From contig NC_043014.1 in NCBI RefSeq assembly GCF_006345805.1, forward strand, positions 12,834,001-12,898,000: a stretch of 64,000 bases of DNA, written 5' to 3'. Both the position numbers and the translations under genes were made by a program. The number at the start of each line of letters is the position of its first letter. The first letter of the stretch is position 1. Under the pieces are notes generated by a model. The model was not told where the DNA came from. It did no database searches and worked only from the letters and a program-made list of their open reading frames with translations. Below, piece after piece: positions 1 to 64,000 of this stretch. The stretch is from Octopus sinensis (Eukaryota).

Positions 1-309
1 CAGTGTAAGCTATGGACACACAAGATATGTAGTGGAACCACAGGCAGACTAACGGGGAACATAAGATTCATATGTGATAGATGCACTGGAGCAGTTCATA
101 CCATGAGCATGCCAGAAATTTATTCTCTTAAATGCCTGGATGGCTCACTAGAAATAGTTGATAGCTTTTGTTTCTTAGATGTAATTAGCAAGTACTACAT
201 TGAATGAATAAAAGCCAGTGGAGAATAGCCTTCCTGTACTGCCACTCATCACCTTTTATAAGCTATTTCTTTTACCATCCCCTATATTGATATTTACCTC
301 TCACCACAC

Positions 310-500
310 TAAGCAGAGGCATGTGGCTTAGTGGCTAGGGTGTTGGACTCATGGTCATGAGATTGTGGTTTCAGTTCCCAGACCAGGCGATGCTTTGTGT
401 TCTTCAACAAAACACTTCATTTCATGTTGCTCCAGTCCACCCAGCTGGCAAAAATGAATAATCTTGTGACAGACTAATATCCCATCCAGGGGAGAGTATA
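310..500 (+). mobile_element. tRNA-derived SINE family D (second copy about 47900-48130)
   Basis: A box TGGCTTAGTGG and B-box-like GGTTTCAGTTCC; body shared with the copy near 47.9 kb. Confidence 0.65.
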
Positions 501-2619
501 TATACCAGAGAGTATAAAGAGAGTATAAACAAGGCGGCGAGCTGGCAGAATCGTTAGTGCGCCGGGCAAAATGCTTAGTGGTATTTCGTCTGTCGTTACG
601 TTCTGAGTTCAAATTCCGCCGAGGTCAACTTTGCCTTTCATCCTTTTGGGGTCGATAAATAAAGTACCAGTTTCGCACTGGGGGCGATATAATCGACTCA
701 ATCCCTTCGTCTGTCCCCTTTATGTTTAGCCCCTTGTGGGCAGTAAAGAAATATATATACCAGAGAATCCAGTAAACCAGACCTGTGAATCTATGACTCA
801 GAAAGATGCATTTCCCCCACTTGTCACTCTCCTCCCTCACTCCTATGAACTTGTTCACCCATACCTGATCCCCTGTCTATATTCTCCTTTATACTCACCT
901 TCTTGTACCTTGTGAGTAATTTCTGATACTTCATCACTGACATCTTTATCTTCTTTCTCACTACTCAGACACACACTTCTATATAATCCAAGGTAGCCAT
1001 ATATTACTTCCAAAGCAAAACACCTGTACCTGTCTGCTTATTATGCTTAAGCTTCTCAACATCTTTCATAAAACCAACTCCCTCTTTACTATAACCCCAC
1101 TCAGTTGTAGGGATTTTGTTTATTGTTCTTTGTCTTGTGAGTTACTTTGCGACCTCACTAGTGCCAGCGTCACAAAAATAGCACCCAGAACACTTTCTGT
1201 AAAGTGGTCGGTGCTAGGAAAGGAATCCTGCCATAGAAACTACGTCAAAGCAGACACTGGGGTTCACTGCTGATTGACTGCCAGTTCACCTGGATCCTTT
1301 CAAACGATTAAGTATGGAAGACAAATGTTAAACGATGATGATGATGGATGATAACAAAAATGATGATGTGTGTGTGTGTGTACCATAAGCTTCTTTTCAG
1401 TTTCTGTTTGCCTCATCTATTCACGAGGATTTGCTCCAGCTGGCCTTATTGTAGAAGGCACTTTCTCAAGGAGTCATGCCGTGGGATTAAACCCGAAATG
1501 ACGTTGAGAATTGAACTTCTTAGAGCATGGCCATGCCTATATACGTATCTATATATGTATGTATATGCATACATAGGTATGTGTGTGTGTGTGTAGCTTT
1601 TTTCTTGTCAAACCGTCCAACCCATGCCAGCATGGAAAGCGGACGTTAAATGATGATGTATGTATGTATGTGTGTATGTATGTATTCATAGGACTTGAGT
1701 TTATCCATTTGTTTATTGTTTGGAATTATGACTTGTAACTCTCTCATATATACTTCATGGGTTTTGGCAGTTTATTTGTAACAGTTCGTAGATATTTTAT
1801 ATTTGAAATTTTCCAATTTGAAGAAGTTTCCATCTATATAAAATGTTAAAAAGAAAATGCATAAGATAATCTTAAATTTGACATTTATTTATTTTCTGCT
1901 AAATTTGCTATCTGATTTTACTATTTAACAACATTTACTGATATTTACTATTTTTTTATCCCAAACCAAAACTGATAATGAAAGCTTGATAATGGTTTTT
2001 TAAAAATTTCATAAGAATTTGTGACTTGGTGAGAAATATGTGCCTCAAAGCTGAAAAACTATTGGTGTATTTTGTTAAGTAAAAAAAAACTGAAAATTTA
2101 TTGAAAATATTGTAATTTTGCCACTTAAATTTGTAAATTATCAGAAGATATAATCTGGTTTTGTATTTTTCTGTAATTTTGCTCTTTGATCTGCTTTTAA
2201 TTCTCCTGTATCTTTTCTTTTTATAACTATTAATACTTTACATGCATTTGTGTGGTGAGTGGGTATTGCATAAAAATAACATGTCTCCTGTTTAATGCTC
2301 ACTACTAAGCTAGACATTAAATAAACTCTCTTCTCCTAAGTACCATGAAAAAAATTATCTAGAGATATGTATGGCAACAGAGAGAGAAAGAGAGGGCATT
2401 TCAAACTGAATCTATTCCATTTATTGATTAAATGCATTTAGACATTCGTGAGTTATTTGAGTGTCATGTTTGTTTTTATTGTAACGACAAGTTAGATGTT
2501 TCACTTTTTTTTTTTAATTTCTTCTTTCAAATTAAGATGTTGAATTTTTTAAAAAAGTAACCGAAACAAACTTTTTACAGCATAGTTCATTGTTTGTTTT
2601 AGATATTTTTCTTTTCTGA

Positions 2620-3250
2620 GGTGTGAGGAATTTCAATTCTAGGCTTTATATAGCTATGGTGCGACATCACCTGGAATTTGCATCACCGGGTTGGAACCCC
2701 TATCTTGCCCAGGATATTAATCGCCTGGAAACCATTCAGCAATGTGCAACCAAGAGAATACTCTCCATCAGGCATTTGCCATATTCTGAACACCTTACTT
2801 CCCTGGGCATAGATACATTGAAACTCCGATGTCTGGCAGCTGACTTGGCAGACACCCATAAAATTATTAACCATCGTACAAACAATAACTCTGAGCACCC
2901 TTTTCAAACTCCACCTGTCTAACACCCATGGACATGTTTACAAAGTCAGAAAACAGCACAGCTCCCATGACTTCAGGAAACATTTTTTCATGCTGAGAGT
3001 TGCTGAAGTATGGAAATAACTGCTGGCATCAGTTGTTAGTTGTCGGAGCACTGCATCCTTCAAAACTTCCATGCTTCCTGAGATTCGCCAACACGACACC
3101 TGATTTTCTCCCCTCCATACACACGCAAACATGTGTCTGACTCATACACTGTTCACTTCCCAGACATTTGTACATTACTGCATATGCTTTATACGCACTT
3201 TTGACAAGTTGTGGTGCACCTGAGCACTGTATACAATAATTTCACTATTA
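2620..3250 (+). pseudogene. CR1/L2-like LINE 3' end
   Basis: LYIAMVRHHLEFASPGWNPYLAQDINRLETIQ..ATK.I..IRHLPYSE.L..LGIDTLKLR.L.ADL..HKII, the typical CR1 thumb region, followed by an (ATT)-type tail. Confidence 0.8.
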
Positions 3251-3789
3251 CTTGTGGTACCAGTGCTGGTGGCACATAAGAGAACCATCCGAACGTGGCC
3301 GTAGCCAGCACCGCATCGACTGGCCTCTGTGCTGGTGGCACGTAACAAACACCATCCGATCGTGGCCATGCCAGCCCTGCTTAGCCTCCGTGCCGGTGGC
3401 ACGTAAAAAACACCATCCGAGCGTGGCCGTTCGCCAGCCTCGTCTGGCACCTGTGTCGGTGGCACATAAAAAGCTCCCACTACACTCACAGAGTGGTTGG
3501 TGTTAGGAAGGGCATCCATCTGTAGAAACACCTCCAGATCTGACTGGCCTGGTACAGCCTTCGGGCTTCCCAGACCCCAGTTAAACCGTCCAACCCATGC
3601 TAGCATGGAAAGCAGATGTTAAACGATGATGATGATGATGATTATTGTTAAGGTCATCTCTACAGATTTTCTGTAAAAATTATAGCCAGCACTGATCTCG
3701 TTAAAATGTTTCATATCCAAGATGTCAAACAATGAGGTTCAAGATGTAATGAACATATATGCCATATTTTGGGAGTTTTGCACCTCCTT

Positions 3790-4320
3790 CATCACTCATC
3801 TAACTCATTAACCATCCACGAACTCATCGTTTAAATAACCACTAAATACAGTAGTGTAATGTTATTAGAATTACTAATTTTACATATTAAACACATTCCT
3901 GGAAGCTGGTATGTAAATATTAATGACACGTGCCTACGTGTCATTAACATCTCAATATGTGATGTGTATCAATCAAAGTCAGTATTTATGTATACATATG
4001 TTGGACTTTCCTGTCGTTAGATGACATATGAGGGTACAGTTCTATATTTAAGAGATGAGGAATTATGTACATTATTTACATTTGACGGATATTTGTCCTC
4101 ACCTTGTTTGTTAACACAATGTTTCAGCTGATATATTCTGGCTTCTCATTCCTGAGGTATTTTTTGATGCTGTTATTATTATTATTATTATTCAGGTCAC
4201 TGCCTGGAATCGAACTCGGAATCTTACGGTTAGTAGACCGTGCTATTAACCACTACGCCATATGCACATGGGCATACAGGGTTCGACAATTTCTTACTGA
4301 ACAACCACACAGATGATTTG
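3790..4320 (-). mobile_element. Penelope-like terminal repeat remnant
   Basis: Contains minus-strand ...ATATATCAGCT-GAAAC-ATTGTGTTAAC, a hammerhead-like 3' half with no CUGAUGA box, plus (ATT)n. Confidence 0.35.
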
Positions 4321-4352
4321 TTTATAGTGATCAAGTGTTTATGTACACATAA

Positions 4353-4770
4353 GCGCAGGAGTGGCTGTGTGGTAAGTAGCTTGCTAACCAACCACATGGT
4401 TCCGGGTTCAGTCCCACTGCGTGGCATCTTGGGCAAGTGTCTTCTGCTATAGCTACGGGCCGACCAATGCCTTGTGAGTGGATTTGGTAGACGGAAACTG
4501 AAAGAAGCCTGTCGTATATATGTATATATATATATATATATATAAGTGTGTGTGTATGCGTTTGTGTGTCTGTGTTTGTCCCCCTAGCATTGCTTGACAA
4601 CCGATGCTGGTGTGTTTACGTTCCCGTCACTTAGCGGTTCGGCAAAAGAGACCAATGGAATAAGTACTGGGCTTCCAAAGAATAAGTCCTGGGGTCGATT
4701 TGCTCGACTAAAGGCGGTGCTCCAGCATGGCCGCAGTCAAATGACTGAAACAAGTAAAAGAGTAAAGAGA
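4353..4770 (+). mobile_element. tRNA-derived SINE family A, full-length copy
   Basis: Pol III A box TGGCTGTGTGG and B box GGTTCAGTCCC; internal (TA)/(TG) tract; AAGAGTA tail. Similar copies at about 7170-7550 (+), 8180-8572 (-), 29395-29775 (-), 31790-32180 (-), 47130-47512 (-), 49755-50185 (+), plus many partial copies. Confidence 0.85.
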
Positions 4771-4887
4771 TAAGCTCATTCCCTGCATCAAATCGACATT
4801 ACTTGTACAGGTGCAACGGGTGGCACATGTCAGATGGTGAAATGATCATAGAGCAACATGAAATGAAATGCTTACATACGCCACACA

Positions 4888-5108
4888 CGAGGAAGTGCTG
4901 AAAAGTTACTGGCTTCAAGGGTATCGCGAAAGACTAGGTTGGAGGCCAAACCTTCTACTTCTTTCACAGGACTTAGAAAAACTGAAGGAGCACTGCAATA
5001 AGTGTGTGAATCTCAGCGGGGTGGGGATATGCTGAATAAAATCATAATTAACTGATCCTACTCTATTTTCTTTTACCTAAAGCCAGGAATTTCTCAGCAA
5101 CCCTTTGT
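4888..5108 (+). mobile_element. Mariner-derived MITE (second copy near 12976-13170)
   Basis: Imperfect TIRs ACGAGGAAGTGCTGAAAAGTTACTGGCTT / AAGCCAGGAATTTCTCAGCAACCCTTTGT; the internal segment is shared with 12976-13170. Confidence 0.55.
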
Positions 5109-5111
5109 GTA

Positions 5112-5150
<39 letters not shown>

Positions 5151-5699
5151 TAACTTTGATTGATACACATAACTTCATCATCGTTTAACGTCCGCTATCC
5201 ATGCTAGCATGGGTTTGACGATTTGACTAAGGGCTGGCAAACCATATGCCTGCACCAGGCTCCAATCTGATCTGGCAGAGTTTCTACAGCTGGATGCCCT
5301 TCCTAACGCCAACCACTCCGAGAGTGTAGTGGGTGCTTTTACATGCTACCGGCACGAGGGTCAGTCAGGCGGTACTGGCAATGGCCACGATCAAATGGTG
5401 TTTTTTACATGCCACCTGCACAGGAGCCAGTCCAGCAGCACTGGCAACGACCTCGCTCAAACTTATTTAGAATAAATATATATCACTATCTTCAAGGAAT
5501 GAGCCAATGAAATACCTTCAAAAAACCATTCAGTCACTTGAGCAGCTATCAAGTTGGTGGATACACAAGCCACATTGACTCGATTCTCCTCAGAAATTAG
5601 TATAGACAGATGCTTGTGTATGCAAAGTCCTTCCTAGGTGAAGAATGTACAAACCAACATAGTGACTTCGAATTTGGAGCTAAAAGGACTCAGAGACAC

Positions 5700-6900
5700 A
5701 AATCAGTCTGGAAAAGGATGATGTAGAAGAGAAGTATTAGTTGAAGCATTTGACAAGAAGTGGGGGGGGTGAGAGACATACAAGAGAGAGGAGAACTGGA
5801 AGATTCTTTGACACAATGTACTGTGGATGATGGACCAAATATGTGACTGCAAAGTTCCCAGTAGACCGAGTACGGCTTGTGGATGAAACTGAGGTGGACA
5901 GAGCCATGCAGTAAAAAAAGACAGCTTGGAAAGACTGGAAAATGGAAGTACCAAAGAATTATATCAGAGAGCTAGAAAAGAAGCCAGGCTACCAAAGGGA
6001 GAAGCAGAAAGTACCAGAAATCCTCGAGTATAATCTGCATTTTCCCCCCCAAATTTAAAGGTCAAAATCCCTAGTGCATACTATATACAAGGTTAAAAAA
6101 GAAAAATATTTTCTAAGCAATGTCTGAGTCTCTATTTGCTGTCCGGCAATGTTTATTCAGACGCATTTTGTGATGTCGGGCACGAAAATACCTTAAGCTT
6201 AGCCTGAAAGCAATGAAGTCATAAAAGAATCATCCATAACTTGCAGTAAGCAACATTTATTAAATGTTATTACTGTTATTTCTTTATTTTCTGCAAACAA
6301 AATGCACAAAAAAGCTACGTTTGCATTATGCTATAGATACAATAATAATAAAGGATGTTACAGTATACATTTTTACAAACCAAGAATGTTATATAGAACT
6401 CCTTGACTCAAGTTAGAGAAGGGGTGCATATTATACACAAGGTTTAGGTTTTTCAGAGGTACAGCCCCCTAAAATTCCCCCTGCGTATTATACTCAAGGG
6501 TGGACTATACTTGAGGATTTACAGTAAGATGTTTGTCAAAGAGAGAAGTGGAAATAAGATGTTTGCCTCAGGGAAAAGTAGAAAGTAAGATGTTTGCCAA
6601 TTTTCTACAGTGTGAAGATCAGAGTCATGAGGTGTTCCAGGTTGCAAGACAGTGTATCAGTTAGAATCAACATGTGGATAATAAGTGTATACAGATGGAT
6701 AATGATACATGTGCAATAAGCAGTTTTGAAAAGAAAGAGGTGTGGAAGAATTATTATAAAGTGTGGAGTATGCATGGGAGAAAGTGGAACTTCCCAATGT
6801 GGACTCTACAAAGAATTGTTGATCACTAACTGTGGAAGGAACTTGTAGAAGAGTTTGACCCAAGAACACATGGGATGAAATAGTAAAGCCTTATCTCAAG
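5700..6900 (+). pseudogene. Old RTE LINE fragments flanking the Tc2-like MITE
   Basis: AWKDWK..GS..KELY; RHLLWGI; terminal GTCRRV*PKNTW (compare GRPRKTW). Confidence 0.5.
6014..6524. mobile_element. Tc2/pogo-like MITE inserted into an RTE LINE fragment
   Basis: TA|CCAGAAATCCTCGAGTATA ... TATACTTGAGGATTTACAG|TA imperfect TIRs; LINE-like sequence lies on both sides. Confidence 0.6.
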
Positions 6901-7631
6901 ATATTGAGCCTTACAGAAATAATAAGGGATCAAATTGATCAGCTGTACTCAAGAAAACTCGTAAGTATTACTGTTCAATAAATTACCATGTCCCTTTAAT
7001 CCTCAGGGGCAAAGACATTTCACTTGGACCCAGCAACTTCTACTCAGCTGGAGAGAGGCATGTCACCATTCATGTAAAAGGCAGTTAGGATTGCTTGCAT
7101 ACATACATATAGACATACGTAAATACACATACACACATATATATTATATACATACATGTATATAATATATATGTGTGGTAAGTAGCTTGCTTAGTAACCA
7201 CATGATTCTGGGTTCAGTCCCACTGCGTGGCACCTTGGGCAAGTGTCTTCTACTATAGCCTCGGGCCGACCAAAACCTTGTGAGTGGATTTGGTAGATGG
7301 AAACTGAAAGAAGCCCGTCGTATATATGTATATATATATGTATGTTTGTGTGTCTGTGTTTGTTCCCCCCACCACATCGCTTGACAACCGATGCTGGTGT
7401 GTTTACATCCCCGTAACTTAGCAGTTCAGCAAAAGAGACCCATAGAATAAGTACTAGGCTTACGAAAAATAAGTCCTGGGGTCGATTTGCTCGACTAAAG
7501 GCCGTGCTCCAGCATAGCCACAGTCAAATGACTGAAACAAGTAAAAAAGTAATGTGTATATAAACTCTTATTTATTTGTTTCAGCCATTGGTCTGGGGTC
7601 ATGTTGGAACACCACATTCAAGGGTCTAGTC

Positions 7632-7786
7632 CAGAGGTATATTGTGCAATAACTTGCTTTAATTTTTTTATACAATTCTTAATAATATTCAATAATAAAA
7701 ATACAGTAGGATTGTCTTCAATATACATCGAATCGCTATGGAGGTCCATCTGTGTAAAATAGGCAAAAAATGGTTGAGAACCACTG
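7632..7786. mobile_element. Degenerate hAT MITE inside an old SINE
   Basis: Right end AAAAATGGTTGAGAACCACTG; partial TSD GTCTAGTC / GTCTAATT; left TIR decayed. Confidence 0.4.
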
Positions 7787-9010
7787 GTCTAATTGAACAA
7801 GACAGCCTCAGTGTTTTTGTTAATGTTTGATATTTATTCTATTGGGTTCCTTAACAAACCACTGAGTATGGAATGTGAACAAACCAACACCGATTATCAA
7901 GTGGTGGTGGGGAACAAAAAAGCAAAAAGACACATATGAAGAGCTTGTTTCATTTTCTCTCTACCAAAAATTTACTCGCAGGGCATTGGTCGGCCCATAG
8001 CTAAAACAGAAGACTCTTGCCCGATGTGTTACATACTGGGACCAAAACGAAAACTACATGGGTGCAAAGTGAGCTTTCAACATGGTATAAATACTCACCA
8101 GATAATCCTCAGTTATATCTGTAACTTAAATTCCAACTCCTTGATCCGAGGTAGGAAGGTGGCATTAAGAACAACCTTCTTCAAGCTGGTATGTTCTTGT
8201 TTCATTCATTTGTCTGCGGCCATGCTGGAGCACTGCCTTTAGTCGAGCAAATTGACCCCAGGACTTATTCTTTGTAAGCCTAGTACTTATTCTGTCGGTC
8301 TCTTTTGCCGAACCAATAAATTTCGGGGACATAAATACACCAGCATCAGTTGTCAAGCGATATTGGGGGGACAAACACAGACACACAAACATACATATTT
8401 ATACATATATACGATGGGCTTCTTTCAGTTTCCGTCTACCAAATCCACTCACAAGGCTTTGGTTAGCCTGAAGCTATAGTAGAAGACACTTGCCCAAGGT
8501 GCCACGCAGTGGGACTGAACCTGGAACCATGTGGTTGGTAAGCTAGCTACTTACCACACAGCCACTCCTGACCCTATGGAAGCGATATCGAAGGATGTCT
8601 TGTATTTAAGAGCGAAAAAAGTTATTAAAATGCAGCAGGCTAGCTGATTTCAGAGATGCAGAGAAGACATTAAGCAGATCATGGCCAGCTAGACAGGGTA
8701 GGAAGAAGATTAAAAGATAAAGACCAAAATTATAAAGATGCCAACAGGTTAAAGTAATGAGTATTGAGAGGGTGTGTTGGTTAAGTTGAATACAAAGATC
8801 AGTAAAACAGGAAGGCAGATGTGGTGTCACACTGAAAAGAGAGGAGGGGAACCACCTGGAGGTTTGTACTAAGGATGAGAAATCCCTAAATAATGGTAAA
8901 AGGATTATGAAAGTTAAGGAAGAAGTATGAGAGTGAAAGGGTAGATTGGAATAGGAAAGCTTTATTAGTTCAGTGAGAACACAATGATTCATGGGAACAA
9001 GAGAAATTTT

Positions 9011-10051
9011 TGTAATATTGGCGAAGTGATTAAAGAGTTGGTCTTCATTTCGTTGACTGACAGGTGACGGTCGTTTAGAAAAAGCGCGGGCTAAAACTAC
9101 GCACCTTCACTAGTCAGTTACGGTGAGACAGTGTCACGTGACAACTTGCTGGAGCCTATGCGGCAGGTATTTAAAGGGAGAAATTTGACAAGACAGTCAG
9201 TCACTCGCTGACGATACATCGAAGAGGCCAGGGAACAGAAGAAAGAAGACATGCACCCAACACCAGGGCTGAAGACACCTCCAAAAGAGGGGGGCCCCCG
9301 CCACATCAAAACGGTAGAGGAGGAGGGGCCGAAACCGGACGTGGTTCCTCCTGATGATGTCTTGAGCTAACTGGATCCTATAAAGGAGCTGTTGTGGTAG
9401 CGGACCACGAAACACGGTTGTAATTCCCCTGAGGGGCCCATGGCAGTGTAGATTACATGGTAGTCAGTTTCTCGTGTATGGTACTCTATTATGGACCAGG
9501 AAATGGTCATAGTGAATAACACAGCTTTGAGGTGGTGGATGGCCAGAGGAAGTAGGTCTTTTCCTAGTGATATTCAAGAAAGAGCTGAAGTATGCAAGAA
9601 ATCAGTGTTTCATGCCAATCATTGCATCCGTGTAAATTCTAGCAAAGTGTATCCGTATGATGGTAACAATACATTTACAGACAACATTGTAGTTCAAGCA
9701 ATGACCTCTCAAAGGGCAATTAATAGGTGTCTTGCAAACAACTTGTACATGCAAGTGCTACCAGTCAAAAACTCCACGTACCAGAAGCCAGCAAGTGTAT
9801 GGGGTCATCAGGAAAGAATTCACGCCACTTCGGGGCCTACCTCTCGATGGCATCAATGCACACGGGCCCCCCCTCACTGATATGAGGCCCCGCTTGCTAG
9901 ATCAACTGGTTATCAAATAAAGCTCAATATTCTTCTAACCATTGCTCATCGTCTTTTTTTTACCAAATCCAGTGACTAGCCTTTTCCACTGTAGTTCGGA
10001 TATCGGTCGTGGTGGTATTGACTTTACGATGAGTTAGGCCTAATGATAACA
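9011..10051 (+). mobile_element. Solo-LTR-like insert with Pol II promoter motifs and a 129-codon ORF
   Basis: TGTAATA start and ..GATAACA end; GTCACGTGAC E-box (about 9133); TATTTAAA (about 9168); TCAGT about 28 nt later; AATAAA near 9916; GC- and CpG-richer than the flanks; no TSD found. Confidence 0.45.
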
Positions 10052-11229
10052 ACAGTTGTCTCACATCTTATAGCAAATTACAGGTAGTTCACTATTAGCC
10101 ACATTAAGGTCAGTATAGTTAGCACTATGAGTAGAGACTAACACTTGTTAGTGCTATGATTAGAACAATGAGTATTAATGCTCATTGATAGAAAGATAAG
10201 ATATTGTATAGAAGCAGATGGCAATTCTGTATTATGATATAGGTGGGTGAGAGTGTCTGGAAGAAGGATAAAGATGGTAGTCAGGAGGTGTCACAGTATA
10301 GTCTCAAGGTGTAAGAAGGTGAGTACGAGGGAAGATATTCTTTCTTCCATAGGCACAAGGCCTGAAATTTTGGGGAGGGGGATTGTCGATTACACTGATC
10401 CCAGTGTTCAACTGGTACTTAATTTATCGACCCTGAAAGGATGAAAGGAAAAAAATCGACCTAGGCAGAATTTGAACTCAGAACGTAGTGGCAGATGAAA
10501 CACTTATGCATTTTGCCCGGTATGCTAACGATTCTGCCAGCTCACCCCCTCAAGGGAGAATATATGTTTCTTTATTACCCACAAGGGGACAAACAGATTA
10601 AGTCGATTACATCGACCCCAGTGCATAACTGGTACTTAGTTTTTTTTCGACCCTTAGATGATGAAACGCAAAGTTGACCTTGGCAGAATTTGAACTCAGA
10701 ACGTAATGGCAGACGAAATACGGCTACGCATTTCGCCTGGTGTGCTAGAGGTTCTGCCAGCTCGCTGCCTACGAGGGAGAATATAGGCAATGGATCAGGA
10801 AGAAAGGAAAGGCAGGTAATTTCATAAGACTGTGACAGAGACAGATTGGGGTTGACTGGATGTTATGTGAGATGAACAAGGGTGGATGTGTGGTTGATGT
10901 TAAATATCAGTATGGAGATGAGGTGAGAGAGGTAGAAGCGATGAAGGAATAAGGAGGTGACAAGGGGAAGTGCTTAACATGGATAGATTATGTGCAGGGC
11001 CCTAAATCTACATATATAAACATAATGCTTTTAGGGCTTCCCTTTTGCTTTGATGGATGGGTTTTCTCAACCAGTGAACCTCCAATTGTCTGTGTCCTTT
11101 GTCATCTCCTCTGTGAGAATCAGCTTTCACTACTGCATCCTGGCAAACACCTACCTGAATTTGAATGTGTTACTGTTTCAGCAAGAGATATACTGTTAGG
11201 ACTCCAGTGTTGTTGCTCTCCTTGTGGCT

Positions 11230-11900
11230 GATTCTCACCTTACTGGCAGGACCCCACAAGCCATTTGTCTGCTCCTAGCTTCTTTAGATACTGCCATATC
11301 ATGGAGTGAGGGACTGTCGAAAACTTTCTCTTGGTCGATGAATGCTTAGTACAATGTCTTGTCTTTAGCTGAGTATTTCTCCTGCAGTTGTCTTCCTAAG
11401 AAGCTGGCACAAAGCAAAACATCAAATCTAGTCTAATTCTGTTTCTAAAAAATTGAATCATAACTCTCATGACCTAGTCCTGCAATTTGATATCTCTGTA
11501 ATTTACTTCTACCTAAGACATCTGCACTACCCTTGTAACAGCTAACTAATGATGCTACATCAGCCACTGGGTATCACATCTTATACAACCTGATTAACTC
11601 TACAGGGCACTAATTAGACCATATCCAACTCAGCCAGATATTCCAAACATCTTATTGGTGATTCCTTGTGGACTAGAGGCTTTCCATCTACATATCCTAT
11701 AGAGCTGTATCTATCATAGTACGGCTGTCAACTACAATAGTTGGTCCCTCTGAACTTTGAAGTGTTTGCTGGGCCTTTGAGCTACTGTATGCTCCTTTTC
11801 CAGATTGGTTTGTCCCCCATACCTGAAGTCTGTTAGGCTGTGCATTCTTCACAAACATCTACCTTGTTTCCTGGTTAGAAAGCAGCCTGTGTACCCATAT
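11230..11900 (-). pseudogene. Old RTE LINE RT fragment
   Basis: Minus-strand DQEKVFDSPS and related remnants, homologous to 43865-44830. Confidence 0.55.
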
Positions 11901-11959
11901 GCCCAATCACACACACAAGTATATATAAATCAAAACAGAGCTAAAGAGAAAAGTGAGAC

Positions 11960-12960
11960 ATAAAAATTGATTTCATTATGTTAGAATTCTCATGTTACGT
12001 TTCTGTTCGAACAACATCCATCTTTATACAAGTCTCATTTGTAGCTATACTTCAAATAATTCATGAACATGTTTCCAAGTTAAGGAGTTTCATATTTTCT
12101 CCAAAGACATCAACTGAATTACACTACATTCGTCTATATCAAAGTTTCCGACCTAGACAATTCCTCCATTATTTCTTCTGCTCTATATTGAATAACCCCT
12201 GATATATTCTGCTTATTCTTCACTAAACTACAACGGAAAAAATTTTCAAGCGGACCCCTTGCCAATGGCACGTAAAAAGCACCCACTACACTCACGGAGT
12301 GGTTGGTGTTAGGAAGGGCACCCAGCCGTAGAAACATTGCCAGATCAGACTGGGCCTGGTGCAGCCTTCTGGCCTCCCAGACCCCAGTTGAACCGTCCAA
12401 CCCATGCTAGCATGGAAAGCGGATGCTAAATGATGATGATGATGATGTACAATTTCAGTTCTGTGTTCCCACATAGTTCATGTACCTGGAATCTGAGCAG
12501 GTGAAATTGCATCTATTTTCATGATCACATATAACAGTGTACAAGACCACTTTGCCGGAATTCAACATGCATATGTGCAAGAGACACACCCAAAACATGT
12601 CTTTCTGCAATGTCTATGAACTTTCTGAGCTTTTTAGATGTGTGCCACCTGGTTAGGTCTCTTGAGGAGCCAAGATTGTTGGCAATTTCAGGGCATTTTG
12701 AAGTGACAGGCATGTTAAAAACAAATCAAGTTTTCCATAATGGTTAAAACTGGTCATGGTATTTAGACAGGAATGCTGTATTCCAAGGGCTTCCTGAAAG
12801 AGATGAGAGAACAGCTGGGACACCATTATTTTCCTTTATCAAATAATCTATCAGACCTAAACTGAGATTGGTTTTAACCCATCTTATCCTAATGCCTACA
12901 ATTGCAGACCTTGCATATTAACTGCAGAACAGGTTGTCAACTGATAGGTTTAAATTGTGT
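11960..12960 (-). pseudogene. Helitron RepHel (Rep domain) fragment, interrupted by a repeat at about 12260-12450
   Basis: Minus-strand remnants HYGKLDLFLT..(frameshift)..SKCPEIANNL and KKLRKFIDIAERHVLGVSLAHMHVEFRQSGLVHCYM match the Helitron Rep motifs YGKPDLFxTFTCNPxWPEI and xEFQKRGLPHxH. Confidence 0.7.
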
Positions 12961-13167
12961 AATAACACACACACACAAGGAGGTGCTGACAAGTTCATAG
13001 CTTTAAGGGCATTTATTTAAAGGCCTGATTGGAGGCCCAACACTCCAAGTTCTTTTATAGGGCTTGGGGAAAACTGCTGCAATAAGTATGTGGAATCTGA
13101 AAGGCTAATAAGTTGAATAAAATCATAATTAACTGATCCTCCTGTACTTTTCTTTTCCGCACTTTCT

Positions 13168-13208
<41 letters not shown>

Positions 13209-13904
13209 ATTTTTTGAGGGAATAAAACACAAACTTACAAAGAAGTTCTTTTATTGTTATTTTAATTTTAACTTTTCTATTATATGTCATTTTCTAGATG
13301 GTGTAATTTAATTATTCATTTTGAATTGATAAAAGGTGGTTTTTTAAAAATATTTTATATATATATATATATACATATATATGAGAGAGAGAAAAAGAAC
13401 CATCCAATTCATTTCTGGCAGAAAATCAGATTGCTGTCATTTAAATATTTTTCTTGTTTGGTTGCAAATTTGAGAAAATAAAAAATCAGATATCATCCTT
13501 CTGTTACAAAGCTATTTAACAATCATGTATCTTTCTCACGTGGCAGAATTAAAACAATAGATTCAATCAGAATTGCAACACAATTGTTTAATTTTCAATT
13601 TTGACCATGCACCATCACAAGAAAACAGAAGGCCCTTTAATTCAATGAAGTTGAAATTTCGTTAATATCTGAAAATAAACTTGAGTACATAATTTTGTAG
13701 GTTTTGATAGATTTCCTTCATAGTGACAAACAGCAGCTGTAATAGGCCTACAGAGTAACTTTATATATTCTTGTTTGTCAGAGATAGACACCTCATTGAA
13801 ACACCAGCACTGTCCCCACAGGGAGATAATGGTGGATACATAAATATGATGAACTGGAGGGGTTCCAACTTTGCCAGCAATCTTGTTGGTAATACAATTA
13901 ATGT

Positions 13905-14190
13905 ATTGGGTTGTCCGATAAATTTGTTACTTTTTCTTTCACTCCCATCTAAATCATTTTTTTCTGTCATCAACAATTCAAACAAATCAGTCAATAATAT
14001 ATTCCCCTTTATTTTTCACGAGTTCTTGCCAAAATTCCAACTAGCTTGTCAATGCTTTGACAGTAGAGATCACCGAGCTTTGACCGAAAGAAGCCACATG
14101 TCAATGTTGGTTACAGATTTACATAAAACTACTCTCATGGTGTATTGGTAAAATATATTAAATTGAAATGAAAGCAATATCCAAAACATT
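13905..14190 (-). mobile_element. Mariner (DD34D-type) 3' remnant
   Basis: Minus strand encodes GFFRSKLGDLYCQSIDKLV...GNIID*, typical of a mariner C-terminus; end sequence TATTGGGTTGTCCGATAA. The right boundary is approximate. Confidence 0.6.
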
Positions 14191-14744
14191 TACAGTCCCA
14201 AGTGTTTCAGATGAAAAACTAATAATAGCTAAGCACATTAAAAAATTAGTAGCATCTTTGTACCAATTTTTAAAATCCCATCTCTAAAATTGAGCAAATT
14301 TTTCAAATTCTACTGAAAAAAGGTTTTAAATTTAAGTACACCCTATCACTGATATCACCATAGTTGTATGTTGGAGAGGAAAGTGACATCTATTTTGAAG
14401 GAAAAAAAAAGAAAAAGAATTCATCATTTAACGTTTTCTTTGTAGGTGTGGACTAAATGGTTGGACAGGACCTGGCAAACAACAGGGCTGTATCAAGCTC
14501 TGTCAGTTTGGTTTAGTTTCTATGGCTAGGTGATTGCCTTAATACCAACCACTTTATAGAGTGTATTTGGTGGGTGGCTTAGTGCCAGGTGTTAGGAAGT
14601 ATGATCGACAGACAACAGGTGTCTTACTATAAGGACTGGAGGTGTATCTGGGAAGAGCAAACCCTCAAGGAGCTATTTGTACAAAGCATTTAAATCTAGT
14701 TTCCAAGTCAGTTGCAAAATGTACACATAAAAGTAAATTATTTG

Positions 14745-14800
14745 TTGAAAACACAACATGGTTATATGCATTTTAAAATTTTTATTCAAATTTATACATA
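14745..14800 (-). terminator. Probable PABPN1 polyadenylation site
   Basis: Sense AATAAA at 14786-14781, with UGUA just upstream and GU-rich CATGTTGTGTTTTC downstream; implies a 3' UTR of about 1.27 kb. Actual usage is not shown by the sequence. Confidence 0.5.
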
Positions 14801-16036
14801 AATAGAAACATTTTTACCTACATTTCCTCTGCACCTGGCCATGAGGACTGAAAATGATGGCATACAGTCACTAACATCCATATCAATTGTTCTTCACAAG
14901 AGAAATAACACAACTTGCATACTATGAATATTGCTTCTAGTTAAATGAAATCAAGAGCCAAGCTTGTACTTAAAATTTAAGCAGTAAATACCAAATTGAT
15001 AAGATATAAAGTATAGTGCCAGTAATTTGAAGTGGAGACATTTTAGAAGAAAGTGAACCAAATAGCTAAACTAAACCATTAACAAAGAAGAAAACAGCGG
15101 GAGGTTAAAAAGAAACCCAAGACTTGTAGAAAACACAGTTTAGATCCTAAGTCAGATAAATTTTAACATTTATAGTGAGAAAAAAAGCTCATGATTTAAG
15201 ACATTTCAATTTCTTTTTTTTAAATATATTTTTTGTGAAAAGACAAAAAAATTCATGAATACCTTAATAGCAACTTAGAAAGACATACTTGCTCGAACAA
15301 GTTGACTGCACTTTTGACTCTTGCAAATTAGCACAACATGACGGTTTTTTTTTTTTCAAAATTTTTTAAAAACTATTCTTCCCAAATCACTTAAATATGA
15401 TGAAAAACAGTGGAACAGGAGTGGCCTAAGCAACTGAAACAAAGGTTTTCTGCTAATCAACCAGTCAGTTGAACCTAAGTAATAAACAGGAACTGTTATA
15501 GTAGCAGAGATAGAAGAAATCACTTGACTGAAAACTGCACATGAAGGAAAATCTCAGCTAATAATTTAAATATATAATTAAGACAATTTAAACTTAACCG
15601 GTAGTAATTAATGAATGTTTGTGTGTATGTACATATATAAATAAATACACTCATATACATACACAACAAAAAGTAAGCTAGTGCAAAATCTGTTCAAACA
15701 TACTGTTTGACTTGAACAAAACTCGAAAATTATAGAACTGACTCAGCTGAAAGAGCATAAAATATTTTCCCCAGTAGAAAAAAAAACTATTTCTTTAATC
15801 AAGATACAAACTCCAGACACTTCCATGACAAGCACTCACACACTGACCTAGAGTTATCCAAATGGGAGGAAAAATTCTAAAAATTCTGCAAAAATATAAA
15901 ATAGGCCAGCTGAGTTGAAGGATCAACTAGTTGCCTGTTAGGAGATGGAAAAAAAAAATTAAAAAGCGTGGCAGATGAAATGTAATCTCCTTGAAACTTT
16001 CTTTAATACAATGGAAATCCTCCAAGTAAAGAGTGC

Positions 16037-16073
16037 TCAGTAAGGCTGGTACCAAAGCGACCTCCGGAAGCGA
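16037..16073 (-). CDS. PABPN1: PABPN1 terminal coding exon 7 (SRFRRSLWYQPY*)
   Basis: ttattttttaatttcag acceptor; phase matches exon 6; ends R-x5-PY (PY-NLS-like; compare human WYSPY); TGA at 16039-16037. Total CDS 645 nt, 214 aa. Confidence 0.92.
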
Positions 16074-16237
16074 CTGAAATTAAAAAATAAGAAAAGGAAA
16101 AAAAAAGTATCATATATGGATACTCACAAATATGAATTCATACATGTTACCTGTATATTACACAAACACATACATATTGTATATATACATATATATATAT
16201 ATATATAGATACACACACACACACACATATATACATA

Positions 16238-16746
16238 CAAGGTGTCCCAGAATTAACTATTTCAGTAAAATTCAACAATTTTTTAAAGAATTTTAAGAAC
16301 TCACTTTTAATTACTTTCATCACGTTTAATATATGTTAAAAGTGTTAAAATTTATAATTTTCCTCTTTTTTCTTTTGATAATTTTATTTCCATTCTCGAT
16401 GGATCCCACTTATCTGCCCACGAGTGGTTTTTCCAATTTGGCTGCAACCATTTTCTGTAACTTCATCCCCAGGATGGAGCAATAGTTTGGCTGAACTTAA
16501 AGAATGCATTCAATTAGCAGTGCAGGAGATAACTCCTGAAATGCTTCACAATATGGTTCACAACACTAATTTGCATGGATACAAAGCATATCTTGAAAAT
16601 TTTCAATACAGTTTTCACATAAGATTTATAAATCCATTTCTTTTGGTATCACATAATGATCCATTAAACATAAAATTGTCAGTTTTTTTTTTATTTTTTA
16701 AATTGCTTATTTCATTGAAAGAGACAGTTAATTTTGATACACCCTG
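16238..16746 (+). mobile_element. Internally deleted Tc1/mariner derivative in the PABPN1 terminal intron
   Basis: Imperfect TIRs CAAGGTGTCCCAGAATTAACT / AGTTAATTTTGATACACCCTG with TA flanks; transposase C-terminal remnant LAELKECIQLAVQEITPEMLHNMV. Confidence 0.75.
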
Positions 16747-17887
16747 TACATGTATACACATTTTTCACATATATATTCACATCAGCACAATTCACAAATT
16801 CATTCACCTGGATGCTGTGGGTGCCTTGGAAACAAAATGACAGTTGCCATAAACTGTGGAGATTCACATGGTACAATCCTGCCTGAAGCTTCACTTTGAA
16901 AGATGGTGTATGTATAATCTTTATCTGAAGAAGACCCAAACAACAAAGTGTCAATAGCAATCTCAAAAATATTAAAAATTTTAATTATTGATTGAAATGT
17001 CACATCTGGTTATGATTGACTTATTTAAATGCCAAATTTAAGCACACGAAAAAATTAAGGCAATGGAACAGCAGGAAAAAAAATATATAAGTAATAATAA
17101 TTTAGGCGCGAAATGAATATTTTTGAAGAGCTTTCCTCTTGACAATGTTGTTTGGGTCTTAATTTGAACTTGAAATCATTGTTGTTCCAGTTTAAAGGAA
17201 CTAAAGATATATGCTATCAGTCTATAGAGAGCCAAGTAAAATACTCACTATTACAGTAAACTTTAGCAATCCATGTAAATAAGAGAACAAAAGATTTCAA
17301 GTCCAAATGCTGTTAACCATCTGCTAACAAATTAACTTGGCAGTTTACTTCAGAGCAACGGAGGCCCGTAATCATATTTGAGCACCAAAAGCAGTTTGGA
17401 AATATACAAATATTTTAGAAATAAATTAAGAGTATCTTTGTTACAGAGAAGAAAAAATATATATTTAAAATCTCCAAAAATTATTCAAAAATTTCCAATA
17501 GTGACTGCAGCCTTAATCATTTATTAAAATTAGGATTATACATACTATATAATCCAAAATTAAACTGTTTTTAAATACAATTATAAACTTTAATAATAAT
17601 AATAATAATAAATAGTTTCACATACAATTTTAAGATACTCTTAAGACAGGAAATGAACTGTCAACAACTGAAAATATACATATTCATATGGTTGTTTATT
17701 AGCACTGATAAACTGTATATGCATATGTATATTTTTGTGTGAATATATATATATAAAGTGTATGTAAATATGAATGTCTGTGTGTGCATACAAACAGTGA
17801 TAATGCAATGATGAAACAAAAACTAAATCATACTTGCCTTGGACAGTTGCAAAATAAACCACACATAACAAAAAATATTACACTGAC

Positions 17888-18027
17888 CTGTATCTAGGTC
17901 TAGATCTTGGTGCATAAGGATAATATCCAGATCCCATGCCACCTCTGAAATAACTCCCTCGTCGGGAACGCCCTCTGCCACGGTTTGTAGTGCTGATACC
18001 AGGCCTATTAGTTCTCTTAGCCATTAC
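17888..18027 (-). CDS. PABPN1: PABPN1 exon 6 (VMAKRTNRPGISTTNRGRGRSRRGSYFRGGMGSGYYPYAPRSRPRY), Arg/Gly-rich tail
   Basis: ctttgtcaaaaag acceptor and GTCAGT donor; 140 nt, phase 0 to 2; KRTNRPGISTT signature. Confidence 0.95.
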
Positions 18028-18409
18028 CTTTTTGACAAAGTAGATAAAAAAAAAACAAGAAAAAATATTGAAATGTTCTTGAAGTTTCTTTAAGAATAAG
18101 AATGTAAAGGAGTCCAGGACGGCTAAAATGGCCTAAACCATATTTTGCAAAATAAATAGAAAAAAAAAAAAGAAAAAAAGAGTTACTAATAACGATAAAT
18201 GACTTACTGAAGGAATTAAAAAAAAAAAAGTAAAGAAAAAATTAAAAAGTTACCAATAATGATAAATATCTTAATGAAGAAACTTAGAAAAACGAAAAAG
18301 AAAAAAAAGAAAAGAAAAAAGAAAAAGAGCAGGGATGGGTGTAAAAAGAAAAAAAAATAACTGAATCGACTTGGGTTAGTCAACATTTTTTTAGGGTCCT
18401 ACTACTCAC

Positions 18410-18416
18410 CTGTAGT
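18410..18416 (-). other. Candidate 7-nt micro-exon or recursive splice site (tttttttatttcag ACTACAG gtgagt)
   Basis: Good acceptor and good donor 7 nt apart; inclusion gives T-T-G-N-G-stop, with TAA at 18019-18017. Confidence 0.4.
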
Positions 18417-18967
18417 CTGAAATAAAAAAAATATTTATAGTACAATGAGAAAAATGCATTAAAAAAAAATTTCATCACACTTTTTTTCTTTACCTTTTTT
18501 CTTTCCTCTTGCTATTTTTTCAAGTAATATTTTCTGGAAGAATTTTTTTATGCCTTTAGTATTGAATATATATATAAATATATATACTGTTCATCCATCA
18601 GAAAAAAAAGCTGCCATTTGGAATAAATTATTATTTATCTTAACTTGCTAAGCACTGAATAATATCTAAATAAGCCTTGATTTTTTTTCTCTTTTCTTTT
18701 TACTTTTTTTTTTCTAGGTATATCGTCTTATAATGTTTTAATTAAAAGCATAGCAAAATGTGGGATAGCTTCTGCATCCTAAGTCTTCTAGTATATCTAA
18801 ACTGACTGATGGAATTTCTGGAAATGGAAGTAGCAGCCATTGATGCTCAAGACACAAAAAGTTAGTGCCAGCTGAGCTTAGATCAATATCAAACACACTG
18901 CCAGAATTACAAGAGGCCATGTCTGTAGAGTAGTTACAACTGGGGTTATGTTAAAACTAAGGCTTAC

Positions 18968-19286
18968 CTTCAACGTGTGGCACTTCTGCGGCAGACATCC
19001 AACACCAATTCCACAATTTTACACAAGTAGCTGGTATTAGAAAACGCCCCATTTTCATTTCGCCATAATAAATTTTTTTTCCAGAAATTTTTTAAGATTT
19101 TTTGCTTTTTTTCATTTTTTTCTAACTTTTTTCTAGCTTTTTTTTTGTATCTTAATTTTTTTAGCAAATTTTTTTTCCTGCTTTTTTAAATTTTTTTTTC
19201 AAGTTAATTTCTTATGTTGGAGCAATCTCATGATACCAGTATTTCTCCTCTTGAAATGCAAAGCCTCATCTGCAAGCCAACCTGTT
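18968..19286 (-). other. Candidate poison cassette exon in PABPN1 intron 5 containing an oligo(A) array
   Basis: Acceptor ccattttgtttag|AACAG; strong donor AAG|GTAAGC at 18968; in-frame TGA at 19268-19266 after exon 5; 11 sense A6-A9 tracts at 19073-19199. Confidence 0.5.
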
Positions 19287-20007
19287 CTAAACAAAATGGC
19301 CGAAAGATCAAATACTGACAGGAAAGCTTACAAAAATACAAAATGTATATATCTTTTTTTCTCTCTTGTTTCTTTTTAGGATCTGTCGGCACCTCAGTGT
19401 ATACATACTAACATGATGGGATGATCATGTATGTAAAGAGGCATACAGTGCAGAGTTAGAGATAAAATACAACACAAGATCTTGGAATGTAATAGAATTT
19501 CAAAAACAGCATATTTAAGCATTGATGTTACAATTCACTACAAAAATGACAAAAAAAAAAAGGAAAGAAAAAATAAAAAGTTCAGGTAGAACTCTGAGCA
19601 TCCAATATAAATTAGACGCCATTGCAGGTAACTCGATAGCTGACAACTTAATTATATAATCGTTCATTTTTTAAGTGCAATGTAAATCATGGTTAAATAG
19701 CCAAGCAATACTTCCAAGATCTCTGTTTTTTAATTACATACACAATGCCCAATCTAACTAGCCTTTAAGATAAGGCACCATTCTTCAATATCTTTTCTTT
19801 GGTGTGTATTTTTTTAAGTAAACTTTTTCCCCAACCTTATGGTGGGTGACTCCCGCTACATTAAAAGGAAAATTTAATATCTCAACTAGTAACAGCTATA
19901 TTAGAAACTAGAATGGAGTTATTGTTGTGTGTGAAAGGTTTTAACCCCCAACCTCCTTTTATTTCACTGGTTTTAGTGAAGTCAATGCAATGATGTAGTT
20001 TACTTAC

Positions 20008-20095
20008 CTTGATTTGTCTTGCTCTAAAGAGGGACTCATCTAAAGCCATAGCAGTTCCTACTGAGTCTTTATCAGCAAATTCCACGTATGCAAAC
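20008..20095 (-). CDS. PABPN1: PABPN1 exon 5 ([29 protein letters not shown]), RNP1 and end of the RRM
   Basis: aattttag acceptor and GTAAGT donor; 88 nt, phase 2 to 0. Confidence 0.97.
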
Positions 20096-21197
20096 CTAAA
20101 ATTAACAAAGACTCAAATCATGAACAACACACCAAGAAAGTATATTTAAAAACAAAAACCTACTTTGTAATAAGTGAATATCTGGTTTCAATTTCCCTTA
20201 TTTCCAATAATAAAAAGAATACCAATGGAAACAACAAAAATGGTTTCCCCCAGTCTCGTCACTTAGGGTCCACTTTTCTATGCATTCATGGGTCAGATCG
20301 ATTTTCTACAGCCACAAACCCTTCCTACTTCCCAAAAAAGGTTTCCAGATAATTGAAAACAACCTTGAATTTTTGACAATTTAGAACCATTATGCTAAGG
20401 GTACAAATACACATATATAGACAACTATGTATCATCATCATCGTTTAACGCCCGCTTTCCATGCTAGCATGGGTTGACTGAGGACTGGTGAGCCAAAGGC
20501 TGCACTAGGCTCAATCTGATCTGGCAAAGTTTCTACAGCTGGATGCCCTTTCTAATGCCAACCATTCCGAGAGTGTAGTGGGTGCTTTTTATGTGCTACC
20601 TACACGGGAGCCAGTCTGGCAGCACTGGCAACGATTACGCTCGAATGCTGTGTTCCATGTACCAGTAAGGCGATCACCCTCAAATAGTGATTTTCAGATG
20701 TCACCGGCAAGGAGCCAATCCGTGGCCCTGGCAACTATCACACTCAGATGTGTTGTTAACGTTCCACTGGCACAAGTGCCAATCAGGTGGTACTGTCATT
20801 GGTCATGTCATATATATATGACAAGTTTCTTTCAGTTTCCACCTACGAATTCCACTCACAAAGTTTGCGTTGGCCTGGAGCTGAAGTAGCAGATACTTGC
20901 CCAAAATGTCACATAATGGGACTGAACCCAAGACCACATGGTTGAGGAGCAACCACACAGCCATGTCTACTCCCTAGTGGAATATAACTGTAGAGAGTAA
21001 AGAAACTACAAACTGATTAAATAATAATAGAAAAATTTAAGGTTTCAAGAAGAGTGTAGAATTCTCCATCCAAATTAGCTTCACACAAGACATCAACCAT
21101 ATTTTAATATTGTTTATCGGCCGTTTTGCCTAATTTACTAATGAAATATATATTGACTGGACATCACAATTCCATAAAAATAAAAACTGATACTTAC

Positions 21198-21304
21198 CCT
21201 TTTGGGTGTCCACTGTATTTGTCACACAAGATAGTTACTCTGTTAACTGAACCACAACCATGAAAATGTTGTTCTAGTTCTTCAGCAGTGGCACCATAAT
21301 CAAC
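21198..21304 (-). CDS. PABPN1: PABPN1 exon 4 ([36 protein letters not shown]), RRM
   Basis: tttaaag acceptor and GTAAGT donor; 107 nt, phase 0 to 2; near-invariant PABPN1 RRM segment. Confidence 0.97.
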
Positions 21305-21821
21305 CTTTAAATAATAACAACAACAACTTTAAAGTGGAGAATATTAAGCAAGTTGATATGGAGGTCTAAATCAACTAATAAATTATCACTATTAATCAGG
21401 TATAGAAAACTGAGAAGGTATTTAATAAAAATAACCATCTATGTGTATCATACACACTACTGATAGACCAGTCACCGCAGTATTTGTTACGGTTAAGGTT
21501 CTTGTGTTAAAAACACATCAGAGATTGATGAAAATGTCTCAGCCACATCAGGCATTCCCAATGATTGCTGCCAGAACAAAGTTTTATCTCCCTGATATTG
21601 TGATTTTAACACAGCAGGACTATAAGAGATGCTATCCCAAGGGAAATACTGCAGTAACTGGCCTATCAACAGTGTGTAGACAATAAGTATGATCATCATT
21701 ATTATTAAATAATAAATTCTCATATAAGTACAAGGTCAAAAATGTTGGAGAACAGTCAATTATATCCAATCCCCAGTACTTGTACTAATAAATACTATTA
21801 TATATATCAAGATTTACTTAC

Positions 21822-21886
21822 ATTACCAACAAATATAGATCGCTGGTCAGCTTCCATTTTCTCTTCAAACGTAGGAAAATTTGGTG
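21822..21886 (-). CDS. PABPN1: PABPN1 exon 3 (TPNFPTFEEKMEADQRSIFVGN), RRM RNP2
   Basis: ttttattttag acceptor and GTAAGT donor; 65 nt, phase 1 to 0. Confidence 0.95.
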
Positions 21887-23122
21887 CTAAAATAAAATAC
21901 AATGATCTTAGGATTATCAATCTATTATAGTCATGCACAAGTAACAGATTAAATGGACTCTAGCCACTGCAAACACATTTGGGTAAAGTCTCATATAACA
22001 AACATCATGCCAATAGAATTGTTAATCCATCTCTTAGAGTACTAATTTTCACACACAAAAACTCCACCTGATTTTGCTGTAGCCATCACTAGAACCTACA
22101 AATTTTCATGAAGAACAACTAAAATATTATGGTAGACAAATGAATGTTTAACATTGAATTAATGCACGGGTCATTAAAAAAGGTTAATGCAGCAAGGGGA
22201 TAAAATGTATGGCAGGTAGACAATAGCAATGTTTAGATGTTCTCCGTATATGATACACCATACTTACTGACATAAAATAGTTTGGCAGAGGTAAAGAATA
22301 CATACACCACCTGTTTTCAGTGCAACAAAAATCGTAACCTCAAACACCAGGTGTGCATGTTCTTTACTATTGCCAACAGTTTACATGAGTAGACATGGAT
22401 TTAAGCAGATTTTAAGAAAGAAAGAAAAATGCAGCAAGTTCAATGGAGTCTATCTTTTGCTGATGTCTAAGACTAAACAAATGTCAGGGAGTTGTTTTCT
22501 GCACTTCTACAGTACAGTTTTTATTCTATCAGATAGTTATTTTTAATTAACTTTTTAATGCTTACTGCTTTGAACTTTTAGAATCTACAAATAACTATGC
22601 GTTAAGGCATTCTTTCCAACCACTTTTGGGTTGAGTCTCACATCATGGTTCCTTCGGCAAGTATCCTCCTCTATAGCTCTAGGTTGACCAATGCCTTGTT
22701 GAGTGGATCTGGCAGATGGAAACTTGAAGAAGCCACTGCATGCCTGTGTTTGTGTGCTGTTGCTTCCTTGCCTGTCATTGCACAATGGTTGTAAACAAGA
22801 GTTACCATATTGCAATAATCCTTCCAATCTTCCATGGAAACATGCCCAATGATGTGGAAACAAGTGAGAATTGGCAACAGGAAATTGGCCATAGAAAATC
22901 CACCTGACCCAGACAAATATGGAAAAGCATACGAAAGAGACCATACTAAGCATGATCTTAGGATACAATGGATTAAACACCTGGAACATACTTGATAATA
23001 GGGATGTACTGGGTTAAGAAACAAGAACAAATTATTCTCTAAATTATTTTATTTATTCCATTACAGTACCTATGAAAAAATACTTTGTTGTGGAACTCAA
23101 TGCCAAAAAAACCCACACTTAC

Positions 23123-23228
23123 TTGCAGCACTAATATTCATCTGTTTTTCTACCTCACTCTGCAACTCTTTTAATTTTTCTGCTTCTTCCTCCATCTCTC
23201 TTACTCTTGCTTTAATAGCTTCTAATTC
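23123..23228 (-). CDS. PABPN1: PABPN1 exon 2, coiled-coil/PAP-stimulating helix ([35 protein letters not shown])
   Basis: ttcaacag acceptor and GTAAGT donor; 106 nt, phase 0 to 1; the peptide is the PABPN1 signature helix. Confidence 0.97.
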
Positions 23229-24570
23229 CTGTTGAAGAAATTCCAAGAACAATACAAATATGAAAATTTCATGTTTTAACAAAGACAGCGAGGAAGCAAA
23301 GAACAAAATATTGTTATATACGAAAAAAGTACGTTTGATTCAGACCGTTTTCTCCGGGATACACAGTATAAAAGCGAAAATGATGCTCTAAACTCGAAAT
23401 TCCTAATCAAGACTTCTTGACTGTAATTTAGGGATTTGGAAAAGTTTAATTATAAATTGAATGCAAATTGTCTGCTCGATCAGAAACGGTAAAAATTTAC
23501 CCAACAAAATAAAATATAACGAAATTGTTTGTAGTAACGTTTAATCACAGAAGGTATAATATAATCATTCCTATGTCGAGTTGGGCTAAAACACTATTTA
23601 AAGCAACGAGTTCTCACGACACGTAAATATATAAAACCACGTGTGCCACAACATATAAGTAAAACGACTGCAATTTCTTTTATCTCTGTTGAAGTTTAAT
23701 TCTTGGTATCTTTAAATGTTTGCAATTACTCCTTTCCACACGGAAGGAAGATGCTGATTAAACTATCCAGAAGGGGAAATGTGAAAATTCCCGAAACATA
23801 GGGGAAATCCAATTACATTAAAATAACCGCTGTCTATTGATTGACTGCAGAGGTGGATGCGTTAAAATGCTTGATGAAATGTAGCAACGTACACATTTTA
23901 AATGAACAACTTCAGCTATATATATATATATATATTTATTATATACATACATACATATTGCATGTTGTCTCAAAATATTCGACATTTTGTAGCGATTATC
24001 ATTTATGTCATAAAGACTTTTGTGAACACGAGAATTTATGATGCTAAAAAAAATTTCTTAACACCTTCGCATTATTCAAACACCGAATCGTTTGCATGAA
24101 TAACAAAAAAATTTTTTTTTTAAAGAATGGATATTGAAATGACAAGTCTTTGAAATCGATCGGTCGTACACGTGTGTATGAGGGAGGGAGAGGAGAGAAG
24201 AACGGTTCAAAATCGATATTCAATTATGTAACAATCTCTGGTTATAATTATTTACTAGCAACCCAAATTTTTTCCCCAAAAAAATATACACGAAACGTTA
24301 AGATACGGTCAATTCCCAAAAATAGCTTTTCTTTTTATTATATTACACGATCGGCAAATTAGCAGCAGCAATAGAAAATAAATAGGGCTGTGAACACGAA
24401 GTGACCTTTTTTTTCTTTTATCATTTTAAATAGGTAAGAGACAGCGCAGATGGAATTCAATCAAGATTCTCCAAAAGCCGGGAAGCGTTCTCCATTCGCC
24501 AGTTTCCTTTGGAATCAAGCGCCAGCTTCTTCAGTAAAAGATGTCACATTTTCTTCCTTGCACTGGATTG

Positions 24571-25025
24571 ATATACCAATATATATATATACATACATAT
24601 ATATATACATATACATACATATATATATACTTATATATACATACATATTGCCATACATACATACATATATATATACATATACATACATATATATATACTT
24701 ATATATACATACATATTGCCATACATACATACATATATATATATATATACATACATATTGCCATACATACATACATATATATATATATATACATACATAC
24801 ATATATACATATACATCCATATATATACATACATCCATATATACATATACATCCATATATATACATCCATATATATATATCCATATATATATATACATAT
24901 ATATATATACATATATATATACATCCATATATATGCATACATATATATATATATGCATACATATATACATATATATATATGCATACATATATACATACAT
25001 ATACATATATATACATATACATATT
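24571..25025. repeat. Compound (TA)/(TACA)/(TACATC) microsatellite in PABPN1 intron 1
   Basis: Directly visible; source of six spurious Y/I/H/T-rich ORFs. Confidence 0.95.
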
Positions 25026-25942
25026 ACATCATGACAAAGGAATAAAATAAAGAACTATTTTCTAAAATTTTATTATCTACTTAAAGAGGGTCGAAAGAAT
25101 TTCATCTCTTATTTAATTTTCGTTCGTTTTGTTATCCCCCAAAAATAGGAAAAAATGCATAGAGTTTTGAAGGATAAAATAGAAGCGGGAGTGTAGAAAA
25201 GAAACAAATTAAAAGAAAGACATTCTTGAAATGGTATTTAAAGAAATGTGGGCGAATTTCTTTCTCAAGCTACGACGGGTAGGTAGGTGAGGTGGAAAAA
25301 ACCTTTTCCACCGTAAAAGATTGTGAAAACCTTCATTTAATAAACAGCATGACGAACAACCTGCTACCTGAAATTTATAGGTTCTTCATTATCATCATCA
25401 TCACAGGTATCGCTTTTATTTCTTGTCTACATGGCAAATCAGATATATATATATATATTTTTTTTTTTTTTGATTTTTGAGGAGGAAGACGAAGAAATAT
25501 CTATCTAACAGTAGGTGATGTCATAATAAAGAAAAACCAAACTCCTGAGAAAGGAAAAAACCTAATCAAGCTCTTCTCTTCTCATCATTGCTCCGCCATT
25601 TTCAGTGTCCATGCGTTAAGATTAAAAACGTTTATATGTATATATAAATGCATATACACACATATGTATACATACATGTACATATATGAGAGCTAGAAAA
25701 GTGTAATTTGTAAAATAGACAATACTTCTGCATGGAAATAAATCGCAAAATGTTGCAAATATCAAAAGCAACATTCAAATTCCTTAGTCTTCTCCTAGAA
25801 ATATTAACAAAACAATGGCAAAGGAATCATTCCACCGCAAATCAAGAAATGGGAGCTAACAAAAAATTCTATAACTATCTATCTAAAGATATATATATAT
25901 ATATATTATAGCACTTCATGTGTGAGAGAATTAGTCACTTAC

Positions 25943-26044
25943 AGGATCTTCAACCGATTCATCATTTCCCGTAACTCCTATAGCATCTACCGACGAGTCC
26001 ATGTTAAAACTTTCTTGTTCGCCGTTTTCAGTATCTGCCATCAT
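25943..26044 (-). CDS. PABPN1: PABPN1 coding exon 1 (MMADTENGEQESFNMDSSVDAIGVTGNDESVEDP)
   Basis: ATGATGG start; 102 nt; acidic N-terminus ending EDP as in metazoan PABPN1; followed by a GTAAGT donor (phase 0). Confidence 0.88.
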
Positions 26045-26099
26045 TACGAGAACAAAATTATGTAAAGTGCAAACTACTCGATTTGCGCTATCTAAAAAA

Positions 26100-26420
26100 G
26101 ACAAATTCACCTAACTAAACAATGCATTTACCACAAGATGTTATCCGATGAATACACTTGTGCTCCTTCTACTACAAAAACGCAGATATTTAAACGAACA
26201 AAGATGGCTGTATGGCATGTATAAACAGACTTGGATGGAATTTTGGACGGGATCACGTGAACGCTGGAAACGAGGCTAGGCTTTTCGCATGCGTGCGCAC
26301 TTGTCACTAACATATTCTTCTAGAGCCGCCTGCGCACGTTGGCGATACGGTGTTCCCCGTACGTGGGTGGCTGGTGCTGTAACGGGAGATCGAAACCGAA
26401 TTATTTGGTTGCACGGCAAT
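26100..26420. promoter_or_regulatory. PABPN1 promoter region (CpG-retaining)
   Basis: Immediately upstream of the ATG; locally CpG-rich; palindromic E-box TCACGTGA at 26253-26260; NRF1-like CGCATGCG/TGCGCA at 26286-26300; YY1-like AAAATGGCGG in sense orientation in intron 1 near 25592-25602. Confidence 0.6.
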
Positions 26421-26520
26421 ATTATTGATTAATTCTTATTATACTGTGTGTGTGTGTAAATATATCTATCTATATATATGTGTGTTAGAAGTATTGGGGG
26501 TGATGTATAGATTTAATACA

Positions 26521-26712
26521 TATGAATGAAAAAAGGTGTTCAGAATGCCGGATGGTTGTAAAAATATATATTTATTTACATATCACATATTATTTCTTCA
26601 GAAATTATAGGAGTAGTTGAAAGCGCTAATATGAAGAAATAATATGTGATATGTAAATAAATATATATATTTTTACAACCATCCACCATTCTGAACACCT
26701 TTTTCTTTCGTA
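26521..26712. repeat. Long inverted repeat (about 80-bp arms, 31-nt spacer) upstream of PABPN1
   Basis: 26521-26600 pairs with 26632-26712 with few mismatches. Confidence 0.9.
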
Positions 26713-29232
26713 TATATATACATACATATGGCTGACAAAGTAGGTTCGTTCGACTAAACTTTAATTTGCATGGAGCTAAGTGAAAGTGGTACCAAATTAG
26801 AATTCAACACACGTTTTTTTTGTGTATTATATAATGGTAATAATAATAATAATAATGACGATGATGATGGAACATGGCCAGTAATTTCAGGAGAGGGGAT
26901 AAGTCAATTACATCGACCCTAGTACTCAACCGGCACTTATTTTATCGGCCCCGAAAAGATGAAAGACAAAGTCGACCTGAGGGGCCTTTTGAGCTCAACA
27001 TGGCAGACATAGGAGGCCTGAAAACGATTCTACCCTATAATAATAATCAAAAGCGAAAAGAACATATTCCTTTATTTCAAATGTTTAACGAAATTGACAT
27101 AGCAGTCGAAACCCGAATAGCTTAATATGTTGTGTAAACCGACTCCACGTCGATTTTTGTTTCCTCGTAACTTTCAGAAAAATGGATATTTAAAAACAAA
27201 TTTTACTACAGATACTTTTCAGGTGATGTAGATAACGATTATATCGGGATTTAATAAAAAATCAAAATGTAGGGTGCGCACGGCGACCAATTTTATTTTA
27301 TTTTACTTTCTTTTTATTCATTAAATTTCGATATTATTGTCATCTGTATCATCTGAATGCTAACTGTAGAAATTTTCATTCAAAAATAACCATTTTCTTG
27401 GGAGTTATGAGATAATAAATGTTGGAGCACATATGTGTAGATATACCACACACACACACACACACATTTTTATGTTCATTCATAATAAAAAAAACTTTAT
27501 CTTCTCTTCTAAGCAAACACACATACACAAAGGCATATGGCTAATTCTCGGGCAGACCTTGAAGAAAGGACAAGTCATTGAAGAGGTCACGAATAGCAAC
27601 AATAGGACTTTAGCAAACAAACAACCAATTGATCGCTAAACCGGCACATTAAACAAAGGATCGATTAATTAGCTGGTTCGTTATTTAACCCAATAACTAA
27701 CAATAAAGGAGTGATATTGAACCAGTGTTTGTATTGTTATTGGGATAATGACCCTCCCCGAGACACGACATAATAAAAAATCATTTCATCTTGTAGTTGC
27801 TAGGCATGCTACTTAACCACACAGCCAGGCTTCAGAATTAAGGGTTACTCTATACTTTCTGTACAGGACAAATTTATTCTTAAACAAAAATTTTATTGAC
27901 AGTGACATCGAAGTTTAAGCCAGCTAAGCAATCATTGGACTGTAGTCCAATGATGGCTTAGCTAGTCAAAACTTCAAAGTCACTGTTAAAGAATAATATA
28001 TATCATAAACATCATTTAACGCCCATTTCCCATGCTGGCATGGGTTGGACGTTTTGACCAGGTCTGCTAAGCTGAAGGCTCCACCAAACCCCAGACTGAT
28101 CTGGCATGGTTTCTACAGCTGGATGCCCTTCTTAATGCCAACCACTCTGAGAGTGTAATGGGTGTTTTTATCTGCCAAAACTACAATTTCACTTGGCTTG
28201 ACGTGTCTTCTACAAGCACAGCATATTGCCAAGGTCTCAGTTGTTTGTCATTGCCTCCATGAAGCCCAATGCTCAAAAAGTGCTTTATACATGACACCAG
28301 CACTGGCCACATTGCCTCCATCAAGCTTGTTTCAGCTTCAAAGCCAGTCACGGGACACACCGATGCCACATAAAAAGCACCATCTGATCGTGGCTGTTTG
28401 CAAGCCTCGTCTGGTACCTGTGCAGGTAGCACATAAATAGCACCCACTACACTCTCGGAGTGGTTGGCGTTAGGAAGGGCATCCAACTGTAGAAACACTG
28501 CCAGATCAGACTGGGCCTGGCGCAGCCTTCTGGCTTCCCAGACCCCAGTTGAACCGTCCAACCCATGCTAGCATGGAAAACGGACGTTAAACGATGATGA
28601 TGATGATGATACACACACACGTGTGTATAAAACCCAGAGCTGATTTTCCGAAATCTTATTAGTATGGATACCAATTAGTTCTAAGAGGTTCCACGCAAAG
28701 GAATCAAGCCCAACTCCTAAGCTATAAGATTCACTAAGTAAAGCTTTCTTACTTTGTGATGATTATCACCCAATGCTTTAAAAAAAGAAATTTGTTTATC
28801 TTATTGCAAAAATGTAAGACAGATGTAGTTGGACTTAACTCACGCTCAGCACAACATATCCTATTTTATCAGAACAGCAGACTGAAGTGCAAAAGCAGTT
28901 GAATGTAGCAATAATGTCAACAAGGCTAAATACTGCCTCCTGCCAAGTCAGTTAAAATTAGCATTTTACTGAATCTGATATCCTTTCTAAAAAATAAAGC
29001 ATCGTCAAAAGAATGTGTACACATTTTAGGAAAGGAAAAATCCGTACAGCAATAGTAAATGAGATTTCTAAATGACATTATGGTATTTCTGAAGCCTGGC
29101 TGTGTGGTTAAGAAGCATGCTTAACAACCACATGGTTTTGGGTTCAGTTCCACTGTACAGCACTTTGGGCAAGTATCTTTTATGGCCCTGCCTTGTGAGA
29201 AAATTTGGTAGATGAAACTGAGTGGAGCCTCA

Positions 29233-29267
<35 letters not shown>

Positions 29268-30018
29268 CCTGTGTGATTGTCCCCTCTCCCACCACTTGAC
29301 AACCAGTGTCGGTTTGTTTACATCCCTGTAACTTAGCAGTTTAGCAAGGGACTATAAATACTAGACTTTAAAAAACAGCAGAAAAACAAGTACTTATTCT
29401 TTTACTTGTCTCAGTCATTTGACTGCGGCCATGCTGAAGCACCACCTTAAAGGGTTTTTTACTTGAAGAAATCGACCCCAGGATTTATTCTTTGTAAGCC
29501 TAGTACTTATTCTATTGGTGTTTTTTTACTGAACCACTAATTTATGGGGACATAAACACACCGACATTAGTTGTCAAGCAAAGGTGGGGTGACAAACACA
29601 GACACACACACAAAGATATTCAACAGGCTTCTTTCAGTTTTCATCTACCCAATCCACTAACAAAACTTTGGTTGGCCCATAGAAGACACTTGCCCAAAGT
29701 ATCATGCAGTGGGACTGAACCTGGAACTATGTGGTTGTTAAGCAAGCTTCTTACCACACAGCCACACCTGCGCCTATATTGATATATTTAACTAAAACCC
29801 TTTAAGCGTGGCCTGGTTCAATAACTGAAACAAGTAAATTATAAAAACTACTGTTACCCCACCTGTATAGTTAATGTTTAACCCTAGGACAACTTTAACC
29901 ATGTTTTTGTATGGTACTATATAATCTGATGTAGGGTAAGGTGCAATTGAGGGAGATTTGGTTCATATTAACTTGGCCTTTAACTCTAGCAAAGTACCAC
30001 AAAGATAATGGTGTAAGG

Positions 30019-30298
30019 CAGTGCTTCTCAAACTAACTGATGTGGTGTACCAACAGTTTTTTTTTTCAATGTGCCATGGACTGGTAATATTTCTTAGTAA
30101 TATTAATTTATACCAGAAACAATATATATAATGAATATAATAAAAGTTGACAACTTTTTTGTATTTTATATTTATTTTGTAAACAAATAATACAATATTA
30201 CATAAGCATTTTATAATGTTTCTCATCTGGAAACTCGCCGCATACCAGCAGCTGATGGCTTGCGGACCGGCACCAGTCCACCACTTTGAATAGCACTG
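30019..30298. mobile_element. hAT (Charlie-like) MITE
   Basis: TIRs CAGTGCTTCTCAAA / TTTGAATAGCACTG; 8-bp TSD GTGTAAGG / GTGTAAGA. Confidence 0.8.
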
Positions 30299-33031
30299 GT
30301 GTAAGAGACCCAACTAAACTAGTGTGTAATATAATTTCCCAAAATGCTTTGACAATAAATTCCAAGACAAAATACTATGAAGACAGAGTACTCGGATAAG
30401 TACTCACCACACATTTTTTTAATATTCTACAGTGAGAAAGCTGGCAAGAACATTAGCACACTGGGCGAAATGCATAGTGGTATTTCATCTCTCTGTACAT
30501 TCCACCAAGGTCGACTTTGCATTTCACCCTTTTGGGGTCAATAAATGAACTACCAGTTGCGTACTGGAGTCAATCTAATAGCCTGGCCCCCTTCCCAAAA
30601 ATTTCAGACCTTGTGCCTAGAGTAGAAAAGAAAAGAATATTTAAACGCAGCGAGCTGGTGGAAACATTAGCATGCCAGGCGAAATGCTCAGCAGTATTTT
30701 GTCTTTATGCCCTGAGTTCCAATTCCACCAAGGTCGACTTTGCCTTTCATCCTTTCAGGGTCGATGAATTAAGTACCAATTGTGTACTGGGGTCAATCTA
30801 ATTGACTGGCCCCCTCCTCCAAAATTTCGAACCTTGTGCCTTGAGTAGAAAAGAATATTTTACAGTGCGAAATGAAATGAAATTAAGATAACAACATTCC
30901 CTCTTATGAGACACTGGTCAGTTGCAAGGTTCAAGGCCAGCAATTTTGAGAGACGGTGGTTAGTTAATACCACTGACCCCAGTACTTGACTATTTTATTT
31001 CATCCAACCATGAAGAGGTGAAAGGCAGAGTTGACCTCAGATGAATTTGAACCCAGAATGTAAAGAGCTGTAAGAAGTGCCACTATGCAATTAAGCTTGC
31101 TGCCTTAATGCGTGTTATCTGGTCTTTGGGTGCCCTCATATATACATATACACACGTGTGTGTGCATCTTTGCGTGTATTTGTCACACCCCTCTACCACT
31201 TAACAACCAGTGTTGGTTTGTTTACATCTCTATAACTTAGAGGTTTGGCAAACAAGAGAGACACAATAAATACTAGACCGGAGAAGAAAAAGGAAAAATA
31301 CAAATACTAGGGTAAATTTATTTAACTAAAACATATTGAGGTGGTGCTCCAGCATGGTCACAGTCTAATGACTGAAAGAAGTAAAATGATAAAAGACAAA
31401 TAACAAAGTAAATTATCAGATTCTCAGAAACAGAAGAAAGAAACAAACAAACAAACAATGGCAATAACAGTAGCAGTAACATACACTCTGTAAACTGTGA
31501 TCATTCATGAAATGAATTTTATTTTTTTATTGAGTAAAACGAAAGTGAAAGTAGGCTGAAATGATAGAATGGAGTTTCAACAACAAATGTTTTTTTATCG
31601 TTAAATATATTGACCAATTGCTCTCTGTCTTATGTGGCTGTTTTATAACATGAAACTGAGTGTTGTAAGATTGGGAGCAGGATAAGTGTAAGTTTGATAG
31701 GCACAATAATTTTCCCTTATAATGAAGCACAAGGCCAGTAATTTCAGAAGAAAGGGTTAAAGTTGATTACATTGACACCTCAATCATATTCTTTTATTCT
31801 TTTACATGTTTTAGTCATTTGATTGTAGCCATGCTGTTGCACTATCTTAAAGGGTTTTAGTCAAAGAAATTGATTCCAGGACTTATTCTTTGTAAGCCTA
31901 GTGCCTATTCTATTAGTCTCTTTTGCTGAACTGTTAAGTTACAGGGACATAAACACACCAACATCAGTCGTGAAGCAATGGTGAAGGGATAAACACATAA
32001 ATATATATACATATATACGACAGGTTTCTTTCAGTATCCCTCTACCAAATCCACTCACAAGGCTTTCATCAGCTTGAGGCTATAGTAAAAGACACTTGCC
32101 CAAGGTGCCATGCAGTGGGACTGAACCTGGAACCATGTGGTTGGGAGGCAGGCCTCTTACCACACAATCACACCTGCACTTGGTACTTATTTTATCGACC
32201 CTGTGAGAATGACAGGCAAATTCAACCTTGGTGGAATTTGAACTCGGAAAGTAAAGATGAGCAAAATGCTCTGGCATGCTTAATGGTTCTGCCAGCTTGC
32301 TGCCTTAGGATAAAATATTGACTTCAAATTTTAGTACACGGCCAGCAAGTTGGGATAAACTGTAAAATGGGTAAACTGATTACATTGACCCCAGTCATAT
32401 ACTGGTACTTATTTCATCGATCCCGAAAGGATGGAAGGCGAAGTCAACAGTGGTAGAATTTGAACTCAGAACGTAAGGACAGACAAAATACCTATTTCTT
32501 TACTACCCACAAGGTGCTAAACACAGAGAGGACAAACAAACTAATTAAGTCGATTATATCAACCCATGCATAAATTGACCCTGGAAGGATGAAAGGCAAA
32601 GTCGACCTCGGCAGAATTTGAACTCAGAATGTAGCGGCAGACGAAATACCACTAAGCACTTGGTCAGGCATGCTAATGATTGTGCCAGCTAGCAGAATAA
32701 AATATTGCTAATGAGCCACAATTGTAACAGTCTGTTGGCACAAACTTTGGTAAAACTGCTAACAATAACATTAACAGTTATATAGTGAGTCTACATCACT
32801 TCATTACACCTTCTGCAGAATACATTTTAATTTCTCATCTCTGGTCAATGTTATTTCCTATTTGTTCCCATCTAGAAATCAAAGGACATGACTATTATTC
32901 CTTTCAATTTTTTTTTTTGTGACATGGATATCGATGTTTTGAAACTCACCTATTTTCCATTACATTTCAGACAGATTCAGTGCTGAGTTGTTGGAGTAGA
33001 AATGTCACTATAGCAAATATTCTGCTCAATA

Positions 33032-33257
33032 CCTATTTCTTTACTACCCACAAGGGGTTAAACACAGAGAGGACAAACAAAAGGATTAAGTCGATTATAT
33101 CGACCAAAGTGCGTAACTGGTACTTATTTAATCGACCCCGAAAGGATGAAAGACAAAGTCGACCTTGGCGGAATTTGAACTCAGAACGTAATGGCAAACG
33201 AAATACTGCTAAACATTTCGCCCGGTGTGCTAATGTTTCTGCCAGCTCACCGCCTTA
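33032..33257 (-). mobile_element. tRNA-derived SINE family B with a 13-bp TSD
   Basis: TSD ATTCTGCTCAATA at 33019-33031 and 33258-33270. Other copies at about 531-756 (+), 10560-10775 (-), 30640-30860 (+), 32490-32695 (-), 39100-39320 (+), 40430-40660 (-), 57050-57222 (+). Confidence 0.85.
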
Positions 33258-35539
33258 ATTCTGCTCAATAGCACAGATTTGCTTGTCAGTTGTTTGACCT
33301 TAACCACACAAGCATGTCTTTTAGAGGATGACAATATGTGCATCTCTGACCACGAGAAGTAGTTGGGGAGCATCATAACCATGTAATGAGAGGAATTCTT
33401 TGGGGTTTGAATAAATGTAACAAAAGCAAAATTTGAAGGAAATATTAGCCATTGTTCATATTTTCTAGGGGTAAACAAAAAGGAAACAACAACTGCTACC
33501 CAAGGTCAAAAATTGGTGGCATGCAATTTTAGTTATTGACTGCATTACCTTTTGGCACCAACCCATCTGAAACTGCTCAGTGGCCCAATGATGCAAACTC
33601 CCAGCTTTTTAAAGGGGGATCTAAATCAAAACCTATCAAAATTTCACCAGTTTAATAGTCAAAATTATTTTACTAAATACTTTGTTATTTCCAAAATTTA
33701 TTGAAACAAATGTAGAATTGAAATAAAGTAACGAAATGGTTAAGAACAACTTTTTCATGTGGCTATGAGGTAAGAAGCTTGCTTCCCAACCACATTGTTC
33801 TGGCTCCTTGGACAAGTATCTTCTACTATAATTTTGAGCCAACCAGAGCCTTCCAAGTGGATTTGGTAGACAGAAGCTGAAAGAAGCCAGTCATATGTGT
33901 GTGTGTATGTATGTATGTATGTATCATCATCATCATCGCTTAACGTCCGTTCTCCATGCTAGCATGCTTTGGACGGTTCGACCGGGGATCTGGGAAGCTA
34001 GAAGGCTGCACCAGGCTCCAGTTTGATCTGGCAGTGTTTCTACAGCTGGATGCCCTTCCTAATGCCAACCATTCCGTGAGTGTAGTGGGTGCTTTTTACG
34101 TGCCACCTGCACAGGTGCCAGGCAAAGCTGGCAATGGCCACGATCGGATTGGTGCATTTTACGTGTCACCGGCACGGAAGCCACTCAAGGCGGCGCTGGC
34201 ATCGGCCACGATTCGGATGGTGCTTTTTACGTGCCACCGGCACGGAAGCCAGTCAAGGTGGCGCTGTATATATATATGTGTGTGTGTGTGTTTGTGTCTG
34301 TCCCGTCATTACCACTTGATAACTGATGTTGGCGTGTTATGTCCCTATAACTTAGAAGTTCAACAAAAGAAATCAATAGAATAAGTACTAGGATTTTTAA
34401 AAAAGTCATGGGGTCAATTTATTCAACTAAAACTCTTTAAGACAGTGCTCCAGCATGGCCGCAGTCAAATGACTGAAACAAGTAAAGGAGTAAAAGAGTA
34501 TCTAAATCAATATTTTAGAAAAATCCACCTGCCAGTTAATTGCAAAGAGTGTTATGCCACCCTGGTGGTTGATCAGGGTTAATGGAAAACACCACAGCTA
34601 AAAATACAAGTTTTTACATCCTGTCAGGTATTTCTCTTGACTGAAATATAAACAACTACAAGGAAGAAGATAACACTGAAATATAATACGCATACAACAT
34701 GGGTTATACATACATGTGATAAATTTATGGTTTCATACTTTATTCCAGAAAACTTTTACAATTTATTTACATGCACAAAAATCATACGTTTCTCCCTACA
34801 AAAAAAAAAAATCATTTTCAAATATCTTTCAATGAGGGTACGATGAAATTTGTTTTATTATCCCACAAAATATACTTGTAAAATACGAGTGTGTCTTACG
34901 CCAGAATGCATCTAATATGCCAGCAAATACAGTAATAAATATAATTTATTGAACACATAAATATTCTTCAGCTTCTTAAATTAGCAACCACAAAATCTTT
35001 ACTAAATTAAATGATTTAATTTGTCTTTGGCACAAAAACTTTTCATATGATTAACCTTTTGTTTTTTGATAACACCTGCTGGTTCTATGATAAACATTCG
35101 TTGTTTTGATTTTAAAACTTTCCTTCAGAACACCAGCTTGATAGTGACAAAATTATTTTACTAAATTCATCGTTTTTTTTAAATGAACAAAGGCATTGTA
35201 TTGCAACAGAAATTTGATAACAAAAAGGGGTTAAACTCAACACAATTACAATATACTGATTTCATTCACCAGCACAATTCATTTGGAAAGGGCATGAGGT
35301 TGTGTGACATTCACAACTTTCTCAAGGGCATTTCTTAGTTTCTAGAAGAGTGATTTCAAATTTTGACACAAGGCCAGCAATTTCAGAGGTAAGTTGAACA
35401 CATCAACCCCAGTGTGCAACTGGTACATATTTTACTAATCTCCACCCCACCCACCACCACTGAAAAGGTGAAAGGCAAAGTTGACCTTGGCAAAATTTAA
35501 ACTCAAGATGTAAAGACTAAGAAAAATGCTGTTAAGCAT

Positions 35540-36260
35540 CCACTATAATACTCTTGTGTTTTTCCCTGTCACAACATATGAATGAGAAAGGAAGGGGTGA
35601 CAGATGAATAAGGAAGGAAGGGTTAAAAAAAAAAAAATCAGTGTTTCAACACTGTGTATGTGTGTGTGTATGTAAAAAGAGAGGTATGTGATTGTGTGTG
35701 TGTGTGCAATGGAAGTGGGATGGTGATGTAATAATACTCTTGTGTTTTTCTCCATCACAACATATGAATGAGAAAGGAAGGGGTGATGGCAAAACATGAA
35801 TGTTTATATGTGTGATGGAAGATTCAATGCTGAAAAGAAAAACCAAATAGCGTTTCAACTCAGGGGTGAGTATATGTGTGTTTGTGTTTGCATGTGTACA
35901 AAGGAAGTATGTGAATGTCTGCATGTGTGATTATTATGTATCTTATATATATATTATATATAAAAGTAGCTGGCCTCGTGTCGTCGAAAATGATGGCTAA
36001 TTGTACCATTCTATATATAAATAGAAAAATGTGTGACAGAGAAAAACACGAGAGTATTATTATAGTGCACTTGTTTCAGACCATGTGCCTATAGTAGAAC
36101 GAATTATTGATTATTACTAGCTGGCCCCGTGCCGTCATAAATGACGGCTAATTGTAGTATCTACTATAATAATACTTTTGTGTTTTCTTCCGTCACAAGA
36201 TATGAATGAGAAAGGAAGGGGTGATAGATGAATAAGGAATGAAGGGGTGATGACAAACTT
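35540..36260. repeat. Patchwork of repeated modules with Helitron-like ends
   Basis: Three copies of TAATACTCTTGTGTTTT...GAATGAGAAAGGAAGGGGTGA (about 35548, 35733, 36172); two copies of an AGCTGGCC..GTCGTC..ATGACGGCTAATTG module, one with a hairpin next to CTAG (36118). Confidence 0.4.
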
Positions 36261-38605
36261 GGTTGTGGGATGATGGAAATACTATGGTGCAAAAAAAAAA
36301 TGTGTGTATATATATATGTAGTGTTTGTTTGTATGTACCTTTATCTAGATATCACATGATGGCTGTAAATGAGCATCATTGTCATCATCATACAAGCAAG
36401 GTAATTCATTTTCAGTCATCCATAAAAAACATGACAGGCCAAGGAGAAAGTATTACGTTGCTTGGAAAAAGGTTGCAGATGGTGACACGAAGGACATCTG
36501 GCCATAGAAAAACTGCTTCCATAAATTCTGTGTCTGACCCATGTGAGCATAGAAAAGTGGGTGTTAAATGATAATGATATATAATGATGGACTCTCCTGT
36601 TGAAGACAACGTATAAACAAATGATTTGTTTATAATGATCAAATGTATGTGCTGTACATTAGCTCACTTCCTCCATCAAATTGACGTTACCTGAACAGGT
36701 GCACAGTGTGTCAGGTGTCGAAGAGCAACACTCGGTCTAGGAATTTAAACCACCATCTCGTGATCATGTGTGTAGCACCCTAACCATTAAGTAATGTGTC
36801 CTCTATCTACAGGGATATGTTTGATCACATCTACATAACACCCTCATTTATAAGCATAATTCCTTTAAAAGTCCTGTCTATGTTTGAAAATCGAGTCTGC
36901 TGGAGAGAAAAGAAAACCAACATTATTCTGAATCGTCATCATTTAAGAACTGTTTTTCATGCTAGCATGGGTTAGATGACTTGGCAGAAACAGGCATGTT
37001 AGAAGACAACACCAAGCTCTGCTCTCTGCTTTGGCATAGTTTCTAAGGCTGGATGCCCTTCCTAATGCCAACCACACCAAACAGAGGATGCTGGGCGATT
37101 TTGAGTCTGTGGCACAAGCAGCAGTGAGGCCACCAAGTAACTTGGTGCACAAGACCCCTGAACTGTGCGCGGGGAAGATGGAACAGAAAAGGTGTCTTGT
37201 ATTGGAAGAGAAACAAGGCTACTTCAGAGAGAGAGGAGAGTAAGATGGTGAAGGTATAACCCAAGCGTAGCCAAAAACCTCTGAATTTAGCCAAGCTGAA
37301 TTACATATAGCACAAATAGGTTAGACACACAACGTCTCTAGATTAAAAATAAAGAAATGTGTGTGTATGTTTATATATATATATAGGGGTGGCTGTGTGG
37401 TAAGAAGCTTGCTTCCCAACCACATTGATTCAGGTTCAGTCCCACTGTGTGGCATCTTGCACAAGTATCTTCTAGCATAGTCTCAGGCTAACCAAAACCT
37501 TGTGAGTGGATTTCGAAGAGGGAAACTGAAAGAAGCCCATCTTATATATATATTATCATCATCATCGTCGTTTAACATCCATCCTCCATGCATGCATGGG
37601 TAGGACAGTTGACAGGAGCTGGTCAGGTAGAAAAACTACCCTAGGCTACTGTGTCTATTCTAGCAGGAATTTAAAGGATGCCCTTCCTAACACCAACCAC
37701 TCCGCAGAGTGTAGCACTAGCACGGTGAGGTTAGTTTTGGTATGATTTTTACAGCTGGATGCCCTTCCAAACGTCAATCACATTAGTGTGGACTGGATAT
37801 TTTTAACGTTGCACCAGCACTTGCAGGGTAACCGAGCAACACGCAAGACAAGGAATTATGAGAGGGGCAGGGTATATATTTGTATGTGTGTGTGTCATTA
37901 TGTCTGTGTTTGTAGTACCCCAGCCATCACTTGACAACCAATGTTAGTGTGTTTACATCCCTGTAACTTCACAGTTCAGCAAAAGAGACCGATAGAATAA
38001 GTCCTGGGGCTGCTTTCTTTGAGTAAAAAATCCCTTTAAGGCAGTGCTCCAGCATGACTGCAGTCAAATGACTGAAACAAGTAAAAAAATATGAAAGAAT
38101 ATATATCAGCAGATACACATGCGTGTGTGTTGCTGTCTCCTGGCCTTGACATCAAGTGGTGGTTGTAAATTGCATTTCCAATTTGCAGTGAAAACATGTC
38201 TGGCCATGGAGAGACATCACCTTACTTGGAAACAGGGGAAGGTTGGCAACAAGAAAGACATCCAGCCATAGAGAATCCTCCCTCAACAAACTCCACCCGG
38301 ATCATGCAAGCCTAGGTGAGTGGACATTAAAGCAATGATGATGATGACACATAAACCCCCTAGAAGGATATTAACATTTATTAACTTCACCTTTTACCAT
38401 TTACTTGTTTCGGTCATTAGACTGCAGCCATGCAGGGGCACTGCCTTGATGAATTTTAGTCACACAAATCGGCCCCAGTACTTATAATTTTTTTCTGTCA
38501 GTTTCTTGTGCCAAACCTCTAAGTTACAGGGATGTAAACACAGACACAAAGACACACACACACACCCATGTGTGTGTGTGTATGTATATATATGTATATA
38601 TATAT

Positions 38606-38665
<60 letters not shown>

Positions 38666-38828
38666 TAGTTATAGCCAAGCTAATATGGCAGTCCAGAAAT
38701 AGGATGAATGCTGCCGTTGATTAGTTCCAAGAGGTTTTCGCCTCTAGCTAGCTATGTGACACACGAACCTGTGTCCATTATAACCTTTGAACAGGAGAGG
38801 TCAGCCACTTCCCCTTGCTGGTGAGGCA

Positions 38829-38877
38829 TCTGCAGACTCAGACTAGTTTCAGGGTATTTTCCCCTTATCAATGCAGA
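38829..38877 (-). ncRNA. Type I minimal hammerhead ribozyme motif (U3-A8 variant)
   Basis: Minus strand reads TCTGCA-TTGATAA-GGGG aaaata CCCT-GAAA-CT agtctg AG-TC-TGCAGA: 6-bp stem I, stem II, short stem III containing the palindrome ACTAGT, and a GUC cleavage triplet at 38837-38835. Confidence 0.6.
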
Positions 38878-41370
38878 GCAGCTGAACCCAGCAATATATA
38901 TATATATATATATATATTTGGGATACTCACCCATGAGGGACCAATGCTAGATAGGTTGAAACTGTAGTGATTAATAAAAACTCTTGTATCTTCCATCTCC
39001 CATCTGTCATTAGCCAAATACGTAACAAACATTATGAAAGTGACTATGCTTTACCAGTAAGCTACCAGGTGTAAACCATTCATTCATTATCTAATATATA
39101 TAAGGTGGTGAGCTGGTAGAAACATTAGCAAGCTGGGTGAAATGCTTAGCGGTATTTCGTATGTCTTTGCGTTCTGAGTTCAAATTCCACCAAGGTTGAT
39201 TTTGCCTTTCATCCTTTTGGGGTCAATAAATTAAGTACCAGTTGCATACTAGGGTTGATCTAATCGACTGGCTCCTGCCCCCAAAATTTTGGGCCTTGTG
39301 CCTAGAGTAGATAGAATATCTAACATATATATATGTGTTTTACTTTCTGCTTAACAAATCCTCTCACAAGGCCTTGTTTGGCCCAAAGTTATAATAGAAG
39401 ACACTTGCTCATGTGCCATGCAGTGGGACTGAACCTAGAACCAAGTTGTTAGAAAGCAAACCTCTTATCACACAGCCATGCCTGCACCTATTGTAAATTT
39501 TAATGTAATATATATGATGTTTTTTACCTATCAGTTATATCTATTATATATATACATACACACACACACATATAGGTGCAGGCATGGATGTGTGGTTTAG
39601 ATACTTACTTCCCAAACATGTGGTCTTGGGTTCAATCCTGCTGAGTGGCACCTTCTTGGGCAAGTGTCTCTCACTATAGATGCAGGACAACCTAAGCTTT
39701 AAGAGTGCATTTGGTAGACGGAAACTGAAAGAAGCCCATAGTATGCGTGTATGCATGCATGCACACATGTTCGTGTGTACTTGTGTACACATCACGTTCA
39801 TAAACCAAGCATTATTGTCATACAGGCAGGATTGCTTGTTTCCAGCCATCTGGTCATGGGAAAATATGCCATTGTTTAGAAACAGGTGAGAATTGGGGGT
39901 CAGGACGGGCATCCAGCCATAGAAAACCTGTTTTAACAAATTCCATCTGACCCACGCATACATGGAAAAGTAGATGTTAAATGATTAAGAAGACAATGTA
40001 TGTGGTTGCTTCTAAGTTTAAAAAGTCTGTCTGTCTTTCATAGTAATAAATAAAAAAAGAAAGAGATGAACTACAGTCAAATTTATTTACACAGATATTA
40101 ATTTTCAAAAAGGCCACAATCTTCAAAATTTTTTCTTATTTTCTGGTCTTTGGAGAAAAAGGTGAACAGAATTACAAAACAACAAAGTCAGCTAATTCAA
40201 TCCTTGTCCAAAGTTACCAAACAATCCACCGTCAGATAAATTTCAGTAAGCTCTCCTATCAACAGACTCTTGTTAACAGCAGAACGCAAAAGGATAAGGG
40301 AAATACTAAATGAGTGGTTCAAAAGCATTTTCATCCCTCCACTAGAACATAAAGAACTACTCCAGTGAAAGGAAACATTCTATGTGTGCATACACATTTG
40401 GGCATTGGGGACACCCTCTGTGTATGTATATATTTCTTTACAACCCACAAAGGGCTAAACACAGAGGGGACAAACAAGGACAGACAAAGGGATTAAGTCG
40501 ATTACATCGAACCCAGTGTGTAAATGGTACTTAATTTATCGACCCCGAAAGGATGAAAGGCAAAGTCGACCTCGGCGGAATTTTAACTTCGACCGTAACG
40601 ACAGACAAAATACGGCAACGCATTTCGCCCGCCGTGCTAACGTTTCTGCCAGCTCGCCCTCTGTGTATGTATATGTGTGTACACACATGCACACACCATC
40701 ACCATCATTTAAGATCTATTTTCTACACTGGCATGGATTGATAGAAGCTGGTAAACCAGAGGATGACACCAAGTCCCACTGTCTACTTTGGCTGTTTTTA
40801 CATACTATATATACATATATATATCATTGTTCAACACCTGTTTTCCCTGTAGGCATGGGTTGGCTAGTCAGTGAGCTGTCCAGATTCCAACTGCCTGTTG
40901 TGGCATGGTTTCTACGGCTGGATTCTTCTGAATGCCAACCACTTTACAGAGCATAGTGAGTGCTTTGTATGTGCCACCAGCACAAGAACGCTTACACAGC
41001 ACCAACACAGGTGCATTTTATGTGGCACCAGCACCTGTAAAGTACAAACCCGTATCTATGTATGATAGTGATTTTACTTAGTTTGATGCATCTTATCAAG
41101 TACAGCAAATCACCACATCTCTCAGTCCCTTGTCATTTCTTCAGTGAGGTATAGTGTCCGAAGATCCTTTCTCACCACTTTGTTCCAGGTCTTCCTAAGT
41201 CTACCCCTTCCACAGATTCCCTCCACAATTAAAGATTGGCACTTTTTTATGCAGTTGTCTTCAAATTTGCATTTATTTATATATATATGGTTTAAACAGA
41301 AGCTAGCAAGCCACAAGAAAGCATTAAGCCCCAGCAACAACTTTGGTATGGTTTCTGCATGATATATGTG

Positions 41371-41407
<37 letters not shown>

Positions 41408-41609
41408 ATCATCTTGATCACCTTGACCACCTTGACTGACCAGTCCGTCGGGCGTCCATTTGACACCGCTGGTCACAGCACACTGTCCACTCCTCTCTGG
41501 ATAGCGCCTTTCTCATATATATATATATATATACACACACACACGAAATAAACCACTATACTTGGCATTCACTAAAATAGAGAAAACCTTCAATACGGTT
41601 CCTCACTCC

Positions 41610-42420
41610 CTAGCCTGGTGGTCACTGTGGAAACTAAGCATAGATGTAAGGCTGGTGATAGCCATTCAAACCATGTACAGGTATGCTGTAAGTAAGGTGA
41701 AAGTTAGCAATGAGTAAAGCAATGAATTTAGCATGCAGGTAAGAGTTCAGTTAACACTCCCTTCCTATTAATCATTGTCCTCTAGGCCATAACAGAGGAA
41801 TTGGTTGCCCATGGGAACTCCTCTATGCTGATGGCCTTGTTCTTATAGCTGAAAATGTAGTAGAATTAGAAATAAAATTCCAAGGGTAGAAGCAAAACCT
41901 GGACTCAATGGGGGTCAGGAAGGGCATCCAGCCATAGAAAATTCGTTTTACCAAATTCCATCCGACCCATGCAAACATGGAAAAGTAGATGTTAAATGAT
42001 TATGAAATTAACTTAGCAAAGACTAAAGTTCTAGTTAGCAGGGAAATAGACAGGATGATAATTCCATCAGGCATATGGCCTTGTTCAATATGTAGAAATG
42101 GGTAGGGATTCCATACAGTGTACTCAGTGCAAACAAGGGGTGCAGTGGAATAACAGGAAGGTTTACAGAAAAATTGACTTTGCTTATGGCAGATGCATAG
42201 GTGCAATAAACACAAAGATCACATGGAAAATAGATTTTCTGGAATGCCCAGGAGGGTCTCTAGCAGGAATAGGTAGTTTCTTTTACTTAGGTGACCTTAA
42301 TTAGCAATGGAGGAGGATGCTCTGAAAGTATAGCTGCTAGAATAAAACTATGGAGAACGTTCAGGGAAATATGGCTTATGTCGGTAACAAAAGGCTTCCT
42401 CTCAGAGTGAAAGGCAGATT
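41610..42420 (+). pseudogene. RTE LINE RT fragment with a small LINE-tail insert at about 41900-42000
   Basis: CPWELLYADGLVLIAEN; NLAKTKVL; YLGDL. Confidence 0.7.
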
Positions 42421-42511
42421 GTATGATGCTTGTGTACAAACATCATCATCACCGTCGTCTAACATCCAGTCTCCATGCTGGCATGAATTGGACAGTTTAA
42501 CATGAAGCTGG

Positions 42512-42750
42512 CTAGCAAGGGAGCTGTCCAGACTCCAACTCTCTGTTGTGGCATGATTCCTATGGTTGGATGCCCTTCCTAATGCCAACCACTAGCAGGG
42601 AACTGTCCAGACTCCAGCTGCCTGTTGTGGCATGGTTTCTATGGCTGGATGCCCTTCCTGGTGCCAACCACTAGCAGGGAACTGTCCAGACTTCAACTGC
42701 CTGTTGTGGCATGGTTTCTATGGCTGGATGCCCTTCCTAATGCCAACCAC
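42512..42750. repeat. Three tandem copies (79-80 bp) of a family C internal segment
   Basis: Units start at 42512, 42592 and 42671. A similar degenerate array of about four 100-bp units lies at 50390-50760. Confidence 0.75.
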
Positions 42751-43864
42751 TTGACAGAGTGTGCTGGGTGCTTTTTCATGTACCACCAGCACAGCACCAA
42801 CATGGGTGCTTTTTAAGTGGCACTGGCACCTGAAGGGACAAGCATGCATGTATAATGCTAAATGGTTGTGAAACTTGGGCTGTGAATGCAGAGGACACAT
42901 GAAGAGAAAGAGATGAAGCTAGCTTTCTCCAATGGATGTGTAACATCAAAGAGTATGTACAACAAAGTACAAATGTATCAAGATAAATTGTATCCCCACT
43001 ACTGTCCCTTATGACCTCCTCCTCCCCTCCACCTTAACTTACTCCTATTTCCTTCTTTCACTTCCTTACCCCCAAACTCATATTCAATGCATCCAAATCC
43101 CTGCCAGCAGAGAAAAAAGGAAGTTAAATGATGAGATTTGTACATAGACATACACACATGTAAATACATATATAAATATACATACACCCACACACACATA
43201 ACTGGCATTCACTGACACTGTCAGTTACGACAGATTATAAATACTTTTGTATGTATGTGTGTGTGTGTATATATATATATATTTGTACATATATATATAT
43301 ATATTCGTACAATAAATATATAAATACACACACATATGTATGTATGTATATATATATATATATAAGCCTCGCCTGGCCCCCGTGCCGGTGGCACGTAAAA
43401 GCACCATCCAAACGTGGCCGTTGCCAGCCTCGCCTGGCCCCCCGTGCCGGTGGCACGTAAAAAGCACTATCCGATTGTGGCCGTTGCCAGCCTCGCCTGG
43501 CCCCCATGCCGGTGGCACGTAAAAAGCACCAGCCGTCCGTGGCCGTTTGCCAGCTCCGTCTGGCACCTGTGCGGGTGGCACATAAAAAGCCGCCACTACA
43601 CTCACGGAGTGGTTGGCGTTAGGAAGGGCATCCAGCCGTAGAAACACTGCCAGATCAGACTGGGCCTGATGCAGCCTTCTGGCTTCACAGACCCCAGTTG
43701 AACCGTCCAACCCATGCTAGCATGGAAAGCGGACGCTAAACGATGATGATATATACATACACATATAATGTCCTACCCATGCCAGCATGGAAGGTAGACG
43801 TTAAACAATGATAATGATGATATATATATGTATTTATGTATATGCACGCTCATACACATACATG

Positions 43865-44830
43865 AAAGTTATAGAATGATTTGTAGCTCAAGCAACTAGG
43901 AAGAGAATTAACCTTGTTGAGATGCAGTTTGGTTTCGTGCCAGGGAGAAGCACTACTGATGCTATCTTCCTAGTAAGCCAACTGCAGGAAAAGCACTTAA
44001 CCAAGAATCAACTGCTGTACTTGGCATTCACTGTCATGGAGAAAGTCTTTGACAGGATCCCTCACTCCCTCATCTGGTTACTGCAGAAGCCAGGGGTAGA
44101 TAGATAAGTGGCTCTAAGCTGTGTACGGATATGTCGTCAGTAAAAGTTAGCAATGAGTATAGCAGTGAATTTAGTGTGTAGGTAGGAGTTCATCAGGAAT
44201 TAGTTATCAATCCCTATTTTGTTTATCATGGTCCTCCAGGCCTCCTTGTTCTAATAGTTAAATTTAAAATTGAATTAGCAAAGAAATTTTAGGTGTGGAA
44301 GCAAGGCTTGAAATTGAAGGGCCTTAGAGTTAATTTAGCAAAGACTAAAGTACTAGTAAGCAGAAAAGTTAATAAGTCATTTATCTCTTCAGGGAAATGA
44401 CCCTGCTCGATGTGTAGAAAAGGTGTTGGGAGAAATGCCATTTGGTGTATCCAGTTCAAGCTATGGACACATTGGAATCACAGGAAGGTTGAAAGAGAAA
44501 GTAGTCCTTAAGTGTGGAAGATGTGCAAGAGCAGTAAGCACCAAGAAATGCAGTAAATATATTTCCTCAAATGCTCAAGGGGATCCTTAGGTGTAGAAGC
44601 TAGTTTCTGTTACCTAGGTGACCAAATTAGCAGTAGAGGGGAATGCTCTAAAAGTGTAAGTGCTAGAATAAGAACTAGCTGGCAAAGTTCAGAGAGCTAT
44701 TACTTCTGTTGGTAACAAAGGGCCTCTCCCTCAGAATAAAAGGTATGATGTTTGTGTATAAACAGCTATGCTACATAGTAGTAAAACATGGGGTGTGAAA
44801 GCTGAGGACACGTGAAGAAGCTAACAAGCC
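43865..44830 (+). pseudogene. RTE-clade LINE reverse transcriptase fragment
   Basis: MQFGFVPGRSTTDAIFLVSQLQEKHL...LAF..EKVFDRIPHSLIW; downstream RT/thumb remnants; many stops. Confidence 0.8.
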
Positions 44831-44989
44831 CCACTGGAGGTGCGATGTCAGTATGCATGTGCAACAAAGTGTAAATGTGTCCAGAGGAAAACTGGATACA
44901 AGAAGCATCAGAGAAACCTGTGCTTATATGGTTATATGGGCCCTCTGTCATCTGCTCTGTACAGCCCAGCTTTTTGAGATCGGCATTCA

Positions 44990-46800
44990 AGTCTTTGTCT
45001 CATGTCTTCCTGGGTTTCCCTCTTTCAGAAGTTCCATCCACTGTAAGTGAACAGCAATTCTTAATGCAACTGTCCTCAGCCATATGCATCACATGACCAA
45101 ACCAGTGCAGTCTTCTCTTTTGCACACTACACCTGATTCCTCCTATGCCTAACTTTTCTCTCAATACATCTGCACACCCAGCAGAGCACACAAGCTGCAT
45201 TCCTCTCTAGTCTATGCATGTTCTCTGCATTCAAAACCCACATCTCTCTACCATGTAGCATTGCTGTACATACACAAGTATCATACAATCTGCCCTTACT
45301 TTGGAAAGAGAGGGGGGGAGGGAGAGAGAGAGATTTTGTTGTCAACAGAGGTAACAGCTCTCTGAACTTTCTCCATCCTATTCCTATTCTAGCAACTACA
45401 CTTTCAGAGCATCCTCCTCTGCTGCTAATTATGTCGCCTAGGTAACCTCTAGGGAGCGTCCACAGCATTTGAGAGAATTAATTTCCTATGATAACTTGGA
45501 CTTTATGGCACCCATGCATCTTCCCATACAAAAACTACCTTCTCTGTTAACTTTTCCTGTAATTCCACTGTACCTTGTGTGTCCCTACTCTGCACAGGGT
45601 ACACTGCATGGAATTTCTGCCTACACCTTATATATCAAGTAAAGCCATTTAACCAAAGTGGGTAGGTCCTATCTTGTTTTCTTACTAGAACCTTGGTCTT
45701 TGCTAAGTTAACTTTAAGATTCTTTGATTGGAAGTTTTGCTTCCACTCTTGGAATTTTTTTTCTAATTCTGTTACAGATTCCACTATGACAGCATACAAT
45801 AGTTCCCGGGGGGCAACTCTTGGAATTTTTTTTTCTAATTCTGTTAAAAATTCCACTATGACAGCATACAATAGTTCCCAGGAGGCAACCCTTGGAATTT
45901 CTTTTCTAATTCTGTTACAGATTCCACTATGACAGCATACAATAGTTCCCAGGGGGCAACTGGTCTTAAATTTCTCTATTATGACCTGGAGGACAATGAT
46001 GAATAGGAGGGGACTGAGATCTGAGCACTGGTGAATGCCTACCTGCAAACTAAATTCATTACTGTACAGCTTTCACAAGCCGTTCATCTATCCCTAGCTT
46101 CATCAGAGACTACCATATCACAGAGTGAAAGATTCTGTCAAAGGCTTTCTCCAAGTCAATAAATGCCAAGTATAACAGTTTGCTATTAACTAAATACTTC
46201 TGCAGTCAGCTAAGAATATAGAATCAGTAGTGTTTCTTGCAGGCACAGAACCAAACTGCAGCTTATCAATTCTAATTCTGTTTCTAATTAATTTGGCTAT
46301 AATTCTTTCCGTAACTTTCATGTCCTGGTCCAGCAATGATACCTCAGTAATTACTTCTATCAAAGACATCCATTTTACGTTTGTAGTAGCTAACTATAAT
46401 GTAGCTGTACCAGTCATTGGGGATGATACCTTCCTGAATAACCTGATTAAAACTATACAGGTGACCAGACTGCATCCTACTCTGCCAGATATCTGAAGCA
46501 TCTCAGTTGTAATTCCCAATAGACCAGGAGCTTTCCCTGACTTCATATCCTGAATTACCTTATCCATCATACTGCTGTCAGCTAGGATAGTTTGTCCTTC
46601 TGTTGGGTTCATATTGGGAAGACTCCCTTTCTCCCACATTTCCCACATTCAATAATTTTCCACAGGAGCACTTCCATGCCTCTTTCTTTTCAGAATCATC
46701 AAACACAAGCATACCATTATCCATCCATATACACTTCTCACCCACATCAACTTTGAAAGATAGTTATTATCTAGTGGGCAGCTCCCACGAGTTCTGAAGC
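44990..46800 (-). pseudogene. RTE-clade LINE ORF fragment, inverted relative to 43865-44830
   Basis: MKSGKAPG..GIT.EML; QVGIHQ.S.LSPLLFIIVL; ELLYA; YLGDIISSRGGCSES..ARI..GW.KFRELLP; RRLHWFGHV..M. Confidence 0.85.
45749..45960. repeat. Three tandem copies of a 69-72-bp unit covering the RT active-site region
   Basis: Units start at about 45749, 45820 and 45892; each reads ELLYA-VIVES on the minus strand. Confidence 0.85.
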
Positions 46801-48889
46801 TGCATGATCTATGATGGCCAGCTGTTTGCTCCTCTTTTCCACTCAGCTTAGCAGTATTACAATCTCTGCTATAACAGCCAAAATTCTAACAATATAGTTC
46901 CTATCAAATATTTAATATATTATGTCCTGGTGGGAAATGATGATCTGTTAAACTAAGGAAGTCCCTAGCTGTATTAGATCTAACTGTTGTAATATAATCA
47001 TCATCATTGTTTAATGTCCATATTCAATGCTGGCATGTGTTTGACGGTGTGAGAGAAACTAATGGGTCTGAGGACTGCATCAGGTTCCTAATGCCAACCA
47101 TTTTAGAACATGTACTTGGTGTTTACTCTTTTACTTGTTTCAGTCATTTGACAGCGGCCATGATGGAGCACCGCCTTTAATCGAGCAACTCAACCCCGGG
47201 ACTTATTCTTTTGTAAGCCCAGTACTTATTCTATCGGTCTCTTTTGCCAAACCGCTAAGTGACGGGGACGTAAACACACCGGCATCGGTTGTCAAGCAAT
47301 GCTAGGGGGACAAACACAGACACACACACGCACATATATATACATATATACGATGAGTTTCTCTCAGTTTCCGTCTACCAAATCCACTCACAAGGCTTTG
47401 GTAGGCCCGAGGCTATAGTAGAAGACACTTGCCCAAGGTGCCACGCAGTGGGACTGAACCTGGAACCATGTGGTTGGTAAACAAGCTACTTACCACACAG
47501 CCACTCCTGCGCCTTTGTTTGTTTGTTCTTTTGTTTTTTTTTTGTATGGCACCAACTCTAGTAAGGCCACCATATGAGTTGCAAGACTAAGATCCCTTCT
47601 GATTGTATGCATCTACAGTAGAAAGGGAGCAGCTCTATAATAGGAGTTGAGGGGTTAAACTATGTGAGAAGGCACAAGAACAGGAAAGGTTTCTTGCAGT
47701 AGAAGAGCTACATGGCTACTCGCATTACAGAAGAGAAAGAGAGGGAGTGATAGGGATGAAGCTAGAAAGAAATAATAGTGATGAGGTTTCAGGATCGATC
47801 CCTGAGGTACAAGGTGGATAGAAGTGAGTGGGGACAGAATAGAGCATGGGTGGGAGAGTGGGGTTGCAAGAGTGCATGAGAAAAGTGGGCTGGAGATAGC
47901 ATACACGTGGCTTAGTGCCAGATGTTGGACTCCTGATCCTAAGATTGTGGTTTTGATTCCTGGACCAGGCGACGTGTTGCATTCTTGAGCAAAACACTTC
48001 ACTTCATATTGCTCCAGTCCACTCAGCTGGCAAAAATAGATAATCTCGCAAAGGACTGGCATCCTGTCCAGGTGGGGAATATATATGCCATGAAACTGGG
48101 AAACCGGCCCTTATGTGTTGGTATGACACAAGAAGATAACTTTACCTTTGCCTTTTTTAACATGTGGACCTCCCAATATTGATTTTGTTGAGATGAGCAG
48201 TTCTTCTCAAGAACTGCATATCAACAGTCATCCTGGTCCTTTATCATCTCCTTTGCAAGTTCCATTGCCCCGAGAATAGTCCTCACCACTTTGTCCCATG
48301 TCCTCCCTCTTCTGCAAGTTCCTTTCACATTAAGTGATTAGTACTGCTTTATAAAGCTATCTTCATCCATACAGCTCACATGTCCATACCGGCACAGTTT
48401 TCTTTCTTGCACACTACTCTGATTCCTCTTAATGCCCAGTTTTTCTCTCAAAACATTTTTGCTGTCTTTCATGCACACCTGCATTACAAATCTGATGAAG
48501 CATTGCTAGCTTTATTTCTTTCCATCCTTTTTGAGTCCTCGGCATTCTCACTACCATTCAGCATTGAAATTCTAACACAAGTGTCATACACTATCTTTCA
48601 TCATCTTCATCATCGTTTAACGTCTGTTTTCCGTGCTAGCACAGGCTGGACGGTTCGACCGGGGTCTGGGAAGCCAGGAGGCTGCACCAGGCTCCAATCT
48701 GATCTGGCAGTAATTCTATAGCTGGATGCCCTTCCTAATGCCAACCACTCTGTGAGTGTAGTGAGTGTTTTCCATGCTGGCATGGGTTGCACTGTGTGAC
48801 AGGACCCAGTGAACCCCAGGGCTGTCATGCTCCTACTTGCTGCAGTAGTAGCGACCTGAACTTTTTCCAACCTCTTCTTACTCAGGCAA

Positions 48890-49370
48890 CTATACTTTCA
48901 GAGCAACCATCCCCTTTGCTTATTAAATCTCTTAGGTAACAACAGCTACAGGCTACTTCTAGTAAGCCATTTAGCCATTTAAGAAAATCCATTTCCAATG
49001 TGCTCCAGGGCATCTGTCATATATGAAGCTTACTTTCTATTGGTCTTACTATGCTTCTATTATACATCTTGTCTCCATGGTTTATATTGGGTACAGCAAA
49101 TAGAGTTCAGACCTATTCCTTGTCTGTACACAGAACAAAGCAATTTCCATGATGATACCATGCTCCTTTCTTTTTCTCTTAATAAAATCTTAGTCTTTGC
49201 CAATTTTACCTTGAGGTCTCTTGATTCTAGGTTTACTTCCATGCCTGAAATTTCTTGTCTATTTCCACAATAGATTCAGCCATGAAAACTAGACCATCAG
49301 TATGTAAGAGTTCCCATGTGAGGGGCTGTAGAATTATAATGAATAGAGGACTGAGGACAAAGATTAAGTG
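48890..49370 (-). pseudogene. RTE LINE RT fragment
   Basis: LSPLFIIILQ..TWELLHTDGLVFMAES; LESRDLKVKLAKTKIL. Confidence 0.65.
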
Positions 49371-49754
49371 GTTATACACACATATAATGCATATATACAT
49401 GCATTTACATACACACATAGACATACATATACATGGCACAGGCATGGCTACGTGATTGAGAAGCTTGCTTCCAAACCATGTGGTCTCAGGTTCAGTCCCA
49501 CAGTGCAGCACCATGGCCAGGTGTCTTCTACCTGGCTGACCATAGCCTGGAGTAGATTTGGAAGATGGAAACTAAAAAAAGCATGTTGTGTGAGCATGTA
49601 TGCATGCATGTATATATTTATCTATGCATGATGGCTATAAATGAGCATCCCTGTCATACAAGTGAAGTCATCCGTTTCCAGTCTTCCTTGGAAAATATGT
49701 CCCTTCATAGGAAATATTATCATGCGTAGGAGTGGAGTTTGGTAAGTTTATAGA

Positions 49755-50185
49755 CGTAGGAGTGGCTGTTTGGTAAGTAGCTTGCTAACCAACCACATGG
49801 TTCCGGGTTCAGTCCCACTGCGTGGCATCTTGGGCACGTGTCTTCTGCTATAGCCCCGGGCCGACCAATGCCTTGTGAGTGGATTTGGGAGACGGAAACT
49901 GAAAGAAGCCTGTCGTATATATGTATATATATATATATGTGTGTGTGAATATGTTTGTGTGTCTGTGTTTGTTCCCCTAGCATTGCTTGACAACCGATGC
50001 TGGTGTGTTTACGTCCCCGTAACTTAGCGGTTCGGCAAAAGAGACCGATAGAATAAGTACTGGGCTTACAAAGAATAAGTCCCGGGGTCGATTTGATCGA
50101 CTAAAGGCGGTGCTCCAGCATGGCCGCAGTCAAATGACTGAAACAAGTAAAAAGAGTAAAAAAGAGTAAAAAGAGTAAAAGAGTA
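49755..50185 (+). mobile_element. SINE family A, young near-intact copy
   Basis: Retains CpGs; tandem AAAAGAGTA tail. Confidence 0.85.
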
Positions 50186-53100
50186 TGCCTGGAAACAGGT
50201 GAGATCTGACAACAGAAATGGCATCTGGCCATAGAAAATCAGCCTCAATGAATTTTGTCTGACCCATGCAAGCATTAAAAATTAAATGCTAAATGTTGAT
50301 GATGATACATACATATGCATGCCATCATTTCAGTATCCATTTTCCGTGCCGGCAAGGGTTGGATGGTTTGACATGAATTGGTAAAGCTTAGGACAGTGCC
50401 AACCTCCACTGTCTGTTTTGGCATAGTTTTACAGCTGGATGCCCTTGCTAACAACAACCACTTCACAGAATGAATTGGGTTCATTTATGTGGCACCAGCA
50501 CTGGCAGAGTCAGCTTTGGTGTGATTGTACAGCTGGATAACCTTCCTAACACCAACCACTTCACAAGATGGACTGGTTTCATTTCATGTGACCCCAGCAC
50601 CGGCAGGATCTGCTTTGGTATGGTTTTACAGCTGGATGCTTTTCCTAACTTTAGAGAATAGACTGGGTGCTTTTTATGTGGCACCAGTGCCGGCAAGGTC
50701 TACTTGGGCATGGTTTTACAACTGGATACACTCCTAACACCAACCACTTTACAGAGAGTGGACCGGGTACCTTTTAAGTGGAAGCAGTACCAGCGAGGTC
50801 AACATAATTTGCAAGACAAAGGTCCCTCAACAGAGAGAGGGTGTGGTATTGAAGGAGGTGGCTTTGTGCCAGGTGATGGAAAGTTAGAGTATGAGACAGA
50901 GACATATCTTGCTGTAAAGGAGATAACCAATTACCCCAGTTGGAGAGATGGAAGGAGAGGGAGTGCGAGAGATGGCAATATGCCAGGGCATGTTCTCAAG
51001 GTACAAGGCTGTGAATATAAATGGAATGGTAGAGGAATGCACAAGGTGCATGAGTAGGGAATTCACAAAGGTGCAAAAGGAGGAGAAGGGAAGGAAAGGG
51101 GAGAATGCAATGAGTGGTGAAACACGGGTATCTGGGGGAGTTGAGTGATGTTGGGCTGCAGGATTGGGGAGGGAAAGATAAGCAAAATACATGAAAAAGA
51201 GATGTAGTTTGGTTGATTGGGGGTAAGGTGTGTGAATCAATATTACCTGTGAGTGAAATACACAGTGCCTCCAGAACTCAGTTCTGCTGAGGTGGGTGGA
51301 CCTTCTCAAGAACCTCATTTCACCAGACATCTCTGTCCATTGTCATTTCTACCGTGAGGCCACACATATATACATATATATATACACACACACATAAATT
51401 TAGACATAGGGTAGACATGATCTTGTGGGAGTTCGCTTCATAAACCCACGTTTCCTGGTTCAATTCCATTACATCGTACACCGGGTAGGTGTCTAGTTCG
51501 ACAACACGCTATCCACAGCCTTGCGAGTGGATTTAGTCAGAAGCCTCCCCCACACACACACACAAACATACATATATATGGCGATCTTATGCCACACACA
51601 CACACCTTGAATATCGGTGTTTTTCTTGCCTTGACATTGCACGATAGCTGTAAACTATACGTGGTATAGTTTGTTCCTAATCTTTCGTGAGCAAAAAAAA
51701 ATATCTTGCTTGGAATCAAGTGAGGGTTAGAGACAGGAAGGGCATCTGGCCGTAGAAAAGTATATTCAACGAATTCTATTTCGCCCATGTAAGCATGGAA
51801 AAGCAGCCGTTAAAAACGATGATGAAACAAGTGTATGCATATATATATATATACATATATACACACACGCGCGCATATGTATACATACACATACAACTAT
51901 ACGTATTTATATACACATATATAACTATACTTACATCCAAACACACACACACACACACATACATATATATAAATAACACTGAAGCAAAGTAACACTATAT
52001 ATATATATATATATATGGTGGAAGGAAGCTTCCATTACGGGAATTTTCATTGTACGTATTTCCTATATGTTTTTTTTTTATTGATTTATTTTATTCGGAA
52101 AATCTAGTGAAACATCTGAAAAAATACCGAGAATTTTATTTCAATATTATAGATATTTACAATATAATATTCATTGCCTTCTTAACGCATTATATATTTG
52201 TGCGGCGTGTGTGTGTGTGTATAATAAGTACGTTACACAAGAGAGAACCTCACCATACGTATTGAGTATAATTTACAGTACGTAAAAAATTTACATCACA
52301 GTTAAATTTAGATGTAATAAAATACGTGTAGAAGAAAAAAAACACCGAAAAAAGCCTTCTGTTCACACAAAATAATCTACAATGTGAACTGATCGTTGAA
52401 TCGATTTAGGTTTGATTAAATAGCTGATTTTATATTTTTTCTGCTCCAAAATATTTCGGAAATTCTGATTCTGCTTGTCAAGCTCTCAAGCATCCAAAAT
52501 GCCTGCGAATTTGTTTCTTGACAAATTTGCTATTTTAAAAGAAAAAGTTTAATCACACACACCATTAAGTAGTGTTTTGTCCATCAACTTAATTGCACAA
52601 ATTAAATAAATTTTCTTGTAAAATGCACAGAATTTCTTTGGTGATTTTAATTACTTTCATTAAAAAATTTTTTTTTTTTACAAGCCCCATAAATATTCGT
52701 TACAAATGCATTGCTCTAATAACTAGCCTTATTGTATAAGATATCACAGGGGACAGCTTCGTAAATAGAATAGAAATATTTTTAAAACTTTGTTAATACT
52801 TATTTCTGTTGTAGTACATGCGATTGCTCTTCTTTATATATAAATATATATATATAGATATATATATATATATATATCAAATATATATCAACCTATTTAT
52901 GGCCTTCATGCAAAAACCTTTTATATTTTTTTCATTATCTAATCGGGCATTTATTTGATTTCGTTCACTTCACTATTTTCAATGCCAAGGGCTCGACAGA
53001 TGTCCTTAATTCTTTATTAATTAATTAATGCATCGGTTTGCATAATGGCATTAATATATTTTGGGGAAATTTATATATAGATTATCTTATGAATAAAACT

Positions 53101-53409
53101 GCACAGTAATAAAAATTTATACGAGGAAAACAGGCTTTAGAGATGTATCTTCTTTCAGTTATGATTAAATATGGCCAAAAAGAGGGAGAGAGACAGTTTG
53201 GTGGAAAACATACCATTCATTCTTGTTAACAAGACAACTACTTTCAATGAGAAAGGAAACATACCTCGCTGTGTAATCCTCACACAGGAGACATTTGATA
53301 CGGGAAAATATGAAAAACACGGGCATTTATAAGAGAATCAAGCATCGGTAAACAAACAAACGAGAAAAAAAGACATCGGATGATAAAATGATAAACATAA
53401 ACGACTTAC

Positions 53410-53570
53410 CTAAACATTCTTGTGATTGATGTGACAAGGATCAGTGGAAAAAAATTGAAAATCTCGCCATTTTCCAGTTTCCAGATGGAGTTGCTGGCTT
53501 ATTCGAAGCCGTGGCATTCGAAGGTGACAAAGCTATTTGCCAACAACGAGAAACATTTCTATTTATTAAT
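53410..53570 (-). other. Candidate first exon of an unidentified minus-strand transcript
   Basis: Strong donor TTAG|GTAAGT at 53410; YY1-like AAAATGGCG at 53466-53474; CpG-retaining surroundings. The first ATG (53470) gives a 9-codon ORF (MARFSIFFH*); a later ATG (53417) gives M-F plus a phase-2 split. The 5' boundary is approximate. Confidence 0.4.
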
Positions 53571-53904
53571 ATCCAATAATAGTACAATATCTTTTTATTT
53601 ATTATTTTATTGATCAAAATAAAAACATAAATGGTAGATTGAATGATAGGTAGGTAGATTGATAGATGGATGGATAGCTAGGACTGTGTCCGTTATTTGA
53701 GATCGTGTGGGGTTTTTTTTAAAACTATACTCTTCAGGTCAATTATTATAATTGATGATGCAGGATTTCCCTGTTGCCGATTTAGAGAAAATAACCCATC
53801 ATGTCAGATCAATACATAGTTTAAAAGTTAATCACTCCATTGGCAAACAGGGATGCGCGCGCATACACAAATAACATGCGTGCAGACGGAGGTAGAGATA
53901 GACG

Positions 53905-54330
53905 TGGGGGGAGAGAGAGAGTGAGAAATCAGTAGAGAGAGAGAGAGATCAGTAGAGTGAGAGAGAGAAATCAGTAGAGATAGAGAGATCGGTAGAGAGA
54001 GAGAGAGAGAGATCAGTAGAGACAGAGAGAGAGAGAGAGATCGGTATATATATATATAGAGAGAGAGATGAGTAGAGAAAGAGAGGGAGAGATAGGTAGA
54101 GAAAGAGAGAGAGATCTGTAGAGAAAGAGAGAGAGAGATCAGTAGAAAGAGAGAGAGAGCTCAGTAGAAAGAGAAAGAGCTCAGTAGAAAGAGAGAGAGA
54201 GAGAGATCAGTAGAGAGAGAGGGTGATGAAGAAAAAAAGAATAGTAGAGAGAGAAATCAATACAGTGAGAACAATAGAAAGAATAAGAGAAATAAAGAGA
54301 GAGAGAGAGAGACGCACACACACACACACA
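53905..54330. repeat. (GA)n-based minisatellite with a recurring ATCAGTAGAGA unit
   Basis: About 400 bp of strand-asymmetric purine-rich sequence. Confidence 0.9.
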
Positions 54331-54772
54331 CGAAGAAAGATAGATTTTCGGTAGATAAGCATTACACGCCGACGCGTACACGTATGTATAACATACGTGT
54401 GTATATTACACGTACATATGTACGTTTATACACGTGTATGCGTGTTAAGACGAACAGGAGACAAAATAATGTAGTTGGATGTTTATTGTGTGTATATAAG
54501 TAAATAATTGGTTTGGTAGAAGCATTAAATGTAGGCGGGTGGATATGAAGAATAGGGAAAAAAATGACTAGACAGGTGGATAAGATGAATGGTTGTCCTG
54601 TGTGACATAACTATTTCTTTTTCCCCTCCTTCCGTGTTTCCTTCCCCCAATTTTTACCAGGTTACAATCCTGATATGTGAGGTAAAACGTTATGTTGAAT
54701 TACACAATGTAATTTACATAATACCCTTAATATTTAAAATCATCACCCTTAAAAGCAACATTAAGGGAAATA

Positions 54773-55158
54773 TCTTTATATATAAAAGAGAAGTTGTGTG
54801 TCTGTCTGTCTCCTACGATTTAGATTCCTAACTACTCCCACATTTTGCGGTGCAGTTTAACCAAAACCGGGTATCTTATAGTCGTGATTCATATCGAGCC
54901 CTTCTGGGTATTAGCGCGCGTCTACGATGAGTCTACGATTTTAAAAATAATTTACCATAATTTTTTTCCATTTTTAATGCATTTTTTCGCTATTATATAA
55001 GGGAAGTAACTCTCTAAAAATGTCTACGATGAGTCAACGATTTTAAAAAAATTACCATTTTTTTCCATTTTTTTGCTATTTTTTGGCTATAACTCTCTAA
55101 AAATGCTTGTATAGTTATTTCCCTTACAAACCCGAGCAACGCCGGGCGATACTGCTAG
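54773..55158 (+). mobile_element. Non-autonomous Helitron
   Basis: A|TC start; subterminal hairpin CCCGAGCAACGCCGGG; CTAG|T end; no TSD; internal tandem duplication. Confidence 0.8.
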
Positions 55159-56330
55159 TATCTACTAAAACAGTGTGAATGGTGATTGAGAAATAAAAAG
55201 CAATTTTAAAGACTGGGTTCCCCAAATTTCACTCTGAGAAGAAATTTCCTTCGGGTTCAGATTAGTAGACATTTTACAGGTTCATTTAATTTTTAAAACA
55301 CAGTCTTCAAATACAAATAAGAAATTTGATCTAAAGTTAGAAATTCATTTGGGCTCTTAAAGACATTTAATTGATTTTCAAAGCTTACTGTGATTGTATT
55401 TCTTTAAGTCGAATTATATTTTTATTGTTAAATTTTTTTAAAAACCCCAGCATTTTCCAGTCGAAATGGCACATCAAGCTAAACAGACTACACGTGGTCA
55501 TATCGACCTGTAAGAAATACAATAATTTCTCTAGCATATTTAGGGACACGTCGAATAATGTTGCCTGTGTTACACTTGTCTGATAAAAAAAAATTATTAT
55601 CGTTGTGGATGTAATAGATCTGATCACAACCCAGGGCTGACCTAAAACTAAACAACACATCATTCTGTTGTTAGAAACAGCTTCCAAGTTTTATTCAGCC
55701 CACACACTACCTTCTTAAAGCAGACACATTGAATTATGTAGATCGGAATATACCTTGTGTGAATAAATAAACAAATAAAACGAGATGGAGTTTTCTTTAA
55801 TCATGAATCTCTGCCTATAGAAACCAGCTTGGTGTTAAACTACTTATAATAACCAAGTGGACGGAATGCATGTTTTCTCACGGAGAGGCCTCTAGTTCTA
55901 CCAGCAATAATATGGTCCAAAAATTTGTAAAAAAATTAGGAGTATAGCTAAGAATATTGTAAGGCTTTTTCGAACGTATATGAATGAACTATAAAGTACT
56001 GGTCTAAATAGTTTTAACAAACCAATATTAATATTTTATGCAGCCAAGCGCTGGGGGTGAGGGAATTATTTAGAACACGTGTGTATTCCTTTATTCTTTT
56101 AATCTGTTTCCACCATTTGACGGCAGCCATGCTGGAGCACCGACTTGAAAATGGTTTTAGTCGAATGAATCGACCGTAGAACTTTTTTTTTTTACGCCTA
56201 GTACTTATTCTACCGGTTACTTTTCGCCGAACCGCTAGCTTACGGCGATGTAAATACACCAACACCTGTTGTCAAACGGTGATAGGGAACACACACACAC
56301 ACACATACATACATACATATACATATATAT

Positions 56331-56728
56331 GGCGATCTTTCGTCTCAAGAAGACCTTTCCATCGATTTCCGTAAAAAAAATTTTTTTTACTTATGGGCTT
56401 GCGGGAACTTTTGAAGTAATATACATACATATACACATACACCGAGTAAAAAAATTTCAGTTATCTCTTTCTTTCACACATTACTCTGTCTCTTCACACA
56501 CACTAACAGAAGCACTTCACTTACACAACATACTGTCTGTCTCCCACACCCCATCAAACACACACACATGTACATCAATGCTTCACATGCACAGTAACTT
56601 CAAAAGAACTTCCCTCGTCAGTCTCTTTCGCTCTCATTACTTCAAAAGTTCCCGCAAGCCCATATGTAAAAAAAAAAAAAAATTTTACGGAAATCGACGG
56701 AAAGGTCTACTAGAGACGAAAGATTGCC
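56331..56728. mobile_element. Foldback/MITE with about 90-bp inverted arms, inserted in a SINE
   Basis: 56331-56420 is the near reverse complement of 56636-56728; SINE halves lie on either side. Confidence 0.65.
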
Positions 56729-57234
56729 GCCTTGGTCGGCCTAAGGCTACAGTAGAAGACACTTGCCCAAGGTGCCACGCAATCGGACTGAACCCGGAGC
56801 CATGTAGTTGGAAAGCAAGTTTCCTACCGCACAGCCACGCTTTGGCACAGGACTAGCAATTCCGTGGAAGGGGTAAGTCGGTTACATCGACCTTCACAGC
56901 TCAAGTGGTACTTATTTTATCGACCTTGACTGCATGAAAGTCAAAATCGCCGACCTCGGTGGAATTTGAACCTCAGAACATGGAGACAGACGAAATGCCG
57001 CTTATCATTTTGCCTGGCGTGCAAACAGTTTTGTGAAGTAGCCTCCTTCGTCTGCCGTTATGTTCTGAGTTCAAATTCCGCCGAGGTCAACTTTGCCTTT
57101 CATCCTTTTGGGGTCGATAAATTAAGTACCATTTACGCACTGGAGTCGATGTAGTCGACTTAATCCCTTTGTCTGTCTTGTTTGTCCCCTCTGTGTTTAG
57201 CCCCTTGTGAGTAGTAAAGAAATATATATATACA

Positions 57235-57629
57235 CTAGCAGTATTGTCCGGCGTTGCTCGGGCTTGTAAGGGAAATAACTATATAAGCATTTTTAGAGTG
57301 TTATAGCCAATAGATAGTAAAAAAATGCATTAAAAATGGAAAAAAAATTATGGTAAATTTTTTTAAATCGTTGATTCATCGTAGACATTTTTAGAGAGTT
57401 ACTTCCCTTATATAATAGCGAAAAAATGCATTAAAATGGAAAAAAATTATTGTAATTTTTTTTTAAATCGTAGACTCATCGTAGACGCGCGCTAATACCC
57501 AGAAGGGCTCGATATGAATCACGACTATAAGATACCAGGTTTTGGTTAAACTGCACCGCAAAATGTGGGAGTAGTTAGGAATCTAAATCGTAGGAGACAG
57601 ACACACAACTTCACTTTTATATATAAAGT
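57235..57629 (-). mobile_element. Second copy of the same non-autonomous Helitron, inverted
   Basis: Highly similar to the reverse complement of 54773-55158; CTAG at 57235-57238. Confidence 0.8.
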
Positions 57630-58600
57630 TATATATGTAAGAAATTTGTTTTGGCCTGTCATGGAGTGGCATTTGCTTTCGCAACTATAGAGTGCTTAAC
57701 AGTATAGTCGAGCGGTATATTACTTGTTATGGAACGTAACGGGTCAGAATATTACAGATGGTTCCGCGCTAACCATCGCACAATATATTGATGACTCTTG
57801 AGACACGTCGGCTTCTTTTATGTAGGTGTATGTATGTGTATATATGCACATATATAAAATTAGTATAAACACCAGTTTTCAATGTTTTACCGAAAAGGAG
57901 AATTACGAATGTCACTAAATGTGACTGGGGTGTTAGGAAACGACCCCATTGCTAGAAATGAGAGCTAAACCGCACTAATGCTGCGGTTCACACACATGAA
58001 TGGAAATGTATACGCTTGCCGGGACCATAATCGTCCGAAAAGTGCTGATCGAGAATTCTCGTTAACGACAACATTAGAGCAGTTTAGTTCTTATTTCTAG
58101 TAATGTAGTGTTTCCTAACACCCTAGTCGAATTTAGTGGCATTTGTGTATATACACATACACACACACACACACGCAGTGAGGGTTGGTTCGGTGATACT
58201 AAAACGTATCGGAACGAAAATATAGTGAAAAAATGATAACATTTTCCGGGTGAGAGAGAGAAAGAAGAGTTACCTCCCATGGGTCGGTGCCAGCTTTGGC
58301 TTAAGGCTATCGCCTGTCTGTAGGTATATTCTCTTATTCTTTCAGTGGTTTCAGTCATTTGATTGCGGCCATGCTGGAGCACGTTTATCATTTTCCTAGA
58401 CCGAGGGCGGCAACGAAATAGCTCGTTTGTTTTAGTTTGAGAAAACATCTAGATCGTGTGAATTTTTGTAGAATGGTTCTCTGTTCGGTCAAGCATCGAA
58501 TGTAACGTCTACTTGCAGTCAGATATGGTCCAGAGAACGACAGACATGTACACACACACATAGCTGACACTCTTCTACATACATACATACAGATATATAC

Positions 58601-58797
58601 ATATATATATAAAATATAAATTAGAGATAAAACCACTATTATGCAACTCAAACAGTGATAGACATAAACCAAAATATAAATGACAAATAAGATATATTTT
58701 TATAAAACATATAACTTATAACTAGATCTCACCATGTCTATCACTGTTTGAGTTGCATAATAGTGGTTTTACCTCTAATTTATATTTTATATATTTA
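58601..58797. repeat. Inverted repeat (about 64-bp arms, 68-nt spacer)
   Basis: 58601-58665 pairs with 58734-58797; nearly perfect. Confidence 0.9.
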
Positions 58798-58879
58798 TAC
58801 TGTGAAATTTGATTTAATACTAAATTGAATTTTCCCTGAAAGTTTGAAGTTATACTCCCTAATACTATTATAATTATTA

Positions 58880-59342
58880 TGCCAGCTCTGTCTGGCCCCC
58901 TTGTTGGTGGCACGTAAAAAAGAACCATCCGTTCGTGTCCGTTGCGTCTCGCCTGGCCCCCGTGCCGGTGACACGTAAAAGCACCATCCGTTTCGTGGCC
59001 ATTTGCCAGCTCTGTCTGGCCCCCGTGTTGGTGGCACGTAAAAGCACCATCCGTTCGTGTCCGTTGCCAGCCTCGCCTGGCCCCGTTCCGGTGACACGTA
59101 AAAGCACCATCCGTTCGTGGCCGTTTGCCAGCTCTGTCTGGAACCTGTGCAGGTGGCACGTAAAAAGCACCCACTACACTCACGGAGTGGTTGGCGTTAG
59201 GAAGGGCATCCAGCCGTAGAAACACTGCCAGATCTGACTGGGCCTGATGAAGCCTTCCAGCTTCACAGACCCCAGTTGAACCGTCCAACCCATGCTAGCA
59301 TGGAGAACGGACGCTAAATGATGATGATGATGATGATGATGA
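58880..59342 (+). repeat. Abundant LINE-tail-like repeat (family C) with tandem GCACGTAAAAAGCACC units and a (GAT)n tail
   Basis: GGTTGGCGTTAGGAAGGGCATCCAGC...GGACGTTAAACGATGATGAT. Other copies at about 3250-3645 (+), 5175-5460 (-), 12260-12450 (+), 20432-20800 (-), 28330-28610 (+), 33923-34260 (-), 43365-43750 (+), 48600-48770 (-). Confidence 0.8.
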
Positions 59343-59594
59343 TATATATATCTATACATATATTTCAAATTAATATATTTCGTAATGAATGCCATAATTA
59401 CTTAATATAATTGCTAATTTATTTATTTAGGTATATTGCTGATAGTAAGGGTTATAATGTGTATTCTTCTAAATCGCTTATTATTCTGGAATCATTAAGT
59501 CTAGAAATTGGTTTAAGATATTCTCCTACGTTTATTTTAATTTTATCATGGAATGTTTATTTAAAATTTATTAAATCTATACATATGTATACAT

Positions 59595-60340
59595 GCATCT
59601 CCTGCTCTTTCAGCCCTTCTCTGTATATCGGTCAAATGGGACGCCGCTCAGCTGACCTGTTTGTGAAGCGTCTCCGAGACATTAGACTTGGCAATGACAT
59701 CCAGGTCACATGCCATTTCCACTCTTTCAGCAATTCATTACAACACCTGTCTGTCTTTGGATTGTCTTTGTACAGGTGCCATCTGAACTCCTGACTTCAC
59801 CGTGAACAGGAATTAATCTTCTCTCATTGCTCCTTTGAGCCATATGGACTCAATTCCCCTTTTCTTTGTCTGACACCTACTTCCTCTCTTCATTGATACC
59901 ACCTCCACCCACACCCCACTCCCACATATGCAACCCCTACACCACTCCATGCACTAGCAATGACCACTTCCCAGCATGCACACCACACATAACAGACACA
60001 CACATACATCCACATATCAATGTCACTAGCCCCTATCCACACACACACACACATGCATGTGCACTATTTTAGGATCACCAATACTTTATTATCTCCCCTT
60101 CTTTCTACCTCTCCTGTCAAACCATTTTTTCCCAACCAGCCACCATGCTTGATTGCTAAATCCACAAGTTTTTTTTATTCTCTCTCTCTTTATTTTCTCT
60201 TATTCCTTTCTGTAGAAGAGCATAGGCTCGAAACATAAAAGATTTTCTCTTTCCCGAGCGTCAAACTAATGCACCTGCTTGTTGTTCATACACCCATCTT
60301 CATCTTTTGTTCTTCTGTAAATTGCAACTATATATATATA
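59595..60340 (+). mobile_element. Penelope-like element 3' part: GIY-YIG endonuclease remnant plus terminus with a degenerate hammerhead
   Basis: SLYIGQMGRRSADLF..RLRDIRLGND..HF...L.VFGL...HREQELIF....PYGLN; terminal CTGTAGA-A-GAGC atag GCTC-GAAAC at 60210-60234. Confidence 0.75.
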
Positions 60341-60349
60341 TATGGTATA

Positions 60350-60800
60350 TGAAAGGTGGAAAATGGATTATATGAGAATTATTAATCACAATTGTTTCGA
60401 CATATCTAGCATCAATCCCTCATATATTTCTGTTATGAATATAAGTTCTCTATCCTGTAACTAATTAATATAATTGTTAATTTATTTATTTGGGTATATC
60501 AGTTGAAGTATGGGTTATAATTTGTATTCTTCCAACTGGATTATTATTCTGGCATCATTAAGTCTAGATATTGGTTTATTCAAATAATGCCTATCTAATT
60601 GTATTATTTGGATCATTAGACGCATGTTTGTATAGTGTCTATTTAATTTTGTGTGGGCGGCAAAATCCTCTTCCTCTCTTATTGTTGATTAATTTGTGAT
60701 CTGGAAAATTTCTTCTATGCATAAGTCACATCTCTTGTCCCCAATGCTAAAAGATTTTGCCCGACTAATTACTTCCTACTTCAGTGTAGGAAATAAAAAT
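60350..60800 (-). mobile_element. Penelope-like (probably Naiad/Chlamys clade) C-terminal fragment; related partial copy at about 59400-59585
   Basis: Minus strand encodes LK*EVISRAKSFSIGDKRCDLCIEE.FQI then, after a frameshift, LINNKR....CRPHK. Clade assignment is from memory of the W..I..A..(Y/F)....C.LC..E motif. Confidence 0.5.
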
Positions 60801-61118
60801 GATAATATTAACAATAATGCAAATGATTTGAATTGTATAGAAGATAAGACATCCCTAAAAAAAAGTAATTTCTTTCTATACAAAACTTCATATAATTTTT
60901 TATGTTATCTTATATCATATCCATAGTATATTATGTTATATTATAATATAAATAAAATATTAGATTGACGATAGAATCTCTCCATTTAATTTATTGTTTG
61001 TAACTTGCATTATACCCCAATTTATGTGGTACTCAACTAACATACCTGTGAATTGGATGTTTTACACACCCCCTTGAAGGAATTCTTTTCCTTAGCTTGT
61101 TATATATATATATATGTA

Positions 61119-62361
61119 CAGGGTGTGTAAGATATTTGAGGACAGATTTATGTTTATAAAAAACAGATATATAATAACAGATGATAACTTTATTTATTAA
61201 AAAATGCTATGAGGATAAAAATAAACCTTCTTTTCTATAATTTTATTCAATAAAGCCACCTTCAGCTTCAACAATTGCTTCTATATGAGATCTAAATCAT
61301 CTACATGCTCGAATCAAGTGGTCCTAGTTCAATTTGGACATTACTCTCACTATGGCAGCTTTCAAAGAATCTTTAGTGTTACGGGCATGTTCGTTGACCT
61401 CACTTTCAACAATGCTCCACATGTAATAGTCCAATGGATTGAGATCTGAAGAATTAGGAAGGCAAATATTAGGGGTTATGTGATCATGAAAATTTTCAGC
61501 CATTCATTCCTGTGTTACAAGAGCCATGTGTGATAATGCAGAGTCTTACTGAAACACATATGGCTTTCCACTGTCTATCTAGGGCTTAAGTTCCAGGACC
61601 TCAATGTAGGCAGCAGAGTTAACTCTAAGGCCTTGTGGAAAGAAGTAAAGAAACATCACATGTCCTTCATTGCTGACAACTCCTAAAACCATGACAATTG
61701 CAGGAAATTTTGTATGCATAACACTTGGGACTTCAGCAGGGTCTGCATATAACCATTTACCATTTCTTCTGTTAACTTTTTTGATCTTGGTCGATGTTTT
61801 TCTCGTTTTGAGTAAAACCAAATCTAATCTCCTTCTGTTGGATTTTTCAGTTTGTTTAAGAGCCTTTTAGATCTGATGTAGTGATATTCTTTTGCTTTTT
61901 CTGACAAATTGACCATTCCTCGTCATATAAGACATATCTGATGTCTTCGTGGAAGATATTTATGATTGTTCCTTCTGACATATGGAGATCTTTTGCAATT
62001 GATCTCATGGACTTTCTGGGATTGTAATCAATGGTCTGTTGAACTTGCTGGATAAATTCAGGTGTTCTGATGATTTCAGAGCGTTTAGAATGCTTTTTAT
62101 GCTTTGATACTGGTGGTACATTTCCATTTTCGGTCTGTAGCTCCTTACAAACTTTGTAGACGAAAGATCTGGCAAATTTTTTTTTAAATAGTTCTAAATC
62201 GCTATGCTCAGCCTCTATAACCACAGTTACAGCATGCCTCTTCATTTCTTGAGTAAGCTGAGGGTCTGCCATTATTATTTTCTGAAACAAAGATTATACA
62301 GAGTGAGCAAAAAATGCAGCAATGACCCCAAAAAATGTCCACAAATATCTTATGCACCCTG
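61119..62361 (-). mobile_element. Full-length degenerate Tc1/mariner, DD37D (maT-type)
   Basis: TIRs CAGGGTGTGTAAGATATTTGAGGACA / TGTCCACAAATATCTTATGCACCCTG with TA on both sides; transposase remnant with QDSA...NSSDLNPLDYYMWS and 37 residues counted between the 2nd and 3rd Asp; several premature stops and frameshifts. Confidence 0.9.
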
Positions 62362-63299
62362 TATACTCGTCTCCTTCTTCTTAGTTTCCGTTGTTTCTTT
62401 CATTGTTCCTGATTTATGTCAGTGCCATCGATGGTCAGTGAAGGCCTTGTTTGGAATTGATGGGTTTTTTGTTGTATCCTTTTCATTTCTTTGATGATGT
62501 TCTTCAAAATGTCATAAACCTATCTTGAAGTGATGTCATGTTCAGTCATCTGCACACTTCTCCCAGTAATTAAAGTTGATGTTCATGCTTTTCATTGTCA
62601 TCATCATCTATTTTAGTTGGTCTTTTTTAGTATCATGTGGTCTCTTGCCGGTTTTGAGTTCACAGTAGGGGATTTGGCGTGGAACTCTGAGGTAGTGTTT
62701 GCTGTTGATAGCCTCAATGGTGTTGGCTTTGACCTGTCCAAGGACTGTACAGTTGTTGACATAGTCCTACCATTTGATCATAATCGAAATTTCTGTTTAT
62801 GAAATCGTTCTAGATTTCGGATGTCCAGGCGATGCTAAATCCATGTCTCAAATTTGTAGAGTAACATGGATACAACTACAGCTTCACACATCATGGGTCT
62901 GGTCTGCAATTTCAGGCTCTTATTACAAAAAAATAAAAATCTCGAAATTCATTGATGCTAAGTGATACTCGCCTATTCCCCAAACAGGCTCTAACCTCAA
63001 TCGAGGAGATGTGTCAGACTCAGATCAGAAAGATTCAATTCAGAGAGAAAAGGCTATTAAGCTTTGACAATATGCCACAGACCTTAGAAATCCCTATGCC
63101 TGGACAAAGGAACTATACAGCCCAACCCATGTTTGAACAGCTATTTTGAAAACTGCCAACATCATCCAAATTCTCTAAAAGTACAATTGACATGATATTC
63201 TGTGCAAGACAGTTCCAGCAAAAATACAGAGAATGACAGGAATCTTTCTTGTTTATCTTATATGATCTCAAAAGGCTTTTGACCTCCTGCCAGTCCATG

Positions 63300-63890
63300 A
63301 AATGCCTGTTATATCCTGCTTCAGGAAAATTTAGTTTGAAACCAAAAATCTGATCATTGAAAATTTAAAAACAAACCCTAAAGCATTCTTCAAATTTGCT
63401 ACAGAAATGGCCTTAGTTGCAGATGTTCTTTGAAATGCTTGTCCATTTGCACATGAAAATGGACAAACCAGGTGAATACTTTGCCACTACATCTGCACAT
63501 AGCGAGGCAGTCATTTATTAATTATATCAGCATAAAAGATAATGATGTAATACTGGCCAAAGATGAAATAAGCCTCAGCTCAGTTACTGGTCCTAATGGC
63601 TTCCCAGCAATCCTTCTGAAAACCCAGTAAAACTATTGTAGTCTCTTTCCGAAGCTATCTTGCAAGTGGCAAGTTAAAGGAAAATATAATATGCCCCCTT
63701 CATAAAGGCGGAAGCAGTGCAGACGCTAAAAATTATAGGCTTATCCCTCTGACCTCACAGATTAGTTATGTCATGGAACAAATTGTCAGAAGGAAACTAA
63801 TCGTGTTCCTTAAAGAAAGTGACTTGCTGAGTAACATCCAGCATGGTTTTCAATCAGGATGAAGTTTTCTGATACATCTCCTACAACACT
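63300..63890 (+). pseudogene. CR1-like LINE RT N-terminal fragment
   Basis: GPNGFPAILLK; NYRLIPLTSQI..VMEQIVRRKL..FL....LL..IQHGF. Confidence 0.7.
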
Positions 63891-64000
63891 GGGGATTAAA
63901 GCAGTTGCTGAACCACTTACTACTTGTACTGCACATAAAAAACACCATTTGAGCATGGCCGTTGCCAGTACCGCCTGACTGGCCTTTGTACCGGTGGCAC

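Follow-up and report, generated by a model that had tools for sequence, protein, structure and literature searches.

PABPN1 sets the length of poly(A) tails, the choice of poly(A) sites, and nuclear RNA decay, and its dose therefore matters. The autoregulation of this protein has been worked out so far in human cells only, through an element in the 3' UTR of its transcript that an earlier note on the DNA analyzed here describes as A-rich. Genome-encoded A-tracts are also found in the transcripts of other poly(A)-binding proteins. For instance, PABPC1 mRNA contains an oligo(A) autoregulatory sequence in its 5' UTR, which acts on cytoplasmic translation, and the yeast NAB2 transcript has an A26 tract in its 3' UTR, through which negative feedback is exerted via nuclear exosome decay. 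In the account of the human gene that PMC5602073 provides, PABPN1 binds to its own 3' UTR, leading to retention of the terminal intron, nuclear retention of the transcript, and decay by the exosome (Bergeron et al., 2015, per PMC5602073). A further set of RNA-binding protein genes, including SRSF3/5/7 and TRA2B, is known for ultraconserved poison exons, and that of ARGLU1 lies inside a retained intron (PMC5602073; PMC11791180). In ARGLU1 and the SRSF genes, the ultraconserved poison exon is accompanied by retention of the flanking introns (PMC5602073).

Intron 5 of cephalopod PABPN1 contains a real, ancient, and deeply conserved module of unproductive splicing and retention, through which PABPN1 probably regulates its own synthesis. 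The DNA analyzed here, referred to as the window, is a stretch of 64,000 nucleotides from Octopus sinensis (contig NC_043014.1), and coordinates are counted from its first letter. Over 14.5 kb, it matches chromosome CM016876.1 of O. sinensis assembly GCA_006345805.1 with 100% identity. PABPN1 is encoded on the minus strand of the window, as are all features described below, and the translation of its exons is 100% identical to Octopus PABP2. Coding exons E1 to E4 lie at 26044-25943, 23228-23123, 21886-21822, and 21304-21198. Exon E5 (20095-20008), which encodes the end of the RRM (...FRARQIK) and terminates in phase 0, is the upstream partner of the alternative exon considered here; its downstream partner is E6 (18027-17888), which has an A-run directly before the AG of its 3' splice site (caaaaag|G). 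The last coding exon, E7, lies at 16073-16037. Intron 5 extends from 20007 to 18028, is approximately 2 kb in length, and is AT-rich.

The alternative exon in intron 5 is a stop-bearing (poison) exon of 319 nt (18968..19286). Its first acceptor, ggccattttgtttag|AACAG, places the start at 19286, both by direct reading and by script, and a second acceptor 5 nt inside the exon places it at 19281. The donor, GTTGAAG|GTAAGC after 18968, is, in the interval from +20 to +700 relative to the exon start, the sole site that fits the donor consensus at 8 or more of its 9 positions. With E5 ending in phase 0, translation from acceptor 1 continues as NRLACR and stops at a TGA (19266..19268) that is the same in 7/7 sequences compared, and translation from acceptor 2 in Octopus continues as VGLQMRLCISRGEILVS and stops at a second TGA (19228..19230). 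If the donor is used, the acceptor-1 stop is 298 nt and the acceptor-2 stop 260 nt ahead of the junction of the exon with E6, and the E6/E7 junction is further on. Four blocks surround and make up the exon apart from its central array: (i) an upstream intronic flank (19287..19341; TTTTTGTAAGCTTTCCTGTCAGTATTTGATCTTTCGGCCATTTTGTTTAG) with a polypyrimidine tract, a probable branch point, and a conserved GTAAGC; (ii) a 5' conserved block of the exon (19190..19286) with the purine-rich motifs GAGGAGAAA and AAGAAATTAAC; (iii) a 3' conserved block (18968..19062) that terminates in the donor AAG|GTAAGC; and (iv) a downstream intronic flank (18878..18967; GTAAGCCTTAGTTTTAACATAACCC...TCTTGTAATTCTGGCAGTGTG), which was aligned with Argonauta and species D.

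An earlier note on this DNA had taken the same limits for intron 5, had read two acceptors 5 nt apart and a strong AAG|GTAAGC donor at 18968, had placed an early stop from either acceptor far upstream of two later junctions, and had assigned about 40% of the exon to an oligo(A) array; the exact mapping of the coding exons, the direct and scripted readings, and the measured array (127 of 319 nt) all bear these points out. A 2-kb AT-rich intron can readily contain a pair of splice sites with a stop, and this part by itself does not exceed chance. The density of the array, in contrast, exceeds chance. This putative poly(A)-like sensor occupies 127 nt (19063..19189; 40% of the exon), is 68% A, and consists of 11 runs of A6-A9 separated by spacers of 2-9 nt (GCTAG, GTTAG, TG, GC, and others). 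It has 11 runs of at least six A per 150 nt, against a mean of 0.21-0.24 for the window and a maximum of 5 elsewhere on either strand of the 64 kb. Tandem Repeats Finder (TRF) detected only weak periodicities of 8-14 nt in the array, and a repeat search returned short A/T-run families and no transposon-like copy, so that a clean tandem repeat or a recognizable mobile element was rejected as its origin. An array of comparable kind was not found in the 3' UTR of octopus PABPN1.

The locus was compared with those of O. bimaculoides (L002), Argonauta hians (L003, L004), and another Octopus species (Logan contigs L013-L015, which are colinear and unspliced), as well as with four more divergent cephalopods, species A-D, which are known from RNA-seq or metatranscriptome contigs alone. 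The coding exons of species A-D are 77-87% identical to octopus, which is lower than the 83-94% of Argonauta, and these species are therefore probably decapodiforms; "squid-like" is used below in this sense, as judged from divergence. Every species has 8-11 runs of at least six A in the array (10 in Argonauta, 8-10 in species A and D), whereas the letter identity of the array between Octopus and species A and D is only 52-61%. Arrays of 127-159 nt are found in Octopus and in species A and D. The array is longer in Argonauta, where a (GA)n insertion lies at its start; the 216-218 nt that the script returned for Argonauta are too long, as they run into the 3' conserved block. In the alignment, the array is kept in kind and not in letters, as expected of a binding platform defined by composition. 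Some non-A spacers are nonetheless conserved in the alignment, namely ATTAAGATA, CTAGAAAAAA, TCTGRAAAA, and TATGGCGA. Single A-runs are 6-9 nt long in Octopus and at most 12 nt in the other species. Tight binding of PABPN1 needs roughly 10-12 A, and binding to these runs, which are at or below this length, would have to be cooperative or weak. Short interrupted tracts would suit a cooperative sensor of low affinity, which fills only when free PABPN1 is high, and are equally a caveat to PABPN1 as the binder.

Whichever factor reads it, intron 5 very likely contains a functional, selected element of unproductive splicing. The more specific reading, to which a probability of about 0.6 is assigned, is that surplus PABPN1 occupies the array and, through inclusion of the exon or stalled splicing, would lower the synthesis of PABPN1. 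Free nuclear PABPN1 in excess of what poly(A) tails can take up would load onto the array in its own pre-mRNA, and occupancy of the array would divert processing away from the productive E5-E6 splice. Two outcomes could follow. In the first, the exon would be included, and the stop, 260-300 nt before the next junction, would expose the transcript to NMD. In the second, splicing of the two half-introns would stall, and the transcript, with its intron detained, would be held in the nucleus and degraded by the exosome, as happens with human PABPN1. Less PABPN1 would be made in either case. We infer the binder of the array, the direction of its effect, and the route of decay, with PABPN1 binding and decay both modeled on human PABPN1.

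The features of the exon could also be read by a different protein. The module would then be the same, and the array and its purine-rich surroundings would be recognized by a Tra2- or SR-type factor, by ZC3H14 (a zinc-finger protein that binds poly(A)), by a cytoplasmic-type PABP, or by an hnRNP, giving cross-regulation in place of self-regulation. The exon contains the motifs GAGGAGAAA, AAGAAATT, CTAGAAAAAAG, and TTAGAAAAAAA, and its purine-rich AGAA and GAGGAG could equally recruit Tra2- or SR-type factors; in addition, the individual A-runs are short for PABPN1, and the conserved non-A spacers suggest that more than plain A content is read. On the other hand, it is the number and density of A-runs that are conserved across lineages and not the letters of the spacers overall (52-61%), and the host gene itself encodes a nuclear poly(A) binder whose human orthologue regulates itself through an A-rich element. 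Self-regulation by PABPN1 is the more economical reading in view of the conserved A-runs, the identity of the host gene, and the human precedent, and control by another factor is accordingly considered possible and rather unlikely.

Splicing to the exon is represented in existing protein annotations. A 162-aa isoform that ends in RQIK-NRLACR corresponds to acceptor 1 and is present in O. sinensis (XP_029647329.1, isoform X3) and O. vulgaris (CAI9737417.1), and a 173-aa isoform that ends in RQIK-VGLQMRLCISRGEILVS corresponds to acceptor 2 and is present in the same two species (XP_029647328.1, isoform X2; CAI9737416.1). These truncated forms are members of the 90%-identity cluster of the octopus protein, and use of both acceptors is known in this sense at the level of annotation. 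The alternative forms of the O. vulgaris annotation come from a PASA step that drew on assembled Iso-Seq and RNA-seq data (PMC10700109). Because the O. vulgaris forms derive from PASA assemblies, the splicing of E5 to both acceptors is transcript-based in that species, and this support is probably independent of the NCBI models. The event in intron 5 is thus known to annotation pipelines, where it is filed under protein isoforms. What RefSeq lists as isoforms X2 and X3 probably represents non-productive transcripts and not proteins.

RNAs that retain intron 5 were found as contigs in three species. Species A (4 runs) and species C (2 samples) yielded contigs in which E1-E5 are spliced and are followed by intron 5a and the exon; contigs L005-L008, L010, and L011 show this arrangement, with spliced E1-E5 running on through intron 5a into the exon. 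In species D (3 runs), contigs span intron 5a, the exon, and intron 5b, and end 27 nt inside E6 (30 nt if the AAG shared by the end of intron 5b and the end of E5 is counted). This end point is precisely the one at which a k=31 graph would be expected to merge with reads from the spliced E5-E6 form, which argues that the contigs are of RNA origin and that both forms were present in the samples. Contigs L016-L018 carry intron 5 unspliced up to E6, and the unspliced set as a whole comprises L013-L018. The ready recovery of retained intron 5 fits the pattern of a poison exon inside detained introns that is seen in ARGLU1 and SRSF genes. As the contigs show retention and not clean inclusion of a cassette, the event may amount to a detained intron with nuclear decay as much as to NMD.

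The earlier note had proposed that junctions 20008>19286 and 18968>18027 be sought. The acceptor side stands, in that both predicted acceptors are those of the annotated truncated isoforms of O. sinensis RefSeq and the O. vulgaris models; the donor side was not recovered. In baited homology searches, exact look-ups, and scans of sequence collections, a spliced E5-to-exon junction was found in no contig or protein of species A-D, and a spliced exon-to-E6 junction in no contig or protein of any species. The exact look-ups covered the ORFs of the window and 20 hypothetical proteins that span or depend on the junctions, and they are weak negatives, since the canonical 213-aa protein of species A and B is absent from the same collection. 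Only the product of an unspliced donor (MKMGRF...EGKP) was present among them, and it led to contigs L013-L018. Homology baits made of the 3' end of the exon with E6, and of E5 with the exon peptides, returned only unrelated short fragments, and pattern scans of the metagenome collection for invariant 20-21-mers produced no more than a single chance match, in a GC-rich bacterial contig. Contig L006 terminates precisely at ...GTTGAAG-GT. A branch after GT is expected from a mixture of spliced and unspliced reads, as the intron continues with GTAAGC and E6 starts with GTCATG (species B and D); L006 nevertheless continues across the corresponding branch where E5 ends, and its own end thus has little weight for use of the donor. 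The donor at 18968 is strong, has no rival nearby, and is conserved along with approximately 90 nt of downstream intron; with no spliced exon-to-E6 junction among the sequences searched, we infer from these properties that it is used.

These transcripts also bear on whether the exon might be an alternative last exon formed by intronic polyadenylation, or might encode a truncated protein of 162 or 173 aa with a function of its own. Several RNA contigs end within the A-array, which could reflect 3' ends or internal priming by oligo(dT), although breaks at A-runs are expected from k-mer assembly, and contigs L006 and L016 traverse the array in full. Neither AATAAA nor ATTAAA occurs in the Octopus exon, and when lineages are compared, no poly(A) signal recurs at the same position; intronic polyadenylation was rejected on the lack of a conserved signal inside the exon and on the two contigs that cross the array. 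The 3' block, the donor, and 90 nt past the donor are conserved as well, and an exon that ends at the array would have no need of them. As to a truncated protein, RefSeq and ENA list the products as protein isoforms, and such a form would comprise the coiled coil and the RRM without the RG-rich and PY-containing C-terminus. The peptide from acceptor 2 is not conserved, however, and the exon is not kept in frame. Its lengths of 317, 318, 319, 343, 350, 410, and 414 nt fall into all three residue classes modulo 3, and a 1-nt indel between the octopods and species A and D alters both the acceptor-2 peptide and the position of its stop; the only invariant reading is the six-codon read-through from acceptor 1 with its TGA. 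The variable length and the acceptor-2 indel indicate that selection acts on the RNA and not on a protein. Taken as a whole, a last exon or a functional truncated protein is improbable.

It is at the level of nucleotides, and not of the protein, that the segment is deeply conserved. The other Octopus species differs from O. sinensis by 0.11 differences per nt over 3.5 kb (20139-16594). At this surrounding rate, about 50 differences are expected in the 464 nt of the exon and its flanks (19341-18878), and 3 are found. The 319 nt of the exon contain 2 of these, both in the length of A-runs, and the downstream flank (18878..18967) contains 1; E5 has 4 in 88 nt. The upstream flank (19287..19341) is identical in 55/55 positions in two other Octopus species and in 52/55 (95%) in species A and D. 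The first 97 nt of the exon are 86-95% identical between species A and D and octopus, compared with 77-87% for coding exons E1-E5. The last 95 nt up to the donor are 89-92% identical in species A and D and 95/95 in two other Octopus species, and approximately 90 nt more of recognizable sequence follow the donor when species A-D are compared with octopus. In Argonauta, neither AG has been lost, and the stop, the donor, and the sequence just past the donor are likewise preserved, although there is a 16-nt deletion in the polypyrimidine region. The donor AAG|GTAAGC is invariant across lineages. As a control, intron 5a of the retained contigs is barely alignable to octopus, and between species A and C the start of the exon is 100% identical, against 52-90% for intron 5a. 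In these alignments, the exon and the adjacent intron are conserved as much as or more than the coding exons, and far beyond chance. The splice sites, the stop, and the A-array are thus shared by the orthologous introns of octopods and of more distant cephalopods. The suggestion of the earlier note that intron 5 be aligned across molluscs had a divided outcome: the element is present in octopods and squid-like cephalopods, and no homologue of the cephalopod blocks was found in intron 5 of PABPN1 from oyster and Aplysia, which makes the module lineage-specific.

A conserved span of approximately 460 nt that extends beyond both ends of the exon might instead be a DNA-level element, such as an intronic enhancer or another conserved non-coding element, or might host a structured or non-coding RNA, with the splice-like ends being secondary. 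An RNAalifold model does predict pairing of the donor region with the 5' part of the exon, and of the acceptor with the upstream flank. The stability of the predicted fold, however, does not exceed that of shuffled sequence (z = +0.63), compensatory change is seen in only 2/91 predicted pairs, and substitutions in Argonauta break pairs of the acceptor hairpin. With this z value and almost no covariation, an RNA structure that sequesters both splice sites was not counted as evidence. A scan against Rfam gave no match in the segment itself, and the sub-threshold mir-297-like matches nearby are TA/CA repeats. Moreover, conservation extends to the AG and GT dinucleotides themselves, to the stop, and to A-runs that are specific to one strand, and annotated transcripts make use of the acceptors, all of which makes a purely DNA-level or structural element very improbable. 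Finally, acceptor/donor pairs and stops are common in 2-kb AT-rich introns and pipelines do record noise isoforms, yet a cryptic neutral pseudo-exon assembled from chance motifs, with isoforms that are splicing noise, is effectively refuted by the conservation data (3 differences against ~50 expected among Octopus species, a similarity to distant cephalopods that exceeds that of the coding exons, and an array unique in the window).

A second stop-bearing cassette exon is located in intron 6 of the same minus-strand gene (16924-16808; 117 nt). It starts with A|TAA, so that the protein ends in ...PRYR and is without the C-terminal SRFRRSLWYQPY. A species B transcript contains this exon (91% identical to octopus) in the spliced order E6-exon-E7. 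Three Octopus species show 0 differences in it, and the O. vulgaris annotation includes it as a 203-aa form. By sequence comparison, it is as conserved as the exon of intron 5. Cephalopod PABPN1 appears to have two unproductive or alternative switches. Intron 6 is what we take to be the positional counterpart of the autoregulated terminal intron of human PABPN1, given the shared ...PY C-terminus.

A-rich stretches were also observed 3' of the stop codon of PABPN1 in oyster and Aplysia. In Aplysia, there are 8 runs of at least six A per 150 nt, with CTAG/GTTAG/GATAG spacers, about 680-900 nt past the stop; this array was seen in DNA, and the one transcript contig stops short of it. These A-arrays hint that the sensor may be ancestral and mobile. 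It can be suggested, tentatively and at somewhat less than even odds, that a genome-encoded mimic of the poly(A) tail that senses free nuclear PABPN1 is an old and recurrent design with a mobile sensor, placed in the 3' UTR in human and possibly in Aplysia and oyster, and, in the octopods and squid-like cephalopods compared here, in a poison exon that lies between detained half-introns and acts together with an intron-6 exon that removes the PY motif. If this were true, cephalopod PABPN1 would be a two-switch homeostat, with a sensor frozen since the divergence of octopods and squid-like cephalopods.

No paper that discusses the intron-5 exon of cephalopod or mollusc PABPN1 was found in the literature searches, which agrees with the view of the earlier note that this architecture was undescribed in molluscs, the isoforms themselves being already in RefSeq. 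The locus is of interest to specialists in RNA processing and cephalopod genomics, and it is no conceptual surprise. Its cis logic is easy to read, since the exon proposed to destroy the message bears the ligand of the encoded protein. The near-identity between octopods and squid-like cephalopods places it among the clearer invertebrate counterparts of the ultraconserved poison exons of vertebrates. At approximately 460 nt, it also offers a compact and testable system in which to ask how the nucleus reads short A-tracts with interruptions, whether a single element can yield both inclusion of a poison exon and detention of introns, and in what way sensors shift between UTR and intron during evolution.

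Octopus PABPN1 has in common with yeast NAB2 that its transcript encodes a nuclear poly(A) binder and contains genome-encoded A-tracts; NAB2, in contrast, is a zinc-finger protein, and its single long 3'-UTR tract acts on 3'-end formation, with no alternative exon. Like PABPC1, octopus PABPN1 has short interrupted oligo(A) tracts in the mRNA of a poly(A)-binding protein, which are a self-sensor in PABPC1 and, by analogy, a putative one in octopus. PABPC1 differs in being a distantly related poly(A) binder of the RRM type, in which neither splicing nor a premature stop is involved.

The likeness to SRSF3/5/7, TRA2B, and ARGLU1 lies in a cassette exon with a premature stop in the gene of an RNA-binding protein, where the exon and its flanks are conserved beyond the coding exons. 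In genes of the ARGLU1/SRSF type, inclusion of the exon coexists with retention of the flanking introns; in octopus PABPN1, inclusion is represented by the annotated acceptors together with a donor whose use is predicted. The exons of SRSF, TRA2B, and ARGLU1 carry SR, Tra2, or ARGLU1 motifs, whereas the array in the octopus exon resembles poly(A), the ligand for which the host protein is specific. Unlike the vertebrate ultraconserved exons with which it is compared, the octopus-type exon is conserved, as far as is seen, within cephalopods only.

The closest counterpart is human PABPN1. The gene family is the same, transcripts with a retained intron occur in both, and both have an element in their own pre-mRNA, which is A-rich in octopus and is described as A-rich in human by the earlier note. 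The poly(A)-like character of the platform is far more explicit in octopus. The logic would also be the same, namely negative feedback through a failure of productive splicing. The position is different. In the human gene, as far as the account in PMC5602073 describes it, the element lies in the 3' UTR, the intron concerned is the terminal one (intron 6), and decay is by the nuclear exosome. In octopus, the A-tracts lie in intron 5, inside a stop-bearing cassette exon with conserved splice sites at both ends; this exon follows the RRM exon and precedes the C-terminal exons, and the element is located two junctions before the last exon rather than in the 3' UTR or terminal intron. By its position, the octopus element has a different architecture, which would serve the same logic.

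In the RNA contigs of the divergent, squid-like species A and C, spliced exons E1-E5 are followed by intron 5a, the part of intron 5 upstream of the stop-bearing oligo(A) exon, instead of E6 (contigs L005-L008, L010, and L011; six samples). That the assembled contigs continue from E5 into intron 5a and not into E6 implies that the retained form was not minor relative to the E5-E6 junction in these runs.

Downstream of the oligo(A) exon, intron 5b contains the motif tttcag|ACTACAG|GTGAGTAG (18410-18416, minus strand), which looks like either a micro-exon of 7 nt or a recursive splice site. Position 18416 is the alternative junction target that was named in the earlier note. The AG...CAG|GTGAGTA frame is retained in three Octopus species, while the 7 nt between are variable, and the motif is also present in species D as TTTCAG|TTGTCAG|GTGAGTAAC (contig L016, about 1473-1479); no counterpart was found in Argonauta. 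At the E6 acceptor of cephalopods (18028-18040, minus strand), an A-run lies immediately 5' of the AG: Octopus reads caaaaag|G, Argonauta gcaaaag|G, and species D taaaaaaag|G. The E6 acceptor is ordinary in oyster (ttacag|G) and Aplysia (gtccag|G). The A-flanked E6 acceptor of cephalopods may be deliberately weak, as a component of the same regulatory design as the intron-5 module.

Intron 6 of PABPN1 contains a second stop-bearing cassette exon of 117 nt (16808-16924, minus strand), bordered by cttcttcag|ATAAAG and CATCCAG|gtgaat. Its inclusion yields a 203-aa PABPN1 (O. vulgaris CAI9737415.1) that terminates in ...PRYR* and does not have the C-terminal SRFRRSLWYQPY, a PY-type motif. Splicing of E6 to this exon to E7 is present in the species B transcript (L009, 91% identical), and PRYR* is the C-terminus of every "full-length" member of the squid-like protein cluster. 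The exon shows 0 differences among the three Octopus species compared, and it ends a conserved intronic block of ~660 nt (16780-17440, minus strand) that is alignable in Argonauta at 75%.

A dispersed repeat, which is probably an interspersed element of cephalopods, has copies at ~12130-12480, 20420-20900 (intron 4), and 28010-28680; the copies contain similar spurious ORFs (MDGSTGVWEARRL...) and show 77-84% identity among themselves and with sequence upstream of PABPN1. Long TA/CA-type microsatellites at 24500-25050 (intron 1) and 16130-16250 give rise to spurious ORFs of 100-190 aa whose residues are Y, I, H, M, and C. The sub-threshold Rfam matches to mir-297 and mir-1277 also stem from these microsatellites.

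Oligo(A) arrays in the style of the octopus intron-5 array are also found 3' of the PABPN1 stop codon in Ostrea edulis (locus L019, 12760-12870 and 13320-13400) and Aplysia californica (locus L020, 14880-15100). The array of Aplysia may belong to the 3' UTR; the Aplysia transcript contig L021 stops at 14713, short of the array. The Aplysia array, which has 8 runs of at least six A per 150 nt with the spacers CTAG, GTTAG, and GATAG, is the densest A-run cluster in the 15-kb PABPN1 locus.
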